From the IMG/VR virus record IMGVR_UViG_3300045988_074390: a DNA stretch of 15,398 bases, one strand, 5' to 3'. The notes beneath the pieces were generated by a model. The model saw nothing but the letters and a program-made list of their open reading frames with translations. It made no database searches and was not told the DNA's origin. Positions 1 through 15,398 of the stretch are shown here, piece by piece (within the stretch, counting starts at the first letter, position 1; every line of letters starts with the position of its first letter). This stretch comes from a virus. Position numbers and translations under genes: made by a program.

Positions 1-110
1 GAGAGGGCTTTCGTTATTCCCAATGAGAACACGTCCCCCATTTGATTAAAAAAGCACGAAAAAATACTTGACAAATAATCTGACCTGTGGTATTATAATT
101 ATAGAAACAA
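1..110. repeat. Left inverted terminal repeat (110 bp, perfect)
   Basis: Bases 1-110 are the exact reverse complement of 15289-15398. Identity breaks at 111 (g, versus t on the other arm). The repeat starts at the first base of the window, as expected for a terminal-protein-capped linear genome. Confidence 0.97.
68..99 (+). promoter_or_regulatory. Early promoter inside the left ITR
   Basis: TTGACA (68-73), 17-nt spacer, then TGG-TATTAT (88-96, extended -10) overlapping TATAAT (94-99). An A-rich tract lies upstream. The first gene's AAGGAGGA SD lies about 30 nt downstream. Confidence 0.7.
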
Positions 111-144
111 GATATTATTCAAGATTTTAAGGAGGAAAAAATAA

Positions 145-612
145 ATGATTCAATACAGATTACATAACATCACTGATTTTGGTGTAGAAATCCACGACTT
201 TCACACTGAAAATTCACTGAACAATTATATAGCCTTATTCGTCGACCCTCCGTATTGGGTAGAAAATTTGTATACTAATAAAAACATTTATGTGGGTTTT
301 GATGGACGGGGCTACTCCAATCCGTCAGATGGAATTAAAGACTATATAGAGACAGTTAGTCCTAACAAACCAGATACCAATAATGTTTCACGTGAAATAC
401 CACATGAAAGTGAAATAGACTGGATAAAAAGGCATACACCTACAGAAGAAGAAAAAGAACCATGCACCAAACTAGAAAAGTTATCCTCTTTCTTAGGTAT
501 ATTATCAGTCATTATTATGGCAACATTTTTACTATATCTTTTCTTATCTTCTGTATCATTCATAGCGGAGCACTTTTCAGAGTTCACATGGAAAATATTT
601 AATATTTTATAA
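145..612 (+). CDS. Early tail-anchored membrane protein (155 aa) with an N-terminal DPPY motif; function unknown
   Basis: SD AAGGAGGA lies 8 nt upstream of the ATG. A single long hydrophobic segment, LSSFLGILSVIIMATFLLYLFLSSVSFIA, spans about residues 113-141. ALFVDPPYW at residues 30-38 resembles motif IV of N6/N4 DNA methyltransferases. No SAM-binding FxGxG motif is present. Confidence 0.75.
   Translation: MIQYRLHNITDFGVEIHDFHTENSLNNYIALFVDPPYWVENLYTNKNIYVGFDGRGYSNPSDGIKDYIETVSPNKPDTNNVSREIPHESEIDWIKRHTPTEEEKEPCTKLEKLSSFLGILSVIIMATFLLYLFLSSVSFIAEHFSEFTWKIFNIL
383..400. promoter_or_regulatory. Degenerate intragenic copy (16/18) of the ATGTTTCACGTGAAACAT palindrome
   Basis: ATGTTTCACGTGAAATAC lies inside the first early gene. 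A GTGAAATA half-site is repeated at 410-417. Confidence 0.5.
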
Positions 613-624
613 GGAGGAAAAATC

Positions 625-819
625 ATGGCAAAATTAACAAACAAATTATTGCGATATAAAGTGATGTTTACAAAAGGTGGAACAGGCGGCTACACCGCCC
701 GTGTCATGCTTCCAAAAGAAGCGGTTAAAGACTTAGATATCCATGCGGGTGATTATATCGAGTACACTCGTGTACCGCATGGCTTACTCTTAAGAAAAGT
801 GCAAAAGGAGGGGAACTAA
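625..819 (+). CDS. AbrB/MazE/SpoVT-fold DNA-binding protein (64 aa), putative transcription regulator
   Basis: SD AAGGAGGA is present. ARVMLPKEAVKDLDIHAGDYIEYTRVPHGLLLRK matches the swapped-hairpin pattern (v-iPkeir..lgi..GD.ve....dg.i.l.k) of AbrB-type domains. Confidence 0.7.
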   Translation: MAKLTNKLLRYKVMFTKGGTGGYTARVMLPKEAVKDLDIHAGDYIEYTRVPHGLLLRKVQKEGN

Positions 820-822
820 AAG

Positions 823-1533
823 ATGGCTAATAAGCGTATTAAAAAGAAGAAAACAAAAGCGGAGATTATTCAAAAAGAATATTCTCACGAATACACTAAA
901 TATCTAGCACGTGTTAGAAATCAACAAAAACAAGGTGTACAAGTAAAGATAATTAAGCGAGTAAAAAATCCAACGCAAGCTTCAATTGATAGAATTAAAA
1001 AGCAGAGTGCAAAAGAAATACGAAAAAATGCAACGGTTGTTGATATGCTTACTGGCGAGGTTATAACTTCTAATGAATATGGACGTAAACACGCTCTTGA
1101 AAGAAACAGAGTTTTTATAAAATTAACACCGCAAGAACAGGAATATGCTAGAATACAAGGTTATACTACGGTTGAAGAATTGAAAAAGTTACAAAGGACA
1201 GGTATAATAGTTATTGAAGCAACACCTGTATTAGACTATGAAGCTATTATTGACTCGTGGTGCGACTCTTTAGAAAGTTTTGCACCAAAAACAGCACATT
1301 GGTTAAGACAAAAAACAGATGCTTTATTGGCTAATGCGTCAAATAAAGAAAGGGCACTATTTGCATATACATACGCAAAAGAACCAGAAGCATTTCCAAC
1401 AGAGCCATACATGGATAAAGCTACGGTTGACGCTGTGTTTTGGAATATTTTGCAAAGAATGGGCGTTCTTAGTTCTACAGAAGATTTTCAAGAATTTCTA
1501 CAGGAACAAGATATTGTCATTGAGAATGAATAA
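823..1533 (+). CDS. Putative terminal protein (236 aa)
   Basis: The gene lies immediately upstream of the protein-primed polB gene, as in phi29 (gene 3 next to gene 2). The N-terminus is strongly basic (MANKRIKKKKTK...) and the C-terminus is acidic and Ser/Thr-containing (VLSSTEDFQEFLQEQDIVIENE). The size is similar to phi29 TP. The call rests on position and composition only. Confidence 0.6.
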   Translation: MANKRIKKKKTKAEIIQKEYSHEYTKYLARVRNQQKQGVQVKIIKRVKNPTQASIDRIKKQSAKEIRKNATVVDMLTGEVITSNEYGRKHALERNRVFIKLTPQEQEYARIQGYTTVEELKKLQRTGIIVIEATPVLDYEAIIDSWCDSLESFAPKTAHWLRQKTDALLANASNKERALFAYTYAKEPEAFPTEPYMDKATVDAVFWNILQRMGVLSSTEDFQEFLQEQDIVIENE

Positions 1534-1549
1534 AAAGAGGTGAGTATAA

Positions 1550-3442
1550 ATGCCACGAAAAAAGCAAATAACCTTTTGGGCTTGTGACTTTGAGACAACG
1601 GTATGGGGTGAAAAAGTAGAGCAAGAAAAAGGTAAAAAACAAGACAGTACAGAAGTATGGAGTGGGGCTGATGTGGCTTTATATGACAACACCGAAACTG
1701 TAACAATAACTCATTCGATAAGAGATTTTTTAAACAGGTTTTTGACAATGAAAGGCAATAATATATTGTACTTTCATAACCTCGCTTTTGACGGTTCATT
1801 CATCGTTGATTTTCTGTTAAAAGAGGGTTGGCGTTGGGTGCACTGTAAAGATAAAGAAATGAAATCAAAAGAATTTCAAACCTGTATATCCGATATGGGC
1901 TCATGGTACTGGATTAAATTAAAATGGAATAAGACTTTTTTAGAGATTAGGAACTCGTTGAAGCTTATGCCGTCTTCATTGAAAAATATAGGGAAATCAT
2001 TTGGCACAAAGCACCAAAAATTAGACATGGAATATACTGGTGAAAGATACGCGTATTGCGATATCTCAGATAGCGAGAAAAAATATATTGAAAATGATGT
2101 GTTAGTGTTAAAAGAAGCTCTTGAAATGATGTTTAATGAAAAACATGATAAACTAACTATAGGCTCGTGTTGCCTATCAGAATTCAAAGGCTTTTACGAA
2201 AATAAACAATATGATAAGTTGTTTCCCGATATCAGAGAAGATTATCTTGATGAATCAATCACAGGCGTATGGAATCAGTGGGACTATGTTCATAAATCAT
2301 ATCACGGTGGTTGGTGCTATGTAAATCCTCAATACGCGCATACGGTAGTGGGTTGGGGTTTAGTGTTAGACGTAAATTCTCTGTACCCGTCCATGATGCA
2401 TAGCATCAGTGGTAACAAATATCCATTTGGGCACGGGGAATATCATAGGGGAGCGCCACCCGATGAACTTATAAGCTCTACTAATAAATATTTTTTTATC
2501 CGTTTCAATTGTCGTTTTCAACTTAAAAAAGGAGCGTTCCCATGGCTTCATATTAGACAGAGTGCATTATATAAAGCCAATGAAAATTTATATAGTTCGA
2601 ACGTCAGATATAGAGGTGAATATTATCGCTATTATCGCGATATTGACGGACAGATGCATGACACTAATATTACTCTCACTATGACTTGCACAGACTGGGA
2701 GTTGTTCCAAGAAACTTATGATATATACGACTTGGTTATATATGATTATATATGGTTTTACGCTAGAGAGGGGTTTTTTGATGAATACATAGATAAATAC
2801 GGAGAAGAAAAGAGAACCTCAAAAGGTTTTAAAAGGCAGAAAGCGAAGCTCTTTTTAAATAATCTTTACGGAAAATTTGCCATGTCGGATAATTCCTCGT
2901 ATAAAGAGCCTTATCTTGACGAAGATGGAATTATTAGATTTATCTTGCACGAGGAACATGAGAAGAAAGTCGGCTATATTCCTATAGGTAGTGCTATTAC
3001 TTCATATGCCATGAATTTTACAATCCGTCATGCTATGGCAAATTATGACAGATTTTGTTATGCTGACACGGATTCCATACATTTGATTGGACTAGATAAA
3101 GCAAATCTGGTTGTAGAGCACCCGACGAATTTTTGTTGTTGGAAATGCGAGAGTACATTTGATTTTGCTTATTATGAACGTCAGAAAACTTATGCAGAGC
3201 ATATAGTTGAAGAGAATCACAAGCCTTGTGAGCCTTATCTTGACATTAAAGCGTGTGGCATGAGTAGCCAAGCCAAGCAAAAATTTATTGAAGAGGGAAA
3301 AAATATTTCAGAGTTATCTCAAGGTCTGAATATGGAGTCTTGCAACTTAAAGGCAGAGCGCGTGAAAGGTGGTATCGTATTAAGAAATAAAGACTTTAAA
3401 ATTCACGCTCAAAAAGATAAAAAATTATTATATAATACTTGA
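1550..3442 (+). CDS. Protein-primed family B DNA polymerase (630 aa)
   Basis: All polB motifs are visible. Exo I: ACDFETT. Exo II: FHNLAFDGSFI. Exo III: YIENDVLVL. Motif A: LDVNSLYPSMM. Motif B: KAKLFLNNLYGKF. Motif C: YADTDSIH. KxY: RQKTYAE. Insertions between the motifs are consistent with TPR1/TPR2 of phi29-type enzymes. Confidence 0.97.
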   Translation: MPRKKQITFWACDFETTVWGEKVEQEKGKKQDSTEVWSGADVALYDNTETVTITHSIRDFLNRFLTMKGNNILYFHNLAFDGSFIVDFLLKEGWRWVHCKDKEMKSKEFQTCISDMGSWYWIKLKWNKTFLEIRNSLKLMPSSLKNIGKSFGTKHQKLDMEYTGERYAYCDISDSEKKYIENDVLVLKEALEMMFNEKHDKLTIGSCCLSEFKGFYENKQYDKLFPDIREDYLDESITGVWNQWDYVHKSYHGGWCYVNPQYAHTVVGWGLVLDVNSLYPSMMHSISGNKYPFGHGEYHRGAPPDELISSTNKYFFIRFNCRFQLKKGAFPWLHIRQSALYKANENLYSSNVRYRGEYYRYYRDIDGQMHDTNITLTMTCTDWELFQETYDIYDLVIYDYIWFYAREGFFDEYIDKYGEEKRTSKGFKRQKAKLFLNNLYGKFAMSDNSSYKEPYLDEDGIIRFILHEEHEKKVGYIPIGSAITSYAMNFTIRHAMANYDRFCYADTDSIHLIGLDKANLVVEHPTNFCCWKCESTFDFAYYERQKTYAEHIVEENHKPCEPYLDIKACGMSSQAKQKFIEEGKNISELSQGLNMESCNLKAERVKGGIVLRNKDFKIHAQKDKKLLYNT

Positions 3443-3470
3443 CTATATTTTAGCGTCGTGTTATTATAAT
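3439..3470 (+). promoter_or_regulatory. Early-type promoter, copy A of a duplicated promoter
   Basis: TTGACT (3439-3444, overlapping the polymerase stop codon), 17-nt spacer, then TGT-TATTAT (3459-3467) overlapping TATAAT (3465-3470). The architecture and ACTTGAC core match the ITR promoters. Confidence 0.65.
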
Positions 3471-3506
3471 AATGTAATAAATAAAGTAGAAAAAGGAGAA
3501 ACAAAG

Positions 3507-3695
3507 ATGGGTAAAAAAATTGAATATCCGTTAAACAGCTTGTACGGGGTAAGCTCAATGTCACATAGTAGTAATGTAAGAACTGACACAAATTTAAAAA
3601 ACGCTGAGATTACGGCTAAACTTATTACTATTCGTGATGGTTTTTTATATGCTGATACAGATAGTATATATGTAAGAGATTTAGATAAAAAATAA
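3507..3695 (+). CDS. 62-aa ORF retaining polB motif B-like (PLNSLYG) and motif C (YADTDSIYV); either a polymerase palm-fragment microprotein or a gene remnant
   Basis: It has its own SD (AAGGAG, 8-nt spacer) and its own promoter. The protein aligns by eye with resident polymerase residues ~431-520, with an internal deletion: LNNLYGKFAMSDNSS vs LNSLYGVSSMSHSS, AITS vs EITA, YADTDSIHLIGLDKA vs YADTDSIYVRDLDKK. The DNA is not a recent copy of the resident gene. Confidence 0.5.
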   Translation: MGKKIEYPLNSLYGVSSMSHSSNVRTDTNLKNAEITAKLITIRDGFLYADTDSIYVRDLDKK

Positions 3696-3712
3696 AAATT
3701 ATAACATAACAC

Positions 3713-3744
3713 TTGACTACATTTAATTGTTGTGTTATTATAAT
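3713..3744 (+). promoter_or_regulatory. Early-type promoter, copy B of the duplicated promoter
   Basis: TTGACT (3713-3718), 17-nt spacer, then TGT-TATTAT (3733-3741) overlapping TATAAT (3739-3744). The roughly 48-nt stretch 3711-3758 is an imperfect direct repeat of 3437-3487. Confidence 0.65.
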
Positions 3745-3810
3745 GTAATAAATAAAACATATTACATTGCAATTCACACTCAAAGAAACAGAAAAAAGGA
3801 GGAAAACAAG

Positions 3811-4110
3811 ATGTTTACAAGGACATTAGTCACAGCGGAGGTTTCTGTAGAAAGAATCTACAAGGACAAAGAGACAGGTGAAATCAAGAAAGATTGCTTT
3901 GAAGAGAAATTGTCAAACTGTAAGACAAGGGATAAAGCGGAAATCTTGATTGAAAAGCAGTACAAGGGAGACATTGTTTCCATATTAGACATTAAGTTTA
4001 AAGTGGAAAGACGCACAATGACAGAAGAGCAGTTTTTACTTAATTCAGACGTCAAGAACGAAAAAATTGTTACCGAAGCAGAGTTGCAGGACATGAAAAA
4101 GGAAGATTAA
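3811..4110 (+). CDS. Hypothetical early protein (99 aa); possible dsDNA-binding (p6-like) replication accessory protein, by size and position only
   Basis: The ATG at 3811 is preceded by AAGGAGGA. The longer ORF starting at 3727 would begin inside the promoter and has no SD. The protein is charged with an acidic C-terminus. No recognisable motif was found. Confidence 0.6.
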   Translation: MFTRTLVTAEVSVERIYKDKETGEIKKDCFEEKLSNCKTRDKAEILIEKQYKGDIVSILDIKFKVERRTMTEEQFLLNSDVKNEKIVTEAELQDMKKED

Positions 4111-4134
4111 CAGGAAAAAAGGAGGTAAAGAATT

Positions 4135-4485
4135 ATGGTAGAAATCAAAGAAATGAGTAGAGAGTTCACAAAGGTCGAGAAATATCTTATGACTACAGCG
4201 CCAGACATTGAGCCATTAAAAAATATTGACGATGGAGAATCTATCCCAGTTGACGGATATCTTATCTTTGATGATATCAAAGATAGCGGAGAAACACAGG
4301 AGATTGTAAGTATTATTACGCCTGAGAAAAAAGTATATTCTGGACAGTCTGCGACTTTTAGACAGTCTTTGAAAGACATTGAAAACGTGATGGAGGGCGA
4401 AAAATTCTCCATTATTAAAATCAGCGGAAAGACAAAAGCAGGACGCGATTATATTAATTGTACCTTAGACGTATCAAATTTATAA
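4135..4485 (+). CDS. Hypothetical early protein (116 aa); possible ssDNA-binding protein, by position and size only
   Basis: SD AAGGAGGT is present. It is the last gene of the second early operon and is followed by a strong terminator. The p5-like role is assigned only by analogy with phi29 gene order. Confidence 0.55.
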   Translation: MVEIKEMSREFTKVEKYLMTTAPDIEPLKNIDDGESIPVDGYLIFDDIKDSGETQEIVSIITPEKKVYSGQSATFRQSLKDIENVMEGEKFSIIKISGKTKAGRDYINCTLDVSNL

Positions 4486-4524
4486 TATGATGCCGTGAGA
4501 ATACCATTTTAATTCTCTTCTTCT

Positions 4525-4552
4525 AAAGGGGTGGCTATATGCCACCTCTTTT
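4525..4552 (+). terminator. Rho-independent terminator of the early operon
   Basis: A GC-rich stem GGGGTGGC (4528-4535) / GCCACCTC (4541-4548, one G-U pair) has a 5-nt loop TATAT. It is extended by A/T pairs and followed by TTTT. Confidence 0.8.
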
Positions 4553-4561
4553 ATAAAATAA

Positions 4562-4579
4562 ATGTTTCACGTGAAACAT
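4562..4579. promoter_or_regulatory. Perfect 18-bp palindrome ATGTTTCACGTGAAACAT, copy 1 (putative operator)
   Basis: Exact palindrome with a CACGTG core. It lies between the early terminator and the ATPase gene and overlaps the upstream in-frame ATG at 4578. Confidence 0.6.
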
Positions 4580-4595
4580 GAATGGAGGTGCTAAC

Positions 4596-5642
4596 ATGAT
4601 TGATGATGGTTATTATCATTGTGAGCGATTATTAACTATGAAAGATAAATACGGGAATACACCTGATATTTTTATTGTGGACGGCAACAGAACAGCGGGT
4701 AAAAGTTACTCTATTAAGTGTAGACAAGTCTCGGATTTTTTAAAAGATAAATACAGACCCGAAAATCAGTTTATCTATTTGTACCGCAATGTTGTTGATA
4801 TGAAGAACTGTGCCGACACTTATTTTGGAGATATTGCGGAAAAATTTGACGGTTATGTCATGACAGAAAAAAGTTTGATGCGTGGCGCGTTGGTGCAGTT
4901 ATTTATCAATGAAGAGCCATGCGGTTATTGTTTAGCTTTGTCGGTTGCGAGAAAGTATAAAAAAATGCGTGGGTTATTCGTCAATATCCGTTCTGTATTT
5001 TTTGACGAATATCAAGACGAAGATAATATATATTTGCCAAACGAAGTAAATAAATTACTGTCGTTACTTACAACTATCAGTTCGGGACATGGTAAACAGC
5101 ATAGGAGAGTTATGCTATATATGGCATCGAATACAGTCTCTTTGTTAAACCCTTACTATAGCGTGTTTGGTATCAATAAAATGTTAAAGAGAGACACCAA
5201 ATTTTTACGTGGTGATGGTTGGGTGTTTGAAAGAACTTATAATGAAAGCGCCTCAACAGCGTATAAGGAAAGTGCTATAGCAAGAGCTTTTCGTGGTGCT
5301 GAATACAACGAGTACGCCAGTGAAAACAAATATCTAAATGACAATGAATGTCTGATTGGGAAACCATCAGGGCAGTCACGTTATATTTGTACAATTAAGT
5401 ACAATGATAATCTATATAATGTAAGAAAATACGATGTGTGTCTATACGTGTCAACAGGTGCAGATGATAGTTTTCCTACCCGTATATGTTTTACAAAAAC
5501 CGATGTTATAGACAATACTGCTATTCGTGTCAACTCGACTCATTATATCGTTACGATGTTACGGGAATACTTTAACAGAGGTTTACTTTTGTTTGAAAAT
5601 TTGGAATGTAAGAACATGATATTTGATGTCATATCTTTTTAA
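4596..5642 (+). CDS. DNA encapsidation (packaging) ATPase, phi29 gp16-like
   Basis: Walker A is DGNRTAGKS and Walker B is SVFFDEYQDE. Other gp16-like blocks are present: QFIYLYR, YLPNEVNKLLSLL, ASNTVSLLNPYY. The start is set at ATG 4596, which has SD GGAGGTG 5 nt upstream. ATG 4578 has no SD and sits inside the palindrome. Confidence 0.9.
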   Translation: MIDDGYYHCERLLTMKDKYGNTPDIFIVDGNRTAGKSYSIKCRQVSDFLKDKYRPENQFIYLYRNVVDMKNCADTYFGDIAEKFDGYVMTEKSLMRGALVQLFINEEPCGYCLALSVARKYKKMRGLFVNIRSVFFDEYQDEDNIYLPNEVNKLLSLLTTISSGHGKQHRRVMLYMASNTVSLLNPYYSVFGINKMLKRDTKFLRGDGWVFERTYNESASTAYKESAIARAFRGAEYNEYASENKYLNDNECLIGKPSGQSRYICTIKYNDNLYNVRKYDVCLYVSTGADDSFPTRICFTKTDVIDNTAIRVNSTHYIVTMLREYFNRGLLLFENLECKNMIFDVISF

Positions 5643-5659
5643 TGTTTCACGTGAAACAT
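5642..5659. promoter_or_regulatory. Perfect 18-bp palindrome, copy 2 (20 bp with flanks 5641-5660)
   Basis: It starts on the last base of the ATPase stop codon and abuts or overlaps the -35 box of the 5659 promoter. Confidence 0.6.
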
Positions 5660-5690
5660 TGACATTTTAAATAATATATGATATCATAAT
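5659..5690 (+). promoter_or_regulatory. Early-type promoter firing into the 254-bp non-coding gap
   Basis: TTGACA (5659-5664), 17-nt spacer, then TGA-TATCAT (5679-5687) overlapping CATAAT (5685-5690). No SD-preceded ORF lies downstream before the 5825-5842 hairpin. Confidence 0.6.
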
Positions 5691-5808
5691 ATCGTACCCA
5701 AAATAATACGGGCATTGTAATTGATATACACGCACATAGACAAGTAGTCTGATATCAATTTTTGGCTTTGCGTTCCCTTTGATTCGATTATTTTGTAACG
5801 TACACAAA

Positions 5809-5826
5809 ATGTTTCACGCGAACAAT
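5809..5826. promoter_or_regulatory. Degenerate palindrome copy (15/18) in tandem with copy 3
   Basis: ATGTTTCACGCGAACAAT overlaps the perfect copy at 5825-5842 by 2 nt. Confidence 0.5.
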
Positions 5827-5842
5827 GTTTCACGTGAAACAT
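5825..5842. promoter_or_regulatory. Perfect 18-bp palindrome, copy 3 (20 bp with flanks); possible terminator hairpin and/or operator
   Basis: Exact copy followed by TTTTATTT. It ends 5 nt upstream of the -35 box of the lysis/late promoter. Confidence 0.6.
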
Positions 5843-5847
5843 TTTTA

Positions 5848-5876
5848 TTTACAAATATTGTTATTTGTGTTATGAT
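5848..5876 (+). promoter_or_regulatory. Late-type promoter upstream of the holin-endolysin cassette
   Basis: TTTACA (5848-5853), 17-nt spacer, then TGT-TATGAT (5868-5876). The -35 box is weaker than in the early promoter family. Confidence 0.55.
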
Positions 5877-5896
5877 AGAAAAAAGGAGGTGATATC

Positions 5897-6133
5897 ATGG
5901 CAAATGAAGTTATCACATTAATTAATAGTTTAGGGCTTCCGACCGTGGTTGCGTGTGCGTCCATGTGGTATGTAAAGTACAGAGAGGACAAAAACGACCA
6001 AAAAATTGAAAAAATGACGGAAGAACACAAGGAAGAAATGACAGATATTACGGACGCGTTAAATAATAATACGTTAGCGCTACAACGTATATGTGACATT
6101 TTTGATAGTAAGGAGGACATGAAACATGAGTAA
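5897..6133 (+). CDS. Holin, BhlA/UviB-like (78 aa)
   Basis: SD AAGGAGGTG is present. One N-terminal TM segment (ITLINSLGLPTVVACASMWYV) is followed by a charged coiled region (KYREDKNDQKIEKMTEEHKEEM), as in BhlA-family holins. The gene overlaps the endolysin start by 8 nt. Confidence 0.7.
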   Translation: MANEVITLINSLGLPTVVACASMWYVKYREDKNDQKIEKMTEEHKEEMTDITDALNNNTLALQRICDIFDSKEDMKHE

Positions 6134-7112
6134 AAAAGCTGTAGATATCTCATATCATAACGGTGTCATTGATTTTGAGAGATTAAAAAACGCTGTTGAT
6201 TATGTAATTATTCGATGTGGATATGGGCAGGATATGATATCACAAGACGATAAACAGTGGGCAAGAAATGTCAGTGAGTGCGAACGGTTGGGTATTCCAT
6301 ACGGAGTGTATTTTTATTCCTATGCAAAAACCACAGCTAGAATCGAGGGTGAAATTAATCACTGTCTTAGATTATTAAAAGGTCACACGCCTAATTTACC
6401 TGTATTTTTTGACAGTGAAGAAAAAGGAACACAGGGTGTTGCAAAGCATAACGCAAAGCGTTTTTGTGATGCAATGCTGACACATGGTTATAAGGCAGGA
6501 ATCTACGCTAGTAAATCATGGTTCGAGAATTACATTGGTGAGACATGGGGATATGATTTATGGATAGCTAGATACTCGAATGTGCTAGGTGTAGACAATG
6601 TTGATATTTGGCAGTATTCTAGTAATGGGTCTGTTGATGGTATTAACGGAAGATGTGACGTGAATCATGTTTACAAAGACTATGGTACTTCAAATTCTGC
6701 TCCACCTACACCACAGCACCCTACTAGCTCCGTAAGACCAAGAAATGAATTGATTGCTTTAGGACAACAGCACGCGATTAATTTTACGCAACATAAAATT
6801 GCAGTTGACGGTATTGTAGGAAGAAACACGAAAAGAATGGCAGTCCGTGTGGTACAAAGAGCCATGAATGCAGATTACGGGGACACTATTGCAGAGGACG
6901 GGATTGTCGGTAAAAAGACAAGAGCAAAAGCAGGTAGACATTATGTAAAGCGAGGAGAAACACAGTTTCTTGTGACAGCACTTGAAATATTATGTTTATT
7001 GCAAGGAAAAGACCCGAACGGGGTAGAGTGCCCTGGGACATTTGGAGGTGGACTGGCACGCGCTTGTGGGCGTGAATTCGTTTACGCAAAAGATATGTTG
7101 CATATGGTTTAA
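6126..7112 (+). CDS. Endolysin: GH25 muramidase with a C-terminal peptidoglycan-binding repeat domain
   Basis: The N-terminus follows the GH25 pattern: VDISYHNGVIDF..., YVIIRCGYG, GIPYGVYFYSY, DSEE, IYASKSWF, DIWQYSSNGSVDGINGRCDVN. The C-terminus has two DGIVG(R/K)xT repeats typical of PG_binding_1-like domains. Confidence 0.9.
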   Translation: MSKKAVDISYHNGVIDFERLKNAVDYVIIRCGYGQDMISQDDKQWARNVSECERLGIPYGVYFYSYAKTTARIEGEINHCLRLLKGHTPNLPVFFDSEEKGTQGVAKHNAKRFCDAMLTHGYKAGIYASKSWFENYIGETWGYDLWIARYSNVLGVDNVDIWQYSSNGSVDGINGRCDVNHVYKDYGTSNSAPPTPQHPTSSVRPRNELIALGQQHAINFTQHKIAVDGIVGRNTKRMAVRVVQRAMNADYGDTIAEDGIVGKKTRAKAGRHYVKRGETQFLVTALEILCLLQGKDPNGVECPGTFGGGLARACGREFVYAKDMLHMV

Positions 7113-7113
7113 T

Positions 7114-7131
7114 TTTATTCACGTGGAACAA
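7114..7131. promoter_or_regulatory. Degenerate palindrome copy (13/18, intact CACGTG core) in tandem with copy 4
   Basis: TTTATTCACGTGGAACAA lies immediately upstream of the perfect copy. Confidence 0.4.
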
Positions 7132-7132
7132 A

Positions 7133-7150
7133 ATGTTTCACGTGAAACAT
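7133..7150. promoter_or_regulatory. Perfect 18-bp palindrome, copy 4 (24-bp perfect palindrome 7130-7153)
   Basis: It lies in the 55-nt gap between the endolysin and tail hydrolase genes, directly before the AAGGAGGG SD of 7168. No -35/-10 pair is visible here. Confidence 0.6.
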
Positions 7151-7167
7151 TTTAAGGAGGGTAGCAA

Positions 7168-8175
7168 ATGCCAAATATTAATGTAGCCTATCAGTGGGCA
7201 GTCAATGCGTGCAATGCTCCCAACATTGGATATTCTCAGCAATACCGAAGAGGGCAGACCGTGAACGGTATTACTTATTATGACTGTAGCTCTTTTATTT
7301 CAAAAGCACTTACAGAAGCAGGGTTCTTTTCAGTGAACCCGTGGTTCACCACAAGGACAGAGGAGGGATATCTATTACAGGCAGGCTTTAAAGAGATTAG
7401 TATTAATGAGGCATGGCAGGCAGGGGATATTGTATGGCGTAGCGGTCACACAGAGATGGTATATCAGGGGGCAGGTGCAGGAAATGGCGGTATTACCATG
7501 GGAGCGCACAGTGGACGTTACCCATTACCCGAACAGGTCAGCATTAATACATATGTTTCCAAACCGTCCGCGTGGTCAAAGATATATCGTTATGGTGATA
7601 GTGCAGGAATGCCCCTTGAATGGATTCATGGAAACCGCTATCTTACAGAAGATGAAATGAAGAACAATGCTTATGTGTTCTATAGCACGATGTTTTTCAA
7701 AGATTTCACTCTAAATGCCATTGCCGGTATGCTAGGAAATATTGAAATTGAGTCAACTATCAATCCCGAACTATGGCAGTCCTTAAAAGAGGGGAACTAT
7801 GACGGTGGCTATGGTTTAGTACAGTGGACACCTGCCACGAACTACACGAACTGGGCGAATGCCCACGGATACGATATCACAGATGGTTATTATCAGTGTG
7901 TATGGTTAGACGAGGAGACAGAAAAAAGCGGACAGTGGATTGAGACAGCGAAATATCCGATATCATGGGAAGAGTTTCGAAAGTCCACAAAAGAACCGGA
8001 TTATCTCGCGTCAGTATTTCTAAAAAATTTTGAACGTGCAGGGGTTGAAAAAGAAGACGACAGAAAAAAGAATGCATTAAAATGGTATGCGTATTTGCAG
8101 TCATTATCGCCATATCCAGTACACCCACACGGAAAAAAGAAAAAAATGCCTCTTTACTTTTTCTTGCCTTGGTGA
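7168..8175 (+). CDS. Tail-associated peptidoglycan hydrolase: N-terminal NlpC/P60-like cysteine peptidase plus C-terminal phi29 gp13-type phage tail lysozyme domain
   Basis: The N-terminus has a YDCSSFISKAL catalytic-Cys context and GDIVWRSGHTEMVY His context. The C-terminus has AGMLGNIEIESTINP...GGYGLVQWTP...QCVWLDEE, typical of the gp13 N-terminal lysozyme-like family. Confidence 0.75.
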   Translation: MPNINVAYQWAVNACNAPNIGYSQQYRRGQTVNGITYYDCSSFISKALTEAGFFSVNPWFTTRTEEGYLLQAGFKEISINEAWQAGDIVWRSGHTEMVYQGAGAGNGGITMGAHSGRYPLPEQVSINTYVSKPSAWSKIYRYGDSAGMPLEWIHGNRYLTEDEMKNNAYVFYSTMFFKDFTLNAIAGMLGNIEIESTINPELWQSLKEGNYDGGYGLVQWTPATNYTNWANAHGYDITDGYYQCVWLDEETEKSGQWIETAKYPISWEEFRKSTKEPDYLASVFLKNFERAGVEKEDDRKKNALKWYAYLQSLSPYPVHPHGKKKKMPLYFFLPW

Positions 8176-8181
8176 TATAAT
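8153..8181 (+). promoter_or_regulatory. Late-type promoter for the structural operon
   Basis: TTTACT (8153-8158), 17-nt spacer, then TGA-TATAAT (8173-8181, a perfect extended -10 whose TGA is the stop codon of the preceding gene). An A-tract at 8133-8147 is positioned as an UP element. Confidence 0.6.
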
Positions 8182-8223
8182 TAAAACTGTAAAAGGGTAA
8201 TAAGTAAAAAGGAGGATATTTAT

Positions 8224-8505
8224 ATGGATTTTAATGAAGCTTTAAACGAATTAATTGACGCGGTCGCTGACGTGGAAGAACACGGAGACGCAATTGAGGT
8301 GTTACAGAATTATGAGAGTGAAAGAAGCGGTGAAGCCGACAGCGAATGGAAAGATAAGTATATCAAACTCGAAGCTGAGTACAAAAAACGCTTTAAAGAC
8401 CGCATGAAAGAGTCAGCTACTAACACAGACAGAGAAGAAAAGAAAGATGAAAAAGAAGAAAAAATCACCGTTGAAGATTTAGACTTTGACGGTAAGACAG
8501 AGTAA
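8224..8505 (+). CDS. Putative scaffolding protein (93 aa)
   Basis: SD AAGGAGGA is present. The protein is small, highly acidic and helical/coiled-coil-like, and lies directly upstream of the major capsid gene (the gp7 position in phi29). Confidence 0.55.
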   Translation: MDFNEALNELIDAVADVEEHGDAIEVLQNYESERSGEADSEWKDKYIKLEAEYKKRFKDRMKESATNTDREEKKDEKEEKITVEDLDFDGKTE

Positions 8506-8518
8506 GGGGGTCTAAATA

Positions 8519-9790
8519 ATGGCAGAAGCAACCAACGCGAATATTTTAAAAGCGGTTACACAGGAACTTTCTTTTGAGGTTCAGAATCATTTACCAACAG
8601 AGGTATCAGACAATTTACAGGCAGTGTATGACAACATTTTAAATTACGCTCCTGTAAGAAATGAGATTGTGCCATCACTCATTAACCGTATCGGCATGCA
8701 GACGGTGGACAGTATCGCGTGGAGAAATCCGTTAGCGCGATTTAAGAAAGAGCCAATGCGCTATGGAGAGACACACGAGGAAACTTATGTAAATATGTGC
8801 AAGGGTCGTGTCTATGATTCACAGGCAGATTTTAAATTTGCTTTTCAGCAATACCAGTCCTATATTATGAGCGTATTTCATAATGTAAATCTTGAAATCC
8901 AGTACCCTGTCACAGTGACTTATGACAACTTGAGAAAAGCATTCACAAGCGAGTATGGAATCCGCGACATGATTATGGCAAAAATGGAGAGCGCTATCAC
9001 AGGAGCGAACTGGGACGAATACCTTGCAATGCGTGATTTGATTAATGTCGGGTATGAAAAAGAGGTGCTTCCGGCAGTGACTGTTGACGCGATTGTAGAT
9101 GAAGCATCAGCGAAAAAGTTATTGATTGAGGTCAAAAGAGCAGTTGGAGAGTTTGGCTTCCCATTGCCGGAAAACAATCCAGCCGGAGCAACTTCTCATG
9201 CAATGCCGTCAAATCTAATTTGGATAACAACACCGGAAGTCAATGCACAGATTAGTGTTGACGCTTTAGCGTATGCGTTCCATATGGATAAGGCAGACGT
9301 AGCAGTTCAGACAGTGATTGTAGATAAATTTGCGAATAGTGCAATACAGGGCGTTCTTTGTGACGTGCGATTCTTCAATGTACGCGACCAGTTCAAAGAA
9401 ATGACTGACCAGAGATTGGCAAATGTGTTATCATGGAATTATTTCTATACACAGGTGGAAATGGTGAGCGCGAGCCCGTTCTACCCGATTCGTGTATTTA
9501 CAACGGATGCTGTCGTTGAAAAACCAACTTTAGGCGTCAAGGCAGGAACTTACACAGCAGGGCAGACACAGGAAGTAGAAGTAACTGTGACAGGTGATGC
9601 AGGCACATATCATCAGAATTTGGTGACTCTTGAAGTTGACAGCGGTGCAACCTCAGCAAAGACTTACGTTATCCCAGGGACACATTTACTTCACACAGGA
9701 GCGGACGAGACGGGAACGATTGTCTTAAAAGCAATTTACAGACCAGACGAGACTATCACAAAAACTGTAAATTTTACCAAACAGGGTTAG
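8519..9790 (+). CDS. Major capsid protein (423 aa) with a C-terminal Ig-like region
   Basis: Its position between scaffold and tail genes, its size, and a strand-rich C-terminus (VEVTVTGDAGTYHQNLVTLEVDSGATSAKTYVIPG...GTIVLKAIYRPDETITKTVNF) resemble BIG2-type decoration domains of gp8-like capsids. The family call is by synteny and composition. Confidence 0.8.
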   Translation: MAEATNANILKAVTQELSFEVQNHLPTEVSDNLQAVYDNILNYAPVRNEIVPSLINRIGMQTVDSIAWRNPLARFKKEPMRYGETHEETYVNMCKGRVYDSQADFKFAFQQYQSYIMSVFHNVNLEIQYPVTVTYDNLRKAFTSEYGIRDMIMAKMESAITGANWDEYLAMRDLINVGYEKEVLPAVTVDAIVDEASAKKLLIEVKRAVGEFGFPLPENNPAGATSHAMPSNLIWITTPEVNAQISVDALAYAFHMDKADVAVQTVIVDKFANSAIQGVLCDVRFFNVRDQFKEMTDQRLANVLSWNYFYTQVEMVSASPFYPIRVFTTDAVVEKPTLGVKAGTYTAGQTQEVEVTVTGDAGTYHQNLVTLEVDSGATSAKTYVIPGTHLLHTGADETGTIVLKAIYRPDETITKTVNFTKQG

Positions 9791-9830
9791 TTGAGTCGTT
9801 TAAATCTATAGATTTCAATGCAACTGACCC
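9769..9830 (+). promoter_or_regulatory. Candidate -1 programmed ribosomal frameshift signal (slippery heptamer plus stem-loop)
   Basis: A_AAT_TTT at 9769-9775 has zero-frame codons AAT and TTT. An 8-nt spacer follows. The 10-bp stem is 9784-9793 GGGTTAGTTG / 9821-9830 CAACTGACCC (one G-U pair), with a nested palindrome AAATCTA/TAGATTT at 9802-9815. Confidence 0.45.
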
Positions 9831-9837
9831 TTTAGTC

Positions 9838-10119
9838 ATGAGCGCGGGTATTGCTGATGGTATTGGTATTCACAATAATACAAACAAAGGTATACCAATA
9901 GATTTAATTAAAAAAGGATATTTCACCAATGTAAAAAATGAAGATGGGACTAGATTGCTCGTAGACAAACAACGGTCAAGTGTATACGATGTATATAAAA
10001 ATTATATAGCCTTTGACGCTTGTGATAAAATACAAACGGTTAACACGTATCTTGAATTAATATTAATTAATGATACTATATTAAGAACCACATCGGTTAT
10101 AGAGGTGATAGTAAAGTGA
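9838..10119 (+). CDS. Small structural ORF (93 aa from ATG 9838), possibly expressed as a 114-aa -1 frameshift extension of the capsid protein (from 9775)
   Basis: It is the only gene without an SD. Its frame is open back to 9640, across the capsid 3' end. Its TGA overlaps the GTG start of the tail-knob gene (GTGA at 10116-10119), which suggests translational coupling. Confidence 0.55.
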   Translation: MSAGIADGIGIHNNTNKGIPIDLIKKGYFTNVKNEDGTRLLVDKQRSSVYDVYKNYIAFDACDKIQTVNTYLELILINDTILRTTSVIEVIVK

Positions 10120-11732
10120 TAAATTTACCAACACAGGGAGGGGTTGCACCACGCAACCCCGAAACAAAATTAAGGTTATACAGTGGTGTGCCATGGTCTG
10201 ATGAATATGAACACGTTAGACTATACAACTCGAAAGAAGATTTACTAAATCATTTAGAGTTGTATCGTAAACATATCAATGGTGTTGATTTGTCGCACCT
10301 TGCACCTATTAAACTAGGAAATTATGATATCCGTGTGCCGTTCACAGAAATGAAAGCGCTTAATCTCAATTATTTAGCTTTTCAGAATAGTGGGATATCT
10401 AACGAATGGGTGTTTTGCTTTATTGACTCCATCGAATGGCTATCAGAAAAAACAACTAGAATCAATTTTTCTTTAGACGTTTTTCAGAATAACTTCTATG
10501 ATGCAAATATCAAGCCATGCTTTGTTGAGTATCATCACATTCCAAGGAGTAAAGACGAGATAGGAGCAAATCTAACACCTGTTAATATTGAAACGGGTGA
10601 AACAATTGTATCACGACACAAAAAATTAGACTTAACGCCAACAGATTGTTGCGCTTTTGTCACAAGAGGAACAGCAGAACAAAGTTGGTTCGAGGGACGT
10701 GTGGAAAATGGTGTTTACTGTTGGGGCAGTATTGGGCACTATGATGTAACTACAGAAGATGGTCTGAAAGGAATCAACACATTATTGGAAGATTACAACA
10801 ACCAAGGAGCGCAAGATGCAGTCATAGGATTGTTCATGTCCCCTAAATTATGTACTCTTGCTTTAGGTGGGAAAGAGATAAAGCCTAAAATAACAATCAT
10901 GCAGATTTCTGACAACGTCTTTGAGGGATATAAACCAAAAAATAAAAAGTTATATTCATATCCATGGCTGTTTTGTTTGGCAGATAATAACCAAGGAAAC
11001 ACACACATCTACAGATATGAATACAGTTACAATCGTGATAAATCTCTTGAGTTTGACAGCTACGGAACAATCGCAACACTACCGCAAGTCTTGACAACAC
11101 CTAAAAACTACAAGACACGCGAAGAATTAGGTCATGGGTTAATGAATGAAGCACTTATTAACTCTTCATTTCCTATGTGTTCGTTCTCCTCAGACACTTA
11201 TCGAGCGTGGTTAGCGCAAAACAAAAGTTCTATAGCACTATCGCAAGTTCACACTGCCGTAGATGCTACCATGGGAACAGGCACAGCAATAGCAGGGTTA
11301 GCAGGAGGAAGCTTACAAGGAGGTCTTAACGGACTAGGCAAAACAACGAATGCTTTTTGGGACGCTCTTGGAATGTTAGCAAATCAGACAGACAGAGCGA
11401 GAAACGCTGGAGTGACACACGGAAAAGCATTATCCGAAAATGTGTTGACAGGTATTAAAGAGTGTGGTGTTGACTTCTATGAAATGTCATGTAAAAAACA
11501 ATTTGCAGAAATGGCAGACAGTTTTTTTGAACAGTTCGGTTATCCAATTAATAAAATCGCTACCCCTTATTTACACTCAAGAGCCTACTGGAATTATGTA
11601 AAAACATCTCATTGTGGCTTTACTGGTGATATTGATTTAGACCAATTGAAAAAACTGAGAAATATATTTGACAACGGCGTGACTTTGTGGCATACTGATG
11701 ACATAGGGAATTATGGTTTATTGAATAACTAA
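10116..11732 (+). CDS. Tail knob / distal tube protein, phi29 gp9-like (538 aa, GTG start)
   Basis: SD AGAGGTGA is present. The N-terminal pattern matches gp9: LRLYSGVPWSDEYEHVRLYNSKEDLLNHL, YLAFQNSGISNEWVFCFIDSIEWLSEKTTRINFSLDVFQ (phi29 has ...YIMFQNADYGNKWFYAFVTELEFKN...FEIDVLQTW). Confidence 0.85.
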   Translation: MINLPTQGGVAPRNPETKLRLYSGVPWSDEYEHVRLYNSKEDLLNHLELYRKHINGVDLSHLAPIKLGNYDIRVPFTEMKALNLNYLAFQNSGISNEWVFCFIDSIEWLSEKTTRINFSLDVFQNNFYDANIKPCFVEYHHIPRSKDEIGANLTPVNIETGETIVSRHKKLDLTPTDCCAFVTRGTAEQSWFEGRVENGVYCWGSIGHYDVTTEDGLKGINTLLEDYNNQGAQDAVIGLFMSPKLCTLALGGKEIKPKITIMQISDNVFEGYKPKNKKLYSYPWLFCLADNNQGNTHIYRYEYSYNRDKSLEFDSYGTIATLPQVLTTPKNYKTREELGHGLMNEALINSSFPMCSFSSDTYRAWLAQNKSSIALSQVHTAVDATMGTGTAIAGLAGGSLQGGLNGLGKTTNAFWDALGMLANQTDRARNAGVTHGKALSENVLTGIKECGVDFYEMSCKKQFAEMADSFFEQFGYPINKIATPYLHSRAYWNYVKTSHCGFTGDIDLDQLKKLRNIFDNGVTLWHTDDIGNYGLLNN

Positions 11733-11747
11733 AGGAGGTGTATATAA

Positions 11748-12647
11748 GTGAAAAATCCGTTACGAGTTTTCGAACTAAATATTAATAAAAAGAAAAACAG
11801 TGATTTTGACATAATAAAATCTATCTTTTTTTATGATATTTTCGATATCTTTGTAAACAGGTATCAATGGCATAATCTACCCGAAGAAATTCTACCGATG
11901 TACATTGAACAAACCTTATTTTGGCATGGCTTGGGTGTATTCATCAAGGACAATATTGCAGGATATGCTTTCATGAATGTTTCATTATCGGGTTTACCAG
12001 ATATTTATAATATTCCTCAAGACAGAATCGCTTATACTGCAAATGGGTACATTAAAGAATACGGTAAAGAAAACAGTTGTATCTTATGGAATAACTACTC
12101 AACTATGCCGTATTACTATAAAGCATTGATGTATGCCGATGCAATGGCTAATACTTGGAAAACAAAGGGTATTAATATGTATGCACAGCGTACACCTGTT
12201 GCCCTTTCCGCATCAGACAATGAAAAAATGAGTTTTGAAATACTGGGAGAAATGTACGATAATTATTTACCTGTATTAAAAGTTTCTGATTCGCTAAACT
12301 TGAAAGACATCAAAGCACTGGACATGGGAGCGCCTTACATTGTAGATAAATGCGAACAGGAATTGAGAGATTTATGGTCGCAAGTGTTAACGTCTTTAGG
12401 ATATGAGAGTAACCCAGTGGAAAAAGGGGAACGCCTTGTCACAGGTGAGACAGCAGGTAATAACGGACAGGTTGAAGCAAACCGAAATGTTGGTCTTACA
12501 TTAAGAAGAAGATGTGCAAATGCTATCAATGAGTTATGGAATCTTAATGTAACGGTAGACTTCAATAGTGAATTGCCTACTATGCTAAATGGTTACATAC
12601 CCGACAAGTATATGCAAAAAGGGAAAGAGGGTGACGAGATTGAGTAA
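11748..12647 (+). CDS. Portal / upper collar connector protein, phi29 gp10-like (299 aa, GTG start)
   Basis: SD AGGAGGTG is present. Blocks recalled from phi29 gp10 are present: WHNLPEEILPMYIEQTLFWHG, NMYAQRTPVAL (NQNAQKTPVLI), GAPYIVDKC (DAPYVVDKL), KGERLVTGET (KKERMVTDEV), INELWNLNVTVDF (INELYGLNVKVKF). Confidence 0.92.
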   Translation: MKNPLRVFELNINKKKNSDFDIIKSIFFYDIFDIFVNRYQWHNLPEEILPMYIEQTLFWHGLGVFIKDNIAGYAFMNVSLSGLPDIYNIPQDRIAYTANGYIKEYGKENSCILWNNYSTMPYYYKALMYADAMANTWKTKGINMYAQRTPVALSASDNEKMSFEILGEMYDNYLPVLKVSDSLNLKDIKALDMGAPYIVDKCEQELRDLWSQVLTSLGYESNPVEKGERLVTGETAGNNGQVEANRNVGLTLRRRCANAINELWNLNVTVDFNSELPTMLNGYIPDKYMQKGKEGDEIE

Positions 12648-13341
12648 ATACACTACTACAGTTAAAGATATTTGTGAAAGCTTTATCCCTAGACAAGAAC
12701 TATGGAGCATGGACTTATCCGTGCAAAGAACCATAGATAAAACACAAGACAAATTTTTCAACTTTGATTTCCCGTTTTATTCTGATGACAGAAAAGATTT
12801 ATATACTTTTAAGACATACTTTTTACTTAGGTATTGGAATAATTATATAGGGTTTGAAACTCTAGGAATGTGGAAAACTGCTTTCAGTGCAAAAATGCAT
12901 GAATTAATGCCGTATTATACTAAATTGTATGATGCAATTCAAGATGATAACCCTTTTACAAATGTAAATATAACAATCACAGAAGCAGAAAAAGGAAACG
13001 AAAAAACAACAACAAAATCAACAGATGCAGGAAACAGTGAAGTAAAAAACAGCCAAAATTATCAGAATATTGATAGTGATAACCCACAAGTCACAGTAGC
13101 CACACAAGACTACGCAAATGCTATGAGTAGGGGTGAAACTGTCAATAATACTACAACAACAGCAAAAAATGACCACACAGGAAACGACAACAAAGACAGC
13201 AAAAGAGACAGAGACACGAAAGAAATAGGATTAAGAGGAATATCAACAAGTGAAGCAATCGAAAAATACCGCGACCAAATACAGAATATCAACCGAGAAC
13301 TTGTGGAAGCTTGTCGGGATTTATTCATGAAAGTTTGGTAA
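12640..13341 (+). CDS. Lower collar protein, gp11-like (TTG start, 233 aa)
   Basis: It lies immediately after the portal gene. TTG 12640 is preceded by GAGGGTG with a 6-7 nt spacer and overlaps the portal stop by 8 nt. The region FPFY...FLLRYWNNYIGFETLGMWKTAFSAKMHELMPYYTKLY is typical of Picovirinae lower collar proteins, with a low-complexity polar middle region. Confidence 0.7.
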   Translation: MSKYTTTVKDICESFIPRQELWSMDLSVQRTIDKTQDKFFNFDFPFYSDDRKDLYTFKTYFLLRYWNNYIGFETLGMWKTAFSAKMHELMPYYTKLYDAIQDDNPFTNVNITITEAEKGNEKTTTKSTDAGNSEVKNSQNYQNIDSDNPQVTVATQDYANAMSRGETVNNTTTTAKNDHTGNDNKDSKRDRDTKEIGLRGISTSEAIEKYRDQIQNINRELVEACRDLFMKVW

Positions 13342-13356
13342 AAGGAGGTGTGATAT

Positions 13357-14196
13357 ATGGTAGGAAATATAAAGCCTTTATTCCCTTTACTTTGCTGTGA
13401 CGTCCCTAGCGTGTACAGTAATAAGCAGAGTTATTATGAATGCTTATGTTATATTGGGTATAAAGTTAATGAGTGTATAGGCGCTATCAATGGGTTTACT
13501 GATGCTTACAAACAGTACACAGATGAAAAAGTAGCAGAATTAAAAACGTATATTGACGGACTTAACCGTGATATCTACAACCATATCACGGAAGTGGAAA
13601 CGAATATCCGTCATGATATGGACACTAGAGATAATGAGCTTGACGAAAAAATCAATAAAGTACAGACAAATTTACTCGATAAAATCAGTACGTTAAACAT
13701 TCTGATATATGATTTAAACGCTGAGACAAGAGCGCATATCGACACAGAAGTTAAAAAACTCTATGATTATATCAATGATTATGTGCCAAATAATATGGAA
13801 GTACTTAACCCTGTTAGAGGGTATCGTACAAGCTTGAACCAAGCATTAGCTGATATGTATGATAACCTACGTTATTATGCTTTGACCTGTAACGAGTTTG
13901 ATTCCTTGAATTTAAGTTGTACAGAATTTGACGGGTTATCAATTAACTGTACAGAGTTTGACTTGTACGGTGCAAAAAGATTCAGAGTAGATAGCAACTT
14001 ATATATGCATGACCCGTTTACAGGCGAGTATGTTTTTTACCAAGATGTAATTTACAAGCTTGCAGAGTTGCATTTTGATGACCCAATTACAGCTAGCGAG
14101 TTTGACGCTTTATTATTGACGGTGACAGCATTCCAGTCTAAAGCCTTAAGCGCTTATACATTTGACAGTAACGCAAAAACGGCGTTAAAATTATAA
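13357..14196 (+). CDS. Tail fibre / appendage protein (279 aa) with a coiled-coil and xEFD decapeptide repeats
   Basis: SD AAGGAGGTG is present. The N-terminal SYYECLCYIGYKVNECIGAINGF resembles the conserved N-terminus of Gram-positive phage fibre proteins. The centre has heptad character. The C-terminus has C(N/T)EFD repeats. Confidence 0.5.
   Translation: MVGNIKPLFPLLCCDVPSVYSNKQSYYECLCYIGYKVNECIGAINGFTDAYKQYTDEKVAELKTYIDGLNRDIYNHITEVETNIRHDMDTRDNELDEKINKVQTNLLDKISTLNILIYDLNAETRAHIDTEVKKLYDYINDYVPNNMEVLNPVRGYRTSLNQALADMYDNLRYYALTCNEFDSLNLSCTEFDGLSINCTEFDLYGAKRFRVDSNLYMHDPFTGEYVFYQDVIYKLAELHFDDPITASEFDALLLTVTAFQSKALSAYTFDSNAKTALKL
13888..13977 (+). repeat. Three tandem 30-nt (10-aa) repeats encoding C-[NT]-E-F-D-x-L-x-[LI]-x
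   Basis: TGT-AAC/ACA-GAG/GAA-TTT-GA(T/C) recurs at 13888, 13918 and 13948. Diverged copies (ASEFD, YTFD) lie downstream in the same ORF. Confidence 0.8.
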
Positions 14197-14219
14197 ATTA
14201 AAGGAGGATTTTTAAAACT

Positions 14220-14927
14220 ATGAGTTCAACAAACAAAACAACCTATTATGATTTAAGTCAGTATATCGGTACTGACAAACCGACATATTTAGGAGATTAT
14301 AATTCTGATATGAGCAAAATTGATACAGGTATTCACAGTGCAGATGATAAGGCAACCACAGCTTCACAGAATGCAGGAAGCGCAATTGCTAGAGTTGGTG
14401 AAGTTGAAAAAACTGTGAAGTCACATACCAGTGCTATTACAACATTGCAGACAGATGCTACAAGTTTGAAAGAGAGTGTAAAAACAGCACAAAATACGGC
14501 TACCTCAGCAGATGGAAAAGCTGACAGCGCACAGCAGACAGCCAATAGCGCACTTTTGACTGCTAATAATGCCAGTGCTAAAGCCGATAATGTGAATAAA
14601 GATGTGACACTGTGGAGCGGTAGCGTTAAGAATCAGCCTGTGACACTTAACGATAGCTTGACTAATTACAGATTTTTGTATGTTGAAACAAATGCAGGCA
14701 TTTCACCTGTATTTGTTTATAGAAATGACAAGAAAAAATACGTTGGTGCTCAACAGGTTTTAAAAGACGGAGCAACAAATACCGTTGCCACTATCACCAT
14801 CATGATAGAAGTTACTGATGATACACACATTAAAGTTAGTGCTAATGCTATGGACCATGCGTTCAGTAGTACACATCCGTCACTTGACTCTATCTATACT
14901 TTGGGCGTTTATGGTATTCCAAGATAA
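14220..14927 (+). CDS. Putative receptor-binding tail fibre protein (235 aa)
   Basis: The N-terminus is YYDLSQYIGTDKPTYLGDYNSDMSKID, a fibre-anchor-like motif. An Ala/Thr/Ser/Gln-rich coiled stalk follows (ATTASQNAGSAIARV...TATSADGKADSAQQTANSALLTANNASAKAD). The C-terminus is a globular strand-rich domain. Confidence 0.5.
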   Translation: MSSTNKTTYYDLSQYIGTDKPTYLGDYNSDMSKIDTGIHSADDKATTASQNAGSAIARVGEVEKTVKSHTSAITTLQTDATSLKESVKTAQNTATSADGKADSAQQTANSALLTANNASAKADNVNKDVTLWSGSVKNQPVTLNDSLTNYRFLYVETNAGISPVFVYRNDKKKYVGAQQVLKDGATNTVATITIMIEVTDDTHIKVSANAMDHAFSSTHPSLDSIYTLGVYGIPR

Positions 14928-14940
14928 GAGTAAATCTTTA

Positions 14941-14976
14941 ATACTTAAACCCTCCGCAATAGGAGGGTTTAAGTAT
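14941..14976. terminator. Bidirectional intrinsic terminator between convergent genes
   Basis: A 15-bp perfect stem ATACTTAAACCCTCC (14941-14955) / GGAGGGTTTAAGTAT (14962-14976) has a 6-nt loop GCAATA. Flanking sequence is T/A-rich on both sides. Confidence 0.8.
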
Positions 14977-15257
14977 TAATCTATTAATTCTATCAAATTA
15001 TTATAATCATTCCAATAATACAAATCGCCATTATACGTCACCAAAAAATCTTTATTTGATGTATTATCTCGCCCCTCTAATAAATAATATTTACATTCAA
15101 CAATCTTATTATTAATAATATCAACATGTGTACCATAACATACAGCATTTTCTTTTAAATAATGAATGAAATCTTTCTTTGTTTTTTCTTTCATTAATTT
15201 TACAGTTTCCTTTTCAAAACTAAACCATCTAATTATATTTCGTTTTTTAAACCTCAT
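14976..15257 (-). CDS. Hypothetical right-end early protein (93 aa), the only leftward gene
   Basis: SD AAGGAGGA lies 6 nt upstream of the ATG on the minus strand. It is driven by the right-ITR promoter. No recognisable motif was found. Confidence 0.75.
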   Translation of the reverse strand: MRFKKRNIIRWFSFEKETVKLMKEKTKKDFIHYLKENAVCYGTHVDIINNKIVECKYYLLEGRDNTSNKDFLVTYNGDLYYWNDYNNLIELID

Positions 15258-15288
15258 TTTTATTCCTCCTTATATTTACTAAGTTTCA

Positions 15289-15398
15289 TTGTTTCTATAA
15301 TTATAATACCACAGGTCAGATTATTTGTCAAGTATTTTTTCGTGCTTTTTTAATCAAATGGGGGACGTGTTCTCATTGGGAATAACGAAAGCCCTCTC
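15289..15398. repeat. Right inverted terminal repeat (110 bp, perfect)
   Basis: Exact reverse complement of 1-110, ending at the last base of the window. Confidence 0.97.
15300..15331 (-). promoter_or_regulatory. Early promoter inside the right ITR (mirror of 68-99)
   Basis: The sequence is identical to the left ITR promoter by ITR symmetry. On the minus strand, TTGACA is 15326-15331 and TATTAT is 15303-15308. Confidence 0.7.

Follow-up and report, generated by a model that had tools for sequence, protein, structure and literature searches.

We present here ORF62, a 62-codon open reading frame (ORF) of a small gut phage with a 15-kb genome; on balance, it is probably a mini-gene that arose within this lineage from the polymerase gene of the phage itself. 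The ORF is dispensable, and protein-level constraint on it is confined to residues inherited from the polymerase active site. The window, that is, the whole stretch of DNA that was analyzed, is 15,398 nucleotides long (IMG/VR record IMGVR_UViG_3300045988_074390). ORF62 encodes the 62-aa product MGKKIEYPLNSLYGVSSMSHSSNVRTDTNLKNAEITAKLITIRDGFLYADTDSIYVRDLDKK from an ATG start to a TAA stop and has an AAGGAG Shine-Dalgarno sequence (SD) at 3493 to 3498, with the ATG 8 nt further on. An SD-equipped 62-aa ORF directly after the 630-aa polymerase gene (polB) had been pointed out in an earlier note on this DNA, and its position and signals were confirmed. The gene order polB, ORF62, p99, SSB-like gene, packaging ATPase was found in all contexts examined. 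The features are as follows.

66 to 99, plus strand: third promoter copy, inside the left 110-nt inverted terminal repeat (repeat, promoter, and pattern scans)
1550 to 3442, plus strand: polB, resident protein-primed family-B DNA polymerase gene, 630 aa (Pfam PF03175, E = 2e-49)
3413 to 3484, plus strand: repeat copy 1, comprising the last polB codons (GATAAAAAA...), putative promoter P1, and the leader start (GTAATAAATAAA) (repeat families D1 and D15)
3437 to 3470, plus strand: promoter pattern copy (pattern search)
3439 to 3444 and 3462 to 3467, plus strand: predicted P1 elements, -35 TTGACT and TG-extended -10 TATTAT
3489 to 3509, plus strand: ORF62 translation initiation region AGAAAAAGGAGAAACAAAGATG, repeating that of p99 at 3789 to 3813 (pairwise alignment)
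3507 to 3695, plus strand: ORF62 (62 aa plus stop), a chimeric mini-gene in which the p99 start codon precedes a collapsed version of polB from motif B to the C terminus
3531 to 3548, plus strand: motif B remnant LNSLYG (aa 9 to 14); N, Y, and G invariant in 16 alleles, with synonymous-only codon variation
3648 to 3665, plus strand: motif C remnant YADTDS (aa 48 to 53); YADTD unchanged throughout, its Y, D, and D codons varying synonymously
3687 to 3758, plus strand: repeat copy 2, comprising the ORF62 3' end GATAAAAAATAA, putative promoter P2, and the leader start
3711 to 3744, plus strand: promoter pattern copy (pattern search)
3713 to 3718 and 3736 to 3741, plus strand: predicted P2 elements, -35 and -10
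3759 to 4110, plus strand: p99 leader, SD (AAGGAGG), and the 99-aa gene p99, with no assigned function
15300 to 15333, minus strand: fourth promoter copy, in the other 110-nt inverted terminal repeat (pattern search)

An antisense ORF of 102 aa (3464 to 3772, minus strand) was considered and dropped because alleles of the L028, L053, and L181 classes do not keep its frame intact. An Rfam scan found no RNA family, phi29-type packaging RNA included, so the ORF62 cassette is not a known RNA gene.

The resident polymerase shares 45% identity with the Clostridium phage CS229P polymerases and 33% with that of phi29, and its motifs B (LFLNNLYG) and C (YADTDS) lie at approximately aa 434 to 441 and at aa 504 to 509, respectively. 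polB is the source lineage of the ORF62 fragment. ORF62 is collinear with polB motif B (aa 435 to 451) and motif C (aa 499 to 517), with the TPR2-like stretch absent, and BLASTP against the resident polymerase gave 12 identities in 18 positions at motif C (aa 44 to 61 versus 500 to 517; E = 4e-5 for this single comparison). A profile search, as the earlier note had proposed, was run with an HMM built from 69 related polymerases. In ORF62 and in two divergent alleles alike it matched two collinear stretches, profile positions 430 to 451 (motif B) and 490 to 517 (motif C), and only these of its 628 positions were matched. Because the alignment falls into two collinear blocks, some 18 ORF62 residues stand in place of about 47 polB residues (452 to 498, TPR2-like). 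The sole external match of ORF62 was a short one, PHROG 1907 "DNA polymerase" against aa 36 to 60 (E = 0.0016, whole library), and Pfam returned no polymerase match (PF03175) at E values up to 1. The BLASTP, HMM, and PHROG matches, three independent tests, uphold the earlier reading of the ORF as a collapsed polymerase palm with motifs B and C, and the absence of polB residues 452 to 498 from the alignment does the same for the proposed deletion of the TPR2-like segment.

Compared with the phi29-like protein-primed family-B polymerases (PF03175, PHROG 1907), ORF62 has recognizable remnants of motifs B (LNSLYG) and C (YADTDS), correctly ordered, but it is 62 rather than 630 aa long and lacks the exonuclease domain and motifs, motif A (DxxSLYP), TPR1, TPR2, and the thumb; its alleles conserve neither the motif B Lys nor the motif C Ser, and it has no Pfam match. 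It does not belong to the family-B polymerases, and the peptide is unable to polymerize. Some other alleles are more polymerase-like, that of L028 at motif B (KNKVALNNRYGISAMSNSDY versus KAKLFLNNLYGKFAMSDNSSY) and that of L053 at motif C (GFCYADTD). The best polymerase matches of ORF62 come from the phage's own clade and include the clade-specific GLDK.

Nucleotide identity between ORF62 and the resident polB is 45% in the motif B block and 65% in the motif C block. This identity is too low for a recent duplication, and the earlier exclusion of a recent tandem duplication stands. An exhaustive search by HMM through 1.84 billion representative proteins found no relatives outside the phage clade, a tblastn search with ORF62 gave nothing but a chance motif C match, and a megablast of the whole window against GenBank phages gave no match. 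Two candidates were rejected as spurious: P0061 (1829 aa, repetitive), the lone long HMM match, and P0042, a cluster-mate that is an ABC-type ATPase. Literature searches, and a term search within a 2024 review of phi29-like phages, turned up no account of polymerase-fragment ORFs in such phages.

The flanking repeats point to how the ORF arose. Four copies of the pattern ACTTGAC-N14-GTGKTATTATAAT lie in the window versus 0 expected by chance, and every copy scores as TTGACT-17-TATTAT with TG upstream in a promoter scan; by consensus match, the repeat is a putative strong sigma-A-type promoter. Positions 3413 to 3470 and 3687 to 3744 are 81% identical. The repeat begins in the last polB codons (GATAAAAAA) and ends in the SD, spacer, and ATG of p99, and in copy 1 it is interrupted by a gap of about 33 nt, after which homology resumes in a p99-type SD, spacer, and ATG. 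The segment missing from the ORF62 copy belongs to the p99 leader. When all other ribosome-binding sites of the genome were compared, the AAACAA(A)G spacer of the ORF62 site was matched only by that of p99. Because the repeat spans the polB end to the p99 SD and ATG, the promoter, SD, and start of ORF62 are best read as copies of the p99 signals, and a partial tandem duplication followed by deletions fits this anatomy. The 3' end of the ORF agrees: GATAAAAAATAA repeats the polB 3' end, with a stop created by AAAAAT slippage, the C-terminal LDKK* corresponds to polB LDK(515-517) joined to polB K626 at a GATAAA microhomology, and polB CTAGATAAAGCA (LDKA) plus AAAGATAAAAAA (KDKK) account for the ORF62 end TTAGATAAAAAATAA.

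The proposed history would begin with a partial tandem duplication from approximately polB codon 425 to the first p99 codon, which would have put a second p99 promoter, SD, and ATG in frame with the part of polB from motif B to the C terminus. Later deletions would have taken out the TPR2-like segment and the thumb, the latter by joining LDK(517) to K(626) at the microhomology, and the end product would be 62 codons between two promoter copies; this model is rebuilt from junction similarities of 20 to 30 nt in AT-rich sequence. Two claims of the earlier note change as a result. The direct repeats of about 48 nt that it placed on either side of the ORF do hold the two promoter copies, but the repeat is longer, running from polB codons to the p99 ATG. 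Its argument that junk would hardly have its promoter, SD, and frame intact fails as worded, since the duplication itself would have supplied the promoter, SD, and ATG, which are therefore not independent evidence of function.

ORF62 lies on an optional cassette. Among approximately 62 close relatives, defined as genomes with polB at least 81% identical, 7 (~11%) carry it and ~89% do not; in about 50 of them (~80%), p99 directly follows polB after a spacer of ~111 nt with one promoter. The optional unit is 274 nt long. Carriers are scattered over the polB backbone, and their nearest polB neighbors are mostly non-carriers, as is the case for this genome. Among carriers of the window's allele class, the cassette shows 96 to 100% nucleotide identity versus 85 to 90% in the backbone, and dS is 0.03 for ORF62 versus 0.6 to 0.9 for polB in the same genome pairs. 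Such an island in a more divergent backbone means that the cassette moves by recombination. It is gained and lost by homologous recombination, most simply via the conserved flanking promoter sequences. The genomes of this phage group are strongly mosaic, and the same site receives other cargo. L048 has a DNA methyltransferase cassette there with the same borders. Other genomes have a second, independent polB-fragment ORF cassette of different polB ancestry; its p99 leader is complete, the first two codons of p99 are still present, and it is likewise decaying.

The ORF62 peptide is dispensable and has been repeatedly inactivated. At least one third of the ORF62 alleles are frameshifted, lack the start codon, or are truncated, and 12 of the 27 ORF62-family protein clusters in public data are truncated or frameshifted. 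A 41-aa allele without motif B represents a further collapse. Assembly error was ruled out as the cause of the frameshifts: a frameshift and an ATG-to-ACG allele were each found again in independent assemblies, and the same contigs nearly always have undamaged polB, p99, and SSB-like genes. Within the window's allele class, pN/pS is 1.7, and dN/dS is approximately 0.9 to 1.0 against the L053 and L181 alleles. Since this class shows no present constraint, the intact ORF62 of this genome may be on its way out.

Selection nonetheless appears to have left a mark on the motif residues. A core-codon test was run on 16 alleles from four deep allele classes. Of the family motifs B (Kx3NSxYG) and C (YxDTDS), LN(S/N)xYG and YADTD are present in 16 of 16 alleles, E or K stands in place of the motif B Lys, and the motif C Ser is hypervariable (S/G/C/E/I). 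One further allele, available as protein sequence alone, reads YTDTD. The codons with synonymous-only variation are solely those of N, Y, and G in motif B and of Y, D, and D in motif C; the Ala and Thr codons are fixed (GCT and ACA), and polymerases vary there. Counted as minimum events, the eight core codons show 7 synonymous and 0 nonsynonymous changes versus 23 and 100 at the other codons (Fisher p = 1.9e-5), events that are not fully independent because the 16 alleles recombine with each other. Neutral simulations set to the same number of differences as observed retained all eight residues in 0.1 to 0.9% of runs and an open frame in 11 to 28%. Four allele classes with 20 to 34% nucleotide difference have an open frame, and every indel that separates intact alleles has a length divisible by three. 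The fourth class, L181, retains N, Y, and G, GFLYADTD, and an open frame at ~32% nucleotide divergence. Gene conversion from the resident polB was ruled out, as the synonymous states of the cassette do not track the polB of the same genome, its Ala and Thr codons are fixed, and its Ser codon is AGT where polB has TCN.

Codons outside the core evolve close to neutrality. The overall dN/dS of ORF62 is approximately 0.5 to 1, with a median of 0.54 (range, 0.27 to 1.2; NG86, LWL85, and ML values) versus ~0.04 for polB (0.03 to 0.05 among relatives). From these substitution patterns, ORF62 appears to have been translated, and purifying selection appears to hold N, Y, G and Y-A-D-T-D, with the rest of the peptide almost neutral. 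The earlier note had proposed that absence from relatives, disrupted frames, and neutral substitution would help to mark the ORF as a recombination scar. Absence and disruption are both found, and neutrality applies to most of the peptide but not to the motif residues. Its alternative suggestion of an expressed microprotein therefore holds up and is strengthened; the rarity of the cassette, the broken alleles, and the high overall dN/dS count against the mini-gene reading.

The foremost alternative is a neutral recombination scar: a partial polB duplication that was never a functional protein, is kept solely because recombination spreads it more quickly than deletion and mutation erode it, and has an intact frame here by luck. 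We regard this as possible but unlikely. Its case draws on the absence of the cassette from most relatives, the disrupted clusters and the 41-aa allele, the lesions seen again in independent assemblies, the pN/pS of the window class and the dN/dS against the L053 and L181 alleles, the lack of a confident AlphaFold2 fold, the inherited expression signals, and the parallel decay of the second same-site cassette. A scar does not account for the contrast between the eight invariant active-site residues and the other codons, for their retention in fewer than 1% of neutral runs, or for open frames with frame-preserving indels across four divergent classes, and neutral DNA between direct repeats should be excised fast from a 15-kb genome.

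It is improbable that the extra promoter copy is the selected feature and ORF62 its passenger, two strong tandem promoters giving more, or differently timed, transcripts of p99, the SSB-like gene, and the genes downstream. The -35 and TG-extended -10 are perfect in both copies in every carrier, broken-ORF carriers included. No terminator-like site was found between the ORF62 end and the p99 start (3695 to 3811), so transcripts from P1 would run into p99; P1 lacks the ~33-nt leader segment that is present after P2 and could thereby escape leader-based control. Promoter dose, however, leaves synonymous variation with amino-acid conservation at the motif codons unexplained, the ORF persists in one L025-type carrier despite deletion of the upstream promoter, and one promoter is enough in most related genomes. 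Very improbable is the exchange of polymerase modules proposed in the earlier note, in which ORF62 would be the leftover of a foreign phage polB replaced by the present gene: low nucleotide identity to the resident polB, the mosaicism of the group, and a Ser codon (AGT) that differs from the TCN of the close-clade polymerases examined and recalls the AGY of some distant lineages speak for it, but the best protein matches lie in the window's own clade and share its GLDK, the junctions reuse the p99 initiation region and the polB 3' end as an in-place tandem duplication would, more than 150 related polymerase loci gave no nucleotide match to the fragment beyond 15 to 22 nt, and near-neutral divergence of the clade's own synonymous order (dS of ~1) explains the low identity, so that of the earlier proposal the decaying remnant stands and the exchange probably does not.

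Three known kinds of locus resemble this one in part. Phage morons, a concept of Hendrix and colleagues, are optional, separately promoted genes between two conserved genes. ORF62 is likewise present in a minority of collinear genomes (7 of ~62) and absent from the others, has a promoter-like element of its own (TTGACT-17-TATTAT with upstream TG, a strong consensus match), and occupies a site with alternative cargo (the L048 methyltransferase). It differs from morons in that its cargo comes from the phage's own essential gene rather than from a foreign source, it has no terminator of its own, and its promoter is duplicated from a neighbor. In chimeric duplicates, the junction sets the signals and start of one gene in frame with an internal part of another, and the products evolve fast and shrink. 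ORF62 has the p99 signals in frame with an internal polB part and shows rapid evolution and shrinkage; it differs in belonging to a 15-kb virus, in its 62-aa length, and in that the catalytic motifs of the parent enzyme stay constrained with the remainder of that enzyme gone. The mitochondrial genomes of fungi and plants contain pieces of plasmid-type protein-primed polB (dpo) genes, which are generally held to be integrated, nonfunctional relics of foreign plasmids. ORF62 is similarly a broken piece of a protein-primed family-B polymerase that persists in a small genome, but its source is the resident gene, and it has expression signals and residue-specific constraint. As in a pseudogene, disruptions pile up in relatives, but substitutions are not neutral at all sites.

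Judging from the consensus signals, ORF62 may be the first cistron of the replication-gene transcript, expressed from P1. AlphaFold2 with a 17-sequence alignment gave no confident fold, the mean pLDDT of 47.7 being insufficient for a search by structure. Neither the motif B Lys nor the DTDS Ser, both of which real polymerases require, is conserved in ORF62, and any retained role is therefore not nucleotide chemistry. Our best guess, which is speculative, is a noncatalytic and probably poorly structured peptide whose retained active-site residues would bind a usual occupant of the polymerase cleft, the possibilities being the priming loop of the terminal protein, the primer terminus, or a metal-nucleotide. 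Such a peptide might act as a modulator or decoy early in infection. A stronger version, which we hold to be doubtful, is that the collapsed polymerase active site is a working 62-aa mimic of the cleft, carried as an optional, mobile, and fast-evolving cassette in the manner of an antidefense gene, and that it binds a cleft ligand or a cleft-targeting host factor and so tunes or protects protein-primed replication.

If the peptide is inert, the locus is an instructive yet ordinary duplication scar. If the constraint on the motifs reflects a real activity, ORF62 would be a clear natural case of new-gene birth in a 15-kb virus: part of an essential enzyme, brought under the control of a duplicated promoter and start codon, would have shrunk to its catalytic motifs and taken on a noncatalytic use. 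It would also offer the field of protein-primed replication a natural 62-aa probe of polymerase-cleft contacts. Whatever the function, the site illustrates a mode of variation in these very small gut phages: at one hot spot, flanked by promoters and located between polB and the gene after it, cassettes with two different polymerase fragments and a methyltransferase are exchanged by recombination.

The genome is linear and complete at 15,398 bp, and its inverted terminal repeats are perfect over 110 nt. In GenBank, it lies closest to the Clostridium symbiosum phages CS229P1-3 (polB identity, 45%) and to human faecal contigs, and an uncultured Clostridia MAG was the sole match among species-representative genomes. 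Close relatives whose polB is 81-96% identical are numerous in public viromes and metagenomes, nearly all from the human gut. The genes are arranged as follows:

First in gene order, + strand, small early ORFs
823-1533, + strand, 236-aa ORF in the terminal-protein position
1550-3442, + strand, protein-primed family-B polymerase, polB (PF03175, E = 2e-49)
3507-3695, + strand, ORF62, the 62-aa polymerase-fragment ORF
After ORF62, + strand, p99 (99-aa ORF), then a 116-aa ORF with a weak phi29-SSB match
4578-5642, + strand, packaging ATPase, phi29 Gp16-type
After the packaging ATPase, + strand, structural genes

The terminal repeats (1-110 and 15289-15398) each contain, complete and pointing inward, the strong promoter that also flanks ORF62; the right-hand copy would drive a minus-strand 93-aa ORF (14976-15257) of no known family, which converges on a strong hairpin terminator (14938-14979). 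A perfect 20-nt palindrome, AATGTTTCACGTGAAACATT, recurs before the packaging ATPase gene and where structural gene blocks begin (4560-4579, 5641-5660, 5824-5843, and 7132-7151), with related half-sites at 375-396 and 5801-5822, and looks like an operator for a dimeric regulator of the early-to-late switch. The 64-aa early ORF at 625-819 contains an AbrB/MazE-type (SpoVT-AbrB) DNA-binding domain (PF04014, E = 2.7e-6) and is a candidate transcription regulator that possibly binds these palindromes. An Rfam scan of the whole window matched no family, phi29-type packaging RNA included; despite the Gp16-type ATPase gene, this RNA must either have diverged beyond the Rfam model or be absent.

ORF62, its AAGGAG Shine-Dalgarno (SD) sequence, and both promoter copies lie where the earlier note placed them, and the similarity to polymerase that it reported was borne out by three independent tests. 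BLASTP aligned motif C with the resident polB (12/18 identities, E = 4e-5), an HMM from 69 related polymerases matched ORF62 and its two divergent alleles in two collinear blocks shared by all three (motif B, positions 430-451; motif C, 490-517), and PHROG 1907 ("DNA polymerase") matched with an E value of 0.0016. The TPR2-like stretch is indeed absent between the blocks. ORF62 does not qualify as a polymerase. An exhaustive profile search found no relatives of the family outside the phage clade of the window, AlphaFold2 gave no confident fold (mean pLDDT, 47.7), and such polymerase-fragment ORFs were not found described in the phi29-like phage literature. An antisense ORF over ORF62 was rejected, as it is not conserved.

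ORF62 very probably arose when part of the phage's own polB and p99 junction was duplicated. The promoter pattern ACTTGAC-N14-GTGKTATTATAAT has four genomic copies (0 expected), two flanking ORF62 and one in each terminal repeat. The direct repeats around ORF62, previously put at ~48 nt, are present but longer (3413-3484 and 3687-3758); they start within the final polB codons (GATAAAAAA...) and span the promoter and the start of the leader. After a gap of ~33 nt in the first copy, similarity resumes at the SD, spacer, and ATG, where ORF62 AGAAAAAGGAGAAACAAAGATG matches p99 AGAAAAAAGGAGGAAAACAAGATG with a spacer found in no other gene of the genome. The ORF62 C terminus, TTAGATAAAAAATAA (LDKK*), fits polB CTAGATAAA (LDK, aa 515-517) joined to polB GATAAAAAA (DKK, aa 624-626) at a common GATAAA, with a slipped AAAAAT at the 3′ end yielding the stop codon. 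In the simplest history, an interval starting near polB codon 425 and ending at the p99 start codon would have been duplicated in tandem, the novel junction would have fused the p99 expression signals in frame to polB from motif B to its end, and the TPR2-like segment and thumb would then have been deleted. On this history, ORF62 inherited its promoter, SD, and ATG ready-made, so they do not count as independent evidence of function, which removes the earlier argument that such signals are unexpected for junk. The p99 leader (3744-3775), after the downstream promoter, begins with a short inverted repeat, GTAATA...TATTAC, also present in cassette-free genomes, downstream of their single promoter. 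Owing to the ~33-nt gap, it is absent after the upstream promoter copy; any control that this part of the leader exerts may therefore not reach ORF62 transcripts.

ORF62 was probably translated and selected at its inherited active-site residues during allele diversification. The four deep allele classes (the window's and those of L028, L053, and L181) differ at 20-34% of nucleotides, and all retain an open frame, ATG, and SD, with indels between classes that are all multiples of three. The amino acid varies at most of the 62 window codons; variation is exclusively synonymous only at the N, Y, and G codons of motif B and the Y, D, and D codons of motif C. Minimum events number 7 synonymous and 0 nonsynonymous in eight core codons versus 23 and 100 elsewhere (Fisher p = 1.9e-5). 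Neutral simulations with region-specific numbers of differences as observed kept all eight core residues in 0.1-0.9% of runs and an open frame in 11-28%.

The main rival, that ORF62 is a neutral scar, is less probable: these patterns argue against pure neutrality, and its support comes from decay. Locally, five alleles are intact and four are disrupted (A7 to A6, A7 to A8, T6 to T5, and ATG to ACG); the T5 frameshift and the ACG allele each recur in independent assemblies, one at 89× coverage. Among 27 ORF62-family clusters in a collection of 5.8 billion proteins, 12 are truncated or frameshifted. Contigs with the family nearly always have polB, p99, and the SSB-like gene intact. In P0043, a 41-aa public metagenome allele, the motif B part has been lost entirely through an in-frame deletion and the motif C half survives, showing that collapse by deletion is still under way. 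Median pairwise dN/dS is 0.54, and pN/pS within the window's allele class is 1.7. ORF62 is dispensable, and there is no current constraint in that class. Gene conversion from polB fails to account for the kept motifs, as cassette codon states do not track the same-genome polB (Ala and Thr codons are fixed in cassettes and vary in polymerases; Ser is AGT versus TCN in polB).

Three independent assemblies of one lineage (L027, L084, and L088) have TGA instead of the conserved Trp332 TGG in the essential polB (window-equivalent 2543-2545). All belong to the lineage with the ORF62 T5 frameshift, and two also have the A8 frameshift; the TGA could mean that the host reads through or recodes it, or that these genomes are defective and are propagated by helpers.

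The DTDS Ser, invariant in real polymerases, is S/G/C/E/I among ORF62 alleles, and the motif B Lys position is variable, so any selected activity is not polymerase chemistry. The best guess at a mechanism, which is speculation and rather unlikely, is a noncatalytic peptide whose kept cleft residues bind a polymerase active-site partner or ligand. ORF62 behaves like a chimeric partial duplicate and departs from the strict neutrality of a pseudogene; its cassette behaves like a moron but, unlike classical morons, has no terminator and no foreign origin.

Among ~62 IMG/VR relatives found through polB, ~50 have a polB-p99 spacer of ~111 nt with a single promoter, and seven carry the ORF62 cassette. 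One has a different, 79-aa polB-fragment ORF (motif C and part of the thumb) between two promoter copies, and this second type (L025, 3711-4168; L100-L105, about 2375-2865) occurs in five further contigs. It keeps the full p99 leader, and its ORF begins with p99's first two codons; its best match is a different (NKER-type) polB lineage, so it arose independently. It also decays, with the upstream promoter lost, two premature stops, or the start codon lost in one contig each. In L048 (about 2809-3696), this site is taken up by an insert of 887 nt that encodes a 232-aa DNA methyltransferase (phrog_757, E = 2e-57) behind a diverged promoter copy and has the borders of the ORF62 cassette, including the right-hand one.

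ORF62 carriers are scattered over the polB backbone, and the window's four nearest polB relatives all lack the cassette. Within the window's allele class, it is 96-100% identical across six carriers, whose backbones differ at 10-15% of nucleotides (polB dS, 0.6-1.0; dN/dS, 0.03-0.05), and the borders of the high-identity tract vary from genome to genome. This pattern is the signature of recent spread through homologous recombination, with the conserved promoter sequences as its obvious substrate. ORF62 is an optional, recombination-mobile cassette, and since it, the 79-aa fragment, and the methyltransferase all occupy the polB-p99 spacer, this spacer is a promoter-flanked hot spot for alternative cassettes.

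Follow-up and report, generated by a model that had tools for sequence, protein, structure and literature searches.

The window, that is, the whole stretch of viral DNA that we analyzed (15,398 nucleotides), begins and ends in 110-bp inverted terminal repeats; it is therefore the complete 15.4-kb linear genome of a phi29-like podophage. The features relevant here are collected in Table 1. A megablast search of the whole window against GenBank phages returned no match, and distant blastn found only a short similarity in the tail-lysin gene. The nearest GenBank records of this phage family come from human faeces. One scan of genome contigs gave a MAG bin bearing the label Clostridia as its sole host clue, and Clostridium symbiosum is infected by the nearest relatives in culture (polymerase identity, 45%).

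TABLE 1 Positions of parS sites and neighboring features in the window
Feature	Position	Strand	Details
Left inverted terminal repeat	1..110		Partner 15289-15398; 110 nt, 100% complementary
parS, one mismatch (TGTTTCACGTGAAATA)	384..399		Inside first gene, ORF 145-612
AbrB/MazE-fold small protein	625..819	+	Pfam PF04014
Conventional intrinsic terminator (AAAGGGGTGGC..GCCACCTCTTT plus T-run)	4525..4556	+	6 nt upstream of parS at 4563
Perfect consensus parS	4563..4578		Between early-operon terminator and ATPase ribosome-binding site; same position in 62 relatives
gp16-type DNA packaging ATPase	4597..5642	+	Pfam PF05894, E = 7.7e-34; parS on both flanks
Perfect consensus parS	5643..5658		Starts one base past ATPase stop codon, abuts -35 TTGACA
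Strong sigma-70-type promoter (TTGACA, 17 nt, TG-n-TATCAT)	5659..5687	+	11/12 matches; drives small RNA
Conserved structured noncoding RNA, candidate packaging RNA	5694..5805	+	Between parS sites 5643 and 5826; fold z = -3.5
Composite hairpin (half-site plus full parS), then TTTTTATTT	5806..5850	+	-17.6 kcal/mol
Degenerate partner (TGTTTCACGCGAACAA)	5810..5825		Left half-site intact
Perfect consensus parS	5826..5841		6 nt upstream of holin/endolysin promoter -35; kept in relatives
Holin/endolysin promoter (TTTACA, 17 nt, TG-n-TATGAT)	5848..5876	+	
Degenerate parS-like site (TTATTCACGTGGAACA)	7115..7130		3 mismatches; conserved in L090 and L026
Perfect consensus parS	7134..7149		Between endolysin and tail-lysin genes; kept in relatives

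The palindrome ATGTTTCACGTGAAACAT occurs in four exact copies (4562-4579, 5642-5659, 5825-5842, and 7133-7150) and in weaker ones at 383-400 (two mismatches) and 5809-5826 (three mismatches). With up to three mismatches allowed, the window contains 6 matches, compared to 0.01 +/- 0.10 in 200 dinucleotide shuffles, so the original prediction was right that four exact 18-mers exceed chance. It was equally right about the extended palindromes of 20, 20, and 24 bp (5641-5660, 5824-5843, and 7130-7153) and about the module-border positions of all four exact copies. A further, 13/18 copy at 7114-7131 reads TTTATTCACGTGGAACAA, and its core matches parS with three mismatches.

The first exact copy follows, at a distance of 6 nt, a strong terminator hairpin (-18.2 kcal/mol, z = -5.8; about 4525-4551) and lies just ahead of the ATPase ribosome-binding site. 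The putative ATPase start at 4597 rests on that site, GGAGGTG; an alternative ATG at 4578 falls within the palindrome and is missing in relatives. The second copy shares one base with its neighbor on either side: its first base closes the ATPase stop codon, and its final T opens the -35 hexamer of a promoter that is invariant among relatives. The third copy ends 5 nt ahead of the late -35, TTTACA, and the fourth lies between the endolysin stop codon and the tail-lysin ribosome-binding site.

The palindrome is a canonical parS site

The repeated palindrome is canonical parS, the standard bacterial centromere sequence. Its 16-bp core, TGTTTCACGTGAAACA, is the consensus site of chromosomal ParB/Spo0J, which the original prediction had missed, not recognizing the motif as a known bacterial operator. 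Scored against TGTT(T/N)CACGTGAAACA, four window sites match at 16/16 positions and one at 15/16. The same core has been used in ParB biochemistry and crystallography; the oligonucleotide GATGTTTCACGTGAAACATC, crystallized in ParB work, contains the window 18-mer, and the literature containing the 16-mer, among the matches listed, concerns ParB/parS, chromosome segregation, or origin mapping. ParABS is present in gut Clostridia, with such sites numbering only 1 to 10 per chromosome. The window ORFs yielded no ParB or partition-ATPase domain, and the sole ATPase is the gp16 packaging enzyme. Since the phage genome lacks parA and parB, its parS sites must act in trans with host proteins.

A dimeric DNA-binding protein is the likely ligand, as had been predicted. 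It had further been proposed that this protein is phage encoded, either the AbrB-like product of 625-819 or another early protein, and that the sites are its operators in an early/late switch like that of phi29 p4. The dyad symmetry, the location of two sites at promoters, and the presence of an AbrB/MazE-fold DNA-binding protein in the early region would all fit such a switch. Nonetheless, the sequence is the universal host parS, it recurs in unrelated phages, and three of the five sites lie away from promoters. The AbrB-like binder was rejected because, by tblastn, homologues of it are present in L182 and L184-187, five related genomes without any site. Neither Pfam nor PHROG gave a p4 or p6 match in the window ORFs, and the late promoter has a -35-like TTTACA rather than being -35-less. 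We consider a phage-encoded switch very unlikely.

Conservation of the sites and the object of selection

Close relatives were retrieved through DNA polymerase, giving 68 loci in all. The search of related genomes suggested by the original prediction showed the motif to be conserved: the five positional sites are kept in 62 close relatives, and across all 68 loci, five perfect sites are present in 33 and four in 17. The ortholog of the 384 site is perfect in most close relatives, and this site, which lies inside coding sequence, is conserved far better than the neighboring codons. At the position of 5810-5841, relatives carry TGTTTCACG(T/C)G, 4 to 5 nt, and a full site. One locus, L077, has three tandem sites with a 26-bp spacing, resembling a centromere array. 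The sites are absent from sister lineages L182 and L184-187 and from GA-1, indicating that the trait is accessory.

We further surveyed variation in 379 homologous or analogous sites with at most two mismatches. The site is perfect in 302 of these, and of the 29 double mutants a single one keeps the palindrome. Since variation is not compensatory, selection acts on the sequence of the site, as read out by a protein, and not on the stem.

The palindromes had also been suggested to mark recombination boundaries. When the identity of 60 relatives was mapped at 100-nt resolution, mosaicism proved pervasive. The suggestion is weak: the breakpoints lie within genes or at gene ends and not at the sites, the sharp ones being in the holin gene from 5900 onward or at the C terminus of endolysin. 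The ATPase showed 55% identity by tblastn, versus about 78 to 90% nucleotide identity for its region in the map.

Tandem sites form hairpins beside a conserved small RNA

Between the second and third exact copies lies a conserved structured RNA. RNAalifold analysis of six diverged homologues supported 30 pairs, 22 of them with compensatory changes, and a covariance model matched in the window-phage clade only. Rfam returned no match for the whole window at E <= 1 and, for 5660-5860 at E <= 10, only spurious miRNA-like matches on the palindrome and no pRNA family.

Two sites are paired with partial copies in tandem, and these arrangements are predicted to fold. In the hairpin at 5806-5845, which is followed by UUUUUAUUU, the partner at 5810-5825 pairs with the right half of the 5826 site. 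The tandem of 7115-7130 and 7134-7149 folds at about 7118-7146 (-17.1 kcal/mol) and is followed by only four U residues. The z scores are about -5.3 (5806-5850) and -5.6 (7118-7146). The former hairpin is the positional equivalent of canonical terminators in relatives; those without parS have an ordinary G+C-rich hairpin and T-run there, directly ahead of the late -35. The composite hairpin is a likely candidate for the intrinsic terminator of the small RNA, its stem and U-run having presumably taken over from the ordinary terminator. Two sites would thus have gained a second, RNA-level role by pairing with an upstream partial copy into a 13-bp hairpin.

A purely RNA-level explanation would go further and regard all the sites as terminator, attenuator, processing, or stabilizer hairpins whose DNA sequence no protein reads. 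The stable folds of both tandem arrangements and the U-run at the standard terminator position of relatives agree with it. However, sites standing alone have AU-rich stems and give weak folds of -6.1 and -8.9 kcal/mol, one site is intragenic, the substitution pattern described above is not that of a conserved stem, and a 16/16 parS consensus in unrelated phages is not expected of a structure-only element. We therefore find this explanation highly improbable. The original prediction held that terminator function alone is insufficient, which our data bear out; its suggestion of RNA hairpins is left with a secondary role, confined to the two tandem arrangements.

The same sequence occurs in many other phages

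A wider search, as had been proposed, found the exact 18-mer in at least 120 viral contigs with G+C contents of 27 to 70%, about a third of them phi29-like. Such a range of G+C content indicates a conserved host factor. In a comparison set of 79 other gut phi29-like genomes, picked without reference to the motif, 19 have at least one perfect site; 26 of the 35 perfect sites in this set are intergenic, although noncoding DNA makes up only about 10%. A regular expression for ParB box II (GERRxRA) had no match in the 120 motif-bearing contigs, and Pfam analysis of 112 ORFs, each 120 aa or longer and no farther than 3 kb from a parS cluster, in 21 other contigs identified phage structural genes and no ParB. 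These other phages thus also seem to rely on host ParB. A rule that parS always follows the ATPase stop codon was considered and rejected: it is true for the window lineage, phi29, and Clostridium phage CS229P1 and fails for Nf, CI130P2, and CH17P1.

Host ParB probably carries the phage genome

We consider it probable, by analogy, that chromosomal ParB (Spo0J) of the host is recruited to the phage parS sites for genome carriage; both the binding in the real host and its biological pay-off are what we infer from sequence comparison. After injection of the phage DNA, a ParB dimer would nucleate on the five sites, four of them perfect and within 2.6 kb and the other at 384. As a CTP-gated clamp, ParB would load and then spread across the 15-kb genome, and the phage DNA would in this way be linked to ParA/SMC, the segregation machinery of the host. 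Infected cells that do not lyse would then hand the phage genome to daughter cells or forespores, as has been described for phi29. The clamps may leave short linear DNA by run-off, unless they are held by terminal proteins. The sites occupy the few noncoding gaps, past terminators or stop codons and ahead of promoters or ribosome-binding sites, probably because a rigid 16-bp sequence fits most easily there when about 90% of the genome is coding.

Two sites lie at or near -35 boxes, where lineage-specific regulation beyond simple partition is possible. Host ParB could thus act, instead of or in addition to partition, as a repressor or silencer with the parS sites as operators. ParB at 5643 and 5826, or spreading from there, would occlude the -35 boxes of the small-RNA and holin/endolysin promoters, and ParB at 4563 and 7134 would form a roadblock ahead of the genes for the ATPase and the tail lysin. 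The phage would then stay dormant or in a carrier state, with packaging and lysis on hold, and this control would stand in for the Spo0A boxes of phi29. A functional analogy is KorB of plasmid RK2, a ParB-family repressor whose operators adjoin -35 boxes and give silencing. In the window, the distance from the end of the parS core to the -35 hexamer is 0 nt at one promoter and 6 nt at the other, an arrangement invariant in 61 relatives, and consensus Spo0A boxes are missing. Chromosomal ParB of Pseudomonas aeruginosa is reported to repress promoters adjoining high-affinity parS (PMC5521831). On the other hand, 2 of 59 independent phage parS sites adjoin a promoter, which is no higher a frequency than the 4.5% of random positions, and promoter adjacency was therefore rejected as a general rule. 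Moreover, the phi29 sites are mostly inside genes, adjacency in the window may just reflect scarce intergenic space, and the 5826 site is also accounted for as the small-RNA terminator. We regard silencing as unlikely, and we are equally doubtful that parS is centromere and operator at once, with host ParB silencing packaging and lysis while partitioning the genome. If this dual role were real, a nominally lytic gut podophage would gain a host-controlled dormant or carrier state, possibly spore borne, without needing its own repressor or Spo0A boxes, and gut phi29-like phages, along with many others, would have turned repeatedly to parS capture as a means of persistence.

Alternatively, the sites could be decoys. 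The hundreds to thousands of perfect parS sites on replicating genomes would titrate ParB and SMC loading away from the host origin, disturbing chromosome organization and division, or would draw SMC to phage DNA, and lytic growth would benefit. Five top-affinity sites per 15 kb, against 1 to 10 per gut-Firmicute chromosome, and the lack of detectable phage-encoded partition proteins are compatible with this reading. However, work on phi29 indicates segregation and not titration, and many sister phages have no sites, so we give titration very little credence.

With the palindrome identified as parS, what had been an "unknown operator" becomes an interaction between host and phage that is specific and can be tested. 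The number of top-affinity ParB sites in this 15-kb gut phage equals that of an entire bacterial chromosome, and there is a large family of uncultured phi29-like phages in which all five are fixed. Elsewhere the sites are patchy: about a quarter of a second gut phi29-like clade has them, as do many viral contigs that are unrelated. Should these genomes indeed be partitioned or silenced by host ParB, this would help explain the persistence and spread of strictly lytic small phages in anaerobic, often spore-forming, gut bacteria. The analysis also brings to notice a conserved structured RNA beside the packaging ATPase.

Comparison with known systems

According to PMC2731898, which cites Meijer et al. 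(2005), the phi29 genome carries parS at five places, and a part in spore entrapment is ascribed to host Spo0J; phage Nf is grouped with phi29 for parS use through host Spo0J. The present data suggest that this phi29/Spo0J strategy is probably wider than Bacillus. Both phi29 and the window phage are protein-primed phi29-like podophages with several chromosomal-type parS sites (five reported in phi29, five positional in the window) on a virulent genome in which no ParB domain was found. In both, one parS begins at the base past the packaging-ATPase stop codon: in phi29, gp16 ends at 17242 and parS occupies 17243-17258, and CS229P1 has the same junction (CDS end, 10527; parS, 10528-10543).

The two phages differ in several respects. 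The window sites are perfect consensus copies, while phi29 has a one-mismatch variant, TGTTTCACGTGGAACA, found four times, including the copy directly past the gp16 stop codon. Four of the five window sites are intergenic, whereas those of phi29 are mostly intragenic; unlike in phi29, two window sites adjoin a -35 box or come to within 6 nt of one, two can form long hairpins with partial copies, and a single strand carries all main genes. The window phage probably infects a gut clostridial bacterium, in contrast to Bacillus for phi29. phi29 has six Spo0A boxes, five of them beside its promoters; the window has no consensus box (TGTCGAA; about 1.8 expected), and the relaxed TGNCGAA occurs four times, never near a promoter. 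Of the phi29 strategy, the part that depends on Spo0A is thus not visible, so that the full phi29 spore programme, and with it spore entrapment specifically, is conjectural for the window phage.

The binding sites of p4 in phi29 likewise take the form of inverted repeats close to promoters, but the window sequence is unrelated to them, most of its sites are off promoters, and its motif is common to unrelated phages and chromosomes. The ParAB-parS cassettes of plasmids or phage-plasmids such as P1 and N15 also have centromere-like repeats for a ParB-family protein, a functional analogy. These cassettes, like RK2 KorB-OB, use their own ParB or KorB and their own site sequences, whereas the window phage uses the host consensus, and no ParB domain was found in its ORFs; cognate parA and parB were not found on its replicon. 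The chromosomal ParABS centromeres, clustered near oriC in Firmicutes and most bacteria, are counterparts in sequence: their 16-bp sequence is identical to that of the phage sites, and both occur as several clustered copies with selection on sequence. The phage sites differ in lying on a virulent-type genome without parA/parB, and hence in acting in trans with host proteins, and in belonging to a 15-kb linear replicon capped by terminal protein.

RESULTS

Matches to the 18-mer ATGTTTCACGTGAAACAT with at most 3 mismatches occur six times in the window, against 0.01 expected from shuffles. The four exact copies claimed in the original prediction were confirmed, and its placement of the sites relative to genes and promoters proved accurate on re-inspection (see table); the 13/18 copy and the 20- to 24-bp palindrome extensions are evident from the sequence. 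Judged by its sequence, the element belongs to the parS family: its 16-bp core, TGTTTCACGTGAAACA, is identical to consensus parS, the centromere-like site to which chromosomal ParB/Spo0J binds. Among the matches listed, papers containing the core string deal with ParB/parS, chromosome segregation, or origin mapping throughout. The core is named consensus parS in the paper that crystallised GATGTTTCACGTGAAACATC, an oligonucleotide that includes the full 18-mer, and in another study the same string served to map 1 to 10 parS sites on each chromosome of gut bacteria, Clostridia among them.

With inverted terminal repeats at its ends, the window represents a full-length linear genome. It is a phi29-like podophage, because it encodes a gp16-type packaging ATPase, phi29-type capsid protein, tail knob and connector, a holin, a GH25 endolysin, and a tail lysozyme, with nearly all genes on the + strand. 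No close relative was found among deposited phages; the nearest cultured phages infect Clostridium symbiosum (polymerase identity, 45%), and a near-identical contig lies in a MAG bin labelled 'Clostridia'. Since domain searches found no ParB domain and no p4 or p6 domain in any window ORF, the protein predicted to read the parS sites must be host-derived. A self-contained ParABS cassette was ruled out because no ParB domain was found.

Coordinates of the features discussed (window positions unless another genome is named)
Feature	Position	Detail
Inverted terminal repeats	1-110 and 15289-15398	Perfect
Extended early promoters	42-99, 3413-3470, 3687-3744, and 15300-15357 (- strand)	AAAAAAT..ACTTGAC..17 nt..TG-n-TATTATAAT
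ORF containing a parS site	145-612
18-mer, exact copies	Starts at 4562, 5642, 5825, 7133
18-mer, degenerate copies	Starts at 383, 5809, 7114	2 mismatches; 3 mismatches; 13/18
-10 TATAAT	4481-4486 (region 4458-4556)	Conserved, perfect; weak -35 TTGTAC
Strong terminator	4525-4551
parS	4563	6 nt past conventional terminator
ATPase stop codon	5640-5642
ATPase stop/parS junction	5640-5658	TAA, then TGTTTCAC... (parS from 5643)
Small-RNA region	5659-5850	RNA of ~115 nt, about 5694-5805
Hairpin	5806-5845	-17.6 kcal/mol, then UUUUUAUUU
Hairpin	7118-7146	-17.1 kcal/mol, short U-run only
Long hairpin	14938-14979	18 pairs
ORF (- strand)	14976-15257	93 aa
L077, tandem parS	7808-7875	2-3 sites in L077 and L028, 26-29-bp spacing
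L028, tandem parS	9083-9127
L052, parS array	8906-13878	12 sites in 5 kb, spaced 200-1000 bp
phi29 (L121), stop/parS junction	17240-17258
CS229P1 (L192), stop/parS junction	10525-10543	CDS end 10527, parS start 10528

Conservation was evaluated in two sets assembled independently of the motif. In the first, 68 loci retrieved via DNA polymerase, five orthologously placed sites are kept in 62 close relatives (87 to 96% polymerase identity); perfect sites number five in 33 of the 68 loci and four in 17. The parS within an ORF is perfect in most relatives and conserved far above the flanking codons. Distant sisters (62 to 69% polymerase identity) lack sites, except for two in one case. The second set, 1.15 Mb in all, consisted of 79 phi29-like gut genomes from a different clade; 19 of them carry at least one perfect parS and 26 a site with ≤1 mismatch. 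Here, 26 of the 35 perfect sites are intergenic, whereas only ~10% of the DNA is noncoding, and A...T flanks complete the 18-mer at 28 of the 35. The relatives L077 and L028 (~66% polymerase identity) carry tandem sites just upstream of the RBS of the first lysis-module gene, resembling a plasmid centromere array.

Across both sets, 302 of the 379 sites with ≤2 mismatches are perfect. Compensatory variation is absent, as the palindrome was retained in only 1 of 29 double mutants; this is what a DNA site read by a protein would predict, and not what a hairpin would. Single sites fold weakly (-6.1 and -8.9 kcal/mol). At the tandem pair between the small RNA and the holin gene, base pairing joins the half-site upstream to the distal half of the perfect copy, giving a stronger hairpin; the table lists it with a second hairpin beyond the endolysin gene. 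Five sister genomes without parS (L182 and L184 to L187) have an ordinary G+C-rich terminator with a T-run at the equivalent position, which in these genomes and the window follows the small RNA and immediately precedes the holin-promoter -35. Given this ordinary terminator in site-less relatives, a secondary role at the RNA level is likely: in the window lineage, parS seems to have been written into the terminator hairpin.

The small RNA is strongly promoted and conserved, and the order ATPase, promoter, RNA, terminator, late promoter is retained even in parS-less relatives. RNAalifold gave 30 pairs, with compensatory changes at 22, and the motifs CAAGUAG, CCCUUU, and ACGGG are conserved. No Rfam family matched, pRNA included. 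The RNA may be a divergent packaging (prohead) RNA; it adjoins gp16 in the window, whereas the phi29 counterpart is encoded at the genome end. Upstream of the ATPase gene, the conserved -10 lies only ~40 nt before the strong terminator, and the stretch from that terminator to the gene has no evident promoter. ATPase expression may rely on read-through or attenuation at the terminator, with possible modulation by a ParB roadblock at 4563.

Elsewhere in the genome, the early promoters form a family of similar members, with one inward-directed copy in each terminal repeat, and parS is absent from every member. A very long hairpin divides the + strand late genes from the lone - strand ORF, which is transcribed inward from the right-repeat promoter; the hairpin has the appearance of a bidirectional terminator comparable to phi29 TD1.

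At least 120 viral contigs, with 27 to 70% G+C, contain the exact 18-mer, and about one-third of them are phi29-like. In 21 other contigs, ORFs of ≥120 aa within 3 kb of parS clusters were phage structural genes, with no ParB among them. Dense near-perfect arrays, likewise lacking a ParB domain among ORFs of ≥120 aa within 3 kb, occur in L052 (a 116-kb IMG/VR contig, 65% G+C), L022, L010, and L011/L109, which have no detectable proteins in common with the window. Host parS capture may be widespread among phages far outside the phi29-like group.

DISCUSSION

We favor a trans-acting centromere bound by host ParB as the reading of site function. The original prediction had instead suggested a dimeric DNA-binding protein, as in an early/late switch, with the phage's AbrB-like protein among the candidates, but tblastn detected a homologue of the AbrB-like protein in five related genomes lacking sites, and a promoter starts within 12 nt of only 2 of 59 independent phage parS sites, compared with 4.5% of random positions. 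Its alternative of recombination boundaries was not borne out either, as the mosaic breakpoints seen between relatives fall away from the sites. The most interesting alternative to the trans-acting centromere is ParB as a repressor.

In the literature searched, parS borne by phi29-like phages is discussed only for phi29 and Nf, and a 2024 review on the diversity of phi29-like phages mentions neither parS nor Spo0J. Therefore, parS fixation in a large uncultured phi29-like family and its patchy spread in others appear to be undescribed. This fixation extends a known principle rather than establishing a new one.

By analogy, the window sites would work like the phi29 parS/Spo0J system. According to Meijer et al. 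2005, as cited in PMC2731898, phi29 has five parS sites and uses host Spo0J for genome entry into the forespore. Its promoters are turned off through six Spo0A boxes. The phi29 record contains four TGTTTCACGTGGAACA copies, one 3-mismatch copy, and six TGTCGAA boxes. No Spo0A boxes were found in the window, so this arm of the phi29 programme is not visible there. Consequently, the pay-off could lie in partition within dividing carrier cells, in spore hitch-hiking under another shut-off mechanism, in silencing of the two adjacent promoters by ParB, or in ParB/SMC titration. GA-1 has no parS site, and in Nf, CI130P2, and CH17P1 the sites sit elsewhere than at the ATPase stop codon. In phi29, as in the window, one parS follows the stop codon of the gp16 ATPase gene without a gap, and cultured Clostridium phage CS229P1 has the same junction. 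These three lineages share only 33 to 45% polymerase identity, and their common junction reflects an old linkage or else recurrent insertion at one position.

Follow-up and report, generated by a model that had tools for sequence, protein, structure and literature searches.

What does the gap behind the packaging ATPase gene of this phage encode? The window, by which we mean the whole 15,398-bp stretch of DNA analyzed here, has its largest non-coding stretch at 5643–5896, between the ATPase stop (ORF 4578–5642) and the holin ATG at 5897. A first-pass annotation read this gap as the source of a promoter-driven, terminated, non-coding RNA with a pRNA-like structure. Every sequence feature that it listed is present and correctly placed, and our comparisons support its reading. 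Reviews of 2016 and 2024 restrict the known pRNAs to phi29 and Bacillus phages related to it (PMC5066667, PMC11476376); no description of one from a non-Bacillus phage turned up in the literature searched, and a paper on Clostridium perfringens phages merely assumes a pRNA-dependent ATPase. It has been unclear whether non-Bacillus phages with gp16-type ATPases need an RNA, a question that a second pRNA-like family would make directly testable, since HM2 and CS229P1 are cultured.

The window is a complete, phi29-like linear genome, since it ends in perfect 110-bp terminal inverted repeats (1–110 and 15289–15398), each containing an inward-facing promoter, TTGACA-17-TG-n-TATTAT (68–96 on the plus strand, 15331–15303 on the minus strand). 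These repeats are much longer than the 6-bp repeats of phi29. The genes and gap features referred to below are as follows.

1550–3442, protein-primed type-B DNA polymerase
4578–5642, plus strand, DNA encapsidation ATPase of the phi29 gp16 type, with the RNA gene directly downstream
5643–5658, perfect 16-bp palindrome TGTTTCACGTGAAACA, immediately before the −35 box and with a mean identity of 0.986 across 79 genomes
5659–5687, plus strand, sigma-70-type promoter of the RNA gene, TTGACA-17-TG-n-TATCAT
5694–5803, plus strand, conserved RNA core of ∼110 nt, equivalent of domain I, defined by its conservation edges, models R1 and R2 and G-U pairs
5806–5847, plus strand, hairpin made of two tandem palindrome copies (5810–5825 and 5826–5841) and a U-run
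5848–5876, plus strand, second promoter, TTTACA-17-TG-n-TATGAT, for the holin and late genes, conserved in relatives
11748–12647, plus strand, connector of the phi29 gp10 type
14220–14927, plus strand, tail-fiber-like gene

The ATPase matches the PHROG terminase family (7.9e-53) and Pfam PF05894 (Podovirus_Gp16, 118 bits), and its best PDB match is phi29 gp16 itself (7JQQ, E=7.5e-27) over the full length, including the C-terminal domain (6V1W). The connector, identified by Pfam PF05352 (158.9 bits) and as a PHROG upper collar connector, has a basic patch, NKKKN, near its N terminus and is the expected docking partner for the RNA. The major capsid protein is also of the phi29 type (Phi29_MCP match), and holin, endolysin, scaffold, tail protein and lower-collar genes complete the assigned set. 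As mechanically listed, the connector ORF and the lower-collar ORF (12589–13341) overlap by 59 nt, and the true start of the latter probably lies further downstream.

Nucleotide searches of the INPHARED phages with the window and with the gap returned no match, so no deposited phage is closely related to it at the nucleotide level. Judged by the ATPase protein, Clostridium phages CS229P1-3 and HM2 come nearest among those in culture (37–39% identity), a level shared by some human fecal contigs; the phi29 group stands at ∼28%. A 13.2-kb contig, L178 (CAKSDT010000047.1), encodes an ATPase 98% identical to that of the window, carries the same palindromes and is evidently the same phage. It was placed in a metagenome-assembled genome labeled “uncultured Clostridia bacterium”, which is either a hint at the host or a binning artifact.

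Searching IMG/VR with the ATPase yielded 79 close relatives at 88–99% identity, in all of which the gap measures 245–252 nt. The promoter at 5659–5687 is conserved in them, with the −35 hexamer invariant in 78 of 78 relatives and the TG and TA..AT positions of the extended −10 element also kept, while the spacer varies (mean pairwise identity 0.74). Mean identity across 5694–5803 is 0.93 (79 genomes), close to that of ATPase codon positions 1 and 2 (0.92–0.95) and far above position 3 (0.65). The edges of this block are sharp, identity being 0.67 for the six bases before 5694 and 0.79 for 5804–5809. On sequence comparison, this pattern fits an RNA that is transcribed and under selection, with its start ∼7 nt past the −10 box. 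The gap is non-coding, as had been proposed: two small antisense ORFs, 5667–5807 and 5684–5842 (46 and 52 amino acids), are not conserved, and protein coding is excluded because one-base, frameshifting indels fall inside them in 23/78 and 3/78 relatives.

The hairpin and T-run at 5824–5847, annotated as a terminator, are real, but the annotation had not noticed that the hairpin belongs to a genome-wide family, being one of seven copies of TGTTTCACGTGAAACA in the window. The hairpin formed by the copy at 5810–5825 and its neighbor has a predicted energy of about −17.6 kcal/mol, and with the U-run it is likely to be both the terminator and the 3′ domain of the primary transcript. The locus has a consensus promoter, conserved in relatives, as well as this likely terminator; on the transcript itself and its timing there are no expression data.

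The seven palindrome copies (384–399, 4563–4578, 5643–5658, 5810–5825, 5826–5841, 7115–7130 and 7134–7149) compare with a chance expectation of 0.17. Four are perfect, one has one mismatch and two have three; they lie on either side of the ATPase gene, of the RNA gene and of the lysis cassette; one overlaps the ATPase ATG, and in nearly every clade-1 genome their relative placement is the same. The position of the copy at 5643–5658 is unchanged in relatives. In clade 2 the holin 5′ UTR contains two to four copies in tandem, spaced 26 nt apart, and exact copies also occur in CS229P1, HM2, MT835854 and MT835904. Because the variants are not compensatory, they suggest a site for a dimeric DNA-binding regulator rather than an RNA hairpin; no binding protein has been identified.

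The secondary structure of the core was derived for clade 1 from an unfitted MAFFT alignment (A2), by RNAalifold and by counting pairs. Its elements, all on the plus strand, are listed here in window coordinates.

5694–5711, plus strand, 5′ strand of P1, equivalent of the A helix, with C5698 unpaired and A5708 between P1b and P1c
5694–5697 with 5800–5803, plus strand, P1a, all pairs covarying across clades
5699–5707 with 5787–5795, plus strand, P1b, from RNAalifold and the pair count
5709–5711 with 5784–5786, plus strand, P1c, from RNAalifold and the pair count
5719–5727 with 5752–5760, plus strand, P2, equivalent of the C helix, 9/9 pairs covarying across clades and 100% of cells paired
5728–5736, plus strand, internal loop on the 5′ side, equivalent of the CE loop, holding ACGCA at 5730–5734
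5737–5751, plus strand, P3 apical hairpin, equivalent of E, with stem 5737–5741/5747–5751 and loop AAGUA
5761–5783, plus strand, UUU linker, short D hairpin and conserved junction strand CUUUGAU
5764–5765 with 5775–5776, plus strand, D stem, an invariant GG/CC, with loop 5766–5774 holding UGCGU at 5769–5773
5784–5803, plus strand, 3′ strand of P1, with a conserved 4-nt bulge, UAAC, at 5796–5799

The core is thus a three-way junction at which P1, P2 and the D hairpin meet. The closing helix that the first-pass annotation had drawn (GTAC/GTAC plus CAAAATAAT/ATTATTTTG) and its 9-bp hairpin correspond to P1 and P2, and both are maintained in relatives by compensatory changes. The annotation had staked its proposal on such covariation, and we find it for each structural element. 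Pairing holds for 99.2% of cells in A2, and double changes occur at seven pairs, a result reached by 0/500 shuffles. Within P1, U-A becomes C-G in nine sequences, the A-U pair 5702/5792 becomes G-C and U-G, and pair 5710/5785 is G-C in 45 sequences, A-U in 18 and G-U in 5. P3 undergoes A-U to G-C and G-C to A-U double changes in three sequences and has G-U in five. The G-U wobble pairs identify the plus strand as the RNA strand. Several column pairs with high mutual information (5767/5782, 5782/5783 and 5712/5767) were rejected as pairs, as they reflect two haplotype groups and include non-pairing combinations.

Folding energy does not contribute to this case. The 154-nt stretch that was to be folded does give z = −4.1, but the signal comes from the palindromes: the minus strand scores the same (z = −4.3), and the core alone (5694–5806) reaches only z = −1.4. 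We therefore rejected folding energy as evidence, and support for a structured RNA comes from conservation and covariation.

Further ATPase searches added clades with ATPase identity down to 49%. After the ATPase gene, these diverged clades have a promoter, an RNA of 110–115 nt and a terminator; their RNAs are very different in sequence (35–57% G+C) and identical in layout. The clade 2 terminator is canonical, unrelated to that of the window and in the same place, and a promoter of its own follows. MAFFT and RNAalifold applied across clades found no structure, and iterated covariance models were required. A model built from clade 1 alone picks up the RNAs of other clades where they were expected (E 2e-6 to 5e-3), and models R1 and R2 match the window end to end over 5694–5803. 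The second-round model, R2, gives one match in each of 48 loci and no other at E<=0.1 in 388 kb. Taken together, the models locate exactly one copy of the RNA, behind the ATPase gene, in at least five diverged clades. Borderline R2 and R3 matches that fell inside coding genes, such as L175 11597–11697 in the DNA polymerase ORF, were discarded.

In the multi-clade alignment (A4), 92.4% of cells are paired, against 65% after shuffling, and 32/37 pairs show compensatory change. A4 was fitted to the nested structure, so its pair counts are biased toward that structure. Sliding the partner strands lowers pairing to 35–45% in both clade 1 and A4. The bulge in the 3′ strand of P1 recurs in all clades as U[ACU]AC, CAAC, GUA or GUUAC opposite a single C, and the D stem is longer elsewhere, with GGG/CCC in L108 and L112 and AACGG/CCGUU in HM2.

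The complementarity between ACGCA (5730–5734) in the internal loop and TGCGT (5769–5773) in the D-hairpin loop, also picked out by the first-pass annotation, exists and covaries in relatives. This loop-loop pairing lies outside every covariance model and is therefore an independent test. In A4, 5/5 column pairs covary and 93.3% of cells are paired. Ten different complementary pairs occur across lineages, written here as internal loop to D-hairpin loop.

Window, ACGCA:UGCGU
Clade 2 (L091), GCGUUA:UAACGC
L106, GAAUCAA:UUGAUUC
L112, GGAUA:UAUCC
L162, GAUA:UAUC
L110, GUACA:UGUAC
L108, CCCA:UGGG
L111, UCCA:UGGA
L165, AGACAA:UUGUCU
L171, UGCAA:UUGCA

Shuffle p values for single lineages range from 0.003 to 0.25, and their Fisher combination, estimated by hand, is ∼1e-6. 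A covarying loop pair of this kind is the CE-loop/D-loop signature of pRNA (PMC5066667, PMC2241910).

In every clade but L110 the RNA comes next after the ATPase gene; in L110 it lies ∼650 nt downstream of it, past an intervening gene. The gene on the other side of the RNA varies by clade and may encode a holin, a GH25 lysin or a different product. The L110 RNA gene (4700–4810) comes after the extra gene (product MLKKEIATQLFEHLC...), and in clade 3 (L108, 4067–4178) a homolog of that gene follows the RNA; the RNA gene and its neighbor have swapped order, which shows that the RNA gene is an independent module. Within the group at 37–39% ATPase identity, the ATPase gene, a closed RNA-like element and a terminator make up one unit whose orientation is reversed with respect to the neighboring genes. 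More distant gp16-bearing phages, namely phiZP2, CI130P2 and Enterococcus CUB-FM, have no gap after the ATPase gene, so the arrangement is clade-specific.

Models R2 and R3 do not reach CS229P1, HM2, MT835854 or MT835904. Folding of single sequences, without covariation, nonetheless assigns an unannotated RNA to each of two of these phages.

HM2, LT600745.1 6100–6192, with its own promoter, a GUUAC bulge and the loop pair GUAGUC:GACUAC (6 bp)
CS229P1, OP172772.1 10553–10665, 113 nt, with the loop pair CUGUA:UACAG (5 bp)

As in the window, both RNAs come after a gp16-type ATPase gene, keep the order P2, 5′ internal loop, P3 and D hairpin, and have a closing helix in which a single C or short strand faces a UAA or GUUAC bulge. 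They differ in having ATPases only 37% identical to that of the window and in being too diverged for R2 and R3; the HM2 junction is compact and closer to that of phi29. MT835854 and MT835904 also have RNA-like closed structures after the ATPase gene, but no convincing loop-loop pair was found in them.

Domain I of pRNA comprises 117–120 nt in the order A, C, CE loop, E, C, D loop, A (PMC5066667, PMC2241910). Its CE and D loops pair between separate molecules, which assembles the ring on the connector. The order in the window RNA, P1 5′ strand, P2 5′ strand, an internal loop on the 5′ side only, P3, P2 3′ strand, D hairpin and P1 3′ strand, corresponds one to one to that of domain I, and the cores of window-type RNAs are of similar size (110–115 nt). 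Both RNAs have a sigma-70-type promoter of their own, a long, bulged helix that joins the 5′ and 3′ ends, a three-way junction, and Watson-Crick complementarity of 4–7 nt between the loop of a bulge and that of a second hairpin that changes in concert between lineages. Both also belong to protein-primed podophages with a gp16 ATPase, a gp10 connector and a phi29-type capsid protein. The phi29 primary transcript is 174 nt long with a dispensable 3′ domain II, which the 3′ palindrome hairpin of the window parallels.

The differences are clear too. In phi29 the A-helix bulge is a CCA on the 5′ strand and the junction is compact and U-rich, whereas in the window RNA the 3′ strand of P1 carries a conserved 4-nt bulge (UAAC, UCAC, UUAC), and long single strands (CAUUG, CCCUUUGAU) are conserved at the junction. 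P1 is shorter than its phi29 counterpart, at about 16–19 bp, and the D stem has only 2–3 bp in most clades. The phi29 pRNA gene is located at the genome end and is not adjacent to gene 16, while the window RNA gene directly follows the ATPase gene, and the hosts are gut Clostridia rather than Bacillus.

The known pRNAs, those of phi29, PZA, M2/Nf, B103, SF5 and GA-1, form Rfam family RF00044 (Phage_pRNA). The layout that the first-pass annotation had called pRNA-like holds, yet the Rfam scan that it suggested found no RF00044 match, at the gathering threshold or even at E<=10, either in the window or in the loci of seven other clades, with a PZA control at 144.7 bits. Conversely, R2 and R3 do not match PZA pRNA, so homology to pRNA is not demonstrable. 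We have accordingly filed the RNA as a separate family that works, by inference, like pRNA and is not a member of RF00044. No other Rfam family was found in the window beyond chance microRNA and sRNA matches on the palindromes, and the claim that no other candidate RNA locus exists withstood inspection. The right genome end, the alternative suggested by analogy with phi29, was rejected, as it holds a real gene: a 93-amino-acid ORF on the minus strand (15257–14976) with a strong ribosome-binding site, AAGGAGG. Its product has no match in Pfam or PHROG.

That the gap encodes a new, well-supported structured RNA family, absent from Rfam 15, we hold to be nearly certain; the gene, its strand and boundaries, its secondary structure, the loop-loop pairing and the linkage to the ATPase gene are matters of observation. 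Its function is inferred. The best explanation, and one that we regard as probable, is that it is a prohead or packaging RNA, the functional counterpart of phi29 pRNA, because the window encodes gp16 with its C-terminal domain, gp10 and a phi29-type capsid protein, because element order, size and covarying loop pair match pRNA, and because the RNA stays with the ATPase gene while the downstream gene differs. The loop-loop pairing by itself does not settle the matter, as sequence data cannot separate pairing in cis from pairing in trans. In clade 1 the D region is nearly a 23-nt single strand and could reach the internal loop, so a genuine small RNA with an intramolecular pseudoknot and a role other than packaging, possibly as a regulator of the early/late switch, a decoy for a host factor or RNA polymerase, or an anti-defense RNA, is the main rival. 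The absence of detectable RF00044 similarity would suit such an RNA, as would junction strands as strongly conserved as in ligand- or protein-binding RNAs. We nevertheless think it less likely than a packaging RNA. Accessory regulatory RNAs are usually patchy in distribution, and this RNA is present in 48/48 relatives examined, once per genome, which weakens the case for one. It has moreover remained with the ATPase gene through rearrangements and an inversion, and its element-by-element match to pRNA in topology and size would have to be a coincidence.

The position of the RNA upstream of the holin gene, its terminator-like 3′ hairpin and the regulatory look of the palindromes that follow could instead point to a cis-acting leader, a riboswitch or attenuator governing read-through into the holin and late operon. 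This is very improbable given the conserved second promoter (5848–5876) between the RNA and the holin gene and, in clade 2, a strong canonical terminator followed by a separate promoter. The downstream gene differs between clades, and the L110 RNA comes after a different gene; no alternative pairing was seen between the P1 3′ strand and the terminator, and Rfam offers no match. Least credible of all is that the conservation reflects a small protein gene or an element acting as DNA, whether a signal for replication or packaging or an array of protein-binding sites. Equal folding of the minus strand, the two antisense ORFs and the flanking palindromes might be cited for it, but the equal energy is due solely to the palindromes, the many G-U pairs would turn into A-C mismatches if the opposite strand, or a DNA cruciform, were the folded form, the ORFs are broken by frameshifting indels, and the conserved promoter points into the element.

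On the best explanation the gap holds a stand-alone small RNA gene, whose transcription would start from the strong sigma-70-type promoter at ∼5694 and stop at the palindrome hairpin and U-run near 5847. The ∼110-nt core folds into a three-way junction made of long, bulged P1, the arm formed by P2, internal loop and P3, and the short D hairpin, with five internal-loop nucleotides paired with the D-hairpin loop. If the RNA is indeed the counterpart of pRNA, copies would link head-to-tail by loop-loop pairing into a ring on the gp10-type connector of the empty prohead, from which the P1 helices would hold the gp16-type ATPase while the protein-primed genome is packaged. Pairing between molecules, binding to the prohead and a requirement for packaging are all inferred here, without binding or expression data.

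On balance we lean toward regarding the RNA as the founding member of a second, previously unrecognized pRNA family, in which case RNA-scaffolded motors are not confined to Bacillus phages. RNA-scaffolded packaging would then extend across a large phi29-like radiation in gut Clostridia (>150 genomes here, plus HM2 and CS229P1), bearing on whether the RNA component is ancestral. The closing helix, bulge, junction and kissing loops could be compared as pRNA features for motor function. RNA nanotechnology, which currently relies on the phi29 three-way junction and loops, would gain new self-assembling modules. The family would also bring a three-way junction of novel design and at least ten naturally occurring kissing-loop pairs, each distinct from the others. 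Should the RNA prove to have another function, it would still represent a well-supported new structured RNA family.

Several minor features accompany these loci. In clade 4 (L165–L170, about 4077–4200), the closing-helix 3′ strand GGGCUUC directly precedes UUUUAUUU without a separate hairpin, and the closing helix may double as the terminator. Elsewhere in the window, a 58-nt promoter module is repeated with 81% identity at 3413–3470 and 3687–3744, each copy ahead of a small ORF. It consists of an A/T-rich upstream part followed by TTGACT-17-TG-n-TATTATAAT and resembles the terminal-repeat promoter (42–99), with which it may form one promoter class. Near the right end, a strong 18-bp hairpin (14938–14979) lies between the convergent tail-fiber-like gene (plus strand) and the 93-amino-acid gene (minus strand), and looks like a bidirectional terminator.

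Follow-up and report, generated by a model that had tools for sequence, protein, structure and literature searches.

Between the major capsid gene and the tail-knob gene of a small gut phage lies an open reading frame that has no ribosome-binding site, raising the question of how it is translated. The DNA that we analysed (IMG/VR record IMGVR_UViG_3300045988_074390; 15,398 nucleotides, hereafter the window) is a complete 15.4-kb genome, and the phage is a phi29-like podophage of the type with protein-primed replication. Gene callers start the frame at an ATG at position 9838, which gives a 93-aa protein (ORF93), while an earlier note made from the letters alone proposed that ribosomes enter it from the capsid gene by slipping one base back. 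Chiefly by comparison with relatives, our analysis supports this proposal, and we put at about 85% the probability that ribosomes undergo a programmed -1 frameshift at the 3' end of the capsid gene. The comparison set comprised about 90 related contigs, of which about 67 lack the insert between the two genes and about 27 carry it. The features of the locus are collected in Table 1.

Table 1. Features at the junction of the capsid and tail-knob genes, in window coordinates
Feature	Position	Strand	Details
Major capsid protein gene, zero frame	8519..9790	+	423 aa, 47.3 kDa; TAG 9788-9790
Overlap zone, -1 frame open within capsid gene	9640..9790	+	after TGA 9637-9639
Candidate slippery heptamer A_AAT_TTT	9769..9775	+	zero-frame codons AAT TTT
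-1 frame extension	9775..10119	+	114 codons + TGA 10117-10119; predicted fusion after capsid residue F419
Spacer, heptamer to stem	9776..9782	+	7 nt; predicted fold
Predicted stimulatory hairpin	9783..9831	+	-19.9 kcal/mol, z = -4.69
Outer stem	9783-9793 / 9821-9831	+	11 bp; capsid TAG lies inside
Middle stem	9797-9800 / 9817-9820	+	predicted fold
Apical stem	9802-9806 / 9811-9815	+	predicted fold
ATG of annotated 93-aa 'hypothetical protein'	9838..9840	+	residue 22 of extension, beta strand; no Shine-Dalgarno
Shine-Dalgarno of tail-knob gene, GAGGTGA	10102..10108	+	inside the extension's terminal Glu-Val codons
Tail-knob (gp9-like) gene	10116..11732	+	PF20934, PF16838, phrog_2248; GTG start

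The capsid gene, the tail-knob gene and the frame between them

Judged by its sequence matches, the body of the capsid protein has the phi29-type HK97 fold, with an additional C-terminal domain. It matched PF25622 (Phi29_MCP) over residues 10-328 (E = 6e-79), phrog_2006, and phi29 gp8 (PDB 6qvk) with an E-value of 1.5e-36 in an alignment spanning 8-405. The C-terminal domain aligns with the BIG2 region of phi29 gp8, which we take from the gp8 structure to be an external, surface domain.

The capsid gene has the Shine-Dalgarno sequence TAAGGGGGT. The earlier statement that every gene here except the one at 9838 has an AGGAGG-type Shine-Dalgarno was roughly true, with a match of at least 6 nt at 14 of the 19 listed starts, but no such signal precedes the starts at 3727, 4578 and 12589. 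Its absence at 9838 was confirmed. The Shine-Dalgarno of the tail-knob gene is held by codons of the extension, E110 and V111, that are invariant in the extension alignment. As described earlier, the TGA of the -1 frame overlaps the tail-knob GTG (GTGA), from which translational coupling had been proposed. Such coupling is unnecessary, since the tail-knob gene has its own Shine-Dalgarno and relatives without the insert use that signal alone.

The frame of the ATG at 9838 is indeed -1 relative to the capsid gene and is open from 9640, immediately behind a TGA at 9637-9639. In relatives the open -1 zone shrinks to a minimum of about 18 nt upstream of the heptamer (open from 5233 in locus L069, from 2965 in L088 and from 2950 in L083, in contig coordinates), which confines the shift site. 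Ten IMG/VR relatives have an intact insert ORF; in every one of them, as in every further insert-bearing contig (about 27 contigs in total), the ORF is in the -1 phase and open across the overlap. In most of them it contains no ATG.

Sequence comparison indicates that, between the capsid stop and the ATG at 9838, it is only in the -1 frame that the encoded protein is conserved. Across nine lineages, the 11 codons after the capsid stop scored +2.06 per residue (BLOSUM62) with 0 stops in the -1 frame, against +0.26 and -0.53 with 11 and 20 stops in the other two frames. This three-frame BLOSUM and stop-count test was substituted for a test of codon periodicity by column entropy, which was not significant, in part because a one-codon indel misregisters the alignment. 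The family alignment starts at the slip site, with the pattern Y-x-T-x-[LV]-[VI]-x-S-[FI]-K-S-I-[DE]-[FY].

The ATG at 9838 is most likely an internal methionine codon of the extension. An ordinary separate gene starting there, for example by reinitiation 48 nt after the capsid TAG, would yield a free 10.4-kDa protein. This ATG is the start used by gene callers, and it is present in the window and in the five closest relatives of the same extension type (L081, L083, L084, L085 and L086), so some separate initiation may occur in this subclade. However, it lacks a Shine-Dalgarno, and other lineages have isoleucine, leucine or phenylalanine at that alignment column or have no ATG in the ORF at all (L001, L004, L006, L007, L008, L012 and L069, where the first GTG or TTG falls at differing internal positions). 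Moreover, protein-level conservation covers the 21 residues upstream, which also contribute to the predicted fold described below; a product starting at residue 22 would lack one helix and two strands of that fold. We consider a separate gene very unlikely.

Candidate slip site and predicted hairpin

The heptamer fits the pattern X_XXY_YYZ as claimed, the zero-frame codons there being GTA AAT TTT ACC. By itself it is not beyond chance in this AT-rich genome, which has 45 in-frame X_XXY_YYZ motifs (Y = A or T) in 4566 codons (about 1%). It is unique in the genome for the 114 open -1 codons that lie behind it; the runner-up motif has 36.

AAATTTT is identical in about 20 of the 27 insert-bearing contigs. 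Near the capsid end it occurs in frame at 18 of 23 insert-bearing loci, versus any slippery heptamer at 13 of 67 insert-less loci (Fisher P = 7e-7, kinship among loci ignored). Most insert-less loci have AGT TTC or similar at this place. Where the heptamer varies, the majority of loci retain T_TTT or acquire G/A_AAA_AAG. Only the A-site T_TTT is kept in L079 (A_GAT_TTT), L083 (A_ACT_TTT) and L086 (A_ATT_TTT), while L060 and L061 have lost the heptamer and have G_AAA_AAG 6 nt downstream; L132 has A_AAT_TGT, without a slippery A site. Transcriptional slippage was rejected, since it needs a longer run than the four T present here.

Downstream of the heptamer, folding in silico, which the earlier note had suggested, predicted a hairpin whose stability none of 200 shuffled sequences matched. 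The 10-bp stem at 9784-9793 / 9821-9830 with one G-U pair was found as described, but it extends to 11 bp, so that the spacer is one nucleotide shorter than the 8 nt given before. A palindrome reported at 9802-9815 is present and forms the 5-bp apical hairpin. The spacer measures 5-10 nt in relatives.

In other lineages the helix sits at the same place but is built from different sequence, with compensatory pairs. The 5' arms differ by lineage (AGGGTTAGTTG, AGATGTAAT, ACAGTCGTAGTT, GCTTGATAT and ACAGAGTTAGTGGA), and each is accompanied by a matching 3' arm. The helix was better than shuffles in seven of the ten sequences tested (P <= 0.03) and was weak in L069, L079 and L089. A formal count found 81% of cells paired, compared with 27-44% when the register was slid. 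Covariation involved five pairs, with 15 cells changed on both sides, a score that 0 of 500 shuffles reached, and nine stem positions show two to three pair types each across nine lineages. Compensatory change in the relatives thus appears to maintain the predicted hairpin. We also considered a terminator or attenuator and dropped this reading because the locus had no terminator-like site and no Rfam match; a convincing promoter-like site was likewise not found there.

The locus in this way combines a zero-frame heptamer, a 7-nt spacer, a predicted stable structure with compensatory stem changes, and an overlapping downstream -1 ORF that lacks initiation signals and appears constrained as coding sequence from the shift site onward. 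With the anatomy of the signal, its conservation among relatives, the -1 coding constraint and the predicted fold established, we infer slippage, its efficiency, incorporation into the virion and the function of the domain as follows. The majority of ribosomes would read AAT TTT ACC AAA CAG GGT TAG and complete the 423-aa capsid protein. A minority would meet the hairpin while tRNA-Asn and tRNA-Phe sit on AAU UUU and would slip one base back, the P-site tRNA-Asn moving from AAU to AAA and the A-site tRNA-Phe from UUU to UUU. In the -1 frame, the slipped ribosomes would read past the capsid stop and extend the chain by 114 residues. The resulting fusion would have the 533 aa calculated earlier (419 + 114), with a mass of 59.6 kDa versus 47.3 kDa for the capsid protein, and the junction ...KTVNF-YQTGLVESFK, likewise as given before. 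The predicted trans-frame junction peptide of the window phage is TVNFYQTGLVESFK, and other lineages would have equivalents such as TVNFYETDVINSIK.

A free extension protein could also be made with no frameshift at all, from a non-canonical start near the capsid stop (ATT, ATA, GTG or TTG, with no Shine-Dalgarno) or by termination-coupled reinitiation. In L001 a GTG overlaps the capsid stop, and a TTG or GTG lies near the junction in L083, L087, L088 and L132; gene callers chose these codons. Yet such codons vary in position, are missing from many lineages and nowhere have a Shine-Dalgarno; in the window, no ATG, GTG or TTG precedes the one at 9838 once the frame opens at 9640. This explanation also fails to account for why AAATTTT is enriched, why the phase is strictly -1 and why a hairpin stands 5-10 nt past the heptamer, and we regard it as highly improbable. 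The joint behaviour of heptamer, stem and open -1 frame in the relatives, which had been proposed as a check, favours frameshifting.

Predicted fold, distribution and evolution of the extension

AlphaFold2 modelled the 114-aa extension as a confident all-beta sandwich (pLDDT 92.8, pTM 0.84), in which residues before Met22 supply a helix (3-8) and two strands (12-14 and 20-22). The best Foldseek matches were to Ig V-set/Ig-like, Siglec, Rib and macroglobulin domains, with modest TM-scores of 0.41-0.55 and E-values of about 1e-3. We predict from this model that the extension is an Ig-like beta-sandwich. The extension matched no Pfam family at E <= 0.01, including I-set, FN3 and Big_2, and had no PHROG match and no PDB sequence match.

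Neither blastn of GenBank phages with positions 8519-11732 nor tblastn of phages with the extension gave a match. Homologues have diverged too far for a single-sequence scan of IMG/VR with ORF93 to detect any of them, and they were instead collected via capsid-anchored loci. An IMG/VR profile scan returned contigs that were already known and nothing further. Of 32 matches in a DNA pattern scan of metagenome contigs, six were true relatives and the remainder chance. Exhaustive HMM searches yielded about 20 clusters, all of short ORFs, and no in-frame fusion to a capsid; weak HMM matches to three large repetitive proteins were judged compositional after a Pfam check.

The insert is absent from about 67 of 80 IMG/VR relatives whose capsids are 88-99% identical. 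Among close relatives that carry it, L015 has a frame-breaking deletion in the insert, and L061 and L126 have large in-frame deletions. Such a patchy distribution with deletion derivatives is the pattern of an accessory, dispensable element. The same absence and deletions, together with the altered heptamers at several loci, would also fit a decaying, unexpressed remnant whose signals are leftovers or chance. Against decay, full-length copies keep a frame of 110-119 codons open at pairwise identities of 37-74%, with a dN/dS of about 0.4, and they share the invariant motifs NNTN, CDKxQ and LI[ND] as well as the confidently predicted fold. We hold a remnant to be extremely unlikely, the least probable of the alternatives considered.

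Under the frameshift reading, the Ig-like extension would be exposed on the capsid exterior, on some of the subunits only, since it directly follows the capsid's own surface-exposed C-terminal Ig-like domain. The displayed domain would be a dispensable, fast-evolving decoration, and it is probably an adhesion module or one that binds host surfaces or the environment. Its dN/dS, although below 1, compares with 0.035 for the capsid, a roughly tenfold faster evolution. Within the extension type of the window, dS of the extension is about 0.3, far below the capsid dS of 0.8-2.0. Between extension types, the extensions are 37-56% identical, whereas the capsids are 89-99.8% identical. Low dS within a type and divergent extensions on near-identical capsids between types lead us to suggest, tentatively, that the extension may be a capsid display cassette, both mobile and hypervariable. 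An orphan Ig-like adhesin module would pass by recombination, along with the frameshift signal belonging to it, between gut phi29-like phages that are otherwise near-identical. The module would be substoichiometric on the head, where ligands of mucus, host surfaces or the immune system would exert diversifying pressure, with a slip site alternating between A_AAU_UUU and G/A_AAA_AAG. This fuller scenario is possible but rather doubtful.

Known systems and significance

Fraser et al. in 2006 reportedly described Ig-like extensions appended to phage structural proteins by frameshifting. T3, A2, A118 and A500 produce Ig-like capsid extensions through -1 frameshifting (Atkins et al. 2016, PMC5009743), an arrangement thought to originate from mobile Ig-like modules inserting out of frame (PMC5009743). 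As in T3 10A/10B, Lactobacillus A2 gp5A/gp5B and Listeria A118/A500, the -1 shift proposed here lies a few codons before the capsid stop, one gene is predicted to give two capsid species, and the extension is modelled as Ig-like. Unlike in those phages, the capsid here is of the phi29-type lineage and the heptamer is A_AAU_UUU, and this predicted extension has no detectable sequence relative outside its phage clade and matches no Pfam Ig family.

These four are closer precedents than T7 10A/10B, with which the locus had been compared earlier and which holds as a functional analogy only. The T7 10B protein, a minor capsid species, is dispensable and used for display. Both cases have a -1 shift (here proposed) near the capsid end at a U-rich site with Phe in the A site (G_GUU_UUC in T7), but the T7 extension is not Ig-like and there is no homology between the capsids (here PF25622) or the extensions. 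In T7 the X_XX is also imperfect, and the 3' element lies at a distance instead of being an adjacent hairpin (PMC5009743).

The extension lies where phi29 has gene 8.5, in the genomic slot flanked by the capsid gene (8) and the tail-knob gene (9). The gp8.5 head fibre is a dispensable decoration of the capsid surface; it is encoded by a distinct gene that has its own start, and it forms trimeric fibres. Here, by contrast, a decoration would be covalently fused by recoding, and PHROG, Pfam and PDB sequence searches with the extension showed no similarity to gp8.5 or head fibres. Recoding also places a surface Ig-like/FN3 module on a fraction of a polymeric structural protein in SPP1 gp17.1* and Listeria tail proteins, but these are tail and not capsid proteins, and the shift is +1 (PMC5009743).

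A full-text search of the literature found no earlier report of a capsid decoration made by recoding in phi29-like podophages. For capsid assembly and DNA packaging, the phi29 group serves as a major model. Because the mechanism is textbook, its use here would not be conceptually surprising. It does bear on annotation, as the domain is filed in public databases as unrelated 'hypothetical proteins' of 34-120 aa with arbitrary GTG, TTG or ATG starts. The domain most likely forms the C-terminal end of a second capsid species. Near-identical genomes with, without or with a deleted extension, and with altered slip sites, amount to a natural experiment that could reveal what a human-gut phage gains from a surface Ig-like domain present in substoichiometric amounts, adherence to mucus or host being one example. 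The junction may also offer display engineering a ready site for low-copy presentation on the capsid, a purpose for which gene 10B of T7 and K1F has already been used (PMC13370021).

The genome and the candidate shift site

The window spans 15,398 bp and holds the complete genome of a phi29-like podophage. The perfect 110-bp inverted terminal repeat at its ends identifies this genome as linear, complete and of the protein-primed phi29-like type; phi29 itself has a far shorter repeat. Genes were identified with Pfam and PHROGs (see the table). The genome has a GC content of 36%, its relatives come from human-gut metagenomes, no GenBank phage matched it at the nucleotide level, and the nearest cultured capsids are ~30% identical to its own.

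Features of the window, with positions in nucleotides
Feature	Position	Match or remark
Inverted terminal repeat (GAGAGGGCTTTCGTTATTCC...)	1-110, 15289-15398	Perfect
Protein-primed type-B DNA polymerase		PF03175
TTG-initiated ORF	3727-4110	No recognisable Shine-Dalgarno (SD); start doubtful
gp16 packaging ATPase	4578-5642	PF05894; no recognisable SD
Scaffold-like protein		Pfam/PHROGs
phi29-type major capsid protein	8519-9790	PF25622, E 6e-79
Heptamer A_AAT_TTT	9769-9775	Capsid codons GTA AAT TTT ACC
Outer stem	9783-9793 / 9821-9831	RNAfold prediction
Middle stem	9797-9800 / 9817-9820	RNAfold prediction
Apical stem	9802-9806 / 9811-9815	RNAfold prediction
Glu-Val codons (GAGGT)	10102-10108	Extension residues 110-111
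gp9 tail knob	GTG 10116	PF20934, PF16838
Connector		phrog_2038
Lower-collar-like ORF, listed start	ATG 12589	No SD
Overlap of listed ORF with connector gene	12589-12647	59 nt
GAGGGTGA	12627-12634	5 nt before TTG
Lower-collar-like ORF, probable start	TTG 12640	Overlaps connector stop

An earlier note proposed that a -1 frameshift fuses the capsid protein to the ORF downstream, and everything it described is present in the sequence. The heptamer lies in the zero frame of the capsid gene, and the -1 frame, to which ATG 9838 belongs, is open from 9640. A slip would yield a protein of 419 + 114 = 533 aa, with a calculated mass of 59.6 kDa versus 47.3 kDa for the capsid. The heptamer alone means little, since in-frame X_XXY_YYZ motifs are frequent in a genome of 36% GC (45 in 4566 codons). 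The one at 9769 is followed by 114 open -1 codons; the next best in the genome has 36. The stem claimed 3' of the heptamer was borne out by RNAfold, which folds 9776-9840 into an extended hairpin of three stems, 7 nt from the heptamer (-19.9 kcal/mol, z = -4.69). All 200 shuffles were less stable. The locus contained no terminator-like site, promoter excess or Rfam family. The statement that every other gene has an AGGAGG-type SD held for many genes, while some lack a strong one.

Conservation of the site in relatives

Retrieval by capsid yielded 80 contigs from IMG/VR, with capsid identities of 88-99.5%. About 67 of these lack the insert between capsid and knob, and the knob start follows the capsid stop by 16-22 nt behind a GGAGGT SD. 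The capsid is likewise followed directly by the knob in the distant cultured gut relatives Hungatella CH17P1 and Clostridium CI461P1. A full insert of 319-340 nt is found in nine contigs (L001, L004, L006, L007, L008, L010, L012, L069 and L079). Four others hold parts of it: L003 has only its start before the contig ends, L061 has a version shortened in frame, L060 shares the L061 junction sequence and ends before the knob, and L015 retains a frame-broken remnant. Further contigs came from protein searches and contig look-ups: L081, L083-L090, L120, L126 and L132.

AAATTTT is present in 18 of the 23 insert-bearing contigs formally counted, as well as in L120 and L126, which are outside that count. 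At the same codons, insert-less loci mostly have AGT TTC, AAT TTC or AAT TAC, and an in-frame slippery heptamer of any kind occurs near the end of the capsid gene in only 13 of 67. The heptamer is enriched in insert-bearing loci (Fisher P = 7e-7, uncorrected for phylogeny). Three of the five exceptions in the count keep the A-site U_UUU (L079 A_GAU_UUU, L083 A_ACU_UUU and L086 A_AUU_UUU), and L120, a sister of L079, has the canonical heptamer. An imperfect X_XX is tolerated in known shift sites, such as G_GUU_UUC of T7 (PMC5009743). The other two, L060 and L061, have lost the heptamer and have G_AAA_AAG six nucleotides downstream; L090 and L126 combine AAATTTT with G_AAA_AAG or A_AAA_AAG. In L061, L090 and L126 this dnaX-like motif stands just 5' of the capsid stop.

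The later-found L132 (A_AAU_UGU) is the only contig without an obvious slippery A site. Its AAATTGT (2498-2504) destroys A-site re-pairing and creates a -1 frame TTG, while the hairpin that follows remains intact (-13.9 kcal/mol). This may reflect an assembly error, a locus that is no longer expressed, or initiation that has moved to the TTG.

In nearly all lineages a helix starts 5-10 nt past the heptamer, with varying arm sequences (AGGGTTAGTTG/CAACTGACCCT, AGATGTAAT/GTTACATCT, ACAGTCGTAGTT/AATTACGACTGT, GCTTGATAT/ATATCAAGC and ACAGAGTTAGTGGA/TTCACTGACTCTGT). Position-constrained helices were better than dinucleotide shuffles in seven of ten sequences (P 0.028 to <0.0005), and the helix is weak in L069, L079 and L089. 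Nine stem positions show two or three canonical pair types across lineages. Covariation was counted in nine sequences aligned on the heptamer without gaps and without fitting to structure. Here 81% of cells were paired, versus 27-44% once the partner had been shifted by 1-3 columns, and five pairs had double-sided changes (15 cells). Neither the covariation score nor the paired fraction was reached by any of 500 shuffles.

Probable translation and evolution of the extension

Wherever the insert is intact, its ORF lies in the -1 frame and is uninterrupted across the capsid stop. L069 and L088 narrow the shift site down to ~12 codons, because their open zone starts only ~18 nt 5' of the heptamer. 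Gene callers instead annotate a separate cistron, in the window a 93-aa hypothetical protein from ATG 9838. The ORF lacks any ATG in seven IMG/VR lineages, and its first GTG or TTG there is well inside conserved sequence, so the called products are fragments of 34-120 aa with varied starts (VINSIK..., MDRIKSIDY..., MFIPNDL... or MYFTNVK...). This pattern fits a frameshift extension and not a cistron.

Aligned from the slip site, the extensions share a conserved opening motif, Y-x-T-x-[LV]-[VI]-x-S-[FI]-K-S-I-[DE]-[FY]. Over the 33 nt right after the capsid stop in nine lineages, the -1 frame had a mean BLOSUM62 score per residue of +2.06 and no stops, the 0 frame +0.26 and 11 stops, and the +1 frame -0.53 and 20 stops. 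These patterns indicate that the sequence 5' of ATG 9838 is translated. An AlphaFold2 model of the 114-residue extension, built with 13 aligned sequences (pLDDT 92.8, pTM 0.84), has a helix at residues 3-8 and strands at 12-14 and 20-22, so residues upstream of the ATG belong to the fold. The Met22 column holds I, L or F in other lineages; Met22 is most simply a hydrophobic core residue and not a start. With the comparative frame, heptamer, stem and upstream-coding evidence all backing a -1 programmed frameshift, we put the probability that it extends the capsid at roughly 85%.

The extension belongs to an orphan family: searches of 5.8 billion proteins and of 1.84 billion representatives yielded 14 and ~20 clusters, respectively. 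Every cluster consists of short ORFs adjoining phi29-type capsid genes, and none contains an in-frame capsid-extension fusion. Pfam, PHROG and PDB sequences gave no match. The predicted fold is a beta-sandwich, structurally closest to Ig V-set, Siglec, Rib and macroglobulin domains, and it may be called Ig-like with the caveat that TM-scores are modest (0.41-0.55, E ~1e-3). The alignment of the window capsid with phi29 gp8 (PDB 6qvk) covers residues 8-405 and reaches the region forming gp8's external BIG2 domain, so an extension from residue 420 should project outward.

The evolution of the extension is consistent with this position. The extensions share a median pairwise identity of 46%, compared with 94% between capsids and 92% between knob N-termini. 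With a dN/dS of ~0.4 versus 0.035, the extension is constrained, but about ten times less than the capsid. Among sequences of the window's extension type, dS is ~0.3 in the extension, far under the 0.8-2.0 of the capsid, and the capsid of L001 is 99.5% identical to that of the window while its extension is only 41% identical. Both indicate that the module has probably been exchanged by recombination. Its frequent absence and the deletion derivatives suggest that it is dispensable. Three such derivatives are independent: L015 (5270-5393) lost 217 nt and its frame, and in-frame deletions left 61 aa in L061 (4177-4359) and 52 aa in L126, with N- and C-terminal strands kept. In phi29 the capsid-knob slot holds the dispensable head-fibre gene 8.5, which shares this genomic slot with the extension and has no similarity to it.

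Known systems and the knob junction

C-terminal Ig-like domains have been supplied independently by frameshifting to various phage structural proteins (Atkins et al. 2016, PMC5009743). Major coat proteins gain them by a -1 shift in T3, Lactobacillus phage A2 and Listeria phages A118 and A500; the shift in PSA is +1, and the T7 10B extension is not Ig-like. The proposed origin is dynamic movement of Ig-like modules landing out of frame (PMC5009743). Our case resembles the T3, A2, A118 and A500 class in its proposed mechanism, position and consequence, and differs in its phi29-type lineage, its heptamer and an orphan domain outside I-set, FN3 and Big_2. In full-text literature searches, no description of capsid frameshifting turned up for phi29-like or Salasmaviridae phages. 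As a candidate, the case is clean, well corroborated, mechanistically conventional and rich in useful natural variation; to an already known class it would add the phi29-type lineage.

The TGA of the -1 ORF overlaps the knob-gene GTG, from which the earlier note had suggested translational coupling. Coupling is unnecessary because the knob gene has its own GAGGT SD embedded at the end of the extension. GAGGT is under dual coding and ribosome-binding constraint, which explains the invariant Glu-Val near the extension C-terminus, and insert-less relatives have GGAGGT at an equal distance from the knob start.

The first 150 knob residues (window 10116-10565, compared with L001-L080) form two allelic classes, ~81-84% and ~88-99% identical to the window, which track neither capsid identity nor insert presence. 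The L001 knob, for instance, is 83% identical to that of the window, versus 99.5% for the capsid. These classes indicate probable mosaic recombination around the capsid-knob junction.

Further downstream, the lower-collar-like ORF was listed from an ATG, and a TTG in the same frame is probably its real start. Gene calls in relatives range from 233 to 250 aa, consistent with alternative starts.
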